Shown: positions 1 to 64,000 of the stretch, one piece after another | Layout: the number at the start of each line of letters is the position of its first letter | How positions within the stretch are numbered: the stretch's first letter is position 1 | From: an uncultured Candidatus Binatia bacterium | GTDB taxonomy: Bacteria; Desulfobacterota; Binatia; UBA9968; CAXXLF01 | Assembly (NCBI GenBank): GCA_965218425.1 | Contig: OZ244621.1 | Location: 448,001-512,000, forward strand | Length of the DNA stretch: 64,000 nucleotides | Direction of reading: 5' to 3' | Translations under genes and position numbers: made by a program | The notes under the pieces: generated by a model | Told to the model about the DNA's origin: nothing | Database searches by the model: none | The model's input: the letters and a program-made list of their open reading frames with translations, nothing else

Positions 1-320
1 TGTCCATCGACACGGCCTCGATCTTGATGCGCACCATCTGCTCCCTCTGTAGTTGCTCGAAGACCTAGTCCAGCACCCCGTTCTTCGACCAGCGATTCAT
101 TCGAGTGTAGATCGTGTGCCAATTGCCCAACCGAGACGGTAACCCACGCCACTTGCAACCATGCTCCGCTACATACAAGATAGCGTTCAGCACCTGGCGG
201 TTCGAAAGGCTGACATTACCCCACTGCACCGCAAGCTACGGCGCAATACGGTCGTACTGGGCTTGAGTCAGTTCCATCCCCAAAGTGTAACGTATTTCCA
301 GCATTAGTGTTTACAGGACC
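1..320 (-). pseudogene. IS5-family (IS427-group-like) transposase, 5' part with two in-frame TAG stops; element end at ~320; runs off window
   Basis: Manual translation from ATG 277: MELTQAQYDRIAP*LAVQWGNVSLSNRQVLNAILYVAEHGCKWRGLPSRLGNWHTIYTRMNRWSKNGVLD*VFEQLQREQMVRIKIEAVSMD. TAG at 238-236 and 67-65. Terminal sequence GGTCCTGTAAACACTAATG is adjacent to TA (321-322). Confidence 0.85.
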
Positions 321-662
321 TAACCCTTGGGAACAAAGCTATTTATCCGTCTCGGGGCCCTTGCCTTATTGGCCCGATCATCAGGAAAGTCGTTGCTGGT
401 AGGCCCATGAGCTTCTACCCGTTGGCTCTTCCGGATGATAGTGGCGGCGAGTTATTCGTTGCGGTGGATAAATTTCCTGTCATAGGTATCCAACTGTTAC
501 CAGAGAGGTCTGAGATCCCCAAACTGCTGGTTTGCGAAATCTCTGAGTGATGGGTGAGACAAAGAGGGCCGCTGAGGAGCAGGTAGACGAGGCTCTCAAA
601 TGCGGGAAAAACATCGGACCATTTCAAGAGAGTCCCAAGGCGACCACATCCGCAAGTACCTA

Positions 663-1752
663 TTGATCCTCGTATAATATAATGACATCAGAAAAGGCTG
701 GACTGTTTCCAGAAGGCGGTAACGAGACGAGGCCTGCGGCGCATTCGGCAAAGGGCGCGACGAGCATGGTGGCTGAGTTGAGCGAAGTCCTTGGCACAGA
801 AGTTGGGCAGTTCATGATGCTTCCAGTATCCCCAGAGGTATTCGACGGGATTCAGTTCCGGTGCATAGGCCGGCAACCGTTCCAGCACCAACGCGCCTTC
901 GGTAGCGGCAACAAAGTCCCGAACCAACCGGCTCCGGTGGCTGGGCAGTCCGTCCCACACTACCAGCAGCGGCCCGGAAACATGACGCATCAAGTGCTTC
1001 AGGAATTCGATGATCTGGGGGCTCTTGATGGCTCCCGGATACACTCGAAAGTACAAGCGCCACCAGGTGACTCCGGCGATGGCCGACAGACTCTTCCAGT
1101 TGAAGTGATATTGCAGCACTGGCGTCTGTCCTCGGGGCGACCACGTACGATACCGATTCGGCCGCTCGCTCAGCCCGCTTTCGTCCACGAACACTATGGT
1201 TCGCCCCTCGTTTCGGGCTTTTTTTTAATCTCCGGCCAGCGCTTCTTCTTCCACTGCCGGATCGCCTCTTCATCTCGTTCCAAGGCACGTCCCGTCGGCC
1301 GCTGGCAACTCCACCCCAACTGCCGCAATATCCGCCAAACATGGCCCGGATGGTATGTGACTCCGCAGGCTTCCCCAATCAAGTGGGCCACTCGCCTTGC
1401 GGTCCACAGGCTCGTGTCGTACCCCAGCGCTTCGGGTCCCCGTTTCAAACCGCCCTCGATCTTCTTCAGATCCGCCGGGCTCAGTCGCGGCTTGCGTCCG
1501 GCACGCCCCGCCTGCTTGAGCCCGGCTCTGCCGCTCTCGGCCAACTGCCGCGCCCATCGATTCACCGACTGGCGGTGCACTCCCACCCAACGCGCCACCT
1601 CCGCCTCCGACAGCCCTCGCTTCAACAGCCTCCCCGCCTCCATCCGCCGTCGCTCCAATGCTTCAAAGTCCCGTCGCACTCCAAGTGGGTTTCCCATACC
1701 ACCACTATACATTAAGTTCTTATCCAATGTTACTATATTATGCGGTTCTCAA
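663..1752 (-). mobile_element. IS630-family insertion sequence, complete
   Basis: Imperfect ~26-bp terminal IRs (TTGATCCTCGTATAATATAATGACAT vs TTGAGAACCGCATAATATAGTAACAT), TA on both flanks (661-662, 1753-1754), HTH ORF plus DDE_3 ORF. Confidence 0.92.
688..1697 (-). CDS. IS630 transposase as two ORFs (wHTH 1697-1194; DDE ~1220-688) joined by a probable -1 frameshift
   Basis: Motifs FVDESG, VVWDGLPSH, LPAYAPELNPVEYLW. A8G slippery run at ~1226-1218 (minus strand) in the overlap. Confidence 0.9.
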
Positions 1753-1763
1753 TAGATAAGTTA

Positions 1764-1810
1764 TGGAGCCACCCGGCGGACTCGAACCGCCGACCTACTG
1801 ATTACGAATC
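1764..1810 (-). repeat. Displaced 3' half of tRNA-Thr (distal att site of the island array)
   Basis: 47 nt matching 26353-26399 with 3 differences: a compensatory T-stem pair swap (GGCGG/CCGCC vs GCCGG/CCGGC) and one T-loop base. Ends in CCA; homology stops just past the anticodon loop. Confidence 0.92.
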
Positions 1811-2134
1811 GCGGTAGGGTTGAGGCACAAACCAAGAAGACCCAAGCATTCCCAACTATTTTGGCAGCCTAGAGCTTCTATGATTGGGGTTGTTTGGGTC
1901 TCTTGGGAAGCAGTTCTCGGACAAAAGACGGACAGTGATCTAGAGATACCTTTGTGCATTTCGTTAGTAAATAAGTGACAAACTCGAACTCTGGACTCTC
2001 CGATTAAGAGTTTCCTCGAAGAGGCGACTAAGATGAAAAAAATAGTTGTGCGGACCAAAGAAGGAGGACGTGACCTGCTCCCCTTGATTGTCCTCACCTA
2101 GAGGTTAGTCTTTGACCGAAGAGGAGGGGCACGC

Positions 2135-2401
2135 ATGCGCAAGAGCAGGTTCAGCGAAACACAGATCGTCGGGATTCTGAAGGAGCACCAGGCGGGGCTG
2201 GGGGCGACGGAGCTGTGTCGCAAGCACGGCGTCAGTGACGCGACGTTGTACAAGTGGCGCTCGAAGTATAGCGGGCTGGAGGTGTCTGAGGCGAAACGGC
2301 TTCGGAGCCTGGAGACGGAGAACGCCAAGCTGAAGCGTCTTTTGGCGGACGCGATGCTGGACGTATCGACGCTCAAGGAGATGGTGGGAAAAGACTTCTG
2401 A
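2135..2401 (+). CDS. IS3-family transposase OrfA
   Basis: [17 protein letters not shown]...[22 protein letters not shown]_Tnp_1 signature. Confidence 0.93.
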
Positions 2402-3202
2402 CGCCCAGGTCCAGGAGAGAAGCCGTGGACTGGGCGATGAAGGAAAAGGGTGACTCGCAGCGGCGGGCTTGTGGTCTGTTGGGCATCGAGCCGCGGGTCT
2501 ACCGTTATCGGTCGATGAGACCGGATGACGGGGAGTTACGGCAGAAGCTGCGGGAGCTGGCGGCGGAACGCCGTCGTTTCGGGTATCGGCGCCTGCACCT
2601 GTTGCTGGCGCGGGAAGGCGTGGTGGTGAATCGCAAGAAGCTCTACCAGCTCTACAAGGAGGAGAAGTTGGCGGTGCGCAAACGGGGCGGTCGCAAGCGG
2701 GCGCTTGGGAGCCGGGCGCCGATGACGATCCCGCAAGGGGCCAATCAGCGCTGGTCGGTGGACTTCGCATCCGACGCCTTGGTCGACAGCCGGCGTTTCC
2801 GTGTGCTCTGCGTGATCGACGACTTCACACGGGAGTGCCTGGCCACCATCGTAGACAACTCCATCACCGCAGAGCGGGTTGCCCGAGAACTGGACCACAT
2901 CGCTCAACGGCGCGGTGATCCCCTCCTAGTGGTGTCCGATAACGGCACCGAGTTCACGTCGAATGCGATGCTGCGATGGCAGCAGGGTCGCCGGGTAGAG
3001 TGGCACGACATCGCTCCGGGCAAGCCCATGCAGAACGGGTTGGTGGAGAGCTTCATCGGGCGTGTGCGTGATGAATGCCTGAACGAGCACATATTCATCA
3101 GCTACCGCCATGCGCGAGAGATCATCGAAGACTGGAGGGTTGAGGTAGCCCAGGTTTGACGGACACCTAAAAAGGGGACAAGATCCCCGCAGGAGGTGTT
3201 CG

Positions 3203-3493
3203 ATGGGCAAGCGAAGGCGTTTCACCCAAGAGTTTAAGTTGGAAGCTGTTCGACTGCTGGAGGCGGGCGCTCGGCCAGCAGCGGAGATTGCACGGGAACT
3301 GGGAGTACCTCGCAATCGACTGTACAAGTGGCAGGAGCAAGTGACGAGGAAAGGGGCGGCTGCGTTTCCCGGCACAGGTCGAGGTAGAGACAACGATGAG
3401 GTAGCACGGTTAAGGCGAGAGCTGGAGCGGGTAACGCAACAACGAGATATATTAAAAAAGGCCGCAGCGTACTTTGCCAAGGAGCTCAAGTAA
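3203..3493 (+). CDS. IS3 transposase OrfA
   Basis: RRRFTQEFKLEAVRL...ILKKAAAYFAKE. A6G slippery site at 3454-3460. Confidence 0.93.
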   Translation: MGKRRRFTQEFKLEAVRLLEAGARPAAEIARELGVPRNRLYKWQEQVTRKGAAAFPGTGRGRDNDEVARLRRELERVTQQRDILKKAAAYFAKELK

Positions 3494-3534
3494 AGTACGC
3501 GTTTATACGAGCTCACAGGACAGAGTTTAGGGTA

Positions 3535-4353
3535 GTGAGGATGTGCGAGGTATTAGAGGTCAGTCGTAGTGGGTACTACGACTGGAGCGGTCGAGGGGAG
3601 TCTCGGCGTAGAGCACAGGATAAGGTTGTGATCAAAGAGATCCGCAAGGTGCACGAGAGCTACAAGGAAGCGTACGGGGCAGTCAAGACATGGCTGACGC
3701 TGAAGGAGGCGGGGGTGACATGTGGGAAGCATGGGGTGGCGAGGCTGAGGAGTTTAGTGGGGATAGAGACGCGTCGGGTGCAAAGGTTTCGATTGGCCTA
3801 CAAGGCTCGTCACAGTGCGCCACCGGCACCGAACTTGTTGCGTCAACGCTTCGAAGCGTCAGGCCCCGACCAGGTATGGATGGCCGATATTACCTTCATT
3901 GGTACCCGATCTGGGTGGTTATACCTGGCGGTAGTGGTGGACCTTTACTCTCGGCTGGTGGTGGGATGGTCAATGAAGCAACGTCCCACACAGGAGTTGG
4001 TCAGTGAAGCTTTACTGATGGCTATCGAACAGCGCCAGCCTATGGCGGGGCTGATTCACCATAGCGACCAAGGAATCCAATACGCTAGCAATCACTACGT
4101 TGAGTTGCTCAAACGCCATGGGGTGGTGCGCAGCATGAGCCGCAAAGGGAATTGCTACGACAATGCAGTGGTCGAGAGTTTGTTCAGCTCACTAAAGAAT
4201 GAACTTGTACACCATCAGGATTATAAGACGAGGCAGGACGCTAGGTCGGATATCTTCGACTACATTGAACTGTTTTATAACCGAAGAAGAAAGCATGAGT
4301 CGCTGGGATACCACACCCCAATGGCATATGACTCGATCAAACGTGTGGCTTAA
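3535..4353 (+). CDS. IS3 transposase OrfB (DDE)
   Basis: WMADITFI, HHSDQGIQY, GNCYDNAVVESLF motifs. Confidence 0.95.
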   Translation: MRMCEVLEVSRSGYYDWSGRGESRRRAQDKVVIKEIRKVHESYKEAYGAVKTWLTLKEAGVTCGKHGVARLRSLVGIETRRVQRFRLAYKARHSAPPAPNLLRQRFEASGPDQVWMADITFIGTRSGWLYLAVVVDLYSRLVVGWSMKQRPTQELVSEALLMAIEQRQPMAGLIHHSDQGIQYASNHYVELLKRHGVVRSMSRKGNCYDNAVVESLFSSLKNELVHHQDYKTRQDARSDIFDYIELFYNRRRKHESLGYHTPMAYDSIKRVA

Positions 4354-4523
4354 TTAACTGTCCGTGAAACCCGGGTCGCTTCAGGTCGACTACAACGCCA
4401 GAAGACCACACACGAACCTTAACGGACTCACACCGATGGAGTTTGCAACCCGGTCCGGAGCGGACCACAACGAAACACCACTAACTTATAGGTGAGGACA
4501 AAAAGGGGAGCAGGTCAGACGAA

Positions 4524-5094
4524 ATGAAGTATTTTGAGGAGTTTCATCCGTCCGGTTACATGTTCTGAGAAAGAATCAGTGAACCGAACGCCTTCGATGC
4601 GGGTATTGGCAAGATCGTTTTATGTTTCTCCTATCTAGAGGATATAGTCTCAAACACTCTTTTGCGGCTCCTGGAACTCCATCCCGGCGACGGGTGGATC
4701 GTCACGTCTGAACTATCGTTCAAGAATAAGGTGGACATGAGGCGAGCCTGGTCCGACAGCGGCTCGTGTCAACGCGGTTCAACGTTGGAGACAACCCTCC
4801 GGCGAGGTACTGGATGAACTGGTCAAGATCCTGTTTCAGGCTGAGGAGCTTCACAGTCGGATAATGCACTCATCGTGGGGCTGGACAATGCGGAACGATG
4901 AGCGTTGGACGCGGAGCAAGATCACGACCAAAGCTAATCACGGATTAAGGGAGCAGTCAGAAGAGATGGGGCCCGATGAGCTCCTCGACATCGCCGACTA
5001 TATCTGCTGTGTAGGGATGGATGTTGAGGAATTTTTTCTAGACATGGAGACAAAATGCTCATTGGAGGACTCTAGTGGAGACGAGTCCACATAA
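4524..5094 (+). pseudogene. Hypothetical protein pseudogene (one stop, at least two frameshifts)
   Basis: MKYFEEFHPSGYMF*ERISEPNAFDAGIGKIVLCFSYLEDIVS...ELSFKNKVDM / ASLVRQR / ELVKILFQAEELHSRIMHSSW... Its RBS (AAGGAGG 2061-2067) is separated from the ATG by the IS3. Confidence 0.6.
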
Positions 5095-5240
5095 CTCGCG
5101 CCTTCAACCGCCCTCCAGCTGGACACTACGTGTTTCTAACTTCGCAGTAAGAGGAGGAGCCGATTAGGGTTTGCTGTCCATTTAAGCCCGGTCAGATTGG
5201 ACCCGCACTGGGCCTGGATTCGCTCTGCATCAGACCCTCA

Positions 5241-5319
5241 GGACGTAATGAATGAGCTAATGAATTGCGTCTGGTGCGTTTAGTAGATTTTTTGAAAGGG
5301 AAGCAGTGGCCGTTAAGGA
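5241..5319. repeat. 79-bp direct repeat, second copy at 24130-24208; possible IS91-like element end
   Basis: 74/79 identity by direct comparison. Confidence 0.85.
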
Positions 5320-5469
5320 AGACCATGCCCGAGGAACAAGTATGCTAAAACCCAAAACACGGAGACGACTAGCTTGTTAGGCCTCGAAAATGTACTGACA
5401 CATGATTAACATTGAAAAAATTACTATTAATTCAGTTGCGACACAAGGACTAGTACTAATGTAGCCGAT

Positions 5470-6156
5470 TTATAGAGACTTTGATCTCGCTGTTTCACCC
5501 ACGCCGTTTTGGACTGGTTGGTGTGCGTTGTCAACCTGCGTCTTCGCTCGCTTATATTCTATTGTCGCCTCGCGCAAAACAATAAGTGCTGTATGTAAAA
5601 ATAGCACGGCGATTCCTGTGCCAATCAGCAGATCGGGCCATGATGCGTTTAGCCCCCACACACCGACCGCTGCGACCAGAACGGAGAGATTGACGATAAT
5701 ATCATTTCGCGAACAAAGCCATGTCGAGCGCATATTAAGATCATCCGAGCGATGACGATACAGAAGAAAGAAACAAAGGCCATTTCCCAGTAACACTAAT
5801 GTCCCGATAATGCCCATTGTCTGTGCGGTAGGCACGATATCCGCGAACCATTTGTATGCGGCTTCGATCAGGACCCCGAGGCCAAACATAGCCATAATGG
5901 CACCCTTGAAAATTGCCGCCATGACTCGCCACATCTCACTGCGCCAAAGGACGTACAGACTGAATCCGTACACCAGTGAATCGCCCAACATATCCAGCGA
6001 ATCGGCCAGGAGGGCTGTCGACCCAGCCAAAATGCCTGCGATGAATTCGACGAAAAAGAGGCCTGCATTGATGGCCAATACGATTTTAAGGATCTTCGAA
6101 TGGTCAGTTCTCAGTCTTTCGATTTCGCCTGATTTTGTCTCGCAACAGGAATCCAC
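5470..6156 (-). CDS. Cation diffusion facilitator (CzcD-like Co/Zn/Cd efflux), short form
   Basis: STALLADSLDMLGD and DDLNMRSTWLCSRND motifs, hydrophobic helices, N-terminal SCC; likely GTG start at 6156. Confidence 0.88.
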   Translation of the reverse strand: MDSCCETKSGEIERLRTDHSKILKIVLAINAGLFFVEFIAGILAGSTALLADSLDMLGDSLVYGFSLYVLWRSEMWRVMAAIFKGAIMAMFGLGVLIEAAYKWFADIVPTAQTMGIIGTLVLLGNGLCFFLLYRHRSDDLNMRSTWLCSRNDIIVNLSVLVAAVGVWGLNASWPDLLIGTGIAVLFLHTALIVLREATIEYKRAKTQVDNAHQPVQNGVGETARSKSL

Positions 6157-6433
6157 GGCTCTTACCTTACCATTGGGTGAACGCGGATGCCAGGAAAACG
6201 GCAAACAATGCTCACCTCGGCCAATACATGACGATGGAGATCAGAGCGAACATTGAGACAAATACGAAGTGTGGTGGAGTCGGGGAAGACTATTACCAAG
6301 GCACCAATATCACAGGTAATTTGGCTGTCAACGAGTCCAGGAGGAAATTAAACGACGCATTCATTGCGTTTCACCGGCCCAGCGAGACCAACTCATTGAT
6401 AGTCAAACGATCGGCTTTAAGCCTGCGACGCCC

Positions 6434-6459
6434 AAAAAGGGGACAAGATCCCCGCAGGA
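6434..6459 (+). repeat. 26-bp remnant identical to the inner left end of the nested IS3
   Basis: AAAAAGGGGACAAGATCCCCGCAGGA also occurs at 3169-3194. Confidence 0.8.
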
Positions 6460-6483
6460 CGAAATCGAATAAATTTCATGCAC

Positions 6484-7386
6484 TCACATTGCCAAGATAT
6501 GTTTCTCTATGAGCTCTTTTACGGCGGTAATGGTTGGGGTCTCTGTGTGACGTCGTCGCTCAACAAGCATAAAACTGGCAGATAGATCAACGCCTTTGAC
6601 GGTCAACCGAACAAGCTGCTTTTCCCTGAGCTCGCCTCGGACAGTGAACTCCGGTAAGATGCTTACTCCGATTCCTGCGCGAGTGATTTCTTTCATCCCC
6701 TCGAAGCTACTGATTCGTGCAACAACGGTGTATTCTGACAAACCCTGCTTTTCCAACATCCTCTCTAACATTTGTGTGTATGCGCCACCTTTGAGCCCCA
6801 TCACGAGTGGTGTAAATCGTAATTCCTTGAGCGGAGCAGATCTTTTCCCTGAAAGAAGGTGGTCAGGAGATGCCACAAAATGAAGTTTTTCCGTTCTAAG
6901 CTGTGTTGCTACAAGATCCGTAGGGTATTTATCGGCTAAAATGAGCGCTACGTCCACTTCCCCGTGGCGGACGGATTCCCAAAGGCGATATACGGTCTCA
7001 GCTAAGATGGTGACTCGGACTTTCTGATACTTTTCGCGAATATTTTTTACTATTATTGGGAGCACGTAGCTTGCGATACCGGATACGGCTCCAATTCTGA
7101 CCTCACCTCCGATACCACCCGCGAGGTCCAGGAATAACCTTTCCAGATCCTCGGTTCTATTGTTCACCTCCCTGGCAAAGTCCAGAAAAATCCTTCCGGC
7201 TTCGGTTAGCTGCAATGGCCGCGGCGATCTCTCAAAAAACTTGAGTCCCGCCTGCTCCTCGAGTAGAGCAATTTTAGTGCTTAAAGTGGATTGGGACAAA
7301 CGGAGCCGTTTGGCAGCTTTAGTAAAACTTCTTTCTTCACATACTCCAAGAAAGGCTCGAAGGCTATCCCGTGAATATTCCATCAT
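6484..7386 (-). CDS. LysR-family transcriptional regulator (CysL-like), divergent from the catabolic operon
   Basis: SFTKAAKRLRLSQSTLSTKIALLEEQAG HTH plus LysR substrate-binding domain. Confidence 0.95.
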   Translation of the reverse strand: MMEYSRDSLRAFLGVCEERSFTKAAKRLRLSQSTLSTKIALLEEQAGLKFFERSPRPLQLTEAGRIFLDFAREVNNRTEDLERLFLDLAGGIGGEVRIGAVSGIASYVLPIIVKNIREKYQKVRVTILAETVYRLWESVRHGEVDVALILADKYPTDLVATQLRTEKLHFVASPDHLLSGKRSAPLKELRFTPLVMGLKGGAYTQMLERMLEKQGLSEYTVVARISSFEGMKEITRAGIGVSILPEFTVRGELREKQLVRLTVKGVDLSASFMLVERRRHTETPTITAVKELIEKHILAM

Positions 7387-7390
7387 ATAT

Positions 7391-7448
7391 ATCGATAATT
7401 TTAATCAATAATTTCTATTTGACAGATAATATCCGTAAATCGTCTAAT
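7391..7448 (+). promoter_or_regulatory. LysR boxes (T-N11-A) and sigma70-like promoter for the 7536-16465 operon
   Basis: ATCGATAATTTTAAT and ATCA-N7-CTAT directly abut TTGACA (7419-7424); TCTAAT is a candidate -10. Confidence 0.55.
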
Positions 7449-7535
7449 ACGCAACACGCTCAGATACAACCGTGAAATTTCGTCAGGGTTCCGATCAAAA
7501 CAAACGAGTAATCGAATAAATCACGGAGGGTAACT

Positions 7536-8378
7536 ATGACTAGGCTGGACAGAGCAAAGAGCTTCGGTCAACGTGCGGCGCACGAATTAGCTGTGCTGGC
7601 GGCTCGCTTCGCAGCCGGGGAAGCGGAACTTATTTCCACTTACTTCAACTGGGACAGACGGAGTCGAGAGACGGACATTCACTGGCTTACGAAACAAGTT
7701 GGTCGAGAAATCGAATCCGCCTTTACCGCATTCAAGGGCATTCAGAAGCATCTGGAAGGGGACCCGCCCCGCGTAGATAGGAAATGGGTCGAGGAAGAAC
7801 TTTTCAGAGCCAAACAAGAAATGAACCATGGCAACCTGTATGCGGATATCCTGGAAAGTCTCACTGGTGAGCGCATTGATACAATGGAAGTGGTCCGTCG
7901 TTACAACCGATGGAATCCCGACTCGTCTCTGCCGAACACTAAGGAGTATGTCAAGCTCGCTGCGCTGTTCCGTGAGCAGGAAGAACGATCCGAACCATGG
8001 GCACGACTCGTTACTTCAGGTGGGCTTTTAGAGGGGGGTAGCTGTGGCTTATTTTACGCGGCTGCGTTACTCAAAGGTAAAGGCAATGATCTAGACGAGC
8101 AACTTGCGAGCGCAAACGAAATTGTTCTTAGAGACGAACGGGGACACGGTCCAGCAAACCTTCTGGAGATTTCAGAGCTGATCACTACTGAGGAGGCGTT
8201 GCAAGAAGCGAAAGAAATGCTGCAAAAGCGAGGGGAACAACGGTTGCGATCCCGTAACGAACAATTTAGCCACCCGCTCAGTGAAGAGCGAATCGCTGAA
8301 ATCGCCCGGGGAAAGGTCGACGTCAGCGTTGTAAAAGAAGTATGGGGAGAAAATCTTTATAGCTTTGTGGAAAGGTAG
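7536..8378 (+). CDS. Ferritin-like (four-helix di-iron carboxylate) protein of unknown function
   Basis: E...ExxH (QEMNH)...E...DExxH (RDERGH) spacing; RBS GGAGG. Confidence 0.7.
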   Translation: MTRLDRAKSFGQRAAHELAVLAARFAAGEAELISTYFNWDRRSRETDIHWLTKQVGREIESAFTAFKGIQKHLEGDPPRVDRKWVEEELFRAKQEMNHGNLYADILESLTGERIDTMEVVRRYNRWNPDSSLPNTKEYVKLAALFREQEERSEPWARLVTSGGLLEGGSCGLFYAAALLKGKGNDLDEQLASANEIVLRDERGHGPANLLEISELITTEEALQEAKEMLQKRGEQRLRSRNEQFSHPLSEERIAEIARGKVDVSVVKEVWGENLYSFVER

Positions 8379-8568
8379 AAATGTCAAAACTAGACGGTTG
8401 TTTCAGATCAAGGGTCATACATGGCTTTATAAATGATCGGTCCCTGTTCGCTTGGACTATGGCAGAAGCATGACTTTATGTGAGGCCTTTTCCTGTTGGT
8501 TACGTTTATTTAGGCGCATTGGTCACTTTGGGTTGTAGACCAAGAATCTTAAAGGAGGGAGACAAAAA

Positions 8569-10266
8569 ATGGCAATGATGACTGGCGGTTTCGCAGCAGT
8601 CGAAACGTTGCGCTCAGAGGGCGTACGCCACGTTTTCGGACTAATAGGTTCTTCTACAATGGAAATGTACGATGCTTTGTACGACTGCTCTGAAGTAGAA
8701 TACATCGGAGCTCGACATGAGACCTGCGCCGCCATAATGGCTGATGCGTATGCAAGGGTATCCGGAGGTCCAGGGGTTTGCTTGGCCGGCCAAAACGGAC
8801 CTGGCGCTACCAACCTGATAACAGGAATTGCCCAAGCCTTTCTATCTTATTCGCCAGTGCTAGCCATTGTCGGGGCTGCATCCACTAGTCACATGGGGAA
8901 GGAATCCTTTCAGGAAGTGGACCAACAATCGCTTTTTGCGCCTGTTACCAAGAAATCTTTGATGGTTTACCAGCCTGAGCGAATCCCCGAGTTTCTGCTG
9001 GAAGGATTAAAGACCTGTATGGCAGGACGCCGAGGTCCCGTCGCTGTAAATATTCCACGGGATTTTATGGGCAAGGAGATTGAAGTCGAGTTTGTCCCGT
9101 CTCGCCAAAAGAGTTACAGCGGTTTGACCGAATGGCAAGCTGATCCGCAGCTGCTGGATGAAGCAGTGCAAATCCTCGCTGCAGCTGCGCGCCCGGTTAT
9201 TGTAGGAGGGGGTGGAATCAAATGGTCTCGGGCTACTGAGTTTACAGTATTGCTGGCCGAGCAACTCCAGTGCCCAGTTGTTGCTTCTGCAGGGCATGGG
9301 GATATAGTTCCCAGTGATTTTGAACTCTTCGGAGGCCAAGTCGGGCCTAGAGGAAACTGGGCTGCTACAGAAACAATGAAGAATGCTGACGTGATCTTAG
9401 CTTTGGGCACAAGGCTTGGCTTTAGCTCAACCTTCTATTCGCACGAATTTGTACCGCGTAACGCCCAAATAATTCAAGTGGAGATCGAGCCTGCTGCTAT
9501 TGGACGCTATTTTCCTGTGCACCTTGGCATTGTTGGAGACGTCAACAGGGTCGCTCGTGGCCTGTTGGAGCGAATAAAAACTATACCACAGCTGAACCAC
9601 ACAACGTGGCTAGAAGAATTCCAAAAAAACAAAAAACTGCTCGCTGAGCAGCGGCAAAGGGCAGCTGAAGAGTCATCGCCGCTGATTAAACCCGCGCGAC
9701 TGTTTGCCGAACTTCGTAAGTCGGTCCCGCGCGAGAGCATATTTTCGTTAGATGGCGGCACACTTTGTCTTCAGGCAGCTGATGCACTGCAATATTTTCA
9801 GCCACCAGCGTTGCTAACACAATTGGATTTTGGCCTTGTTGGCTTTTCATTACCAGCCGGGTTGGGCGCAAAGCTGGCTGCGCCAGAGAGGCCTGTGATC
9901 AGCCTTATGGGCGATGGAGGTTTAAGCATGACACTCGGCGAGATTGGCACAGCTGTTGCCCACCAGGTAGCCCTAGTTGCCATAGTGATGAATAATAACA
10001 GTTGGGGGGCAGAAAAGGCCTATCAAAAGGATTTCTTTGGCAAACGATATCTCGGTGTGGACCTAAAGAACCCGCGTTTCGATATAGTGGCACAATCATT
10101 TGGCGCTAGGGGCGCTTATGTGGAGGACCCAAGTCAGATAGGCTCACTGGTTGAAGAAGCCATTAGTAGCAAAACCTTTACAGTCATCGAAGTTCCGGTT
10201 GATCCCGAGGCTCTGTATACTTTTCGTCGTGACGCCTTCGCCCATCGAGCCACGAAAACCTCCTAA
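8569..10266 (+). CDS. ThDP-dependent enzyme, sulfoacetaldehyde acetyltransferase (Xsc)-like
   Basis: RHE..A..MADAYAR, QNGPGATN, GDGG...NN ThDP motif, followed by the Xsc-type WGAEK..Q..F...R segment. Confidence 0.8.
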   Translation: MAMMTGGFAAVETLRSEGVRHVFGLIGSSTMEMYDALYDCSEVEYIGARHETCAAIMADAYARVSGGPGVCLAGQNGPGATNLITGIAQAFLSYSPVLAIVGAASTSHMGKESFQEVDQQSLFAPVTKKSLMVYQPERIPEFLLEGLKTCMAGRRGPVAVNIPRDFMGKEIEVEFVPSRQKSYSGLTEWQADPQLLDEAVQILAAAARPVIVGGGGIKWSRATEFTVLLAEQLQCPVVASAGHGDIVPSDFELFGGQVGPRGNWAATETMKNADVILALGTRLGFSSTFYSHEFVPRNAQIIQVEIEPAAIGRYFPVHLGIVGDVNRVARGLLERIKTIPQLNHTTWLEEFQKNKKLLAEQRQRAAEESSPLIKPARLFAELRKSVPRESIFSLDGGTLCLQAADALQYFQPPALLTQLDFGLVGFSLPAGLGAKLAAPERPVISLMGDGGLSMTLGEIGTAVAHQVALVAIVMNNNSWGAEKAYQKDFFGKRYLGVDLKNPRFDIVAQSFGARGAYVEDPSQIGSLVEEAISSKTFTVIEVPVDPEALYTFRRDAFAHRATKTS

Positions 10267-10287
10267 CAAGAGATTGGAGGAGAATCT

Positions 10288-11403
10288 ATGGCGCTAATTC
10301 TGAGCAATGAGGAGATTGAGGACTTGCTCAATGCGGAAGAATACCTGGATGCCCTTGAGGGCATTTATAGAGAGATTGCAAATGGAGTTGCTGCTAATAG
10401 CCCTCGCATTGATGTGCTTAAACCCGTGTCTTCTAAAGACGGTGGTTCAATAAACTATTACATGATGAAAACCATGTCGGGAGTGGCTTCGCAATACGCT
10501 GCTATACGGTTATTAAGCGATCTTGTCTGGTTTCCAGAAGTCGGGAGAGAGGTTAGAAAAGACCGGCTTCCAGAACATCGGCATCGCTATAGCACTACGA
10601 GGGGATTAATCCTCCTCTTTAGTCCCAAGAGCGGTGAACTTCTGGCCGTTATGAGTGAAGGTTATATTCGGAATGTTCGAGTAGGAGCGGCAGCGGCCAT
10701 TGCTGCGCGATATCTCGCTCGGGAGGACGCTCACTCTGTGGGATTACTCGGGAGCGGCTTTTTAGCAAAGGCTCATCTGGAAGCCCTTTCTCATGTACGC
10801 GAGCTTCATAAAGTTCAAGTCTATAGCCCTAACCCCGAGCATCGTAATCAATTCGCTGAAGAGTTGAGGGATCAGATGGGCATTGAAGTTATTGCCTCAA
10901 AGAGCCCGCAGGACGCAGTAGCAGCCACAGATATTGTAATTTTAGCGACCAATTCCCTGCAACCGGTCATCAAGGCCGAATGGCTCGAACCGGGCATGTA
11001 TTTCACGTGTGTCCGGCATTGCGAGATTAGTCGTGAATCCTTTCACCGGTCGAATCTGGTTGTGCTCAACTCGAAAATTCATTTCGGAGTTCAATATTAT
11101 CTAGCCGACACTGACGCTTCTTTGCCGCAAAGTCTCGCTATGGACTATGAAAGAGGATATCCACCAGGAGATGTTAAAGACATTTCTTGGAACGAGCTCC
11201 CTGATCTCGCGGATCTGACTGCAGGTAAACATCCGGGACGCACCGACAAGCGTGAGATTATTTGCTTTAACAATAGCGTGGGGTTCGGCTTGCAGTTCAC
11301 TGCTTGCGCAGGGAGGGCATACGAGCTGGCTAAAAAGAAAGGTGTAGGTCAAGAAATGCCGAGAGACTGGTCCTTAGACGTGGTACGTCCGCACTCTAGG
11401 TAA
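10288..11403 (+). CDS. Ornithine cyclodeaminase / mu-crystallin family protein
   Basis: RVGAAAAIAARYLAREDA, GLLGSGFLA Rossmann motif, VGFGLQF. Confidence 0.92.
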   Translation: MALILSNEEIEDLLNAEEYLDALEGIYREIANGVAANSPRIDVLKPVSSKDGGSINYYMMKTMSGVASQYAAIRLLSDLVWFPEVGREVRKDRLPEHRHRYSTTRGLILLFSPKSGELLAVMSEGYIRNVRVGAAAAIAARYLAREDAHSVGLLGSGFLAKAHLEALSHVRELHKVQVYSPNPEHRNQFAEELRDQMGIEVIASKSPQDAVAATDIVILATNSLQPVIKAEWLEPGMYFTCVRHCEISRESFHRSNLVVLNSKIHFGVQYYLADTDASLPQSLAMDYERGYPPGDVKDISWNELPDLADLTAGKHPGRTDKREIICFNNSVGFGLQFTACAGRAYELAKKKGVGQEMPRDWSLDVVRPHSR

Positions 11404-11494
11404 ATCGTACCTGAAATAGCGTCAATAGAAATATGACGGCTATTGCCATGGACACTCAAGTTCAGATCACCATATTCAAAGAAAGGAGTCTAGT

Positions 11495-12502
11495 ATGTTA
11501 ATTGCGTCAACTGTCGCTTTGTGTTTTCTGTCGTTTTTCATCGCTGGACCAGCTGAGTCAGCGGAGCACTTTTACAAATCTAAAACTATCCGTGTAATAG
11601 TGCCATTTAGCCCAGGAGGTGGTTATGATCTCTACGCCCGCCTGTTGGCACGCCACATGGGGAGACATATACCAGGGAGTCCAAGGGTAATTGTGCAAAA
11701 CATACCTGGTGGTGGAGGGATGATCGCCCAGAATTTTGTCTACAGAGTGGCCAGACGTGATGGGCTCACCATAATGACAACAACAAGAGGCATTGCGTTG
11801 CAGCAAGTACTTGGGTTCAAAGGGGTCAAGTTTAACGCTGCTCATTTTACTTGGATTGGAAGTGCCAATGCAGAAAGCAAGGTCGCTATTGCAAGTAAGA
11901 ATAGCAACTTTAGGAACCTTAATGACGTGATCAATTCACCTAGCCCCATGGCTGTCGGGGGTGTCGGGCCAGGAATTGACGTCGACATTTACGCAAAAGC
12001 CCTAAGGGGAGTCTTGAATGCGAATCTGAAGCTGGTCACAGGGTACCGCGGCGGAGGACAACTTCTGGGAGCGATAGAACAAGGGGAGTTAGACGGGTTG
12101 TTTGGTTTTTCTTGGTCTACGGTGAAGGCCCGGCGGCCCCCTTTTATCAATGTTATAGGTGATCTGAGTTTGTCGCGGAATTCCGAACTGAAAGACATGG
12201 GCGTAACATGGATATTTGATCTTCCGATGTCTGTTGAATCTAAGCAGATGCTTGAGTTGCTCTTTTCCCCTTCCAAGATGGGTCGTCCGTTCGCAGGACC
12301 CCCTGAGGTTCCCGCAGACCGAGTCAAGGTATTGAGGCGAGCCTTTGCCGACACAGTTAAGGACCCAAAATTTGTCGCTGAGGCTAACCGAGCACGTCTT
12401 GGGATTCAGCCGCTTGCGGGAGAAAAAGTCACTAAAACCGTGGAGAGTATTTTGAATTCCAAGCCAGATATTCTCGACAGGATTCGGGGAATCCTTAAGT
12501 AA
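11495..12502 (+). CDS. Tripartite tricarboxylate transporter (Bug/TctC) substrate-binding protein
   Basis: Signal peptide; VPFSPGGGYDLYARLLARH, NIPGGGG, DGLT motifs. Confidence 0.92.
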   Translation: MLIASTVALCFLSFFIAGPAESAEHFYKSKTIRVIVPFSPGGGYDLYARLLARHMGRHIPGSPRVIVQNIPGGGGMIAQNFVYRVARRDGLTIMTTTRGIALQQVLGFKGVKFNAAHFTWIGSANAESKVAIASKNSNFRNLNDVINSPSPMAVGGVGPGIDVDIYAKALRGVLNANLKLVTGYRGGGQLLGAIEQGELDGLFGFSWSTVKARRPPFINVIGDLSLSRNSELKDMGVTWIFDLPMSVESKQMLELLFSPSKMGRPFAGPPEVPADRVKVLRRAFADTVKDPKFVAEANRARLGIQPLAGEKVTKTVESILNSKPDILDRIRGILK

Positions 12503-12662
12503 ACCCAGAAAAGCAGCCCGGGTTCAATAACTTCCACAACAAACTGACGACTGCCAAATTGTGTTTCGCTAGTCTATTCTGAGGACCCAGTATTCTGTGT
12601 GGCGTCGACCCGCCTTATCATTGCTGTGAGGGTGCCTAGACGAGCTCCTGGTGCAGAGTTAA

Positions 12663-13409
12663 ATGAATCTCCGCAGCGAAGAGTGGTTGATAGGATTTGT
12701 GATTTTGATCACAGGCGGTTTCATAAAAGGAACAGTGGGCATGGGATTTCCTCTTTTCAGCGCACCCTTTTTAGCACCACACCTTGGAGTACAATATACT
12801 GTTACGTTCCTGGCTTTACCGATGTTTTTGACGAGCGTCTACATGACGCTCAACGAAGGTCGTTTACTGTCAACTCTTAGGCGCTTCTGGTCATTGATCG
12901 TTTTGCTTTTTCCAGGAACCTGGCTAGGTGTGCTTGGGCTGTCTGTGCTGGATCCATCGGTTCTATTTATTGTTTTGGGGCTCGTTACTATTATGTTTGT
13001 GTTGCTGAACTTTGTTCAGATCAAATCCAATCTTTCCTCTCAACAGGAAATCTGGATGAGTCCAACAGCGGGACTATTGGCAGGTTTAACAGGTGGGATG
13101 ACCGCGATTTATGGGCCTCCTATCTCTATATTTCTGGTCACCTTGAGGTTAGAAAAAAATGAATTTGCAGCGTCGGTAGTTTTGATAAATCTATTTGCTT
13201 CCGTTCCCTTGCTTTCATCGCTTGTTGTACGTGGACTTTTGGGACTTGAGGAAGCAATCTTTTCGGCATCTGCCTCACTGCCCGTGTTCATAGGTATGGT
13301 GCTCGGGAGGAAGTTGCGGAGCATTATCGATCAAGAACTCTTTACAAGGATTGTCCTCATCGTGCTGTTGGTTGGAGGAGTGAACCTAGTAAGGAAGGCT
13401 TTTATGTGA
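12663..13409 (+). CDS. TauE/SafE-family sulfite exporter
   Basis: GGFIKGTVGMGFP and GLTGGMTAIYGPP repeats, about 8 TM helices. Confidence 0.9.
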   Translation: MNLRSEEWLIGFVILITGGFIKGTVGMGFPLFSAPFLAPHLGVQYTVTFLALPMFLTSVYMTLNEGRLLSTLRRFWSLIVLLFPGTWLGVLGLSVLDPSVLFIVLGLVTIMFVLLNFVQIKSNLSSQQEIWMSPTAGLLAGLTGGMTAIYGPPISIFLVTLRLEKNEFAASVVLINLFASVPLLSSLVVRGLLGLEEAIFSASASLPVFIGMVLGRKLRSIIDQELFTRIVLIVLLVGGVNLVRKAFM

Positions 13410-13485
13410 GCTGCCACTTGGATGTATAATGTTTTACGACGTATAACGTCGAGAGCGCGGAGCGAAAGATTGAAAGCCGGAATCT

Positions 13486-15693
13486 ATGTTGGCGAGAAAG
13501 CAATATATCAGAGACACCGTCCGTACGGCTCTAGCCTCTGGGCGCAAAACGCTGTCGGAGGGGGAATCGAAGCGATTGCTTCGGGCGGCGAGGGTTCATG
13601 TGGTGAAGGGGAGACTGGTGGGCGATGCGAACGCTGCAGCCCAGGCGTCTTCTCAGATAGGGTTCCCCGTCACCCTCAAGGCCTCGGGAACAGGTATCTG
13701 GCACAAGACCGACCTAGGCCTGATTCAATGGGATCTAAGCACAAAGAATTCAGTCAGTAAGGCCTATAAAAGGATTGCTTCCTCTTTGAAGAGGCATTCC
13801 TTATTGGGTAGTGTCGACGGTATCTTGGTGGAGGAGCATCTTGCGCAGGCGCCTGAGCTTATCCTGGGATTTAGGCGAGATCCGTCGTTAGGGCCTATGG
13901 TCATGCTGGGAGCCGGCGGAATTTATACGGAGAGAATCGATGATGTAGCGTTTGCCCTGGCTCCAGTGAGTGCCGCAGAGGTACGCAGGATGTTGCGGCA
14001 GCTTCGCTGCTTTCCAATTCTGGCGGGTGGTTATCGCGGCTTGCGCAAGAACGATCTCGATTCAATTGTTCATGCCGTTCTGGCTTTGGCTGGCAAAAAT
14101 GGTCTCGGCCTTTCTCTTAAAGAACTTTCTGTTATTGATATCAATCCAATCCGTCTCTATCCGCATGGCTATTATGTGCTTGATGCTAAGATCCGCCTCT
14201 CGGAGCCCCCTGAGAGAGATGATACATTGGAGGATGGGGAGCGCCCGGGGAAGGAGATCTTGTCAGAATTTGCCCCGCTCTTTCGACCGAAGTCGGTCGC
14301 TTACATTGGGGCGTCGCCCACTAGTCGAAACATAGTAACGCAAATGATGAGGGCTACAAAGGATATGGGTTTTACTGGATCGATTTATCCTATACATCCA
14401 AAGGCCCGGTCCATTGACGGATCGCGGGCCTATCGGAATTTGGCAGAAGTCCCAGAAGTGGTTGACCTTGCCTGTGTTGGAATTTCTGCAAACAGCATTC
14501 CCGATATACTGAATGAAGCAAAAGGAAAGGCAAAATTTGCCCACATCTTGTCGGGTGGATTTGGCGAGATGGGAAAGTCGGGTCATCAACTAGAGGCGAA
14601 GGTTTTAGCAGCGGCACGGGCCGCTGGGATGCGCATTCTAGGCCCCAATTGCATGGGTGTTCACTGCCCGGAGGGGCAAATCACCTGTATCGACGGAGCC
14701 GAATTAGGTCCTGGTGTTGTTGGTTTCGTGTCGCAGAGTGGCGGGTTCGGGACCGATGCCATTCGCCGAGGTAATTCCCGCGGCCTGGCCTTTAGCAAGG
14801 TCATTACTGTGGGGAATAGTATCGACCTGGATTGTGCTGATTTTATCCGATACCTCGCCATTGATCCTAAAACGGACGTTATCTTGGTTTATGTTGAGTC
14901 CGTCCGAAATGGACGTGCATTTTTTCAGGCTTGCAAGCTGGCAGCTTTGCGTAAGCCTGTATTTATACTAAAAGGAGGCTTGTCGAAGCACGGAAGCCGC
15001 GCAGCTTTGAGTCATACGGGGAGATTGTCCGGCGGAAGGACAGAGTGGTTCGATCTGATCAGGCAGGCTGGGGCCGTACCGGTACATTCGCTCGACGAGT
15101 TACTCGATGCGGCGGTTGCGATTCAGGGAGGGTCTCTGCCTCAAGGAAGGCGGCTTTTGCTCTGTGGTCAGGGTGGCGGGGCGTCCGTGGTTGCTGCAGA
15201 TGCAGCACAACGTTTAGGGTTGTCCGTCCCGCCACTTGACGCTAAGACCCGTACCCGTGTCGAGCTTTTGGGTCTCCCACCGGGAACTTCCCGGGATAAT
15301 CCGATTGACGCCCCGGTTGGGACGCTTCAGGTGGACAACGGAGGCTTATTCCGTCGACTTGTGGAGACGGTCTCCTCTCGTCACCGGTTTGATTTGGCGC
15401 TCATGCACATTAATTTGCAGATGGTTGTTTCTTTTGCCCCCTACCCAAAGGAGGTCATTCAGAATTTTATTGAGACGGCGGCGTTCATCCGACAACGAGG
15501 CTTGATTGTTCTAGTTGTGCTCAGAACTACAGGAGAGGGGTTTCTCGAAGACTACCGAGCAGGAGCAGCGGTCCTCGCACGACAATATAAACTCCCCGTA
15601 TTCCAGGAGATTAATAATGCCCTGATGGCGGTAGTGGCCTTGAGGACATATGCCGACCTTCATGCGAATCCACGGAGGGACCAGAATGGCTGA
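13486..15693 (+). CDS. Acetate/acyl-CoA ligase (ADP-forming) family, ATP-grasp domain first
   Basis: LSEGESKRLL, HKTD.G, DINPI; PKSVAYIGAS, ILGPNCMG, SQSGG, SHTG. Confidence 0.92.
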   Translation: MLARKQYIRDTVRTALASGRKTLSEGESKRLLRAARVHVVKGRLVGDANAAAQASSQIGFPVTLKASGTGIWHKTDLGLIQWDLSTKNSVSKAYKRIASSLKRHSLLGSVDGILVEEHLAQAPELILGFRRDPSLGPMVMLGAGGIYTERIDDVAFALAPVSAAEVRRMLRQLRCFPILAGGYRGLRKNDLDSIVHAVLALAGKNGLGLSLKELSVIDINPIRLYPHGYYVLDAKIRLSEPPERDDTLEDGERPGKEILSEFAPLFRPKSVAYIGASPTSRNIVTQMMRATKDMGFTGSIYPIHPKARSIDGSRAYRNLAEVPEVVDLACVGISANSIPDILNEAKGKAKFAHILSGGFGEMGKSGHQLEAKVLAAARAAGMRILGPNCMGVHCPEGQITCIDGAELGPGVVGFVSQSGGFGTDAIRRGNSRGLAFSKVITVGNSIDLDCADFIRYLAIDPKTDVILVYVESVRNGRAFFQACKLAALRKPVFILKGGLSKHGSRAALSHTGRLSGGRTEWFDLIRQAGAVPVHSLDELLDAAVAIQGGSLPQGRRLLLCGQGGGASVVAADAAQRLGLSVPPLDAKTRTRVELLGLPPGTSRDNPIDAPVGTLQVDNGGLFRRLVETVSSRHRFDLALMHINLQMVVSFAPYPKEVIQNFIETAAFIRQRGLIVLVVLRTTGEGFLEDYRAGAAVLARQYKLPVFQEINNALMAVVALRTYADLHANPRRDQNG

Positions 15694-16465
15694 TGTCGAG
15701 TTCGATAGAGAGGATGGGATAGCACTTGTAACGTTGAATCGGCCCAAAGCTCTAAACGCGATTTCTCGTGAGATGTGGCGACAGCTTATTGAGATTTGGG
15801 ATGAGATACGCAGCGATGAAGCTATCCGGGCCGTCGTTGTGAGCGGAAACGGAGATAGGGCCTTTTGCTCGGGGCTCGATCTCAAAGAATGGAGTCAGCT
15901 CGGGGATCCTCGTGTGCGCGATTTTTGGGAGGCTAGCGGTCCGAGAGATCTTGGACGCGGGTCGCAGATCTGGAAGCCGATGATCGCGGCCGTCCACGGG
16001 TATTGTTTAGCTGGCGGTTTTGAGATCGCATTAGCTTGCGACATCCGAGTTGCCAGCGAAGACGCAACATTCGGATTCCCAGAAATCAAACGGGGGTTTT
16101 TCCCAGGAACAGGCGGAACCGTGCGCCTCTCCCGGATGATGCCACTGGGCCTCGCGTTTGAGATGCTTTATACGGGAAGGACGATCTCCGCTGAGGAGGC
16201 GCTACGATTCGGTCTAATCAATCGCATTGTGCAGCGGGGTGACTTATTTTCAGAGGTAAAACAGCTTGCCCAGGTGATCGCCAACGGCCCACCTTTGGCC
16301 CTTCAGGCCGTGAAGGAAGTCGTCCTCCGTAGCTTGGACCTTCCTTTTGCGGAGGCTATCCGGCTAGAGGCCGGCCTGCGTGCGCTTATAGGCCACACGG
16401 AAGATGCTCAAGAAGGCCCGCGGGCCTTTGCGGAAAAGCGTAAACCGACCTTTCGGGGAAAATGA
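15686..16465 (+). CDS. Enoyl-CoA hydratase/isomerase family protein
   Basis: LNRPKALNA, AFCSGLDL, AGGFEIALACD, FGFPE; overlaps the upstream stop. Confidence 0.95.
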   Translation: MADVEFDREDGIALVTLNRPKALNAISREMWRQLIEIWDEIRSDEAIRAVVVSGNGDRAFCSGLDLKEWSQLGDPRVRDFWEASGPRDLGRGSQIWKPMIAAVHGYCLAGGFEIALACDIRVASEDATFGFPEIKRGFFPGTGGTVRLSRMMPLGLAFEMLYTGRTISAEEALRFGLINRIVQRGDLFSEVKQLAQVIANGPPLALQAVKEVVLRSLDLPFAEAIRLEAGLRALIGHTEDAQEGPRAFAEKRKPTFRGK

Positions 16466-16844
16466 TGAGAATACACGCCAGGATGAGCAGCTTCGCCATA
16501 GTACCTGTCTGCACCATGGCGGTCATTAATAGCTCCTACAATGTAACTGTTCCAGATTTGTTTAGGATCGCAATGCTTATCCCTTGGGACTACGTTCTCT
16601 AAAACCCTATTCTGGTCTTTTAAACTGAGTTACTATTCCTGATTTCTCCACAGCGTTCCAATCGACCGCACGCTGCGCGAGGTAATTCACCATCAGTGAC
16701 CCTGGCATTCCCGCTCTTAACTTGCAGCAGTATAATCTTTATGCGATCTGTATTTTTTTCTCGTTTGACACCTCAAGTGAGCCCACTTGATGACAGATCA
16801 AACGTTCTGACCTAACTCCAGCTCCCACAAGACTATTTGCTGAC

Positions 16845-16865
16845 CTGTCCGTGAATTGTCCGAGT
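16845..16865. repeat. 21-bp exact direct repeat (second copy 19124-19144; inverted 17/20 copy at 1916-1935)
   Basis: CTGTCCGTGAATTGTCCGAGT with an internal TGTCCG direct repeat, as in integrase arm-type sites. Confidence 0.85.
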
Positions 16866-16981
16866 ATTTATTAAACGGGGACGGATTACAGATCAATTCT
16901 CGAGGCCGCCCCGTCCGTTCGCAGCCATAATGAGATTATACCGGTCAGTATTTGCTGTTCTGGTGAACTGCCGAATTAGGC

Positions 16982-17038
16982 TTGACAACGATTTGGAAAG
17001 TCACGAGAATCACACATGCCGCGTAGAAGTTGTTAGCT
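16982..17038 (+). promoter_or_regulatory. Putative integron cassette promoter and attI-like core
   Basis: TTGACA(16982-16987)-17 nt-GAGAAT(17005-17010); GTTAGCT core at 17032-17038 just before the first cassette. Confidence 0.55.
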
Positions 17039-17078
17039 AGAGTATGCTGACCAGCATAATCCTAGCTAGGCACCAACA

Positions 17079-17654
17079 ATAGATCCCGTCTTCACGATTC
17101 AATGGTCAGAGTTTCTCCTGGCAAATCGATTAACCAAGCTACTTCCGAAGTCTCGCGGCTATTCAGTTATGATCCCGACATCCCGACAGGAGAAGGCAAT
17201 AGATCTAGCCGTTGTTCGAAAGCAGCCAAACGGTGCATCACGGGTCGTTACCTTTCAGGTCAAGGCTTCCCGTACCTACTCGCACGAGCCGCCAAAGCGC
17301 GAGTCCACGCAGCGGTTCCGCTTTTACACATGGTTCAATAGATTTTCCGTGCCTGATGAAACTGACTTCTTTCTCCTAGTCGGTATGTATGCACCCGATG
17401 CAGCCCGTACAAAGCCTGTCGGGCCGCATTGGTATAAGGACTGTACACTCCTATTCACATTAAAGGAAATGAAAAGGTTCATGTCTTCTTGCCTGACAGT
17501 TAGGGGAACTGAAGATAAGATGTTCGGATTCGGCTTCGACAATGAGAAAAAGGTGGTTCAAACCCGTGGCGACCGTCATAGGCGAGGACTGGACTTCACT
17601 TCCTACCTACTCGACAACAGGATTGCGATTGTGGAGAAAGCCCTTGGCACTTAA
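17079..17654 (+). CDS. Gene cassette 1: hypothetical PD-(D/E)XK-like nuclease-fold protein; original start probably mutated to ATA
   Basis: Frame is open upstream of 17169 (IDPVFTIQWSEFLLANRL...); E...IDL...FQVKASR motif; stop codon lies inside attC. Confidence 0.6.
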   Translation: MDPVFTIQWSEFLLANRLTKLLPKSRGYSVMIPTSRQEKAIDLAVVRKQPNGASRVVTFQVKASRTYSHEPPKRESTQRFRFYTWFNRFSVPDETDFFLLVGMYAPDAARTKPVGPHWYKDCTLLFTLKEMKRFMSSCLTVRGTEDKMFGFGFDNEKKVVQTRGDRHRRGLDFTSYLLDNRIAIVEKALGT

Positions 17655-17715
17655 AAAGCGGCTCTAGGGCGACGGTGCGCCTCTTGCTCGCCGCGCCTGA
17701 GCCACATCGTTAGGC
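17649..17715 (+). other. attC site (integron cassette recombination site)
   Basis: Degenerate R'' ACTTAAA, arm GGCTC[T]AGG[G]CG pairing with CGCCTGAGCC (two extrahelical bases), R' GTTAGGC. Confidence 0.8.
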
Positions 17716-17751
17716 ATCACCGCGTCATTGACGTTGACACCGGATGACTAC

Positions 17752-18819
17752 ATGAATATCTGGCAGATTGCCTGTGGTGAGCCGGGACGCGACTATCGAG
17801 ACGTATTCCTTCGTCACGATGTAATGCTAATTGGCCCTGGTTGGCCCGGACGATTCGATGAAAAGATATATCGAAAAGCACTGAATGACGGAGACGTGCA
17901 ACGCGGCCATTTCAACCAGATTCGCTCCTTTAAGGAGAATCCTATGCCAGGCGACCTTGTGCTTCTCCGAATTGGCCATGACGTTATTAGAATCGGAGTT
18001 ATTCCTGAATCAGGCGAAGCTGGTTACGGTTGGAGCGATACCTTCGACGACATCTTGGGCTGGAACTTGGAACACTACCGGCGTGTCATTTGGGGTCAGC
18101 CACGCTCAGCTGCTCTGCTGGAGACTGGGCAGCCGCTCTTTTCCAATTACAAGAAACAGCCCACCTTCACTGGCGTCCACGAGCGTTGAATCACGCGTTT
18201 GGCTAAGGACCTAGCTCGCAGGGTGCCAAAAAGAAGACTTAAGAGGCTCCCTCCGGAGAATAAGGCGATGTCCCTCGAGGATTCTGGAGTACAACTCTTT
18301 CAAGACGGCTTGTCAAATGAATCCGTCAAGAGGGCAATCGATGCAATTGAGAAGACGCGCCGCCTGGGGAGTTGGTACAATGAGACCTCTTTGAGTGGGC
18401 GTGAGCCCTCGGAGCATGAGATCATTGCCCATACCACGGTTCCCTTGATGTTTGCCTTGGGTTGGTCGGAGCAACTGCTTGCTGTGGAGTGGGAGCATAT
18501 TGATCTTGCCTTCTTTGATCATACACCCACGGACCCGAAGCATTGTACGATGATTTGTGAGGCAAAACACCCGTACAAGCCACTTGAGAGCGCGCTGGAA
18601 CAAGCAATACACTATGTTCGGGTAATGGAGCTCAAGAACTGTCGAAAGATCCTGCTAACATCGGGGACTCGACTACTGACCTACCGCCGTCGCGGCAATG
18701 AGTGGCAGCTCAACGGGTATGCTAACTTGATGAAGCTTCGCATGAATCATGCGATTCCCAGGGGAGTCAGTGCCAGCGCAACTTTGATGAACCTAGTTCC
18801 TGCTAGGGTTGGCAGGTGA
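17752..18819 (+). pseudogene. Gene cassette 2: restriction/defence-like protein with C-terminal HsdR_N-like PD-(D/E)XK domain, split by one TGA (18187-18189)
   Basis: ORFs 17728-18189 and 18199-18819 are in the same frame (HER*ITRLAKD). C-terminal SEHE...PLMFALGW...VE..HIDLAFF...ICEAK...ALEQAIHY. Confidence 0.7.
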
Positions 18820-18902
18820 GCACAACGGCGCTCCCAGAAAAGAATGTCGCAGCTATTTGTTACAACAGGTGGATTGACCCATTATCCAACAGAAAAATGA
18901 GT

Positions 18903-18956
18903 GCGTAACTAACGGCTTGAGGAGACGCCTTGCGCTCCTCAGCCTTCGCGTTAGAC
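18903..18956 (+). other. attC site
   Basis: R'' GCGTAAC (one mismatch to the complement of the cassette-opening GTTAGGC), arm GGCT[T]GAGGAG[A]CGC pairing with GCGCTCCTCAGCC, R' GTTAGAC. Confidence 0.82.
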
Positions 18957-19458
18957 CTCCCCAAAAGAAATGCCCTCAGAACGCAATTGAAGGACGCTTC
19001 AATCCAACGTTAAAGCAAAGATTACCTTCCAACCACCATTTGATATAGGAAAAGGGTTAGCGCGTTTGATTGATAGTCAAACGAGCCATGCCAAGGTTAT
19101 GAATTGACACAGCTTTTTACCTTCTGTCCGTGAATTGTCCGAGTCTTAGGAGCAGTCCTTCCTCCGACAAAAAGCGTATTCGGGACACAACCCAACACCT
19201 CTCAGTTATAGCAAAGATGGAAACCTTACCACCGCTTTGTCATTTGTTATTACCCAAAGGGCGTGGCTATTGTGGTATAATGATGAACGGCCTCACTGGG
19301 GACTCAACCTTAAATCCGAGGTGCAGTTTTTAATGGAGCAAAACCCCAGCTGTGCAATATGTGGTGGCCCAATACAATCTCTTGACATGACCTCTTGCAG
19401 CATCTAACATGCCGCTGTTCACGGACTTAGGTGATAAATAAAAGAGAGGGTTTCGCAG

Positions 19459-20742
19459 ATGTTGAGCGCCTCCGAGAACCAGACCCTGTGTCGGGTTGGA
19501 CCGGGCACTCCTATGGGGAACCTCATGCGGCAGTACTGGCTCCTGGTACTGACCTCGGATGACTTGTATCCTGATGGGCCACCCCGGCGCGTTCGTCTTC
19601 TAGGGGAGAACCTTGTGGCCTTCCGTACCGCCTCGGGGAAAGTGGGCCTCATCGATCATGCATGTCCCCATCGTGGCGCGTCGCTCTTTTTTGGCCGCAA
19701 CGAGGAAGAAGGCATCCGCTGCATCTACCACGGGTGGAAGTTCGATGTTACCGGGGCCTGTGTCGAGCAGTCAGGCGAGCCGAAAGAGCGCAATTTCAAG
19801 TCAAAGGTAGCTGCAAAGGCCTACCCCTGTCTCGAGCGCAACGGCATCATCTGGACCTACATGGGGCCGCGCAAGACGCCGCCGCCCTTGCCCAGCGTCG
19901 AAGCCAACCTGCAGCTGGAGCCGCCCAGAGTGGATCGTACCCTCCGTTACTGCAACTGGCTGCAGGCGCTAGAGGGCGATATCGATACGGCACACAGTGA
20001 GTACTTGCATGGCCCGGCCAAGATCGATGTCTCAACGATGACGCCGGGCACCGGCCGCTACTACAACCACCAGCACCGGTTTCGGGACAAGCTGAAATTC
20101 GTCGTCAAGGACACTGAATATGGGGTAAGCTACGGAGCCTACCGGCCGGCGGAGCCAGGCACGACCTATTGGAGGATCGCCCACTTCCTCTTTCCGTGTT
20201 TCACAATGCCGCCGAGTCGCCCAATAGGGTCCTGCCTCACCATGACGATGTGGGTGCCGGCCGACGACGAGCACCTTATCAAGTGGATGTTAACCTTTCC
20301 TGACCGCGCTGACCGCTCTCGCGATTATTATCCAGATTATCTGCCCGACACAACGGATTGGCTGGGCCGTTTTCGTCCTGTCGCGGCGGCTTCGAACGAT
20401 TACCTCATCGATCGTGATAACCAAAAATCAGTCGGGTACTCTGGTATCAAGGGCATCCCTATGCAGGACACGTGCGTGACAGAGAGTATGGAGCCCATTA
20501 TGGACCGTACGAAAGAGCACCTCGGCGTCACCGATACGATGATCATTCGAACGCGGAGAAGGCTGCTCGAAGCGATACGAACCCTAGAAGACCGCGGCGT
20601 GGCACCTGCAGTTGACAAGCCCGAGCTATATGCGACGCGTAGCGGCTCGTGCATCTTACCAAGCGATGTTGACTGGTGGGAGGGTTCGCAGGAGTTGCGG
20701 AGGGGGTTTACCCAGTTACGCGATGAAAGCGTGGGACGCTGA
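19459..20742 (+). CDS. Rieske non-heme iron oxygenase, phthalate 4,5-dioxygenase/LigX-like
   Basis: CPHRGASL...CIYHGW Rieske motif; EGDIDTAHSEYLH iron site; VGPGTPMGNLMRQYW. Confidence 0.93.
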   Translation: MLSASENQTLCRVGPGTPMGNLMRQYWLLVLTSDDLYPDGPPRRVRLLGENLVAFRTASGKVGLIDHACPHRGASLFFGRNEEEGIRCIYHGWKFDVTGACVEQSGEPKERNFKSKVAAKAYPCLERNGIIWTYMGPRKTPPPLPSVEANLQLEPPRVDRTLRYCNWLQALEGDIDTAHSEYLHGPAKIDVSTMTPGTGRYYNHQHRFRDKLKFVVKDTEYGVSYGAYRPAEPGTTYWRIAHFLFPCFTMPPSRPIGSCLTMTMWVPADDEHLIKWMLTFPDRADRSRDYYPDYLPDTTDWLGRFRPVAAASNDYLIDRDNQKSVGYSGIKGIPMQDTCVTESMEPIMDRTKEHLGVTDTMIIRTRRRLLEAIRTLEDRGVAPAVDKPELYATRSGSCILPSDVDWWEGSQELRRGFTQLRDESVGR

Positions 20743-20799
20743 ACCTAACTCGAGTTTGATAAGGCTGCCGCTATCCCCAAGAAAAGGAAGCATGAGAAA

Positions 20800-21867
20800 G
20801 TGAAGCCGATCATAGCAGTGTGCAGAAATCTTTATGGCTACGAAGCGAGTGCTCGAGAATATTTACCTGAGTCCTTGCGCGATTTACATGCCAGAAGGCC
20901 GGGACTCTTTCCGGAACCGGATCATCTCCACCACGCCCAGTCATTTGAAGATCTGCGTCGCCGGCAGGCGAGGGCGGAACCCGAAGAGGACCTGGCCTTT
21001 CTTGATAGTACGGATACTGAAACTGTCGTCTTTGTTCTTAATGCCGTGGGGTGTGCCAAAGTCGTCAATACAAATTATGCAATCGTGGCGACTAGAGCAG
21101 TGAACGACTGGGTGCATGACAATTACTTGACATTCAGCCCAAGATTTAAGGCATTGGCTCTGCTTCCCATGCAGCGGCCGGAAGCAGCGGTGGACGAACT
21201 CCGACATGCAGTGATGGACCTCGGAATGCTAGGAGCGGTACTCCCGTCCAACGGGCTAAAGGGTCTCCTAGGCTCTTACGAGTATTGGTCCGTCTACGAG
21301 GCGGCGGACAGGCTGGGATGCTGCTTAGCTATTCGAGGTGCGAACCACGGAGGGCTAGGGTTCGATGATCTCAACGTTTACGCTCCAGCACACGCCTTAG
21401 GGCACCCTTATGGGCTTTTAAACTCGTTCGCAAGCATCCTTTACAATGGCATTTTTGACAGGTATCCACGAGTTAGAATCGGATTTCTGGAAGGAGGAGT
21501 GGCCTGGTTGCTAATGGCCATGGAGCGCTTCGATATGGCGCATAAAGATTACCCGCCCTACGATCTGAGGGGGGAGTTGTTACAATTGAATGGCGAGGAG
21601 AGCGTCAGTGATTACATTCTTCGCCACGTTAGGCAGGGACAACTTTTTTTGAGCTGTTCAGGGAGTGAGCCATTGCTCGCTCAAGGAGTGCGGATTTGCG
21701 GCGTAGAGCCTTTCCTGTACCAGGAGTTTACACACCGTGTCACTGCGGAGGCCACGAAGGAGCTGGCACAGAAAATACTGAACCGAGAAGACTTAACTCC
21801 GGAGGAGAGGGAAACTATCATATACGTGAATCCCAGGAGGTTCTATAACCTGCCTGTGGAGACTTAG
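20800..21867 (+). CDS. Amidohydrolase_2 family protein with degenerate metal ligands
   Basis: NDW...ALLPMQRPEAAVDEL, HALGHP, GIFDRYPRVRIGFLEGGVAW, NPRRFY; lacks the canonical DxxxH, central His and SDxPH. Confidence 0.8.
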   Translation: MKPIIAVCRNLYGYEASAREYLPESLRDLHARRPGLFPEPDHLHHAQSFEDLRRRQARAEPEEDLAFLDSTDTETVVFVLNAVGCAKVVNTNYAIVATRAVNDWVHDNYLTFSPRFKALALLPMQRPEAAVDELRHAVMDLGMLGAVLPSNGLKGLLGSYEYWSVYEAADRLGCCLAIRGANHGGLGFDDLNVYAPAHALGHPYGLLNSFASILYNGIFDRYPRVRIGFLEGGVAWLLMAMERFDMAHKDYPPYDLRGELLQLNGEESVSDYILRHVRQGQLFLSCSGSEPLLAQGVRICGVEPFLYQEFTHRVTAEATKELAQKILNREDLTPEERETIIYVNPRRFYNLPVET

Positions 21868-21901
21868 CGGAGTTGGCTTCCGCGGCCGAGAGGAAAGAGG
21901 C

Positions 21902-22110
21902 GTGTGGAGCAACGTTCGAAACAGAGGGGGGTTGCTTTTGCCCGTACTGTGGCGGCATTGTTTGGCCAAAGCAGGGGTACTTCTAGCAGCTGTTCTAGCC
22001 CTTGCCCCCACGCCTGTTGATGAGTTCGAACAGGAATGGGAAGCGCTAATCAAGGCGGTCAAGGCTGAGGGAAACCTCGTGGTGCATGCTCTTGCTGTGG
22101 CCCGGAGGAG
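21902..22110 (+). pseudogene. N-terminal fragment of an ABC extracellular solute-binding protein
   Basis: Signal-like segment followed by EQEWEALIKAVKAEGNLVV, then similarity is lost. Confidence 0.55.
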
Positions 22111-22179
22111 CCATCGGGAGTCGACGCCTCTGGACTTTGGATCATCCAATCACGAAATCCGTTTATGGGAGGCGAACGA

Positions 22180-23568
22180 ATGCCCTTCGCCGATCTAAGG
22201 GAGTTCCTCGCTTGCTTGGAGAGACACAATGAACTCGTCCACGTAACCCGGCCCGTCGCGCTGGAGTACGAAGTGGGCGCAGTGACTTACAAAGTCGCCC
22301 AGTCTGTGGGACCTGCGCTCATATTCGACAGGCCAGGCGGCGGTGCGGTGCCCCTCGTCGTCGAACTTATTACCAGTCCAACACGCTTCGCCCTAGCTCT
22401 AGAAACCTCTGTAGAAAACATCCACACGGAGTGGATTCGACGCATATCGAGACCGATACCCCCGCGGCGGGTAGGGACGGGCCCATGCAAGGAAAACATC
22501 CACACGGGTGATGATGTCGACGTCCTCAAATTTCCCATCCCTATCTGGAACGAACTGGATGCGGGCCCGTACATCGATCAAGGCGTGCTCGTGACCCAAA
22601 ATCCGGAAACTGGGGTCCGCCGGACGAATATCCCCCGAATCCAAGTGCACGGTGCGCGGCGGTTGGGACTGGGTCTCCAAGGAGAAGCGCTGAGAGGGCA
22701 CCGTCGCAAGTGGGGGACGGAACAACCGTTCCCGGTGGCCATCGCCATTGGGACGGATCCAAGCCTTGTGATGACGGCGATGACCTCGTACCCAGAGCAG
22801 GCCGACGACCTGGCCGTCGCGGGTGCTTTGCGAGGCCAACCGATAGACGTCGTGGCGTGCGAAACCGTCCCCTTGCAGGTGCCGGCCACAGCGGAGATAG
22901 TCATTGAAGGCGAGTGGGACCAGAAAGAGGAGGAGGACGAGGGACCATATGGGGCAATGAGCGGGTATTATAACCTACGGGCTAAGGGACCGGTCGTCCG
23001 AGTGACGGCCATTACCCACCGCAACAACCCCATTCACAACGACCACTACAATGGGCGCGTTTCTGCGGCGTTCATGGCCGTGTCGAAGTTTAGCCGAGAG
23101 ATTGACATTCTGCGGCAGATCTCTCTCCCAGGCGTGAAAAAACTGGTCATAGCCCCTGGTAGCCGGGCCTCTCCCATCTGCATCGTTTCGATCGAGCAGC
23201 GGTACGAAGGGTATGGAAAGACGGTGGGTATGGCCATCCTCGGCACGGAACGCGGCCGCCAGATCAAAACTGTCATTGTTATAGACAGTGATGTCGACCC
23301 CGGCAACTGGACCGATGTGGAGTGGGCGCTGGCCACGCGCATGCAGCCCCACCGTGATGTGGTTATCATCCCAGGGGCCGCTGGCACTGGCCAACATTTC
23401 GATCCATCCCTTTCCGCCGAGGACCGAGCTGTTGGGCGCTCCTCGAAGATGATCATCGACGCGACTAAGTTCAATGCCGCAGACTACCCACCACCGTGTT
23501 TGCCGAAGCCCGATGTGCTGGCAGAGGTCGAGCGCAACTGGGGTAGCTATGGGATCGAACCACAATGA
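22180..23568 (+). CDS. UbiD-family (prFMN-dependent) decarboxylase
   Basis: DLREFLACLE, DAGPYI, VPATAEIVIEG, EGPYG, VIVIDSDVD, VEWALATR, KMIIDAT. Confidence 0.93.
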   Translation: MPFADLREFLACLERHNELVHVTRPVALEYEVGAVTYKVAQSVGPALIFDRPGGGAVPLVVELITSPTRFALALETSVENIHTEWIRRISRPIPPRRVGTGPCKENIHTGDDVDVLKFPIPIWNELDAGPYIDQGVLVTQNPETGVRRTNIPRIQVHGARRLGLGLQGEALRGHRRKWGTEQPFPVAIAIGTDPSLVMTAMTSYPEQADDLAVAGALRGQPIDVVACETVPLQVPATAEIVIEGEWDQKEEEDEGPYGAMSGYYNLRAKGPVVRVTAITHRNNPIHNDHYNGRVSAAFMAVSKFSREIDILRQISLPGVKKLVIAPGSRASPICIVSIEQRYEGYGKTVGMAILGTERGRQIKTVIVIDSDVDPGNWTDVEWALATRMQPHRDVVIIPGAAGTGQHFDPSLSAEDRAVGRSSKMIIDATKFNAADYPPPCLPKPDVLAEVERNWGSYGIEPQ

Positions 23569-23821
23569 GCAGCCCTGCCCCCTCAACAAGGTCGTATATT
23601 GCATCCCACCGTCTCTGACAACGGAGGGCACGGTGCTCCGCCATTCGCCGGTGGTACCAGGATCTCCCGAGTTCGAGTTTTTGTGCCGCCGCCGCACTGC
23701 ACCGTGCATTCATCAAAAGGGCTAAACTCGCCTACGACATTAACTGTTCGATCCAACTCTAGACTCGGGACTCGGGATGACATTCCCAAATGCCTCAAAT
23801 TAGCGAGTATCCAATGGATCT

Positions 23822-23847
23822 GAGCCAGTGACCTACTGATTACGAAT
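23822..23847 (-). repeat. Internally deleted tRNA-Thr 3' fragment (att junction between tandem islands)
   Basis: GAGCCA-[T-arm deleted]-GT-GACCTACTGATTACGAAT; the last 18 nt match the tRNA exactly. Downstream repeat GGTAGCA-AAAGT-GGTAGCA at ~23955-23973. Confidence 0.8.
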
Positions 23848-24129
23848 TGTCCCGAGGGGCAGACTGAGAAGGAACCAGAAGGAAAAGATAGCTGAAATTT
23901 AAAGAACTACGAAGAATGTTTTCCTGTTCAGTACGGGTCGTTTTGGCTCATTCTGGTAGCAAAAGTGGTAGCACAGATTAACCCGCTGGACCTAGTGGGG
24001 AAACCCCCTGCGATCTACCCTTAGGTCCGCTGCGCTTCTAAGACAGCTCAGAAACAAACTCATTAAATGTCATTTCTAGTTTGGCTCAGAGCCGCTCTGG
24101 GCTTGGGCTTGCTGCTTATTGGATCGCCG

Positions 24130-24300
24130 GGACGCAATTAATGAGCTATTGAATTGCGTCTGGTGCGTTTAGTAGCTTTTTTGAAAGGGAAGCAGTGGCC
24201 GTTATGGATCGCCGTAAGGGACAGAGCCAGTGCTCACCTGGTATGACAAGCGGGTCTGTTTCATAGACCTTTTGGATGAACAGTCGGGTCATATGCTTTC
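24130..24300 (-). mobile_element. Remnant of an IS91-like element (transposase C-terminal peptide plus end sequence)
   Basis: RLFIQKVYETDPLV resembles the WARLIxKVYExDPLxC tail of IS91-type transposases; followed by the 79-bp repeat. Confidence 0.55.
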
Positions 24301-24372
24301 TCTCGACACCCTTTGAATGTTTCTTCACTCGTGCTAGGATTTTAATAGTCTTCGAAGTTCCTCAAAGGATAA

Positions 24373-25150
24373 ATGAGTATCCAACAAACAAACCTAGAGA
24401 ATCATTCTTTAAGGCCGGAGAAAGTAACATTTACCGGAGGGCAAGGTGAGCTCGCTGGTTTTTTCTTTTTACCTCCGGGTAGAGGACCATTTCCTTGTGT
24501 AATAGACAATCACGGTAGTGGCATATCTCCTGGGACAACCGACCTATCACACCCGCAAACAGCAGCATTATTTTTATCTTGGGGTTGTGCTTATTTTTTC
24601 CCACACCGTGCCGGATATGGTGATTCATCAGGGACACCACTCGCAGAAGCAGTTTCTGCCGCGCGGGGTACAACAGAACATGATCATCAGTTGTCTGAAA
24701 GGCTTAAAATGGAGAACCGCGATGTTATTGCAGCGCTTAACTTTGCATCGACACGCGGAGAGATAGATGAAACACGTATTGTAGTTATGGGAAGTTCGCT
24801 GGGCGGAATCCATACTTTGTTAGCGCTCGCCGCGGATACCCGTTGGCAATGTGGAATTGATTTTTCTGGTGGTGCCAGCCAGTGGGCGCAACACCCTAAG
24901 ATAAAAAAAATGCTATTAGATGCGGCAGCTGCCCTAACACAACCTATTTTCTTAATTCAGCCCAAAAACGATTTCAATATTGCGCCAACGAATGAGTTAG
25001 GTGCGTTATTAAAAGAGGGTCGCCATAAATATATAGCAAAAATCTTTCCACCGTGGGGTACAGATGGAATTGGAGGCCCATAGATTTTGTGCTGCAGGAC
25101 AACAAATTTGGGGTCCGGACGTGAAAGAATTTCTTAAGGAATTTATATAG
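24373..25150 (+). pseudogene. Dienelactone hydrolase-like alpha/beta hydrolase, frameshifted near the C-terminus; visibly AT-rich
   Basis: NHGSG and GSSLGG nucleophile elbow. One extra base at ~25070; the shifted frame reads EAHRFCAAGQQIWGPDVKEFLKEFI*. Confidence 0.75.
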
Positions 25151-25302
25151 AAATAAACAAATTTGCCCGGCATTTGGTTGAACAAGAAAAGCTGCACTGC
25201 CACCAGAGGAAAGACCTTTCGTAAAACTCACACACATTCCATCTTCAAAAAGAAAAGAATTAGAACGGTAATCAAGTGGTTGATAACACTAGAGATGAGA
25301 GT

Positions 25303-25327
25303 TGGTGGGACCACCTGGATTCGAACC
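25303..25327 (-). repeat. 3'-terminal fragment of a different tRNA (foreign att site)
   Basis: Minus strand GGTTCGAATCCAGGTGGTCCCACCA = T-loop, acceptor strand and CCA; does not match tRNA-Thr. Confidence 0.7.
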
Positions 25328-25683
25328 GCGACAGCGAGAAAAACAAGGGTAGGCGAAAAGGCTAGCAACTCCGCGTAGGTTGTGGGAAAGCTGGCTATTT
25401 ATGCTGTTGGTCCACCATCCCAAAACGTTCCTCAAAAACCCCATTGATCCCTTTAAAACTAAAATCGTTTCGGTGGAGCTGATCAATGGCCCTGATGCCG
25501 AAGTTATGAGCCGTGGGTTGCGCTGATTAGAACACCGGGTCCAAATGGACAGGACATTCCAAGAGAGAATTGGCACAATACAAGCTGGAATCCGAAAGGG
25601 ACGGAAACCCAGAATAGCAAAAAGGCATGCTTGACCCCGGTCCTTGGATGTCTCAAGGCGGCCCCTTTCTCACCGGCCCTGTA

Positions 25684-25926
25684 CTACCGACTCTTCTTAT
25701 CTCTCAAACAGGCCAAAATCCCTGCTACCATGCCTTTTGCATAGCCCCTAGAATAGTGTTTATCGTCCCACGCAGCCTCAACTAGGGTAGCTCGAATTTG
25801 GTAAGTGGTGTTGTACCCCACCGCATACCCATCCTTGTACCCTGTGTCGTACCGCGAAACCGAATCCTCACACGCAAACAACCCGATGCAGAAACCTAAA
25901 ATCAAAGCCGCTTTCTTCATCGCCAA
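25684..25926 (-). CDS. Small putative lipoprotein
   Basis: MKKAALILGFCIGLFAC lipobox; GYxDGY repeats; RBS AAGGA upstream. Confidence 0.6.
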   Translation of the reverse strand: MAMKKAALILGFCIGLFACEDSVSRYDTGYKDGYAVGYNTTYQIRATLVEAAWDDKHYSRGYAKGMVAGILACLRDKKSR

Positions 25927-26352
25927 ATCCTTGCCAGCTTTTCAAGCACCTGGGCAGTCTCCACGCCAAAGCTAGCAAAGCATGGCCGACGGTTTCTCCT
26001 TTCGGGTAAAGATTAAGCCGAGGTAATGCCAGTGTTAGACCCGTACCACCCACCCTGCGACCTATCAGAACTCTAACAAGTTCTTTCATGGTGAACCTCC
26101 TATTTAGGAAAGTCACCTTCTTGGCCGCCATGGGTGATCGTAGCTGGGTTTTCGCATTAGGGGAACCCAACACCACAAGGGTGTCACCACAAAAAACGTT
26201 ATCTAGGGCCTTCCAAAAAAAATTGGGTAGGGCCGGGCAAACCCAAGGCGGCGACGCTGGCGGGGCTATTGGACCCGGATTAGGGATGCTGACTTATTGG
26301 TGACTTGCCATTTCCTGCTTCCCAAGCATTTTAACCTAACTACCTGAAAACG

Positions 26353-26428
<76 letters not shown>

Positions 26429-26529
26429 TCAAATGAGAAAAACCGACCAGGCTAACGGTTTGTATCATACCAAAGAGAGTCGCATTCCGACAAGCCTTAT
26501 CCAAACACTTTCATAACCAAGCCTGCACG

Positions 26530-27797
26530 TGACCTTGCCCCCTAAAACGAGTCCAGGTGAAATGTTAGGGATTTTGATTTTAGGAAGGAGGCAAGGATGG
26601 CAAGAAAGCGATTTACGGCCGAGCAGATTATCCTCAAGCTGCGTGAGGCGGAGGTGAGCTTGGCCCAAGGGAAGGCGGTGGGCCAGGTGTGCAAGCAGGT
26701 GGGGGTAACCGTGCAGACCTACTACCGGTGGAGGAAGGAATATGGAGGCCTAAAGATGGATCAGGCCAAGAGGCTCAAGGCCTTGGACAAGGAGAATGCG
26801 CGGTTGAAGAAGCTGGTGGCGGATCTATCGCTGGACAACCAGATCCTGAAGGAAGTGTCCTCGGGAAACTTCTAGGCCCGGCGAAGAGGAGACGAGCGGT
26901 GATATGGGCCAGAGAAAGATTGGGACCTGATCGAGTCTCCGAACGCCGGGCTTGCCAAGTGTTGGGACAGCCGCGATCGACGCAACGAAGAGTCCGAGAG
27001 ATCCCGGAAGAGGAAGCAAGACTAGTGGCTCGGATGATGGAGCTGGCCAGCGAATACGGGCGATACGGCTACCGGAGGATTACGGCCATGCTGCGTGGGG
27101 AGGGGTGGAAGGTCAACCACAAGCGAGTGGAGAGGCTCTGGAGGCAGGAAGGGCTGAAAGTCCTCAGCCGTCAGCCTAAGCGAGGGAGGCTCCGGTTGAC
27201 TGATGGCTCCTGCATTCGCCTGAGACCGGCGCATCGAAACCATGTGTGGAGTTATGACTTCGTGCACGAGCGAACCGAAGACGGTCGGGCCTTTCGGCTG
27301 TTGAGCATCCTGGATGAATACACCCGGGAGTGCTTGGCGATTGATGTGGCCAGACGGATGAATCACCGGGATGTGCTGGAACGGTTAGCGGAGCTATTCG
27401 TGGAACGGGGCGTGCCGCAGTCCCTTCGGTCCGACAATGGCCCCGAGTTTACGGCTCAGGCTATCCGGGACTGGCTCAAGGCCATTGGTGTCAGGACACT
27501 CTACATCGAGCCTGGCAGTCCTTGGGAGAATGGCTACGTGGAGAGTTTTAACGGAAAACTCAGGGATGAGCTGCTCAACCGGGAGGTGTTTGAAACCCTG
27601 AGGGAAGCTCAGGTGCTGATCGAAAGATGGAGAAGAGAGTATAACCAGCGGCGGCCTCACAGCGCCCTGGGCTATCGTTCTCCGGCACCGGAGGCCTTTC
27701 TGCCCAGAGCGCAGGCTGGGAATTCATCCCCATGGGCTGGACTCCAGATAATTCCGGCTCTAACTTAAAGGGTGGTACCACTCCTGGGGGCAGGTCA
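26530..27797 (+). mobile_element. IS3-family (IS407-group-like) element, intact, 1268 bp
   Basis: TGACCTTGCCCCC...GGGGGCAGGTCA ends; 4-bp duplication CACG (26526-26529, 27798-27801). Confidence 0.93.
26597..27768 (+). CDS. IS3 transposase OrfA (26597-26875) and OrfB (to 27768), -1 frameshift at GGGAAAC
   Basis: [50 protein letters not shown]. Confidence 0.95.
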
Positions 27798-28270
27798 CAC
27801 GCGACTCGATAGCCGCACAAACGAAACTGTTTCGAACGGTTTGTATGGGCGGGAATTCTACTGAGTACCGGTCGGCATATCACCGAAACTCTAATTGGTT
27901 TCTGGGTTCAATTGTGTGGCGGATCTGATGTCTTAAATAACGGAGATTTAAGATTATCTCGATCAACAAACGCTACCGGTTTGGTCAGTATACTATGGTC
28001 GTGACACTGAACGGTTGGTGTCTCGCGCTCAAAGACGGGTTAATGTCCCGTTACTATCGGCATTTCGACAATATTCCCCTTAGAGCTTGATTGTGAATAT
28101 TAAAAGCACCCTTCCGACATGGCAATGGGTTCAGCGTGACCCATTCCCTCAATTATGGTTCCGCTGTTTGAAGGTATGCCGTAATACGTAATACGGGACC
28201 TTGCGACTTTCGTTACATCTCTGTTCGATTCCACATTACACGCAATATGCATTGCGTCCCGTTCGGCTCA

Positions 28271-29161
28271 TTAACGTGCGCTTTCGACCGAGAGATTCAT
28301 GCCGCCGATCCCCTCGATTTCCACCTTGAGGATGTCTCCCGGCTTGAGCGCCTCCTGAAATTCGGGGGCGTCGGGGTTACCTGTGGATATAAGATCTCCT
28401 GGGTACAGGGTTCCTACCCGGGAAAGATAGCTCACCAGTTCGGCCACTCCATTGATCATGGCATCGGTCTTGGCGGATTGTTTGAGTTGGTCGTTGACCC
28501 ACAGTTTCATGGACAGCTTGTGTGGATTTGGGATCTCATTCTTGGTGGTGATCCACGGGCCCATGGGGGCGAATGTGTTGAACCCCTTTCGCACGCAGCG
28601 GCTGCCGATAAGATTCTCTCCCGAGCCGTAGCCACGGGCCGTCACATCCAGAAAGATGGTATAACCGAAGACTGCCTCAAAGGCACGCTCCTTTGGGAGA
28701 TCGTGAACCTCTTTTCCGATGATCACTCCCAGTTCGAGCTCCGGAAAGATGGTCTCGGCATTCTTTGGAATAATGATGGCCTGCTCAGGCCCGACGACTG
28801 CTGACGGGGGTTTGAGAAAGATGGCTTCCAGGAGGTGTTCGGGTTTAACGTTTTCTGCAACTCCCCTCCCCTTGGATTCGCCGAGGTCCGAGCTGCCCCT
28901 TTTGTAGTTGCCGGCCGCTGCCCAGAGCTTCGAGGGTTTTTCCACCGGCGCTTTCAACTGCTTTGGATCGATTTTTACGCTTTTGCCCTGACTCATTGCC
29001 TTTCCCAAAGCGCCTTCAACCCGATTGAAATGTGTCAACAGGTCGATCATGGTGGCCCCCTTGGGCAGGACGCCTTCGCGCGCGAGGGCATCACCTATCA
29101 AAACGAATGTGTCGTCCTTTACAACGGCTAGTTCATCCGGTTTCACTGATGCAAACTTCAT
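28271..29161 (-). CDS. Fumarylacetoacetate hydrolase family protein
   Basis: IFLKPPSAVVGP, PELELGVIIG, GYTIFLDVTAR, KGFNTFAPMGP, PGDLISTG. Confidence 0.95.
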   Translation of the reverse strand: MKFASVKPDELAVVKDDTFVLIGDALAREGVLPKGATMIDLLTHFNRVEGALGKAMSQGKSVKIDPKQLKAPVEKPSKLWAAAGNYKRGSSDLGESKGRGVAENVKPEHLLEAIFLKPPSAVVGPEQAIIIPKNAETIFPELELGVIIGKEVHDLPKERAFEAVFGYTIFLDVTARGYGSGENLIGSRCVRKGFNTFAPMGPWITTKNEIPNPHKLSMKLWVNDQLKQSAKTDAMINGVAELVSYLSRVGTLYPGDLISTGNPDAPEFQEALKPGDILKVEIEGIGGMNLSVESAR

Positions 29162-29214
29162 GCCTTACTCCTTTTCTTGATAGCGTTGACTATTAAATTC
29201 TTAAAAGAAATTGA

Positions 29215-29242
29215 CTCGCGCAAAGACGCAAAGGGCGCCAAG
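29215..29242. repeat. CGCAAAGACGCAAAG-type intergenic repeat (related copies 30501-30527, inverted 30554-30581, 35380-35398)
   Basis: Direct sequence comparison. Confidence 0.85.
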
Positions 29243-29267
29243 CTCAGAAAATTTCAAGTATCTTTAA

Positions 29268-30446
29268 TTAATTCTTCTCCTCAGCGTAAACTTTTTCCGC
29301 TGCTGCTTTGGCTTCTTCACCGGAAACTTTGAGACCATAATCGGGAAGGATCCGGCTCAAGCAATCGATCAAATTCACGACGTTCTCTTGCCTGCTCGAC
29401 TCCCCCATCAGGCCGATGCGCCATGTCTTGCCAGCCAGGGGTCCTAAACCACCCCCGATCTCGATACTAAATTCTTGCAGGAGTCTCTTTCGTACCTCGG
29501 CGTCTTTTACCCCATCGGGGACACGGACGCTGTTGAGCATCCACAGGCGATGGCCTTCCTGGGCCGCGAACTCGATCCCCATAGCGCTGAGTCCGGCGGT
29601 TAAAGCCATGTGGTTGATGCGATGGCGGTTGAAGCGGTCTTCCAATCCCTCCTCAATAATCACGGCCAAGGCCTCGTGAAGCGCGTAGTTCATGGAAACG
29701 GGGGCCGTGTGGTGATAGACCCTCTCCTCTCCCCAGTAGCGTCCAATCATGGTCGTGTCGAGGTACCAACTCTTAACCTTGCCGTCGCGACGCTTGATTT
29801 TCTCCTCGCCTGCCCTGCTAAATGAGACCGGCGACAGTCCTGGCGGACAACTGAGACATTTCTGCGTTCCGCTATAGGCGGCATCCACTTGCCACTTATC
29901 CAGTTCAACCGGGCATCCCCCCAAGGAAGTAACCGTGTCGAGGATCAACAACGCCCCATGATCGCGAACGATCTTTGCAATCCCTTCAACGGGTTGCCAG
30001 ACCCCGGTGGAGGTCTCGGCGTGAACCAGACAAACAATCTTGACTTGATTACTTTTGAGGGCATTTTCCACCTGCTCTGAGCGGATGATTTCTCCCCAGG
30101 GAGCCTCCACCCGTGTAAGTGTGCCACCGTAGCGTTCGACGATGTCCGCCATCCGCGTACCGAACACGCCATTTACACACACGAGCACCCCGTCCCCTTC
30201 CTCCATGAGATTCACCAGACAGGTTTCCATACCCGCGCTTCCTGTCCCTGACACAGGAAAGGTCAGTTCATTTTCCGTTTGGAATACCCGCCGGAGCATG
30301 TCTTTGTTGTCCTCCATGACCTTAAAAAATTCAGGATCAAGGTGGCCCACCACCGGGGCTGACAGAGCGCTTAGAACCCGAGGGGCAACATTGCTCGGAC
30401 CTGGTCCAAGGAGAGTTCTTTTTGGAAGATTTAAAGGTGATACCAT
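29268..30446 (-). CDS. Alanine-glyoxylate / serine-pyruvate aminotransferase (class V PLP)
   Basis: LLGPGPSNV, SGTGSAGME, HAETSTGV, DTVTSLGG, SGTQKCLSCPPG. Confidence 0.95.
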   Translation of the reverse strand: MVSPLNLPKRTLLGPGPSNVAPRVLSALSAPVVGHLDPEFFKVMEDNKDMLRRVFQTENELTFPVSGTGSAGMETCLVNLMEEGDGVLVCVNGVFGTRMADIVERYGGTLTRVEAPWGEIIRSEQVENALKSNQVKIVCLVHAETSTGVWQPVEGIAKIVRDHGALLILDTVTSLGGCPVELDKWQVDAAYSGTQKCLSCPPGLSPVSFSRAGEEKIKRRDGKVKSWYLDTTMIGRYWGEERVYHHTAPVSMNYALHEALAVIIEEGLEDRFNRHRINHMALTAGLSAMGIEFAAQEGHRLWMLNSVRVPDGVKDAEVRKRLLQEFSIEIGGGLGPLAGKTWRIGLMGESSRQENVVNLIDCLSRILPDYGLKVSGEEAKAAAEKVYAEEKN

Positions 30447-30470
30447 ATGACCCAGATTCTTATGTATCAA

Positions 30471-30632
30471 TATTTGACAGAACGACTTTAACAACGTGTT
30501 TCGCGCCAAGACGCTAAACTCGCAAAGAAAGATATTCTTCTACATTCTGAAAACTTGGCGTCCTTTGCGTCTTTGCGGGAGAAAACCTTCTCCCAAACCT
30601 GAAATTTTTACTTCACCTGAGAATGTCAAATA
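30471..30632. repeat. 162-bp MITE-like palindromic element
   Basis: Terminal IR TATTTGACA...TGTCAAATA enclosing an inverted pair of CGCAAAGACGCAAAG-type repeats. Confidence 0.6.
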
Positions 30633-30639
30633 ATTTTGC

Positions 30640-31410
30640 TTACGCTTTTTTGAGTCGCAAACGCTCCGCTTCTTCGTAAGGCGCCCGCTGCATTACCGCG
30701 TGAAGGTCCACGGAGGTCAAGGCGCAGTACTCCATGCCGAATGTCGGCCGCTCATGGGCCATGCCCTCTTCCAAAAGGCGCTGCAGGGCCATGCGGTTAA
30801 ACTTGCCGTGACCCATGACTCCTTCCTCGTGCTCTTCCAAGTCGGCTTCATGGTGGGTGGAAAAATAGGTGGCCTGGTCCTTGGTGAATCCATAGTGCTT
30901 CGTCAACGCCTCGAACCAGGAAGCGGCCCAGTGCCCGATGCTCTCCTCCGTTACGATCCCCGCGTACCATTCGGCCGAGGTTCCTTCATAGAGAAGGCTC
31001 CGCATAAAATCGATCTTTGCACGAAACTCCGAGAGCATGGGCCGGTTGAACACCTCCTCTTCAGTCAACCCAAACGCCTTTGCGGTCTCCATCATCACAA
31101 GGAAATGACCCGGTGGCTTCGGATGGATAAACTCGTCGGCGATCTTCTCTCCCATGGGTCCCATGAGGTCCCGGTTCGTCTTAAAGAAGGGCAAAAACTT
31201 GTGGTAAGAGCACGCAATGAGCGTATTGATTTCTATGGTCCAGGCCCCCCAGTTCCTGAAAAAGAGGCGCAGGGTTTCCATGGGGAGTTTTCCGGTCGCC
31301 AGCTGCTGCATAAACGGGGACTCGGCGACCTTTTCCTGCCAGCGGACTCCGGCTTTGCGGTACAGATCATTCACATAGACTTCCGCCTGGTCCTTGTTTA
31401 ACGGTTGCAT
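30640..31410 (-). CDS. Heme-oxygenase-like fold protein (TenA/PqqC/CADD-like, probable di-iron oxidase)
   Basis: SPFMQQLATGKL; ADE...GH; TEE; YFSTHHEADLEEH ligand pattern. Confidence 0.8.
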   Translation of the reverse strand: MQPLNKDQAEVYVNDLYRKAGVRWQEKVAESPFMQQLATGKLPMETLRLFFRNWGAWTIEINTLIACSYHKFLPFFKTNRDLMGPMGEKIADEFIHPKPPGHFLVMMETAKAFGLTEEEVFNRPMLSEFRAKIDFMRSLLYEGTSAEWYAGIVTEESIGHWAASWFEALTKHYGFTKDQATYFSTHHEADLEEHEEGVMGHGKFNRMALQRLLEEGMAHERPTFGMEYCALTSVDLHAVMQRAPYEEAERLRLKKA

Positions 31411-31451
31411 GTCTCAGTTCCTTTTTTGAAAACCCAGATCTCGTCCACTCG

Positions 31452-32489
31452 TTAAGGATCGACTCTTTCCTCCCGGTAAAGGTTCAAGGATTTTAGCACC
31501 GGTGAGTCGCTCATAGAAAATAGCATAGCCTCCTCCGACGAGGAACGATTCGTGTGGCCATGGGCGTACCACACCGGCACCACGAAGGTGTCACCCTGCT
31601 CCCAACCGAAGCGCTTTTCCCCGATCAAGGTGGTGCCGGCGCCTCGAAAAGCGTGATAGATGACCGTGCTGGTGTGCCGGTGCACTTCCGTTGTTTGCCC
31701 GGGTCGTAGATGCTGGAGGGCGCACTGGACGGTGGGCATGGTGGGGCCATCCGTGGCGGGATTTCGAAATTCCAAAAGGGTACCGTCAAACGGGTCCTGA
31801 CCATCACCCGATTCTAAAAGAGCTCGTAGGGTCTTGTTAGTTTCGTGCCATTTGAAGTGAAAAAACTCTGGGGTCGCGGACGATGTCGGCCTCGCGTAAC
31901 CGTACAGGGGAGCCACCTGTTCACTGCTGTATTTAACGGGCTGTACCGGCTTATCATAAGACTCAAAGACCAGCTGATGCAGCGACCGAACAAGCGGGAA
32001 GTCAAGCCCATCGAGCCATATGATCGGCTGGTTGGTACCACCGCTGTGATCATGCCAGGTGAGCTGCGGTGTCAAGATAAGATCCCCTTCATCCATCTCG
32101 CACTTTTGACCGTTGACCGTCGTAAAAGCACCCCGGCCCTCGATAACAAAGCGAAGCGCAGCCATGGTATGGCGGTGTGCCCGGGCATGCTCACCCGGTT
32201 TCACGTACTGAATGGACAACTGCAACGTGTGGCTGGTGAATCGCCGCCCCTTGAGTCCGGGGTTAATTAGGCGAAGTGTGCGGCGCTCGGAATTTTCCAG
32301 GTTTACAACCTCTCCCGCGCGCATGAGCATGGCGTGCACGTCTGACCATTTCCAAACATAGGGCAGTACGCTTGTGGCTGGGTAGGGTGAATAGTTCTCG
32401 GGCCCTAAAAGCCAATAACCCTCGATGTTTTTCTCCGCCAGGTCATGGTCGAGACTCTCCATGCTATCGGTGGCACGCGGATTGTTCAT
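31452..32489 (-). CDS. Gentisate 1,2-dioxygenase-like bicupin
   Basis: ERRTLRLINPG, AHRHTMAALRFV, WHDH, WLDGLD.P, HRHTS. Confidence 0.92.
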   Translation of the reverse strand: MNNPRATDSMESLDHDLAEKNIEGYWLLGPENYSPYPATSVLPYVWKWSDVHAMLMRAGEVVNLENSERRTLRLINPGLKGRRFTSHTLQLSIQYVKPGEHARAHRHTMAALRFVIEGRGAFTTVNGQKCEMDEGDLILTPQLTWHDHSGGTNQPIIWLDGLDFPLVRSLHQLVFESYDKPVQPVKYSSEQVAPLYGYARPTSSATPEFFHFKWHETNKTLRALLESGDGQDPFDGTLLEFRNPATDGPTMPTVQCALQHLRPGQTTEVHRHTSTVIYHAFRGAGTTLIGEKRFGWEQGDTFVVPVWYAHGHTNRSSSEEAMLFSMSDSPVLKSLNLYREERVDP

Positions 32490-32645
32490 GATGATCCTCC
32501 CGGGCTTGCCGATTACTGATCTATCTGGTCCGAACAAGTCTATTCAAAGCACCCGTAAGATGTCAACGCGCCCATGGCAGTGCATTGACAAACTCTACGT
32601 TATTGGATACCTACGCTCCATCGCAACAACCAATAAAGAGACCTC

Positions 32646-34277
32646 ATGACCGCTACCAGATCATCTATCATTCCCGTTCTTATTGTAGGCGGAGGTCCGG
32701 TGGGCCTGGCCCTGGCAGTGGAACTCGGAGTGCGTGGCATCAGGTGCATGCTTGTGGAACAGGGTGACGGCAAGGTCCTGGCTCCCAAGATGAGCCAACT
32801 GACCACGCGCACCATGGAGTTCTGCCGGCGCTGGGGCGTCGTGGATCAGGTCAAGAATGCCGGATGGCCGCAAGACCAGCCGGGGGACTTCGTTTACCTT
32901 ACCAGCCTGGTGGGCCATGAACTGTTACGCCGTAGGGTCCCCCCCTACGCTAAACAGCGCGAACTCGCATACACGCCTGAAGGACCCCGTCAATGTCCGC
33001 AGATTTTTTTCGATCCGATCCTGCTTCGGCGTGTCGCCGCATTATCGACAGTGACGCTGCGTCATCGGACTCGCTTCGACTCGTTCACCATGGATTCGGA
33101 GGGTGTCCATGTAGGTTTGACCGACATGACCTCAGGGGAGGTTGAAACCATCGTTGCTGATTATCTTGTGGGATGTGACGGGTTCGAAAGCCCCGTGCGC
33201 AGGGGGCTTGGCATCCCGTTTTCCGGTTCGGGGGTATTGAGCTTCAGCGTAAGTATATTTTTTCGATCCCCGGCACTCCCATCGCTACACAACAAGGGCT
33301 GGGCGCGTTTCTACAGGCCGGTGGACTCCACCGGACACTGGGGCGACTTGATCGCCATCGATGGGCGTGAACTCTGGCGATTGACTGTACTCGACCTCGA
33401 TCCGGACACGGACATGGGGAAGTTCGACGTGGCCGGATGCCTGCGTAGGGCGGTGGGAACTGACTTTCCTTACGAGGTTATTTCGGTCCTACCGTGGAAA
33501 CGACGGGACCTGATCGCGGATGGCTACGGTCAGCAGCGCATCTTCATCGCCGGTGATGCAGCCCATCAATGCTCCCCCACGGGCGGCATCGGCATGAACA
33601 CGGGCATCGGAGACGCGGTGGATATCGGCTGGAAGCTTGCGGCGGTCCTGGACGGATGGGGAGGCAAGGGGCTGCTGCAATCCTATGAAGTCGAACGAAG
33701 ACCCGTCGCTGTAAGTCACGTAGCAAGTTCAACCGAGCTGTACCGGCGGCTAACGGCATATTCTGGAGGAGCGGCCATCGCCGATGACACCCCCGAAGGT
33801 GAACGTGTCCGTCAACAATTCGTGCGGGAATACCACGAGTCCGAAGGTAAAATCGAATCTGCAAACGAAAACGTCAAGCTCGGCTATTGCTACGAGCGCT
33901 CACCGATTATTTCGCCCGACGGAACCAATGCGCCTGACGACTCATCCGGGGATTTTATCCCATCGGCTCGACCGGGGTCCCGCGCGCCCCATGCGTGGAT
34001 CGGCAACGGCAGGTCTACCCTCGACCTATTTGGCCAAGGGTTTGTGCTTCTCTGCTTCAGCAACGCCCCCACAGAAGCAGCGGGCTTTGTGGATGCCGCA
34101 GCCACCGTCGGAGTTCCGTTCCATGTGGTTAACATCAACAACACAAAAATCGCCGAGCTGTACGAACGCAGATTTGTACTGGTTCGACCGGACGGCCACG
34201 TGGCCTGGCGCGGCGACACCTGCCCTGAAAACCCCCGGGACCTATTGGATTTGGTCCGTGGCGAAAAATCATACTGA
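32646..34277 (+). CDS. FAD-dependent monooxygenase (PheA/TfdB-like, FAD_binding_3)
   Basis: GGGPVGL, GCDG, GDAAHQCSPTGGIGMNTGIGDA, LVRPDGHVAWR. Confidence 0.93.
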   Translation: MTATRSSIIPVLIVGGGPVGLALAVELGVRGIRCMLVEQGDGKVLAPKMSQLTTRTMEFCRRWGVVDQVKNAGWPQDQPGDFVYLTSLVGHELLRRRVPPYAKQRELAYTPEGPRQCPQIFFDPILLRRVAALSTVTLRHRTRFDSFTMDSEGVHVGLTDMTSGEVETIVADYLVGCDGFESPVRRGLGIPFSGSGVLSFSVSIFFRSPALPSLHNKGWARFYRPVDSTGHWGDLIAIDGRELWRLTVLDLDPDTDMGKFDVAGCLRRAVGTDFPYEVISVLPWKRRDLIADGYGQQRIFIAGDAAHQCSPTGGIGMNTGIGDAVDIGWKLAAVLDGWGGKGLLQSYEVERRPVAVSHVASSTELYRRLTAYSGGAAIADDTPEGERVRQQFVREYHESEGKIESANENVKLGYCYERSPIISPDGTNAPDDSSGDFIPSARPGSRAPHAWIGNGRSTLDLFGQGFVLLCFSNAPTEAAGFVDAAATVGVPFHVVNINNTKIAELYERRFVLVRPDGHVAWRGDTCPENPRDLLDLVRGEKSY

Positions 34278-34386
34278 ATTCACCGCAAGCGTGAGGCTGG
34301 CTGTTGACAGGTCCAGGGGAAGATGGTTTATGAAATCTCGATGACTTCGCTCAACCGTCCGATCGCTTCATGCAAGGAGGTTATTG

Positions 34387-35364
34387 ATGCTTACACTGAA
34401 GGGCGCGTTCTCTAACAACCCCAGGTCGGCCCCGTTGGTGGAAGGCGCCGTGCAGGTCGAGGGTGTCGACATCCACTGGGAAATATTCAAGAACCCGGGC
34501 GAATTGTTCGCAGCGCAGCTCCGGAACAACAGCTTCGACGTATTCGAATTTTCCATTTCCGATTACGTGAACGTTCTCTCCAGGCCCACCGCCCGTTGGG
34601 AGTGGACGGCCATCCCGATTTTTCTCAGCCGTGCATTGTTGCAGCTTAATACCTGGGTCAACGTAAAGTCGGGCGTCACGAGTGCGAGCGACATGAAGGG
34701 CAAGCGCCTGGCGGTGGGAGACTACACCCAGACCGCTTTTGTCTGGTTCCGAGCCATGGTTGACCGATTATACGGTATCCAGAGCCAAGACATCGCCTGG
34801 TATAACGCGCGCGTTGGGACCGACAGCCACTCGGTGCTGCTCGGTTTGAAGGATGAGCCTCCTCCAGGTGTTTCCATCACCTTCCTGACCCGGCTAGAGG
34901 AGGCCAACGAGATGCTACAGTCAGGCGCAATCGATGCCGCCAACGGCAGGAGCATCCCCATTGATACTCAATCACCCAATGTCCGCCCCCTGTTCCCCGA
35001 TGGCGGGCGCGGCTTTTTGGAAGAGTTTTACCGAACAGTGGGGTTCACTCCTGTAAACCACACTGTAGGAATCCAGCAACGGGTGGTAGAGGAAAATCCC
35101 TGGCTTCCGGAGGCTCTGTACGACGCCTTTGAGCGCTCGAAACAGGAGGCCTACCGGCGTGACCCCGCCAACAGGCTTATTCTGAGAGAAGAAGCCGGAC
35201 TGGAACTGGCCGAATCGGTTTTCGGACAAGATCCGTACGTGTCCGGACTGGCAAAAAACCGGGAGATGCTCACCATGACCGTTGACCAACTGTTTAAGGA
35301 CGGGCTGATTCGGGACCGGGTGGATGTGGACGCCCTTTTCTGGGAAAGCGTACGTAAATCCTAA
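34387..35364 (+). CDS. 4,5-dihydroxyphthalate decarboxylase-like / periplasmic-binding-fold protein
   Basis: FDVFEFSISDY, AIPIFLSR, YTQTAFVWFR, PVNHTV, YDAFERSK. Confidence 0.8.
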   Translation: MLTLKGAFSNNPRSAPLVEGAVQVEGVDIHWEIFKNPGELFAAQLRNNSFDVFEFSISDYVNVLSRPTARWEWTAIPIFLSRALLQLNTWVNVKSGVTSASDMKGKRLAVGDYTQTAFVWFRAMVDRLYGIQSQDIAWYNARVGTDSHSVLLGLKDEPPPGVSITFLTRLEEANEMLQSGAIDAANGRSIPIDTQSPNVRPLFPDGGRGFLEEFYRTVGFTPVNHTVGIQQRVVEENPWLPEALYDAFERSKQEAYRRDPANRLILREEAGLELAESVFGQDPYVSGLAKNREMLTMTVDQLFKDGLIRDRVDVDALFWESVRKS

Positions 35365-35637
35365 TGGAGAAAAATATCACTCGCGCAAAGACGCAAAGCA
35401 AAATCAGCTTTCAGCCATCAGCCTCGGACAGGTAGCAGGAAAGCGAAGATCGCAATTTAGTACCGAGTCACAAGCGCCGAGTTCCAAGTGGGGAGGGATG
35501 AGAGCTGAGAACAGAGAGCTGAAGATTGAAAAAGAGCCAAAAAAAGATCCGGACGCCCTGCGCCTGCGCTATCGCTTTGCTTTTTGACGGTCCGCGAGAG
35601 TCTCTCTTGAGTAGGTGATATTCTTTTAGGAGAACAG

Positions 35638-36183
35638 ATGCCTAACAAACCGATCCCAATCGATGTAACCGTGGATGCGAGGACCACAGGCCTGCTGGTC
35701 CTGGATCTAAACGCCCGGTGCGAAGACCCCAAGGAACCCTGCCATAAACTCGTGGGGCCGGTGGCAAAATTTTTACCCAGGGCAAGAGAGGCCGGGATCT
35801 TTATCGTTTATACGGTGGCGGATCGCTACCAGGGAACTCCTTTAGAAAAGATGCCCACAGCGTTTCAACAAAAAGACGATGAGCCGGTGACTTTCCCGGC
35901 CGCTTTCGACAAGTTTTACGGTGGAGAACTGCACCACCTGCTGACGGCTCGAGAGCTCAAAACCTTGATCGTCACCGGTGCATCCAGCAATCAGGCGGTA
36001 CTCTACACGGCAACGGCAGCCGTCAGACCTTTTGGATATGATGTGATAATTCCTCTGGATGGGCTCATTGCCCGTGGGGACTACGAGCAGGAATACACGC
36101 TGCACCAGTTCACGATCTTACCCGCAGGCGCGGCTGAAAAGTTCAAGATCACCCAGTTCGACCGGATCACCATCGCACAGTAA
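35638..36183 (+). CDS. Isochorismatase/cysteine-hydrolase family protein (nucleophile Cys replaced by Ala)
   Basis: LLVLDL, FDKFYG, LIVTGASSNQAVLYTA. Confidence 0.85.
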   Translation: MPNKPIPIDVTVDARTTGLLVLDLNARCEDPKEPCHKLVGPVAKFLPRAREAGIFIVYTVADRYQGTPLEKMPTAFQQKDDEPVTFPAAFDKFYGGELHHLLTARELKTLIVTGASSNQAVLYTATAAVRPFGYDVIIPLDGLIARGDYEQEYTLHQFTILPAGAAEKFKITQFDRITIAQ

Positions 36184-36196
36184 GGCAACCTGAGGG

Positions 36197-37162
36197 TCAC
36201 ACCTTGAAACCGTGCTCGAGATACCATTGGGCCGCCCCGGGGTGCAGGGGAACATCCAAGGGCGTCGCCTCGGTATCCTGTCCTAGCTGGCCGATGCCGG
36301 TGTAGGCGCCCTCTTCCCATGGAATCTCAGTTTCGCGCGCCTGTAGGGCACCGCAGACCTTGTAGGCCATTTCGTCCGGCAAAGATTCCCGCGTGTAAAG
36401 GGGCCAGCCACCGAAGTCAATACAGGTATGATCTGTCTTGAGACCGGGATACTTGCCCGCGGGGATTACGGCCCGCCGCCATCCAAGAGCTTCCATCTTC
36501 TGAAACGCCGGTTCCTCAAGAGTAACGGGCTCCAATCCCGCTTCCAGAGCTTTGGGAAACCAGGTTCCAAGTCCCTCGTCAAAGACCGCGTCCACTTCTC
36601 CCGCCTTCAGTGGGGACAAACGACGCTCATCACCGGGACCACCGGCTAGAATCAATTTACCCCCCCAAGACTCAAGGTCGGCCACGGTAAAGCCATAAAA
36701 AGATAACAGCTGGTCTATCAGTACGCGCGTCGAGTGAGTAACGTCCTCACGTATGGACAGCCGGAGCGGATATTGTTTTTCCTTGATCTGGCTCAGGGAG
36801 GTTAGTCCAGTGCGAGGATGGATAAGACAGGCGAAACGGTCCCAGGACGGGTAGTTTGCCACAACCCTCACGGGGAGCGGCTTGGAGAACAGACCCTTGC
36901 CACGATAGGCTTGGGTCAACATGCCCGACGGGTTAACCACCGCCATTTCCAGATCGCCTCGCACCACGGAGTGGGCCAATATGGGGGAACCCGAGGACAG
37001 GCGAAGCCAAGGGCGATAGTTCTCGCCGGACCCACTACCCACAGAGATACAAATATCGCGGTTCCCGAAATACGGTTCCTTTGGATCGCCTGCTATGTAC
37101 AACCCGATCTCCCAAAGCATCTTCGCGCGCCTAAAGTTCGCGCCACGCGGTAACGGTTCCAT
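36197..37162 (-). CDS. TAXI-family / PBP2 solute-binding-fold protein without a clear signal peptide
   Basis: SLPDEMAYKV and C-terminal VPLHPGAAQWY typical of TAXI proteins. Confidence 0.7.
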   Translation of the reverse strand: MEPLPRGANFRRAKMLWEIGLYIAGDPKEPYFGNRDICISVGSGSGENYRPWLRLSSGSPILAHSVVRGDLEMAVVNPSGMLTQAYRGKGLFSKPLPVRVVANYPSWDRFACLIHPRTGLTSLSQIKEKQYPLRLSIREDVTHSTRVLIDQLLSFYGFTVADLESWGGKLILAGGPGDERRLSPLKAGEVDAVFDEGLGTWFPKALEAGLEPVTLEEPAFQKMEALGWRRAVIPAGKYPGLKTDHTCIDFGGWPLYTRESLPDEMAYKVCGALQARETEIPWEEGAYTGIGQLGQDTEATPLDVPLHPGAAQWYLEHGFKV

Positions 37163-37383
37163 GGTCTACCTCCCGGTTGAACAAAATCTTTCTCAAGGCA
37201 CTGAAGGAGTCATCGGTAGTCCTCAGTTGAGAGCGCGTACATTACGTTCGGGAAGGGGCTGTTGTCAAGCCATGAGAAAACCAAGCTAGATTATGAGGTG
37301 TGACGTACATACCGGCCTCTCAAGGACAACGAGTTGAAGGGTTCCCCCCGCTCTGCTACATAGGAGCGGGTTTGTAGCGATCC

Positions 37384-37857
37384 GTGAAACGCGAGATACA
37401 GGTTAAAATTAACGGTCGAACATACCAGGAAGAGGTAGAGCCTCGTCTGCTTCTGTCTTACTTTCTGCGCGAGACTGTCGGCTTGACGGGAACCCACATG
37501 GGCTGTGTCATCGGGGAGTGCGGCGCCTGTTCAGTCCTGGTGAATGATAAGCTCGTTAAGTCATGTCTTCTCTTTGCCGTGCAGGTGGACGGAAAAGAAG
37601 TTTTGACGGTGGAAGGAATCGCGAAAAACGGTGATCTCCACCCCATTCAGGAAGCCTTTGTCCAGAAATACGGTCTCCAATGCGGCTATTGCACACCGGG
37701 AATGATTCTGGCGGCCCACCACTTGCTAGCCCATAGCCCGGACCCCACCGATGACGAGATCCGCAGGGGACTCTCGGGAAACCTCTGTATGTGTACCGGC
37801 TACATGCAAATCGTGGAGGCGGTTAAAGAAGCCGCCAGGAGCCTTAAGAATGGCTAA
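37384..37857 (+). CDS. Molybdenum hydroxylase 2Fe-2S subunit (CoxS/CutS-like)
   Basis: GCVIGECGAC, QCGYCTPG, NLCMCTGY. Confidence 0.95.
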   Translation: MKREIQVKINGRTYQEEVEPRLLLSYFLRETVGLTGTHMGCVIGECGACSVLVNDKLVKSCLLFAVQVDGKEVLTVEGIAKNGDLHPIQEAFVQKYGLQCGYCTPGMILAAHHLLAHSPDPTDDEIRRGLSGNLCMCTGYMQIVEAVKEAARSLKNG

Positions 37858-40267
37858 ATACGTCGGCCAATCCACAAGAAGCAAAGAAGGTCCACGGCAT
37901 GTCTCGGGGAGAGGCTTTTTTACTGACGATGTAAGATTGGCCGGGATGCTCCATGCCGTGATCCTGAGAAGCCCGTATGCCCACGCGCGCGTTTTAAAGG
38001 TAAACGATGCGGCCGCCCTCGCCGCCCCTGGAGTCGTCGCCACCTTCACGCCTCAAGAGCTGAAGGAAAAGACAAAACCCTTCAGGCCGGGTCGATACTC
38101 CGCCGGTTTAGCCCGGCCCATTCAGGAATACGCGGGCGCAACTGATAAGGTCCGCTACCTTGGCGAGCCGGTTGGGGCCGTTGCCGCGCGCACTCGTGCC
38201 GAGGCCGAAGACGCCCTCGAGCTAATGGAAGCCGAGTATGAACCCCTGACTCCGGTAATCCAAACAGCCGATGCCCTTCGAGCCGATTCTCAACCCATCT
38301 TTGAAGAGCTGGGTTCCAATAGAGCCTGGACCGGCACCCTCACCTACGGTGACATCGAGGGTGCCTTTAAACAAGCCGACAGGGTCGTCGAAGAGAAGCT
38401 CAAGATCCATCGCTACAGCTCCACCCCACTCGAGCCCCTGGCCTGTGTTGCATCCTTTGACGCAGCAAGCAAAAAACTAACGGTTTGGATCAACACCCAG
38501 GTCCCAGATAACATTTACGACGCCCTTAGAGATGCCTTCGGCCTGGACGATATCCGGGTGATCATCCCGGACATCGGAGGCGGATTCGGCCAGAAAATTC
38601 ACCTGATCAAGAACTACGCCGTTCTCATAAGCTTCCTGGCCATCAAGAGCAATCGCCCGGTCAAGTGGATCGAGGATCGAAGCGAGCACATGATGGCGGC
38701 GGGCCATGCATGCCAGCAGGAGTTTGAGGTTGAAGCCGCAGTCAAAAAGAATGGGACGGTACTGGGGCTCAGGTTCAAAGAGTACGATGACGTTGGTGGA
38801 TCCATGGGGACCCTCACCATCCACTTCACCAATAAACTAAACAACCTCACAAACACCTATAAAGTGAAGGCCATGTCCATGGAAGGTCATTCACTCATCA
38901 CAAACAAATGTCCCGTGATTCCCAATCGGGGCATTGGCAAGCCGGCCATGTGCTTTGTCTGGGAGCGGATCATGGACAAGATCGCCCAGGAATTGGATTT
39001 GAGCCCCATCGAGGTCCGCTCCGTCAATCTGGTGCAAGCATCTGAGATGCCGTACGAAACTCCCAACGGGAATATCTATGATAGCGGTGATTACCCGGGA
39101 CTCCTAAAGCGACTGCTGGAGAAGGTCGATTACGACAACCTCAAAAAAGAACAGGAAGAAAAAAGAAAAAAAGGAACCTATCTGGGAATTGGTGTGGTCA
39201 TCGGTGTGGAGCCGGGCGGCAGAAATGCAGCCCGTGACATGGCCGTCTTCCCGGAAATGAGACAAGTCCCGGGAGCCGGCGGAGTGAACGGCGCGACCAT
39301 TAAAATGGAAAAGAACGGTACCATAGCCCTTTATCTAGGTTCACCCAACTGCGGTCAGTCCCATGAAACCACCAGTGCTCAAATCACCGCAGACATCCTC
39401 GGAATTTCACCCGACCGTATAAGTGTTACAACCCCCTTCGATAGTGACCTAGCCCCCTGGGGCGTGTCGGCGGCAAACAGTGGCAACAACTTCCATCTCT
39501 ACGACGTCGGGGCCATCCAGGGCGCCGCACGGAAACTTCGGGAAAAGATCTTGACCTTTGCGGCCTACATCCTTGCCACATCTCCTGAAAAGCTCACCAT
39601 AGAGGATGGAGTTGTATTTATAAGCGGTTCACCAGGGAAAAAAATAAGCTTCGCCGACCTGGGAAGACTAGCCTATAGCAACCAATCGGTGATGCCTTCA
39701 GGCTTTGAAGGAGGTTTGCACACGACCTTTTACTACACCTACCCCCATGCTCAACCCTATTTGACGCCAGACGTAAACCGCAAAGTGCGAGCGCAGTTTT
39801 CTTTTTCGGCGGCAGCCCACGCAGCCGTGGTGGAGGTCAATGAGGCCACCGGGGAAGTGAAGGTCCAGCGCTACGTAATTGTCAGCGACAACGGAACCAT
39901 CCTCAATCCCAGTGTCGTGGATGGACAGGCCTTCGGCTCCGCCGCCCATGGGATATCCGTGGCCCTGGGCGAAGGCTTTGTGTACAGTTCGGACGGCCAG
40001 CTCCTGACAGTAACCCTCACGGACTATGGCAAGTCCTCAACGTTGGAAACGCCGAAGATCGAGTTGGAACACTACCCTGTTCCCTCCCCTTTCAGCGCCC
40101 TGGGTCAAAAGGCGGCGGGCGAGGGGGCAGCCATACCATCCCCGGCCGCCATCGCCAGTGCCGTGGAGGATGCGTTGAAACCTCTGGGGGTTAAGGTAAG
40201 GGAACTACCCCTGTCTCCGGAATCGGTCTGGCGTCTCATTCAAGATGCAAGGGGAACGTCAACATGA
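37850..40267 (+). CDS. Xanthine-dehydrogenase-family molybdopterin subunit (CoxL-like, not form I CODH)
   Basis: RSPYAHA, IGGGFGQK, GQSHET, KAAGEG; active-site loop PNRGIG. Confidence 0.92.
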   Translation: MAKYVGQSTRSKEGPRHVSGRGFFTDDVRLAGMLHAVILRSPYAHARVLKVNDAAALAAPGVVATFTPQELKEKTKPFRPGRYSAGLARPIQEYAGATDKVRYLGEPVGAVAARTRAEAEDALELMEAEYEPLTPVIQTADALRADSQPIFEELGSNRAWTGTLTYGDIEGAFKQADRVVEEKLKIHRYSSTPLEPLACVASFDAASKKLTVWINTQVPDNIYDALRDAFGLDDIRVIIPDIGGGFGQKIHLIKNYAVLISFLAIKSNRPVKWIEDRSEHMMAAGHACQQEFEVEAAVKKNGTVLGLRFKEYDDVGGSMGTLTIHFTNKLNNLTNTYKVKAMSMEGHSLITNKCPVIPNRGIGKPAMCFVWERIMDKIAQELDLSPIEVRSVNLVQASEMPYETPNGNIYDSGDYPGLLKRLLEKVDYDNLKKEQEEKRKKGTYLGIGVVIGVEPGGRNAARDMAVFPEMRQVPGAGGVNGATIKMEKNGTIALYLGSPNCGQSHETTSAQITADILGISPDRISVTTPFDSDLAPWGVSAANSGNNFHLYDVGAIQGAARKLREKILTFAAYILATSPEKLTIEDGVVFISGSPGKKISFADLGRLAYSNQSVMPSGFEGGLHTTFYYTYPHAQPYLTPDVNRKVRAQFSFSAAAHAAVVEVNEATGEVKVQRYVIVSDNGTILNPSVVDGQAFGSAAHGISVALGEGFVYSSDGQLLTVTLTDYGKSSTLETPKIELEHYPVPSPFSALGQKAAGEGAAIPSPAAIASAVEDALKPLGVKVRELPLSPESVWRLIQDARGTST

Positions 40268-41124
40268 TTCCCGGTGCTTTTGAATACTACGCTCCAAACT
40301 CTCTGAAAGAGGCCCTCTCGCTTCTTTCGGGTCATGGTTACGAGGCGAAGTTGCTCGCCGGAGGTCAGAGCCTGGTTCCCTTAATGAAGCTGCGTCTCTC
40401 CAAGCCAAAGGCGATCATCGACATCGGAAGGGTCCCTGAACTGGACTGGATTCGGCTTGAGGGCAGCGATATTCTAATCGGCGCCGCCACAACCTATAGC
40501 CGGCTTGAAGGGTCCGAACTACTCAAGTCTAGTTGCCCCCTATTGCCTCAAACCGCAAACCTAGTTGCCGACCTACAAGTACGGAACCAGGGGACTCTGG
40601 GTGGCGCCCTGGCTCATGCTGACCCGGCGGCCGATCTGCCAGCTGCCATTCTCGCCCTGGACGCGGAAATCAAATTGGCGGGCCCCAGCAGCGAGCGATG
40701 GGTCAAGGCGCAGGATTTTTTTGTCTCCATGCTAGCCACTGCACTAACACCCGAGGAAATAATTACGGAAATCCGCGTTCCTGTTTTGGAGCGGGCGAAG
40801 ACCGCCTATCTTAAAGCGGCCAAGCGGGCGGAGGGATTTGCCATTGTTGGTGTCGCAGCGTGCTTAAAGGTAAACCCAAGCGGGGTATGCGAAGATCTCC
40901 GTATCGGCCTCACAGGGGTTACGGACAAAGCCTTTCGGGCGGAAAATGTAGAACAAATGATAAAGGGTAAGAAATTGGAGGCCAGACTAATTGAGGAGGC
41001 TTCGGCACGAGTGATCGATGGTGTGGACGTGGCGGACGACATTAATGCTTCAGCGAAATATCGCTCCCACCTGGCCCAGGTCTATACTGCCCGTGCCCTT
41101 CAAACTGTGTCCGGAAACCCCTGA
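40264..41124 (+). CDS. Molybdenum hydroxylase FAD subunit (CoxM-like)
   Basis: AGGQSLVPLMKLRL, QVRNQGTLGG, HADPAAD. Confidence 0.95.
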   Translation: MIPGAFEYYAPNSLKEALSLLSGHGYEAKLLAGGQSLVPLMKLRLSKPKAIIDIGRVPELDWIRLEGSDILIGAATTYSRLEGSELLKSSCPLLPQTANLVADLQVRNQGTLGGALAHADPAADLPAAILALDAEIKLAGPSSERWVKAQDFFVSMLATALTPEEIITEIRVPVLERAKTAYLKAAKRAEGFAIVGVAACLKVNPSGVCEDLRIGLTGVTDKAFRAENVEQMIKGKKLEARLIEEASARVIDGVDVADDINASAKYRSHLAQVYTARALQTVSGNP

Positions 41125-41245
41125 GTTAAAGCGTCGCGGGAGGTGTTTTCCGAAGATTACTTGCCCAGCTCTTCTTTGGCGTGCTTCATGCGGATACTGA
41201 TGGCGCGCTTGCCCACTTCCTTGGCCTCGCGGAAGCACCTCTTGT

Positions 41246-41480
41246 TTAGCAACAGGTAGCATACCCTCTCAGAATCAAACCAACCTGCGGGTGCTCTGAC
41301 CCCAAAGCCTTTTCTGAAATATTCAAGGCTCTCTTGTAGAGTGGCTCCGCCTCATCCTGCCTACCCTGGGTCCGGCAGAGATCAGCCGGATGATCGAGGG
41401 AAAGGGCTACTTGTGGATGATGCGGTCCAAACCTCTTTTCAGATATTTCCAGAGACCGCAGATAGAACGGTTCCGACTCA
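41246..41480 (-). pseudogene. TPR (kinesin-light-chain-type) repeat fragment
   Basis: EPFYLRSLEISEKRFGPHHPQVALSL...EAEPLYKRALNISEKALGSEHPQV; no credible start. Confidence 0.75.
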
Positions 41481-41972
41481 GTGCGCCCGTTAGACTTGCC
41501 CGAACGGAATCCCCTGAGCCATTTACAGCCCGACAGGCAGTCAGTGAAATCTAAAACGGACATAGCATCAAACCCCTTGCACAGAATATATAAGCTAATA
41601 ATGCGCCAGCTTGTTGTGTCAGATTTGCAACGGAAGTATCTGGAAATACAAGGGTTTCTGGCGGGCGGGGATCCCATGGAGCGACAAAACCCGCAATGGC
41701 GCCGCACTTTAAGACGGGCCTGATGGTTTGTGGCGCACCCATGCCAAGCCCCCCATCCGGAGGCGAATTCCAGGGAGCGCATTGAGGTACAGTCCCATTT
41801 CAAATTTGTACCGCCCCATGGGACGCTGAAGAGAAATTTGAGACTTGGAACAAAATGCATATTCATCGTTGACACAAGGCTTAACACCTAAATAAAAATG
41901 AGCCGATTCGACTTCGAATCTCTACCCCAGGGGATTGCTGAAGGCCGCACCCGGTAGCGGGGAGAACGGGAA

Positions 41973-42272
41973 ATGCTTGGTCCTATCAGGACTGCGCTGA
42001 AACGCTGGGGTCAACAGACGCTTACGAAATATCGCATCATGAATACTAAGATCCCGGTCAAATGGTCCAACTTCTGGAATAGCCGCGAGATGTTCCCTCT
42101 CCTGGTGGATCCGGCAATCGAAGAGGATCGCTTCATGTTCAATGATAATGAGGTTGCCTTCTTCACCGAACTTGCTGATCAAACCAAGGAAGGGATCAAC
42201 CGTTTCAACCGGCAAAAGTTTTTCCGGGGCTTTCCAAACATGTTGACGAAAAAGCGTTCCACCGACGGTTAA
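41973..42272 (+). CDS. Hypothetical protein, possibly a fragment
   Basis: RBS GGAG before ATG; protein-like composition; no recognised motif. Confidence 0.4.
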   Translation: MLGPIRTALKRWGQQTLTKYRIMNTKIPVKWSNFWNSREMFPLLVDPAIEEDRFMFNDNEVAFFTELADQTKEGINRFNRQKFFRGFPNMLTKKRSTDG

Positions 42273-42403
42273 CCTTCCGTGAACTCATTTCACTCGATCC
42301 TCAGTACCGTACCAGCCGGCCATCAAATCGAGCTTGAGGCTCTGAACTCTAAGGTATAGAATGCCCACGATTCGTCGAACTAACCTGAGAGGAAAGAAAA
42401 CCC

Positions 42404-43168
42404 ATGCCATTAACTCTAAACGACTTCGATAAACAGGTTGTGCTCATTTCCGGTGGGGCCATGGGAATCGGACGGGCCACTGCACAGTTGTTCGCCAAAC
42501 GTGGCGCTCAAATTGCATTCTTCGATGTTAGAGAGCCGGAAGGCCGAAAACTCGTAGATGAATTCCGCGCAGAAGGGACAAAGGCATCGTTCTACCCTTG
42601 CAACGTCACCCGCGGGGTGGAGGTGGAGCGAGGGGTTCAAGGAGTATTGCGGGACTTTGGCCAGGTGGATGTACTGGTGAACGTCGCCGGCGGTTCAAAG
42701 CTGACTCCCTTTTGGGAATTGACCGAGGAGGACTGGGATGCCCAGGTTAACCTGAATCTTAAGGCCGCCTTTTTATGCTCTCGAGCCGTTATCCACCATA
42801 TGATGGAGAGGCGACGCGGCGTGATTGTAAGCCTATCGTCGGGCCAGGGGGCCTCACCCGCGCCGGGTCGAGCACCATACTCCGCCGCCAAGGCAGGCAT
42901 CATCGGGTTTACCCGGACCGTTGCCGCAGAAATGGGACCCTACGGCATTCGGGTGAACGCCGTAGCCCCTGGAGCAACAAGAACTGAACGGACGTTGGAA
43001 CAAAATACGACCACTGGAGAGTTGGACCAACGGGTGGCCGCCATCCCTATAGGACGTATAGCGGAGCCCGAAGATATCGGGAACGTAGTGGTTTTTATAG
43101 CTAGCGATTTTGGTCGGCACATGACCGGGCAGGTTTTGTTTGTGAATGGGGGAAATCTGATGCCCTAA
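42404..43168 (+). CDS. SDR family oxidoreductase
   Basis: SGGAMGIG, YSAAK, VNAVAPG. Confidence 0.96.
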   Translation: MPLTLNDFDKQVVLISGGAMGIGRATAQLFAKRGAQIAFFDVREPEGRKLVDEFRAEGTKASFYPCNVTRGVEVERGVQGVLRDFGQVDVLVNVAGGSKLTPFWELTEEDWDAQVNLNLKAAFLCSRAVIHHMMERRRGVIVSLSSGQGASPAPGRAPYSAAKAGIIGFTRTVAAEMGPYGIRVNAVAPGATRTERTLEQNTTTGELDQRVAAIPIGRIAEPEDIGNVVVFIASDFGRHMTGQVLFVNGGNLMP

Positions 43169-43212
43169 TTCCTGGGGATCGCCGGGACACCTCCTCCCCA
43201 GCTTCACGAACC

Positions 43213-44367
43213 TTACCCATCCCTCGTTTCCGGCATTACCCATTCTTTAAGCGGCCGTCCCTCAGCCAATGCCTTTAGCTCTCTTTGCCAAAGTTTGCGC
43301 CGTAGAAACACCGCACGATCCACCGCGCCCAGATGTTCCCGTGACCGGTCGCAAATTCGCCCCTGCCCTACTTGGGTGACGTAATCCTCCACACGAAACA
43401 ACTCATAGGTGCTCAGTTTCGGATCGAGTTCATGGATGGCCACCTTACCCGCTAAAACTGCTTCCCCCAGCTCCAGCGCCGGAGTCCCAGATTGAGCCAG
43501 GGCCCGCCGGCGGGACAGTTCGTAAGCCTCTGCATCCGCACCCGTAAGGTGAGCCAGATTGATCTCGAAACGGTAGCTGCTGTCGTCATCAACGGGCACC
43601 GCCCATACCATGCGGTCTTCCCAAGCACGATTTGCTTCTGTGCTGCTGGCGCTGGCCATACCAACCCGAACCGTCACCTCGAAGTTGTTGGGCATGATTG
43701 CGAGGATATATTCCTGCGGTTTACCCGAGACCGTGGCGGTCACCTTGACACCATAGGAGGTTTCCTCGCCCGTTACGGCGCGAAGATTTTGCCGGTCCGT
43801 TCTCTTGGCCCGTTTGACGGATTCATTGTGGGTGTAAAAGACATGTCCCATGTCGGGATCATTGTCCAGGCGATTGTAGTAGTTGCAAGGCCAGCTTTCC
43901 GGTGGAAGGGGGATGAGAACCCCTGGTTGGTCGAACTGAGGATAGCGTCTGAAGGGCGGCGGATCACCCTCGCCCAGGTAGGCAAATACGAGTCCCAGAT
44001 ATTCCTGTGTTGGGTATGTCCGAATTTTGACCTTCTCGGCGTAAGTGGCCTCCTCACCCGGCTGTTCCACACATTGGCCGGAACCATCGTATTTCCAACC
44101 GTGGTACCGGCAACGTATACAGTCCCCCTCCACCCAGCCGGTGGAGAGTTGGGTCCCTCTATGGGCGCAACGGAAAGCCACCAGGTGGCAGGTACCCTCC
44201 TCCCCTCGGTACAGGGTGAAGTCTTCGCTCATGATGCGTATGGGTATCGCCTGTCCAGGAGCCAAATCTTCGGCCCGGTAAACGGGTTGCCAGAACAGGC
44301 GCATGTATCTGCCCGCGAGGGTCCCAGGTCCCGTATGCTCGAAATCCGTATAGTCTCCGGCCGCCAT
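43213..44367 (-). CDS. Rieske non-heme iron oxygenase
   Basis: CAHRGTQL...CRYHGW; DNDPDMGHVFYTH. Confidence 0.93.
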   Translation of the reverse strand: MAAGDYTDFEHTGPGTLAGRYMRLFWQPVYRAEDLAPGQAIPIRIMSEDFTLYRGEEGTCHLVAFRCAHRGTQLSTGWVEGDCIRCRYHGWKYDGSGQCVEQPGEEATYAEKVKIRTYPTQEYLGLVFAYLGEGDPPPFRRYPQFDQPGVLIPLPPESWPCNYYNRLDNDPDMGHVFYTHNESVKRAKRTDRQNLRAVTGEETSYGVKVTATVSGKPQEYILAIMPNNFEVTVRVGMASASSTEANRAWEDRMVWAVPVDDDSSYRFEINLAHLTGADAEAYELSRRRALAQSGTPALELGEAVLAGKVAIHELDPKLSTYELFRVEDYVTQVGQGRICDRSREHLGAVDRAVFLRRKLWQRELKALAEGRPLKEWVMPETRDG

Positions 44368-44437
44368 ACTGACGCTCCTATAATATAATAATATCCGGGT
44401 GGCTGACTGGCTTTATATCAAACTCACCAAGGAAAGA

Positions 44438-45322
44438 CTACATTACCCTCCGTCTCAAATACGCGCTCAAGTAATCGACGATGGTCACAAGGACGTACAG
44501 AGCAATCAAGAGGGTCAAGAGTTGATGGCCCAGGAAGAGGCTGATGGCGATATGAATCCTCTGACCCAATCCGCCGGCACCAACAAACCCCAGTACCGCA
44601 GCCACCCGGATATTCACCTCCCAACGATAGAGAGTGTAGGAAATGAACTGGGGCATGACCTGGGGAAGAACACCGTATATAAGGATCTGCATTTTACCGG
44701 CACCCATGGACTGAAGCGACTCGACGGGCTGGGGGTCCACGTCCTCCAACACCTCCGCAAAGAGTTTCCCCAGGACTCCCCCCGTATGCACCCCCAGGGC
44801 AAGGACTCCTGGGAAGGGTCCCAGGCCAACGAGAAAAACAAAGATCAACGCCCAGATCATTTCCGGGACGGTGCGGAGAAAATTCAATATCCCCTTTGCG
44901 CACAGATAGGGAAGGATACGCGCCAGACGCTTCCAACGCCCATCTCCTTCCATCTCATAGAGGAGGCCTGAGTAAACCAGGTTACGGGAGGCGAAAAACA
45001 CCAGCAACAGGGCGATGACAGCAGCCATGAGGATTCCCACGAAGGATATGGCAAAGGTCTCCATGGCACCCATGGCCGCATCCACCAGCACGCCTTTGGA
45101 CAAGTCCGGTGGAAACAGCCCCTCGATGTAAACATAGATCTGTCCGGCCCCATCCCGGCTAAACAATTGGCCAAGGTGGATTTCCGAACCTTGATAACTC
45201 CAAACGAATAACGCGGCCACGAGAGCTAGAAAGAAATAAACTCGCAGCGACGACCCACGGGATACTCGATGTTGATTCCACGGCTGATCCGCGTAGGTTG
45301 TCCTCAAGGGGCCATTACTCAT
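44438..45322 (-). CDS. phnE: PhnE/PtxC-like ABC permease
   Basis: LRTVPEMIWALIFV..VGLGPFPG, LYRWEVNIR. Confidence 0.9.
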   Translation of the reverse strand: MSNGPLRTTYADQPWNQHRVSRGSSLRVYFFLALVAALFVWSYQGSEIHLGQLFSRDGAGQIYVYIEGLFPPDLSKGVLVDAAMGAMETFAISFVGILMAAVIALLLVFFASRNLVYSGLLYEMEGDGRWKRLARILPYLCAKGILNFLRTVPEMIWALIFVFLVGLGPFPGVLALGVHTGGVLGKLFAEVLEDVDPQPVESLQSMGAGKMQILIYGVLPQVMPQFISYTLYRWEVNIRVAAVLGFVGAGGLGQRIHIAISLFLGHQLLTLLIALYVLVTIVDYLSAYLRRRVM

Positions 45323-46158
45323 AACAGACCCCGTATCTTGGCGCTGATATAGTCCGCGGCTGACACCAAAATAAAAAGCATACCCAAGAGTGTCAGCACT
45401 TCGTGGAAGTTGAACATACGCATGGATATTTCAATCTGCTGACCCAAACCGCCCGCGCCCACCAGGCCTAAGATTGCCGACGTCCGCACCGCGCACTCCC
45501 AGCGATAGAGGGTATAGGAAACAAAATTGGGTAACACCTGAGGAAACCACCCGTAGAAAAAAATCTGCAGTTTGCTGGCACCTGTGGACTGGAGAGCCTC
45601 CAGGGGCCGGGTATTCACGGACTCGAAAATCTCTGAATAAACCTTTCCGAGCATCCCTCCATAGGCCACGCCAATGGCGAGAACCCCCGGGAAAGGCCCC
45701 AATCCCACGGCGCGCACAAACATGAAGGCCCATACGAACTCGGGTATGCAACGGAACAGGCTGAGTACGGCGCGGGCAAGAGAGTACACCATCACCCTCA
45801 GGCTGTAACGGGTTAAGGAACCCTGAACTTCGGCTTCATTGAGGACACCTCGAAAAACCAACGTACTGGTGGCCAGCAGCCCGAGGGGAAATCCGATCAT
45901 CACGGCAATCAGGGTCCCCATAACCGAAATCTGAACGGTTTCCATGGCAGGCCCGACCATAAAGAAGAGAAAGTCCCAGGAGAGCTCCGGTGGAAACATG
46001 CCGGTGATAAAACTCGATAGGTGTTCCCTTCCCTCCTTTTCAAAAAAAATTAGAAAATTGACTTCCGCCCGCCGCCAACTATCCACCAGCGCAACGAGAA
46101 AGAATATTCCAAAGATGTAGGGGAAATGAGAGGTTTGTCGTTTTCCCAGATCGACCAT
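45319..46158 (-). CDS. phnE: PhnE/PtxC-like ABC permease
   Basis: FRCIPEFVWAFMFVRAVGLGP, YRWECAVRTS. Confidence 0.9.
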   Translation of the reverse strand: MVDLGKRQTSHFPYIFGIFFLVALVDSWRRAEVNFLIFFEKEGREHLSSFITGMFPPELSWDFLFFMVGPAMETVQISVMGTLIAVMIGFPLGLLATSTLVFRGVLNEAEVQGSLTRYSLRVMVYSLARAVLSLFRCIPEFVWAFMFVRAVGLGPFPGVLAIGVAYGGMLGKVYSEIFESVNTRPLEALQSTGASKLQIFFYGWFPQVLPNFVSYTLYRWECAVRTSAILGLVGAGGLGQQIEISMRMFNFHEVLTLLGMLFILVSAADYISAKIRGLL

Positions 46159-46314
46159 GTTGAATCCGGAGGCTTACGTAGAAAAAAGGTCCGCGTCCTT
46201 GAAAAAGTCGTCCATCAGGAACTGGGCATTGCCTTTCTTAATACGGTCACGGTCTCGGGTCATGATTCTCGAGAACCATTAACTGACTAGCCTGGGGAAA
46301 AAGTGTATTGACCT

Positions 46315-47118
46315 TTAGCTACAGACACGGAGGGTATGCTCTTTGGTTGGAGATTCATCTTGCCCGTTTTCGGGAAGATGACCTGAATAGAGTTCCTCCA
46401 GCAGCTCGTCGCTCACCTTATCTGGGGTAAGATCGAATAGAGCGTTACCGTTCTTGATGCCGATGATACGGGGAAAGTTTGACAGGGCAAGGTCAATACT
46501 GTGAAGATTGACCATGAGGGTCTTTTGCATATTCTGACTGATTTCGATCAGTAATTTCACGATACTTGAAGCCAGGGAAGGATCCACCGAGGAAACCGGT
46601 TCATCGGCGAGAATCACCTCTGGATTCTGTACCAGCACCCGGGCAATGGCCACCCTCTGCTGCTGGCCTCCAGACAGCTCATCGGTACGGCTAAAAATCT
46701 TGTCTTCGATGCCGACATTCTTTAGCGCCTCATAGGCGCTCTCGATACCCACCGGCCGTACAAGCGACGCCATAGAACGAACCAGGGACCAGCGACCGAG
46801 ATGCCCGCAAAGGACGTTGTGCACCACCTTTAATCGCGGCACCAGGTTGTGCTGTTGATAGATCGTACCGATCTTTCGACGGACTTCCCTGAGCCTTGGA
46901 CCATGCAGGCCACCTGTGTCGTCCCCATTGATCCACAGCTTTCCGGAGGAGGGCCTCAAGGTGCAGTTGAGCATGCGAAAGAGGGTGGTCTTACCGGCCC
47001 CGCTGGGTCCGATGAGCGCCACCCTCTCCCCGTTCCTAACGTTCAAACTGATGTCGCCAACGGCAACCTGATGCCGGGCAAATACCTTTGCGACACCTTC
47101 CAGACGGTACTGGTACAA
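46315..47118 (-). CDS. phnC: PhnC-like ABC ATP-binding protein
   Basis: GPSGAGKT, LSGGQQQRVAIAR, ILADEPVSSVDP. Confidence 0.92.
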   Translation of the reverse strand: MYQYRLEGVAKVFARHQVAVGDISLNVRNGERVALIGPSGAGKTTLFRMLNCTLRPSSGKLWINGDDTGGLHGPRLREVRRKIGTIYQQHNLVPRLKVVHNVLCGHLGRWSLVRSMASLVRPVGIESAYEALKNVGIEDKIFSRTDELSGGQQQRVAIARVLVQNPEVILADEPVSSVDPSLASSIVKLLIEISQNMQKTLMVNLHSIDLALSNFPRIIGIKNGNALFDLTPDKVSDELLEELYSGHLPENGQDESPTKEHTLRVCS

Positions 47119-47133
47119 GGCCCTAGCTCAATC

Positions 47134-47997
47134 CTAGTTGGTTTTTAACATCCCCGCGGCAATGGCTGCCTTCTCGATCCCCTCCCACTGGGAATCCTTG
47201 GCGGGAACGTATCCTTTGGTTCGGTGTAACTTCAGCAGCTTCTTATGAGCTGGTTTATTATCATCGAGCTTGAGAAATGCCTTGGAGATCTTCTTGACCA
47301 ATTCCTGGTCGATCCCACCCCTGATGACCCAAACGTAATCCACGTAGTCAGGAGTGGTCCAAAACACTTCAACTTTGCCCGTGTCGACCTTCCTGTTCTT
47401 AAGCAGTTTGTCCCAGACCAAGAAGTTAAGGGCACCGGCGTCGACTCTCCCCGCTTCCACCCAGGCAGCCGTTGCATCGTGCGCGCCACTAAAGGCGAAC
47501 TTGGCAAAATCCTTTTCCGGATTGATCCCCGCCTGCCACAAAAAGTAACGCGGCATCAAGTGTCCCGACGTGGAACTGACACTACCAAAGGCGAAGGTCT
47601 TTCCTTCAAGGTCCTTCAAGGATCGAATGCCGGATCCCTTGCGGGTAATAAACTTGCTTTTGAACTTTGCGTCCTCCTTGCGCATGATGATTCGCTGGGC
47701 GTCCTTGGCCCGGCGAGCCGCTTGAACCGACGTGAATCCTCCGTACCACACCAGATCCAGCCGATTGGCCGCGAGGCCTTCCACCGTCGCCGCGTAGTCC
47801 ACCACGGGAACGAATTTAACGGGAATGCCGATCTCTTTGGACAGATACTTGGCAAAGGGCTTATAGATACGCAAGAGTTCCTGAGGGTTTTCGTCCGGAA
47901 TTGCGGACACCCTCAACTCGGTCAATTTTTCTTGAGCCGGAAGTTGTACGGCCACCAATAGAAAGGCAATTGCCATCCAACTGTGGCGAAATTTCAT
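47134..47997 (-). CDS. PhnD-like substrate-binding protein, putative selenate ABC transporter subfamily
   Basis: VSAIPDENP, DLVWYGGFT, GSVSSTSGHLMPRYFL, FSGAHDAT, DAGALN, TPDYVDY.W. Confidence 0.82.
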   Translation of the reverse strand: MKFRHSWMAIAFLLVAVQLPAQEKLTELRVSAIPDENPQELLRIYKPFAKYLSKEIGIPVKFVPVVDYAATVEGLAANRLDLVWYGGFTSVQAARRAKDAQRIIMRKEDAKFKSKFITRKGSGIRSLKDLEGKTFAFGSVSSTSGHLMPRYFLWQAGINPEKDFAKFAFSGAHDATAAWVEAGRVDAGALNFLVWDKLLKNRKVDTGKVEVFWTTPDYVDYVWVIRGGIDQELVKKISKAFLKLDDNKPAHKKLLKLHRTKGYVPAKDSQWEGIEKAAIAAGMLKTN

Positions 47998-48051
47998 AGG
48001 AGCACCTCCGTGGTTGGAAAACCACAACAGTTAATTATGATAGCGCCTATA

Positions 48052-48072
48052 TGTCAAATAGAAAATACCTAT
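48052..48072 (-). promoter_or_regulatory. LysR box ATAG-N7-CTAT abutting a TTGACA -35 element upstream of the ABC operon
   Basis: ATAG AAAATAC CTAT at 48058-48072; TTGACA on the minus strand at 48057-48052. Confidence 0.65.
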
Positions 48073-48154
48073 AATGACCCATAACGTCCAGGTAAATCCT
48101 ATGGATCCTCAACAGCGAGACATCCACGCAGACCTTGCCAGGGCTCCGGCTGAT

Positions 48155-49069
48155 TTATGGCCGCTGTTTCAAAAAGTGAACGAACGCAAGTGAAACCGGC
48201 GAAAGAAGGTGGCTACGATGATAAACTTGATAGAAGTCCCGTTCTAGCTTGAATCCTCGAATAGGGACAACCTTGAGGAAACCGTCCTGGACGTCCCTGT
48301 GGATGGATGTCCTGGAGAGGATGGAAACTCCCAGTCCGGCAATGAGAGCCTCTTTGATGGCGGCAGTGCTGCCCAGCTCCATGGTCAGGTTGAGTAATTT
48401 TTCCGGCGCATATCCTTTCCTGGCCAGCTGGCTCTTAAAGGAACGTAGGGTCCCCGAACCTCCTTCCCGTGAAATATAATTCACCTGGGAGAGGTCTTTT
48501 ATTTCAATAGATTTGACGCGACTCCATGGATGGTTCTTGGGAACCACTAAAACCATCTCATCCCTCCAAATCCGATGGAAGGACAGCCTTCGGTCCTCGC
48601 CCTTGAAGCCCACGAAACCCACCTCCACCTTGCCGTCCATAACCTCTTCCAAGATCCCGGCGGAGTCGCCGATCCTGAGAACCGGTTTGACCTCGGGGAA
48701 CTGCCGGATAAAGGCCCCCAGTATGCCCGGCAGGATGTATTCCCCGGGGATATTGCTGCCACCCACGCGCAGCACACCCCTGACCTTCCCCTGGAACCCA
48801 TCCACGGCTGCCAAGGTTTCCCGCTTCAACTCGAGCAAAACCCGGGCTCTTTCCAAAAGGAGACGACCGAGATTTGTGGTGGTCACCTCACCCCCCACGC
48901 GGCTCAGGAGCTTCGACCCAAGACTCTCCTCTAGCTCACGGACATGCGCGCTTACAGTGGGCTGTCGGAGTAAGAGGTGCTCCGCGGCAAGAGAAAAGTT
49001 CTTGAGTTCCGCAACCCAATAAAACACCTCCAGTTTGTGGAGATCCAACTCGCCTTTGACTTTGGACAT
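48155..49069 (-). CDS. LysR regulator, CysL-like / selenium-metabolism-associated type
   Basis: QPTVSAHV..LE, GGSNIPGEYILP, IGDS, REGGSGT, ELGSTAAIKEA. Confidence 0.88.
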   Translation of the reverse strand: MSKVKGELDLHKLEVFYWVAELKNFSLAAEHLLLRQPTVSAHVRELEESLGSKLLSRVGGEVTTTNLGRLLLERARVLLELKRETLAAVDGFQGKVRGVLRVGGSNIPGEYILPGILGAFIRQFPEVKPVLRIGDSAGILEEVMDGKVEVGFVGFKGEDRRLSFHRIWRDEMVLVVPKNHPWSRVKSIEIKDLSQVNYISREGGSGTLRSFKSQLARKGYAPEKLLNLTMELGSTAAIKEALIAGLGVSILSRTSIHRDVQDGFLKVVPIRGFKLERDFYQVYHRSHLLSPVSLAFVHFLKQRP

Positions 49070-49161
49070 GCCCTTCACTTCCCCCTTGGACCTCTCTGCT
49101 AACAAAATGCACCCCATGAGCCCCAAGGGCGGGTTCACCGGACAAAGATCTCTTTGCAGAC

Positions 49162-49407
49162 CTATTGGGTAAGGACTTTTCTGGCGAGACCACGTACTTG
49201 AGCCGTAACGGGGCGCATGGAATACACAACCGTTTCCCAGATCTCATCGTCTGTTGCACCGTGCTTGCGAGCCTCCCCGAGATGACGCTTAACTCCCGAT
49301 TCATTTCCAATGGCCAGGTTAACCGCGAATCGGATCAATTCGCCCACCTTGGGTTCCAAGGAACCTTCCTTAAACTTGACTTCAAAAAATTCCGCTTCCT
49401 TAGCCAT
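49162..49407 (-). CDS. Carboxymuconolactone decarboxylase (AhpD-like) small protein without Cys
   Basis: LEPKVGELIRFAVNLA...H...ARKHGATDDEIWE; RBS AAGGAGG. Confidence 0.8.
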   Translation of the reverse strand: MAKEAEFFEVKFKEGSLEPKVGELIRFAVNLAIGNESGVKRHLGEARKHGATDDEIWETVVYSMRPVTAQVRGLARKVLTQ

Positions 49408-49613
49408 GGGTATGCCTCCTTTATTTTGGAAGTATTCTCTCTTGAGGGTAGGGTTTACCGCGTTCGCGCAGACAAGTCTACCCTGGTGACAAACTGAAAG
49501 TGACAAATTCTGAGGGCCCTCATCACACGCTAGAACCGAGCTAGTCCCTCCAGAGAACCCTCATTGCCTTTGTTCGCCGTGGCGGTTATCATCTTTGTAT
49601 TATGTTCAGAACC

Positions 49614-50693
49614 ATGGTCAAAGCCTCCCTCCTTGAGAACATTCATAAGGCCAATGGAGCCGAGTTCCGAGCTGAGGACGGTTGGCGCCTTCCACTCCAT
49701 TTCGGCGCTCCCCTCGATGAATACCAAGCCGTTCGCTCGCGGGTGGGTCTCTTGGATCACTGCAATCGTAGCCTTCTCCGTTTTACCGGTGAGGACAGGG
49801 TCCCTTTCCTCCAGGGCATGGTTTCCAATGATGTAACAAAGCTACGCCCAGGCCAAGGTATGTTCGCAACCTTTGCCGACGTCCAGGGAAAGCTACTGGC
49901 CGATACGGAAATATTCTGCACGGAGGACTCATTCTTGGTGAAACTCTTCGAATCATTGAGCAATAAGATACAGACTCATCTCCAAAAGTACCTCATTGCA
50001 GACGATGTGGAGATTGCCGACCTGGCGGATGAATATGGGATCATGTCCCTTCAGGGAACCGAATCAACCCCATTGCTGGAGGAACTGTCCGATTCAAAGG
50101 CCTTGCCCGACCAAGAGCTGAGTCATGGAGAGTTTCAAATGGGTATCCACAGTTGCCGCCTCGTGCGAGCGTCCCACACAGGGGAAACCGGATATGACCT
50201 TTGGATCACCCCAAATGACCTTCCCGCACTGGCGGCATTAATACAAGAAAAGGGCCGAGCCTTTTCCGCGCAATGGGTGGGCATGGAGGCCCAAGAGATC
50301 CTCAGGGTTGAGGCAGGAATCCCCCGTTACGGTGTGGACATGGACCAAGAAAACCTCGTACTGGAGACGAACCTGGAGGATTCCGTGAATTTTGACAAGG
50401 GCTGCTACCTAGGCCAAGAGGTGATCGAAAGAATCCACTCCCGGGGTCATGTGAACAGGAAGCTCGTGGGCATGGTCCTTGAGGGAGAAAGCCCAGCCCA
50501 GAGAGGGGATCCAATCAAAGCGGAAACCAAAGAGGTAGGAAGGGTAACGAGTTCTGTCTTTTCACCCCTGCTTAAACGGCCCCTGGCGCTGGGTTATGTC
50601 CAAAAGAGTTGTACCCCTCCCGGGACCTCCGTCATCATCGGAACGGAAAAACCCGTTACCGCCACCATTTCTCCCCTTCCCTTCAGCCGGTAA
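49614..50693 (+). CDS. YgfZ/GcvT-family folate-binding protein
   Basis: KGCYLGQE motif; LRVEAGIP. Confidence 0.92.
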   Translation: MVKASLLENIHKANGAEFRAEDGWRLPLHFGAPLDEYQAVRSRVGLLDHCNRSLLRFTGEDRVPFLQGMVSNDVTKLRPGQGMFATFADVQGKLLADTEIFCTEDSFLVKLFESLSNKIQTHLQKYLIADDVEIADLADEYGIMSLQGTESTPLLEELSDSKALPDQELSHGEFQMGIHSCRLVRASHTGETGYDLWITPNDLPALAALIQEKGRAFSAQWVGMEAQEILRVEAGIPRYGVDMDQENLVLETNLEDSVNFDKGCYLGQEVIERIHSRGHVNRKLVGMVLEGESPAQRGDPIKAETKEVGRVTSSVFSPLLKRPLALGYVQKSCTPPGTSVIIGTEKPVTATISPLPFSR

Positions 50694-50802
50694 CACTTTG
50701 CCACCGCTTCGTACCTGACCGGTGTAATTTTTTGCATTCCCCGCTAGCTGCAAAGAGAGTATGATCTTATAAAAGCAGTTAATACTTGAGGAGGAAGTTT
50801 CA

Positions 50803-51801
50803 ATGGCAACACGCATCGCAATCAACGGATTCGGTCGAATTGGGCGCCTGTGCCTGCGTTCCATGCTGGAACGACACAGAGACCTATCCGTTGTGGCGAT
50901 CAATGACATGGCCGACCTGGAGACCAACGCGCACCTGTTGCAATACGATTCCACCTATGGAAATTTTTCCGGCTCCTTGAGCATCGGCGAGGGAGTCCTC
51001 AAAGTCAACGGTTCGAATATTGCGGTTCTTAACGAGAAGGACCCCACAAGGCTGCCCTGGAAAAAACTCGGTGTGGATATCGTTATCGAGTCAACGGGAG
51101 TTTTTACCGACGGGCTCAAAGCACGAATCCATATCGAGGCGGGGGCTAAAAAAGTTCTCATAACCGCACCGGCAAAAAATGAAGACCTCACCGTAGTTTT
51201 GGGAGTGAACGACAGCGCCTATAACCCCAAAAAGCATCAGATCGTATCAAATGCATCCTGTACCACCAACTGCTTGGCCCCTGTGGTGAAAACCCTTCAT
51301 GACAAGTTTGGCATAGCAAGAGGCCTGATGACCACCACCCACGCCTATACCAACGACCAGCGGATCCTGGACCTGATGCATAAGGATCTGAGGAGGGCGC
51401 GGGCTGCTGGGATGAATATTGTTCCCACCACCACAGGTGCAGCCGTCGCCATTGGACTGGTGATACCGGAAATGCGTGGGAAACTCGACGGTCTCTCGCT
51501 TCGGGTCCCCACATCAACGGTATCCATTGTCGACCTGGTGTTGGATCTCAAGCGAGCCACATCCACCGAAGAAATTAACAATGCGCTGAAAAAAACGGCT
51601 GAGAGTATGCTCCTGGGCATTATGGCTTACACCGACAAGCCGCTAGTTTCCAGCGACTTCCGCGGCAATCCGGCGTCGTCCATTGTGGATGGCCTATCCA
51701 CCACTGTACTGCATGGGAAAATGGCCAAGGTGCTCGCCTGGTATGATAATGAGTGGGGTTATAGCTGTAGGGTTGGCGACCTGGCCGCTCGCATGATATG
51801 A
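50803..51801 (+). CDS. gap: Type I glyceraldehyde-3-phosphate dehydrogenase
   Basis: INGFGRIGR, SNASCTTNCLAP, WYDNEWGYS. Confidence 0.98.
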   Translation: MATRIAINGFGRIGRLCLRSMLERHRDLSVVAINDMADLETNAHLLQYDSTYGNFSGSLSIGEGVLKVNGSNIAVLNEKDPTRLPWKKLGVDIVIESTGVFTDGLKARIHIEAGAKKVLITAPAKNEDLTVVLGVNDSAYNPKKHQIVSNASCTTNCLAPVVKTLHDKFGIARGLMTTTHAYTNDQRILDLMHKDLRRARAAGMNIVPTTTGAAVAIGLVIPEMRGKLDGLSLRVPTSTVSIVDLVLDLKRATSTEEINNALKKTAESMLLGIMAYTDKPLVSSDFRGNPASSIVDGLSTTVLHGKMAKVLAWYDNEWGYSCRVGDLAARMI

Positions 51802-51826
51802 CAGAATCCCTACAAGGAGAGATTCC

Positions 51827-52216
51827 ATGGTTGCCGTCGACATCATGACCAAGAAGGTGATTACCGTGAGCCCCACCACCAGTGTCAAGGATTTGGCCAA
51901 GGCGCTGACAAAAAACAAGATCAGCGGTGCACCGGTTACGGATAAAAACGGGAAACTTCTCGGCATCGTTTCCCGCACTGATGTGGTAGCTAAGAGCGGC
52001 GCAAAGGTCAAAGATATTATGAGCAAGGACCTTATCAGTGCCAATGAAGACACCCCCGTGGAGGAGATTGCCAACCTCCTTACCACCCACAGGATCAATC
52101 GCGTGCCAGTCCTACGAGGGAAAAAATTGGTGGGAATAGTGAGCAGGACCGATATCGTCAGGGCCATCGCCATGGGGAAGCACATCGCGCTGCACACCCC
52201 CATCTATGACCTCTAG
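51827..52216 (+). CDS. CBS-domain pair protein
   Basis: Two CBS repeats (ISGAPV..GKLLGIVSRTD; INRVPV..KLVGIVSRTD). Confidence 0.93.
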   Translation: MVAVDIMTKKVITVSPTTSVKDLAKALTKNKISGAPVTDKNGKLLGIVSRTDVVAKSGAKVKDIMSKDLISANEDTPVEEIANLLTTHRINRVPVLRGKKLVGIVSRTDIVRAIAMGKHIALHTPIYDL

Positions 52217-52255
52217 CAGCGACCACTCCACGGAAACGAGTATTCCTTAGCTCGA

Positions 52256-52723
52256 TCAGCCCTTGTTGATCTTATCCAGCTCCGCGAGGAGGTCTTTATT
52301 GTCGGGGATCCCCTTCTCGTACAACTGCTGAAAGCGCACGACACCCTGCTTGTCGATGATGAAAACTGCTCGTTTGGGGTACCCCTGAGGCCTGAGGCAA
52401 TCGTACTTGGCAGTGATTTCGCCGTGGGGATAAAAGTCCGACAACATGGGGAAATTGATCCCCCCCATTTGTTCAGCAAAGGCTTTGTGTGAAAATACTG
52501 AATCGACGCTTACGCTCAGGACCTGAGCGTCTTTGGCCTCGAAGCTCTTTCGTTCGGCTTCGAAGTTGATGATCTCCTGTCTTCACCCGCCTGTGAAGTC
52601 CAGGGGATAGAACGCCAGCACCACGTTTTTTTTACCAACGAAGTCACTTAATGCAACTTTATCCTCTCTCGTAACCGGAAGAGAAAAATCCGGAGCCTTG
52701 TCACCCACGCTCGGCATCGCCAT
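52256..52723 (-). CDS. Selenocysteine-containing peroxiredoxin (AhpC/TSA family), 155 aa
   Basis: [16 protein letters not shown]...[16 protein letters not shown](52585-52583)-RQEIINF...[11 protein letters not shown]...LSDFYPHG...[19 protein letters not shown]; hairpin at +18..+46. Confidence 0.9.
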
Positions 52724-52795
52724 ATCGATCTCCTTAAGATTTATTCTATTGCTCGTACCCTAGGCCCGTTAGCCCGTCGCACAGTCACAATGTGA

Positions 52796-53341
52796 CTAGC
52801 ATAGTATTGACTTACAATAAAGCTTGATGTAATCCTCCAGGGCCTCTCGTGTGCTGGGAAAGGCTAATTGTTCCCACGGAAGTTCGGAAGTGCTGAAAGA
52901 CTTAGCCTCAGTGGATTCGTCAAGGGGTTTCAGTTCACCACCCACCACCTCTGCAGAGTATACAACAATAACATCGCGCGCGCGTGGATATGAATAGACA
53001 CCAACAAGAGACCCGAGCCGTACGTCCATGTCAGACTCCTCCTTGGTTTCACGAACGGCCGCATCCCTCACGCTTTCCCCGCGATCCACATAACCACCCG
53101 GGAATACCCACTTACCCATGGCCGGCTCAATCCCCCGGCGCAACAGGACCACTTTGTTCTCGATAGTAAAAATAGCTCCGGCCACAACCTTCGGGTCTAG
53201 ATAAAAGACAAAGGAACACTTCCCGCAGACCAATCGATCCGGTTCGTTCGGTTTCAGCTTGCGGGATTCTAATCTAGCGCCGCAGCGGGGACAGAACCGG
53301 TATGGGTCATGTCCGTGATGGTGATGATTTTCGGCTGCCAT
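52796..53341 (-). CDS. NUDIX hydrolase with N-terminal zinc ribbon
   Basis: FCPRCG...CGKC; GGYVDRGESVRDAAVRETKEES Nudix box. Confidence 0.94.
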   Translation of the reverse strand: MAAENHHHHGHDPYRFCPRCGARLESRKLKPNEPDRLVCGKCSFVFYLDPKVVAGAIFTIENKVVLLRRGIEPAMGKWVFPGGYVDRGESVRDAAVRETKEESDMDVRLGSLVGVYSYPRARDVIVVYSAEVVGGELKPLDESTEAKSFSTSELPWEQLAFPSTREALEDYIKLYCKSILC

Positions 53342-53402
53342 TGGCTTTTCCTTCCCGTAGAACGAGTTGAAATAAAACAGTGGATCCGTTAACCCTAGGG
53401 AC

Positions 53403-54101
53403 ATGTTACGGGCTGTCATCTTCGATTTCAACGGCGTGCTCATCGACGACGAGCCGGTTCACCTTGAGATGTTCCAGAAGGTTCTGAAAGACGAGGGCCT
53501 ATCACTGGATGCAAAGGACTATTACGAGCACTATCTAGGCTTCGACGACCCCGGGTGCTTCAAGGCCTATTATAAGCGGGCCGGTCACATCCTTGGTGAC
53601 ACGACTCTCGAAGAGCTGGTCCAACGCAAGGCACAATACTACCGTGAGTCTATTGAAAACCGAATGGTTGTATTCCCTGGAGTCAAACAACTCATCCCGG
53701 AGCTTTCCGCACAAATCCCTCTGGCCATCGCCTCCGGGGCTTTGAGAAGTGAAATCGAATTAATTCTAGAAAAAATTAACTTAAAAAAACACTTCCGAGG
53801 TATTGTGTCGGCGGAAGACGTCAACGAAGGGAAACCCAATCCCGAAATATATAACAAGGCACTCGATCTGTTGAAACAAGCGGCAAAGGGCGCTTCCATT
53901 GAACCGTCAGAATGTCTGGCCATGGAGGATTCCCGTGAGGGCATTCGTGCGGCCCACGGCGCACGGTTAAAATGCCTGGCTATAACCAATTCCCATTCCG
54001 AAAACGAGCTCTCGGAAGCGGACTGTGTGGTCCAAAGCCTGGAACAAGTCAACCTGAACTTTCTCGACAATCTTGTGTCCACTCCGAAAAAGCCGGCTTG
54101 A
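53403..54101 (+). CDS. HAD-family phosphatase (beta-PGM-like)
   Basis: FDFNGVL, ASGA, GKPNPEIY, MEDS. Confidence 0.93.
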   Translation: MLRAVIFDFNGVLIDDEPVHLEMFQKVLKDEGLSLDAKDYYEHYLGFDDPGCFKAYYKRAGHILGDTTLEELVQRKAQYYRESIENRMVVFPGVKQLIPELSAQIPLAIASGALRSEIELILEKINLKKHFRGIVSAEDVNEGKPNPEIYNKALDLLKQAAKGASIEPSECLAMEDSREGIRAAHGARLKCLAITNSHSENELSEADCVVQSLEQVNLNFLDNLVSTPKKPA

Positions 54102-54449
54102 CACCAATCACCACGTTGAAGAATGGCTAGACATCCCGCCAAAAAAACAGTCATTCCGATGTCGGCAAGCCGCTAAACCTCCATTACTAATCTGTCCTCC
54201 TCTACTCAAAGATGGCCATAGTCCTGAGCTGTGATATGCCGACATACAAGTCAGTGTTTGCCTAACTCTTTGGGTTTAATGATCCCTTTGTATCTCATTG
54301 AAAGTGGAGTAGAATTTTAACTGTACGTCGATCGGTAAAATTATAATATGCCGCCATAAGCCGGAAATATGCCGGTCAGCGTACTACTTGGCGTTAGATT
54401 GCAAACCCGCAGTTGGAGTCTTATGGAACATCGTAGAAGACAATCAAAA

Positions 54450-54863
54450 ATGCGTGATGAAACCTTACGCGAACATCCGATCATTTTCTTCGACGGTGTC
54501 TGTTGGATCTGCAATGGATTCGTTGACATGATCATAAGAGCCGATACGAGAGGCGTATTTCGTTTCGCGACACTTCAGGGGGAGACGGCAAAGGAGATTC
54601 TATCCACGCAACCTGAAAATACCAGCGACTGGTCGATGATCTATGTAGATGACCGTGGCATTCACGAGCAGTCGGATGCATCTTTGGAAGTCTATAGGCG
54701 TTTGGGAGGGTTTTGGAAACTTTTTAGCCTGGCGCAAATTATTCCGCGCGTAATTCGCACCCCCGTATACCGGGTCATTGCCAGGAATCGATATCGGTGG
54801 TTTGGGCGAAGAGACTCATGTCGAATTCCAAGTGAATCCGAAAAGGAGCGATTCCTACCCTAA
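54450..54863 (+). CDS. DCC1-like thiol-disulfide oxidoreductase (DUF393)
   Basis: FFDGVCWIC, FATLQG, YRVIARNRYRWFG. Confidence 0.9.
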   Translation: MRDETLREHPIIFFDGVCWICNGFVDMIIRADTRGVFRFATLQGETAKEILSTQPENTSDWSMIYVDDRGIHEQSDASLEVYRRLGGFWKLFSLAQIIPRVIRTPVYRVIARNRYRWFGRRDSCRIPSESEKERFLP

Positions 54864-55145
54864 GCTGGACAACGAAAAACATCCGAGATCATGAGTTGAA
54901 CATCCATTTGTCGAGGATGGTAGCAATTTAAGTATCTTAATCGTCGGGGGATCTGGAAACCTGGGATCCCATCTGACCAAGTCCCTAACGAAAGGTTCTC
55001 GACTTTGAAGGAAGGCCGGAGCATCTGTTGAGGGTCAAAAGACGTAAATGATAACGAGAAAGCTTATGTTCGGACGGACGCCTCTGTACCCCGCCGAGCT
55101 TTAACGTCATTTTTTTATTCAAGACGGCACGTGAACGAAACCTCC

Positions 55146-55766
55146 ATGCCTGCGCCACTCACCACGACCAGATTGCTTCGAGGCGTCAAGGAGCTCAGCG
55201 CGAGAGATAGAGATCTCGCAGGAGTCGTTGAGCGCTTTGGCCCCCCGCCACTTTGGGCGCGACGCCCGGGCTTCGCGGCATTAGTCCGCATCATACTGGA
55301 GCAACAGGTATCGCTCGCATCCGCCCGCGCGGCCTACGCTCGGCTCAAAGCTGCGGCCGGCCGCGTTACGCCTCATCATATCGCAAGTATTAGTCATGCC
55401 CGGCTCCGCACATACGGTCTCACACGCCAAAAGGCAGCCTATTGTAGGAATCTCGCCAAATGCGTTGTGGGTCGTAATCTTACGCTCGGTCACCTCTCGC
55501 AACTTGATGATCTCGCGGCACGTTCAAAATTACTCCAGGTTTCCGGCATCGGACCGTGGACTGCGGACATCTACCTGTTAATGGTGCTTCGTCGCCCTGA
55601 TATTTGGCCTGACGGCGATCTTGCGCTGGCCAAAGCTACGCAGCAGGTTAAACGACTCCGCAGTTATCCAAGCCAGGAAAAGCTTCAACGTATCGCCAGA
55701 GCGTGGGCACCTTGGAGAGCCGTTGCAGCCCGCATCCTTTGGCACGTCTACCTATCGAGTAGATGA
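55146..55766 (+). CDS. DNA-3-methyladenine glycosylase II (AlkA/HhH-GPD family)
   Basis: ILEQQVSLASA, GIGPWTADIYL, WPDGDLAL, WAPWRAVAARILWH. Confidence 0.93.
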   Translation: MPAPLTTTRLLRGVKELSARDRDLAGVVERFGPPPLWARRPGFAALVRIILEQQVSLASARAAYARLKAAAGRVTPHHIASISHARLRTYGLTRQKAAYCRNLAKCVVGRNLTLGHLSQLDDLAARSKLLQVSGIGPWTADIYLLMVLRRPDIWPDGDLALAKATQQVKRLRSYPSQEKLQRIARAWAPWRAVAARILWHVYLSSR

Positions 55767-55772
55767 TGGTTG

Positions 55773-56100
55773 CTATTCGCCTTCCTTGCGAGAGGGCTCT
55801 TCGAGATGCAACCTGCCAATGAGTGTGAGAAGAATGGCGAATAAGGGGGCTAGACCTGAAAACCCAAAGGCGGCGGCCAGGGTAACCCTCTTGGTGATGA
55901 AGCCCAACACGAGTGGACCTATTGCATGTCCGGCGTCATATAACATCATATTCGTGGCGTTGGCACAACCCCACCGGCTGCGCGGTACGCGATCCAAAAT
56001 CATGGCTCGTAGGACCGGCTGTGTCGTGCCAAATCCCATATCCCAAAACAACGCCACCAGGGGCAGCGTCCATACTGCCTACGTAAATGAAAGCACAAGC
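55773..56100 (-). pseudogene. C-terminal fragment of an MFS transporter
   Basis: GFGTTQPVLRAMILDRVPRSRWGCANA...YDAGHAIGPLVLG; N-terminal part absent. Confidence 0.7.
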
Positions 56101-56214
56101 GCAGCTAGCCCTACTTCTCAGCGGCATCGCGGGCGCGGCGTTCGGCTTGATAAACCTGGTGTTGACACCCCGGAGAGGGTCGGGTTTGAATAATCGAATG
56201 GAGCCTTGAATCGG

Positions 56215-57690
56215 CTAACTGCGAAAGACGAGGGATTTGATCACCACGGGAACGGCGCCCGAGGAATGAATCAGAGCACCGATATCAACGAAGTCAAACT
56301 CACGCAGATCGATCCCATCGATGGAGATAACAGGGTTCTCTAGATGCATCTCCTCTTTGAGATGAAGCCCGAGCACTCCCCCAACGTCACCATCACTCAC
56401 CAGCACGAGAGGGTTGCCCTTGGCTAGAATGTTCTTCAGGGCGTCTTTCAACCCCGAGCAAAATCCCTGCATGCGTGTAAAGGTAGCCGAGCCTTCCCAA
56501 TGAAATGCCACGGCAACGGGCTGGGTGGATTGAAGGAGATCCATCCGGTTCAACGCACGCTCAGCGGCACTTTTGATCTCCCCTTCACGAATCTCCTCAC
56601 CCTCCAGGGAAAACTCAGGGGTCACAACCGGCAGGCTTCGCACCGGCAAGATCTCGGCGGGATTGACAAAAATGGTACTGCCACTTACCTGGACCGTGTA
56701 TTGAGACGCGCCTATGGCCGTGGCGCGAATGCGGGCGGCCGGTTCGATGATGGGGACACCTGAACTCTCAACGCGCTTTCTCACTTCGGCTGCCAGTAAG
56801 GAGCCAAGGTCACCGTAGGAACCTGGTTCCTTGCCGTAGATGAATTCAGAGACGCCTCCAGAAAAGCTGACGGACTCAATCCTCCCCTTAAAGGACAAAG
56901 GAGGGAGGCGTAGGAGCGAACGCGTTTTAAAAGAGATATCGCCGGGAGCAATAACCTCAATGAGCCGGTCTGCCATGTTCGAAGACATGGTTCGCAAGGA
57001 CTCCTCGTCTACCCTTACCCCGAGAGTCAATTCCAAGCCTGCGGATGCCCCGTGTATCCTTCCGGCCTCCTCGATGCGAGTCAAAGTTTTGTCTTCGTCG
57101 AAGGCCACAAGACGCGCACCAACGTCAATGGCCGTCACCTCGCGCACACGACCCTCGGAGCACAGGGCTAGTTTGCTCGTTCCGCCCCCGATATCGATAT
57201 TCAACGTCATTCCGTTGGAACCGCTGGACCGCGCCACCGCACCCGAACCATGGGCAGCCATGGTGGCTTCAAGGCCGTCCCCCGCACTCACGGAGACGAA
57301 ACGTCCGGCTTCCTCAGCGAACAGCTCACCAATGGCACGCGCGTTACGTCGGCGCAGGGCAACACCGGTAAGAATTAGTGCACCCGTGTCCACCTGATCT
57401 CTCGTAAGGCCGGCTATCTGGTACTGCCTGTTGATAAACCCCTCCAACACCTCTACGTCGATCTTGATTTCATCCACATAGGGGGTCAGGAGAATTTCCG
57501 ATTCATTGAGAACGGTGCGACTCACAACGACGTATCGGCTGTGCTGTTGTTCCAATATGAGTCTGGAAAAGATGAGATGGGTAGTAGACGAGCCGATGTC
57601 CACTCCCACGCTTGTGAGCTGGATCTCCTCTTCCTCAACAATGTGCCTGGATGCACCGGTAAAACCGAGGCGTTGTCGTCGAGCGTCCAT
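56215..57690 (-). CDS. eutA: EutA-family (ethanolamine ammonia-lyase reactivating factor-like) ASKHA ATPase
   Basis: SVGVDIGSSTTHLIFS, DTGALILTG, NIDIGGGTSK, IRATAIGASQYTVQVSGSTI, VPVVIKSLVF. Confidence 0.9.
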   Translation of the reverse strand: MDARRQRLGFTGASRHIVEEEEIQLTSVGVDIGSSTTHLIFSRLILEQQHSRYVVVSRTVLNESEILLTPYVDEIKIDVEVLEGFINRQYQIAGLTRDQVDTGALILTGVALRRRNARAIGELFAEEAGRFVSVSAGDGLEATMAAHGSGAVARSSGSNGMTLNIDIGGGTSKLALCSEGRVREVTAIDVGARLVAFDEDKTLTRIEEAGRIHGASAGLELTLGVRVDEESLRTMSSNMADRLIEVIAPGDISFKTRSLLRLPPLSFKGRIESVSFSGGVSEFIYGKEPGSYGDLGSLLAAEVRKRVESSGVPIIEPAARIRATAIGASQYTVQVSGSTIFVNPAEILPVRSLPVVTPEFSLEGEEIREGEIKSAAERALNRMDLLQSTQPVAVAFHWEGSATFTRMQGFCSGLKDALKNILAKGNPLVLVSDGDVGGVLGLHLKEEMHLENPVISIDGIDLREFDFVDIGALIHSSGAVPVVIKSLVFRS

Positions 57691-57731
57691 GCTGTTCCTT
57701 CAGTGGATAAATGATTGGCGAAGCGAGGGTA

Positions 57732-58919
57732 CTACTTGAAGATGGAGTCCACCATTCTGGACTCCACCCCTTCCTTCTTTAGCGTCTCCTCATATTCATT
57801 GCGAATATATGGGTCCTCGTCCCGGTACGCAATGGCGGTTCCGCCATCTTTGATTTCGATGGCACCGTAGTCGATAGCCTTTTCCCCCGGCCGGCCGGCT
57901 TCGCGACCTGGAGCATTGGGACCAAACCAGGCCATCAAACGAAAAGGGTCATGACTGGTGCCAAAATGTTGGTGGAACCAGTGTCCTCCCATGGGTGCGG
58001 CACTAACCATACCCACGGGCTCGTAGTCCTGTCTTTTTACCTCACCGGCTTTTCCGTCTCTCCAGGGAGTCGTGCCCAGGGTTGCGGGCCAGGTATAGGT
58101 GTACCCCTTGCCTTTAATACAGATGAGGACGGCCGCCGAACCATGGGCGTGGGCCTTCGAGTACCGACCCGTTTCATGCTGGCCGATCCAAAAATAAAAC
58201 TTGTTACCGGTCATATGGGGCTCAATCCTCCGGTAGCCCGGCGAACGCCGGTTATCGCGAGGCAATTCACAATCCACAATGTCCGAAAGGAGATTGGTCC
58301 GGCGCATGGCGAGTCCTCTCACCGGATCGGGCTCGATATCCTCCTTGGGCTTGTAGTAATCTTCGCTCGCATCGTAACGGTCCGTAAATGAATAGGGGCA
58401 GTTGAAAATGAAGTCACTGTTCATGTAAAGGTTCATGGCGTTTGGTGCGGTAGTTCCCCCGAGCAATAGAGCCGGGCTAGAAGCCGCGTTGACGATCCGA
58501 TGCCAGGCATTCATGGGAATGGAGAACAGGGAGCCCGCCTGCCACTCAAAGGTCTGTTTCTTATTGCTTCCTTCAGCCCAAACCTCAGTCGTTCCGCGTC
58601 CTTCCACGACGAAATACTGCTCTTCATAGAGATGGCGCTCCGGGTTCAGGGCACCTGCGCCTGGAAGCTCAATAACGTAACATCCCCAGAGGCCCTCCGT
58701 GCCAAAGAGCTGAATGAAGGTACCGTTGCCGCCCACACGCTTCCAGGGTTTGAGAGGTAGGTCCTGGATCTTCCTGACCCCAATGGCACGGTAAATAGGA
58801 ATCCCCTGTTCTTCCATAAAGGTATCGTAATGTGAATTGGGACGTCCCCATTTGCCGTAACCTGCCTTCTCGCTTTCCCCCGTCGGTTCGTGCCATTCTT
58901 GCGCGTAATTTTCAGCCAT
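57732..58919 (-). CDS. Bicupin-domain protein of unknown function
   Basis: ERHLYEE..FVVEGRG...PMNAWH and KAHAH...GKGYT...WFHQHF cupin motifs. Confidence 0.85.
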   Translation of the reverse strand: MAENYAQEWHEPTGESEKAGYGKWGRPNSHYDTFMEEQGIPIYRAIGVRKIQDLPLKPWKRVGGNGTFIQLFGTEGLWGCYVIELPGAGALNPERHLYEEQYFVVEGRGTTEVWAEGSNKKQTFEWQAGSLFSIPMNAWHRIVNAASSPALLLGGTTAPNAMNLYMNSDFIFNCPYSFTDRYDASEDYYKPKEDIEPDPVRGLAMRRTNLLSDIVDCELPRDNRRSPGYRRIEPHMTGNKFYFWIGQHETGRYSKAHAHGSAAVLICIKGKGYTYTWPATLGTTPWRDGKAGEVKRQDYEPVGMVSAAPMGGHWFHQHFGTSHDPFRLMAWFGPNAPGREAGRPGEKAIDYGAIEIKDGGTAIAYRDEDPYIRNEYEETLKKEGVESRMVDSIFK

Positions 58920-58959
58920 GTCATCGCCTCCCTACCGATAATTACCCCCTAGCTTGGTG

Positions 58960-61419
58960 TTACTCATTTTCCTCATTTTTGTTTTCACTTCGGCGTTCCG
59001 AAACTGTGGACTGTTTTAATTTCTTAGAGTATTCTTCCAGCCGCTTTTCCACAAGTCCATTGATGGAGGTTGGAGGATAATGACCCTCACTATCCCTCTC
59101 ACCGGCGGGCGTACCGGTTAGAACTTCGATGCCCTCGTCGATGGTACTGACGGCAAAGATGTGAAAATTCCCTTGTTCAACGGCCTCCACCACATCAGGG
59201 CGCAGCATCAGATTTCTTAAATTGGAGCGGGGTACCACAACACCCTGAACCCCGGTCATTCCTTTGAGGCGGCAGATATCAAAAAAACCCTCTATCTTAC
59301 GGTTGATACTTCCGATGGCCTGGATGTCACCATTTTGATTCACCGAACCGGTGATGGCGATACCCTGTTTGATTGGGACCCCGGAGAGACTGGAAAGAAT
59401 GGCGTAGAGTTCAGTGGATGAAGCGCTGTCACCGTCTATCCCCTCATAGGACTGTTCGAAACAGAGACTTATGGACAGAGAAAGAGGCCGGTCCTGTGCG
59501 TACTTGAAACCAAGGTAGCCGCTCAGTATAAGAACCCCTTTGTCATGAGTCTTCCCGCTTAGTTTGGTCTCTCTCTCAATATTAATAATCCCTCCGCGGC
59601 CCAGGAAGGTCTTACAGGTTATCCGAGAAGGCTTACCAAAGCTAAAGCCTCCCATCTGATAGATGGCCAATCCATTGAGCTGCCCCACCACGGCTCCTTG
59701 AACATCCACTAGGATAGTTCCCTCGGCAATCATTTCTTGCAGCTTCTCCTCTATGAGGTTGAACCGAAAGGTCTTTTCATCCAATGCCTTTTCCACATGT
59801 TTACTCTTGACCAAGTCACTCCCGTCCTTCTTTGCCCAATAGTCAGACTCCACGAGGACATCCAAAATATCGCTAAAACGGGTCGAGAGCTTTTCCTGGT
59901 CTTCCACCAATCTCGCCCCATACTCAACGATTGCCGATACCCCGCCGGAATCGAAGTGACGGAGCCCTTCCCTCTGACAACAACCGCTAATGAAACAGGC
60001 ATAGGAAACGATACTATTGTTGGACTTATCGATTTGATAGTCAAAATCAGCCTTCACCTTGAAGGTTTCCCGGAAATCGGAGTCTGCAGTTGAGAGGTAC
60101 TGATACAGATGAGGGTCCCCGATCATAATTACTTTTGTGTCAGTTGGAATGGGCTCGGGTCTCAGACCCTGGGGAGGCATCCAGCCGAACTGGGAAGCCG
60201 GCTCTTCGATTCGATGTTCTTGATTCTTGATCACCCGCTTTAGGGACTCCCATACCCCCGGATTGGACAACACATCTCGATCGTAGAGAACTAAATAGCC
60301 TGCATTGGCACGATTGATGGAACCCGCCTTTACCTGAGTAAAGTCAGTGGTAAATCCCCCAAGGACCTGACGCTTCTCCACCACGCCGAACACGTTATGG
60401 TAGGTGGGATTGGTTTCAATGATGATTGGTGGTCCCTGGGTATCGCTGTTGTCCACAAAGACATTGACTCGGTAAGGTAGGAACGGATCGCTGGGATTTT
60501 CCGGAGGCTGAAGAAGGGCCAGTGGCCCCGTCCCGTCGGTGGCCTCGGTCTCTTTAAAATTTGCTAGGTTGCCTAGAATGTCGTCTTTCACTGCGTCAAG
60601 ATATTTATTCACCTTGGGATAATCCTCGTACTTGTCTTTGAGCTCCGACAACGGAATGCGTACCAGGTATTCTCCGGCTTGCCTGTCCAACGCACCTAGC
60701 TTTTCGGCGATTTCCCGTTCCAGCTTCTTTCCCTCACGTTGCGCCTGATCCACTCTCTTGCCGATCTCGTTTTGTTTCTCTTCCAATGCTTTTTCCTCTT
60801 CCACCGGTAGAGTCAGGTACTCGTCCTCCTGCATGGGCTTGCCGTCTTTTCGGAGCGGTATCATGACTATTCCTGCCGGAGAGAATCTAATGGCAAAACC
60901 GCCCTTTCGCCCCTCTTCCATTACGCCTTCCATGATTGCCTGATGGCGCTTTTGCATGTCCTCCACCAAGGTTTGTCGCTGGCGGGCATATTCTTCGCTC
61001 TCAAAAGTCGCCTTCACCTCCTTTTGAAGCGATTGCACGAATTCTTCCATATCTCTTTTGAGGATTTTCCCCCCGCCTCGCCGCACGTTCAATGCCAGCG
61101 GTCGGTCGGGGTCAGCGAAGTTATAAACGTAGCACCAGTCTTCGGGAACGGAAGAATCCTCCTCCGGATGAACCATTTCTGCGGTAACCTTTTTCAGAAA
61201 GGCTTTGATGATAGTGGTCTTCCCTGTACCGGTTAGTCCATTAACGTAAATGTTAAACCCCGGTTTGTTGACCCCTAAACCAAACTCAATGGCACGCATG
61301 GCTCTTTCCTGCCCGATGAAATCGGCCAGGGGAATCATGTCCGAGGTACAATCAAACGGGATTAGTGATGAGGCACATTTCCACCGGAGTCGATCCGGTG
61401 AAACCTCATAGGTTGCCAT
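58960..61419 (-). CDS. Lon-like (LonC/LonB-type, peptidase S16) protease
   Basis: IGQERA, GLTGTGKT, coiled coil, EQSYEGIDGDSAS (Ser) and KIEGF (Lys). Confidence 0.93.
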   Translation of the reverse strand: MATYEVSPDRLRWKCASSLIPFDCTSDMIPLADFIGQERAMRAIEFGLGVNKPGFNIYVNGLTGTGKTTIIKAFLKKVTAEMVHPEEDSSVPEDWCYVYNFADPDRPLALNVRRGGGKILKRDMEEFVQSLQKEVKATFESEEYARQRQTLVEDMQKRHQAIMEGVMEEGRKGGFAIRFSPAGIVMIPLRKDGKPMQEDEYLTLPVEEEKALEEKQNEIGKRVDQAQREGKKLEREIAEKLGALDRQAGEYLVRIPLSELKDKYEDYPKVNKYLDAVKDDILGNLANFKETEATDGTGPLALLQPPENPSDPFLPYRVNVFVDNSDTQGPPIIIETNPTYHNVFGVVEKRQVLGGFTTDFTQVKAGSINRANAGYLVLYDRDVLSNPGVWESLKRVIKNQEHRIEEPASQFGWMPPQGLRPEPIPTDTKVIMIGDPHLYQYLSTADSDFRETFKVKADFDYQIDKSNNSIVSYACFISGCCQREGLRHFDSGGVSAIVEYGARLVEDQEKLSTRFSDILDVLVESDYWAKKDGSDLVKSKHVEKALDEKTFRFNLIEEKLQEMIAEGTILVDVQGAVVGQLNGLAIYQMGGFSFGKPSRITCKTFLGRGGIINIERETKLSGKTHDKGVLILSGYLGFKYAQDRPLSLSISLCFEQSYEGIDGDSASSTELYAILSSLSGVPIKQGIAITGSVNQNGDIQAIGSINRKIEGFFDICRLKGMTGVQGVVVPRSNLRNLMLRPDVVEAVEQGNFHIFAVSTIDEGIEVLTGTPAGERDSEGHYPPTSINGLVEKRLEEYSKKLKQSTVSERRSENKNEENE

Positions 61420-61896
61420 AAATCCCTTCTAGCTTTGGCGGGAACGAACATATAACCTCACCAACAGGCTACAGTAATAGATATACGATCCAATTGCCAG
61501 ATACTCACCACTACATAAACCAGTAAATAATGAGTCCTTCTCGAGATTACAAGGATTAGCATTGGGAACCTTCTGTCCAGCTACGAACATCAGAATTCAC
61601 CATCGCCAAAAATGTGGACCCACTGCAAACTACTTACTAAACAGATTGAGAATCTATACATAACCCGTTGATATCATTACATTCTTATCCAACACAATAT
61701 TATTGGCAGGCCAATTTAGCGGGAAATCTTTGAAGCGATAAAAGGCCCTCGACTCTCGAAGACTCAGGTGGATACGACCGTTGAAAAGCTCAAAAACGCC
61801 CATGAACTCCTGACCGAACTCGAACGAAACCTAGAACTCAACCGTGACACCACACGACGTGAAGCAACCCATTCGAAGAAGTCATGATGCAGGATC

Positions 61897-62124
61897 TTAC
61901 TTCGTTGGCTTTAGAGCGATGACATACTTCTGAAAGCAAGCCACCGCATCCCCTAGCATTGCCGGCATAAGCCTTTTCTCCGGCTCAAGGAGGGTATTCC
62001 TCCGCTGGGTTTCCAGGTACTGATCTGTCAAAAGAGTGTCCGGTTGGAAGAGGGACGATATCCTATCATCCACGCTGCTAGAACCGGACTTTGTTGTCAT
62101 TGAATTTCTAATCACAATATTCAC
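61897..62124 (-). pseudogene. Truncated conserved hypothetical protein
   Basis: SLFQPDTLLTDQY...LEPEKRLM..ML.DAVACFQKY followed by an early stop. Confidence 0.55.
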
Positions 62125-62313
62125 CTACCCTCTTACCGATTACGCAAGGGGTATGCCAGTGTTTTATCCTGATAATCTGGAACAGTTCAGCCAGAATTCT
62201 TCCAAAATTTGGTAGCCCGACAACATGAAAGTCTCAAAACAAGGAAGTGAACATGGGTAGAGCGTTATTATATTGGCGGCGGGAGGAATCAAAAGGCAAG
62301 GAAATGACCGGCC

Positions 62314-62718
62314 CTAGAACTTCGCCATCAGTTTCTTTACCTTTAATTCGATAAGGTCGCGTACGGAGCGAAAATCATTGGGTTCCATATTTTTCGGGTC
62401 CGGGATGTCCCAATCCTCCCGTTCCTTGGTGCGCACGAACGGGCACTCGTCTCCGCACCCCATGGTGGCCACGAAATCGAATTCAACGTCCGGAATTTCC
62501 GAGAGCGTCTTGGAGAAATGGCGACTGAGGTCGTAGCCCAACTCATTCATGGATCTTATGGCCTTGGGATTGATCTTCCCGGATGGGCGGGAGCCTGCGC
62601 TGTAGGCTTCCACCCTACCCGTCCCGTGCATACGCGCAAAGGCCTCGGCCATCTGGCTGCGATTGGAGTTTTCTATACAGACAAAAAGAACCTTTTTCAC
62701 TTTTTTCGATTCCTCCAT
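62314..62718 (-). CDS. arsC: Arsenate reductase, LMW-PTP type
   Basis: VLFVCIENSNRSQMAEAF, SAGS, TMGCGDECP, WDIPDPK. Confidence 0.92.
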   Translation of the reverse strand: MEESKKVKKVLFVCIENSNRSQMAEAFARMHGTGRVEAYSAGSRPSGKINPKAIRSMNELGYDLSRHFSKTLSEIPDVEFDFVATMGCGDECPFVRTKEREDWDIPDPKNMEPNDFRSVRDLIELKVKKLMAKF

Positions 62719-62734
62719 CCACCATAGAATCAGC

Positions 62735-62909
62735 TGGATTGGCTAAAAAGTGCTCTAAATAGTTTTGCTCAAAAGCCTCACCGGCAGAGCATTCTCGTCT
62801 TCGGCTACATTACGATCCGTGAAAGGAACCTTATTATGGAAAGAAACTCTTTCACCACGTTACAGGAAGCTCAGCCAGTCGCCGTATATACCGTAACTTC
62901 TTTTTCCAT
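62735..62909 (-). pseudogene. Glutaredoxin/NrdH-like selenoprotein (UxxC), frameshifted and internally deleted
   Basis: MEKEVTVYTATG-UGA(62873-62871)-ASCNVVKEFLS, then one base missing, then NKVPFTDRNVAEDENAL; hairpin GAAAGA-GTT-TCTTTC downstream of the UGA. Confidence 0.85.
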
Positions 62910-62955
62910 CACTAGCTTCTGATTTTATACTCCAGCAGAGCAATATCCAAAATAA

Positions 62956-63162
62956 TCAGGCCTCTTTCCTGCTTTTTGACCATCCATATAACGCCAGAAC
63001 CAAAAAGGCCGCCAGTACGGGGAACAGAACGAAATCAAGATATGGGTTAAGCGCTGCCAGTCCGAGCAGGCTTAGCCCAAAAACGAGAATCGGTGTGAAG
63101 CAACAAACTGCCGCAATGATCGAACCCCAAAGACCTGTCTTGAAACACTTACTTGCATCCAT
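62956..63162 (-). CDS. merF: Mercury transport protein MerF
   Basis: GSIIAAVCCFTPILV..L..LGL...YLDFVLFP. Confidence 0.92.
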   Translation of the reverse strand: MDASKCFKTGLWGSIIAAVCCFTPILVFGLSLLGLAALNPYLDFVLFPVLAAFLVLALYGWSKSRKEA

Positions 63163-63226
63163 GACACATTCTCGCTGGTTAATTGCCGTTGGCAGAGCAC
63201 CTCGCGATCAGATGTGTGTCAGAAGA

Positions 63227-63547
63227 TCAAAAATTTCCATGAACGTAAAAAACCCAAGTCATCGTTAAAGCAGTGGAAACCCACAGGGCGATGGTCGTCA
63301 TCCACCGTGCCCTTTTCCGAATCCCGCCCCAATAAATATAATGGGACCGAGCGACCAGGACAACGGCCAATAGAAAGAACACGCCCCGAAACGGCGCAAA
63401 CCAATCACGAAACGCCGCCAGACCGGCGGCTAGGCTAGTGCCTCCGCCCAACAGGGCGTAGGCCAGCGCTGCGATTCATCACCAACTCCCAGCAAGTGCG
63501 CTCAACACAGAACCTATTGACGCTCTAGTCGGAGATTTTCCTTCCAT
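63227..63547 (-). CDS. MerT-like membrane transporter with tandem in-frame UGA-UGA (predicted Sec-Sec), 106 aa
   Basis: MEGKSPTRASIGSVLSALAGSW-UU-IAALAYALLGGGTSLAAGLAAFRDWFAPFRGVFFLLAVVLVARSHYIYW... UGAs at 63481-63476 occupy the MerT CC position; SECIS-like hairpins follow. Confidence 0.8.
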
Positions 63548-63634
63548 AACACCTGCCTTTCTCTAACCAATAATTTCTAAATGCCTTCTCGGCAATTTCA
63601 TTGTTGTAAAAAACTTCAAGACGCTCACTTTGTC

Positions 63635-64000
63635 CTACACCTTGCTTGGAATTTCTTTAGGTGGATGTGATCGGACGGACTCTTCCTCGCGCGTAAACAT
63701 CCGGGCCACCAGGACGAGGATCGGAATCAGATACATGTGACCGCTCACCCACATGATCCCCCCTCCCAGCGCCTGGTCATTGATGGGACTCAGGTCCATG
63801 AGCCGGGGCATCGCTTCGTAGAAAGGATAGAGGACCTTTTCCGGCAAGGAAATCACCATACCCAGCACCGTATTCTGAAGGGTGGCTGCCACAAGATACA
63901 TGATTCGAAACCCGTAGGGAATTTCACCGTGTAGTCTTGGCGCCGGGTTCACCACCGGCCACCAGAATACAAGGGAAGTGGAGAAAAACATAAGGTGTTC
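63635..64000 (-). CDS. Cytochrome c oxidase assembly protein (Caa3_CtaG family), 3' part
   Basis: EH..FF..SLVFWWPV, LYPFY, DQALGGGIMW motifs; 5' end outside window. Confidence 0.88.
   Translation of the reverse strand, partial: EHLMFFSTSLVFWWPVVNPAPRLHGEIPYGFRIMYLVAATLQNTVLGMVISLPEKVLYPFYEAMPRLMDLSPINDQALGGGIMWVSGHMYLIPILVLVARMFTREEESVRSHPPKEIPSKV

Follow-up and report, generated by a model that had tools for sequence, protein, structure and literature searches.

In the textbook view of selenocysteine (Sec) insertion in bacteria, a single UGA is read at a set distance from a single hairpin. The locus described here raises the question whether two consecutive UGA codons can be read in this way. 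In a window of 64,000 nucleotides (the whole stretch of DNA that was analysed) from an uncultured Candidatus Binatia bacterium, the gene for a MerT-like membrane protein has TGA TGA at the place of a Cys-Cys pair. Judged by comparison with its homologues, the gene likely encodes one 106-residue inner-membrane protein with both UGAs read as Sec, and we put the probability of Sec-Sec incorporation at about 0.85. The features discussed below are collected in Table 1.

Table 1. Positions of the tandem-UGA gene, its elements and its neighbours in the window
Feature	Position	Strand	Remarks
MerT-like membrane protein gene (three helices predicted)	63227..63547	-	106 codons, predicted Sec23-Sec24
Tandem in-frame TGA TGA	63476..63481	-	Cys-Cys position of transmembrane helix 1; aligns to CC, CU, UU of homologues
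Putative RBS-like purine-rich stretch before ATG	63548..63565	-	predicted from sequence
SECIS-like hairpin	63429..63472	-	upper stem CGCCC/GGGCG, apical loop UGUU 63453-63450
merF, Cys-Cys mercury transporter family, next operon gene	62956..63162	-	NF033565 82 bits vs cut-off 50; PF11431; AAVCCF
Broken UxSC glutaredoxin gene	62785..62909	-	in-frame TGA 62873-62871, then frameshift and truncation; intact in G001 and L068
Arsenate-reductase/LMW-phosphatase family gene	62314..62718	-	far edge of the deleted operon part
CtaG-family gene, 3' end, upstream	63635..64000	-	at the corresponding place in G001 too, with no demonstrated connection to the UU gene

The tandem UGA and its relatives

The initial annotation had described TGA-TGA in an otherwise open frame of 106 codons, and direct reading of 63547..63227 bears this out. 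Between the ATG at 63547 and the final TGA at 63227 the sole internal stops are the TGA TGA at codons 23-24 (63481-63476), and the frame reads ATG ... GSVLSALAGSW TGA TGA IAALAYALLG ... WFAPFRGVF ... VHGNF TGA. ORF calling with table 11 finds only a 74-aa fragment that starts at TTG 63451. An assembly error is ruled out by the contigs of all four sequencing runs (three studies), which are identical at 63476-63481 with no other letters or indels; two of the four runs span all of the window, and the assembly may have been built from them. Throughout the host genome TGA is otherwise an ordinary stop and terminates 789 long frames, which rules out a code with UGA as Trp, and a tandem TGA follows only 10 of these 789 frames.

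Regarding the relatives of the gene, a protein search that reads through stops matched in 7 of 151 related genomes. The gene's own clade consists of the window's genome (G000), G001 (75% identity) and G004 (68%), and both TGAs are present in 3/3 of the members found. The TGA TGA is therefore not due to chance. A class-wide search (16/401 genomes matched) added one UU genome (G348), two with CU (G145, G307), one with RU (G349) and two with CC (G217, G347), and from the acidobacterial phylum (matches in 55/401 genomes) came two further UU genomes, G538 and G657, and one CU genome, G457. We also used a DNA pattern, W-[C/U]-U tied to a downstream R[AS]HY, which is able to find TGA forms only. True members made up 9 of its 28 matches in genomes (5 UU, 4 CU) and 8 of its 21 matches in metagenomes, the latter all UU by design. 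The remaining 19 genome and 13 metagenome matches were off frame or full of stops and were dropped as chance. The pattern members are assigned to Candidatus Binatia, Acidobacteria, Verrucomicrobiales and Latescibacterota, all as MAGs in which binning errors are possible.

When sequences that repeat others in the set (L031, L039, L040, L037, L049) are counted once, the UU form amounts to eight genomes and eight metagenome loci, which make up 14 tree rows; beyond the window's own, UU was seen in G001, G004, G348, L051, L054, G538 and G657 as well as in the eight metagenome loci. CU occurs in five genomes (G145, G307, L032, L041, G457), RU in one, and CC in the two genomes named above and in 27 full-length PWCC database proteins. 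The latter are part of 71 matches in the protein library, which also include several entries starting just past the motif (P0004, P0008, P0028, P0002), as expected because gene callers stop at UGA. The DNA of P0004, a truncated clade-mate, had no match in 401 genomes of one phylum; a word-based homologue search gave nothing at E<=0.001, and no relative turned up when genome contigs were scanned with back-translated peptides. Several members depart from these states. L019 (in G349) has Arg-Sec (CGC TGA) at the pair and an intact hairpin, L030 (in G126) is a PWCC member that goes out of frame shortly past the motif, and P0045 (PWLW) and P0069 (LCWI) belong to the family without a CC pair.

In a quick tree of 63 rows and 106 columns the window's clade contains UU members and truncated entries only. 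The UU state requires four label changes, at least two of them forced by strong branches. With many forks of this tree open and L113 on a long branch, the count of UU origins is given as a range (2 to 4 label changes). The UU form is old within the window's clade and had either multiple origins or repeated losses, gains and losses not being separable on this tree. Orthologues with CC, CU and UU thus exist, their flanks are conserved and the UU allele is not unique; the UGAs align to conserved Cys, as is usual in bacterial selenoproteins. Since relatives keep both UGAs at the position of the Cys pair, two neighbouring Sec residues are the most likely reading.

At the level of sequence comparison both flanks of the motif are under purifying selection: across 11 pairs, wherever synonymous sites are unsaturated, dN/dS is 0.11-0.49 upstream of the UGAs and 0.10-0.49 in the distal part. 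A pseudogene is disfavoured because both flanks keep low dN/dS.

Hairpin and selenocysteine machinery

The loop of the SECIS-like hairpin, at the tip of a long predicted stem, lies 22 nt past the second UGA and 25 nt past the first, and the predicted energy is -20.1 kcal/mol. The hairpin agrees with the four bSECIS criteria (PMC13188914, section 5) from both UGAs: both are inside the 16-37 nt window, and the G demanded in the first two loop positions is present. It is also more stable than 60/60 synonymous recodings. It is important to note that the bSECIS model is unspecific, as 16/33 canonical CC genes, 3/3 PWCC genes and about half of the recodings pass it, and against dinucleotide shuffles the hairpin is not unusual (z -0.53). 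No two-sided compensatory change was seen in 21 pairs from the gene's clade, nine of which vary on one side. The G of the loop is missing from L075, and neither L051 nor L083 passes the bSECIS model.

The SECIS reading is supported because synonymous change is suppressed over the hairpin. Specifically, in six Sec pairs the 14 codons past the motif have 15/71 synonymous differences as compared to 138/300 elsewhere, while in six Cys control pairs the figures are 36/65 and 176/306, the pairs in this comparison being kin and not independent, so that its P value is too favourable. An exception among the Cys controls is merF, with 1/9 synonymous changes. The second UU lineage and most CU genes have another hairpin, CCCUGCU/AGCAGGG with a CGGGUU-type loop at +26, which is kept at the nucleotide level across phyla. 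Its distance from the second codon is the same in CU and UU genes. Other UGA genes of the lineage have predicted loops from about +18 to about +34, which makes a tolerance of 3 nt plausible, and in UxxU chaperones one strong hairpin stands behind two UGAs.

The host genome (4.46 Mb, one contig, 97% complete) has the Sec machinery on which the initial annotation depended. More specifically, selA, selB and selD all exceed their profile cut-offs, selD itself contains an in-frame TGA, and a tRNA-Sec(UCA) scores 76.5 bits and is called tRNA-Sec by Rfam; it is the only UCA-anticodon tRNA found and the only element found in the Rfam search. The presence of selA, selB, selC and selD is in line with a bacterial selenoprotein. 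Together with the orthologues and the agreeing contigs, it makes the tandem Sec reading well supported.

De novo selenoproteome scans were too noisy for counting, and only UGA genes recognisable by motif were used. Besides the UU gene these include, in the host, a peroxiredoxin in the window and DsbA-, OsmC-, DUF411-, glutaredoxin- and flavin-reductase-like genes. The peroxiredoxin (52256-52759, minus strand) has its in-frame TGA at about 52585, at a TxxU active site with a hairpin downstream; it is a known selenoprotein type and is split by ORF calling. The DUF411-like gene with UGCC is present in two identical copies, at G000:C1 4453868 (+) and 3295591 (-), which suggests a duplicated segment. 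A second UxxC glutaredoxin lies at G000:C1 3004133 (-), and two flavin disulfide reductases, at L068:2-259 (-) and G000:C1 2282215-2283537 (+), have a redox centre of the form CxxxxU.

In the 13 other UGA-bearing genomes selA is over the cut-off in 13/13. This co-occurrence says little in the window's class and in Acidobacteriota because selA is common there (116/151 and 120/151, the second tally including one genome flagged unpublished). In Verrucomicrobiota selA is found in only 8/151 genomes, the UU genome among them. Among the CC genomes G217 has no selA, selB or selD matches, and G347 and G126 have all three. Four fragmented UU genomes have selB in pieces or incomplete, and G431 gave no tRNA-Sec match.

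Relation to MerT and the neighbouring genes

The label 'MerT, Hg-binding' given initially stands in part. The protein resembles MerT (PF02411, NF010314; short type NF033560 merT_RC607) in its length of about 100 aa, in a predicted vicinal chalcogen pair at 23-24, in having merF and MerP-like genes as neighbours, the latter in relatives, and, more tentatively, in three predicted helices. The adjacent merF with AAVCCF was named correctly by the initial annotation (see its profile score in Table 1). Hydropathy gives three hydrophobic stretches, and a low-confidence model (pLDDT 63.5, pTM 0.34) places helices at 7-33, 39-73 and 80-103; a Foldseek search of the PDB with this model gave no match. 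The scores are below every MerT cut-off: 15.8 bits for PF02411 (cut-off 32.9, E 0.015) and 39.2 bits for NF033560 (cut-off 130, E 7e-10). In Tn501/Tn21 MerT the vicinal pair is Cys24-Cys25, and Hg(II) travels from MerP Cys33/Cys36 to Cys24/Cys25 and on to Cys76/Cys82 (PMC5715351). Here, in contrast, the pair is UGA-UGA, which corresponds to the vicinal pair of helix 1 only if UGA is Sec, and an R[AS]HY motif takes the place of the cytoplasmic Cys76/Cys82. No Cys follows the motif in 23/23 loci or in 27/27 PWCC proteins, so the second Cys pair is lacking. The gene is not in a merR/merP/merA operon, and no MerA over the cut-off was found in this genome or in 5/5 other UU genomes tested. MerA below the cut-off in 6/6 genomes speaks against a classical mer operon, and more than one metal would fit. 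In view of the scores, the missing Cys pair and the lack of a MerA, Hg specificity is at most putative.

In a comparison of profiles the CC helix of MerF (PF11431, NF033565) is matched with E 1.5e-4 and a probability of 52%, and MerF is also the best, though weak, sequence match among solved structures (E 0.13). Unlike the UU protein, MerF has two helices and 68-81 aa, and the true merF of the window is the next gene.

Single-Sec Mer-type proteins are in print, as the initial annotation had stated: Haft and Gwadz (bioRxiv 10.1101/2022.07.06.499078) mention a few MerT-family selenoproteins of the CU form (WP_250634603.1), and there is a C/SxxU 'putative mercuric transport protein' with one Sec (PMC13188914, Table 1). 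In the CU proteins Sec likewise replaces a Cys of the first-helix pair, whereas here both positions are UGA and the protein is a stand-alone one of 106 aa. The MerT/CopZ fusion selenoprotein NF045683 (235 aa) also has Sec in the first-helix pair of a MerT-like protein; the window's protein has no HMA domain and scores 13 bits against its cut-off of 375. Two Sec residues in one bacterial protein are listed for the metal-binding UxxU family (NF041115), MbdU and TsoB among the 119 families in Table 1 of PMC13188914, none with adjacent Sec. As far as that table represents the current bacterial catalogue, the adjacent-Sec motif is absent from it, and CU MerT-like forms are already published. The UU form is likewise absent from the passages searched in PMC9312934, PMC1976440, PMC12013277, PMC4989117 and PMC13326102. 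A full-text literature search returned no UU form, a result that does not establish absence from print. Adjacent Sec residues occur in some animal selenoprotein P sequences.

In close relatives the UU gene belongs to a metal-regulated operon together with further UGA genes. In G001 the order is arsR, UU gene, merT-like (CC), HMA lipoprotein with UGGU, merF, glutaredoxin with UxSC and zinc ribbon with CPxU; next come csoR, a gene resembling those of outer-membrane barrels and another HMA gene, with UPIU. The first HMA protein has a lipoprotein-like signal and GMT-U-GG-U, and scores 94 bits to NF041115 (cut-off 95). L068 has the same core, then a flavin disulfide reductase with CxxxxU; on its upstream side, as in G004, are TlpA (UPTC) and DsbD-like genes. 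Other UU loci adjoin MerR-family regulators, HMA proteins and an ArsP-like permease, and none of the UU lineages examined is without a neighbouring HMA chaperone or MerR/ArsR/CsoR metalloregulator. The nearest MerR-family regulator scores best, below the cut-off, to CadR/PbrR. In the window's genome only the UU gene and merF are intact from that operon, and tblastn did not find arsR, the second merT, the chaperone, the zinc ribbon or csoR. On this comparison of gene content the host has kept only a decayed part of what was once a larger operon of selenoprotein genes, and the pathway may be partial here.

Several of these neighbours are UGA genes in their own right. A LysW-like double zinc ribbon with CPxU and a strong hairpin is found at L031:4490-4765 (+) and L068:365-640 (-); its homologue in G348 has Cys at that place, and Table 1 of PMC13188914 does not list it. 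The two UxxU HMA-domain proteins of the G001 operon are at L031:3658-3969 (+; UGGU) and L114:1882-2379 (+; UPIU). The membrane-anchored TlpA/redoxin with UPTC, beside the DsbD-like gene and upstream of the UU gene, is at L068:3129-3734 (-) and in L039.

Competing readings and proposed role

An unlikely alternative is that the full-length protein is made with one reliable Sec, the other UGA being read by a near-cognate tRNA (Trp/Cys), or that poor tandem decoding serves as a selenium-dependent throttle on expression. This would fit with CU forms being common and published, and with the hairpin lying at +26, counted from the second codon, whether the gene is CU or UU. Tandem UGAs in an E. coli fdhF-lacZ study were reportedly decoded at a fraction of the single-UGA level. 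Yet TGC or TGT would give Cys without loss, and TGA is nevertheless kept at the first position in three to four UU lineages; the hairpin spacing suits both codons, and the sole UCA-anticodon tRNA found is the canonical tRNA-Sec. Sec-Sec could also be real in a protein that acts as a membrane redox relay or sensor, its vicinal diselenide working with the glutaredoxin, the TlpA/DsbD-like pair and the flavin reductase of the operon. The TlpA and DsbD-like genes upstream in G004 and L068, the glutaredoxin and reductase downstream, the general absence of the cytoplasmic Cys pair and the lack of MerA are in favour of such a role. We consider it quite improbable, as the best profile matches are MerT and MerF and the UU gene has metal chaperones or metalloregulators beside it in each lineage examined.

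If the UGAs were true stops, a 22-residue leader would be followed by a separate product from TTG33 (74 aa) or from the ATG overlapping TGATGA. Gene callers do cut the gene in this way, as in the truncated database entries, and the TTG is present in 6/7 loci of the clade. L075, however, has no TTG, and in six LP-W-UU loci the 20 codons that follow contain no in-frame start. The part before the UGAs can be aligned to full-length CC proteins and shows selection; the overlapping ATG is ruled out by a frame length that varies from 10 to 78 codons. True stops are accordingly extremely unlikely. It is also very doubtful that the gene is a relic in this genome, a former UU selenoprotein drifting in a decayed operon. 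The partner genes are deleted, the glutaredoxin gene is frameshifted and the C-terminus is five residues shorter than in G001 and G004, but frame, start, hairpin and merF are intact, and dN/dS between G000 and G001 is 0.16 in the distal and 0.32 in the upstream part.

We therefore favour two adjacent Sec residues. Very probably, Sec-tRNA would be delivered twice in succession by SelB sitting on the one hairpin that lies 22-25 nt downstream. A soft metal ion would then, with good probability, be bound by the two selenolates, its donor being the periplasmic UxxU metallochaperone of the relatives' operon, by analogy with the step from MerP to MerT. Because the protein is without a second Cys pair, the next acceptors would be the Cys-Cys MerT/MerF proteins nearby or thiol/selenol proteins of the cytoplasm, and release would depend on the adjacent CC transporters or on the conserved His/Tyr motif. 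Hg(II) is the single most likely metal in view of the merT/merP/merF-like gene set, at somewhat less than even odds; Cu(I), Cd, Ag and Pb taken together are a serious possibility a little below that, given the lack of MerA and the ArsR-, CsoR- and CadR-like regulators. As a whole, a Sec-Sec MerT-like protein acting as a predicted soft-metal carrier seems rather likely. More tentatively, one hairpin may drive Sec at two consecutive codons, with more than one origin, in the membrane step of an all-selenium, MerA-free soft-metal relay operon. Such a relay would run from the UxxU periplasmic chaperone through the UU membrane carrier to the UxxC glutaredoxin, the CxxU zinc ribbon and the CxxxxU reductase.

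The tandem UGA bears on the mechanism of recoding and on the making of proteins with several Sec residues. A conserved natural UGA-UGA would offer a direct test of SelB reloading on one hairpin for consecutive codons. Because gene callers cut UU genes, databases of soil and subsurface bacteria show neither these genes nor the selenoprotein operons around them. The natural series of CC, CU, RU and UU at one predicted membrane metal site would make the gain of selenium over sulphur measurable.
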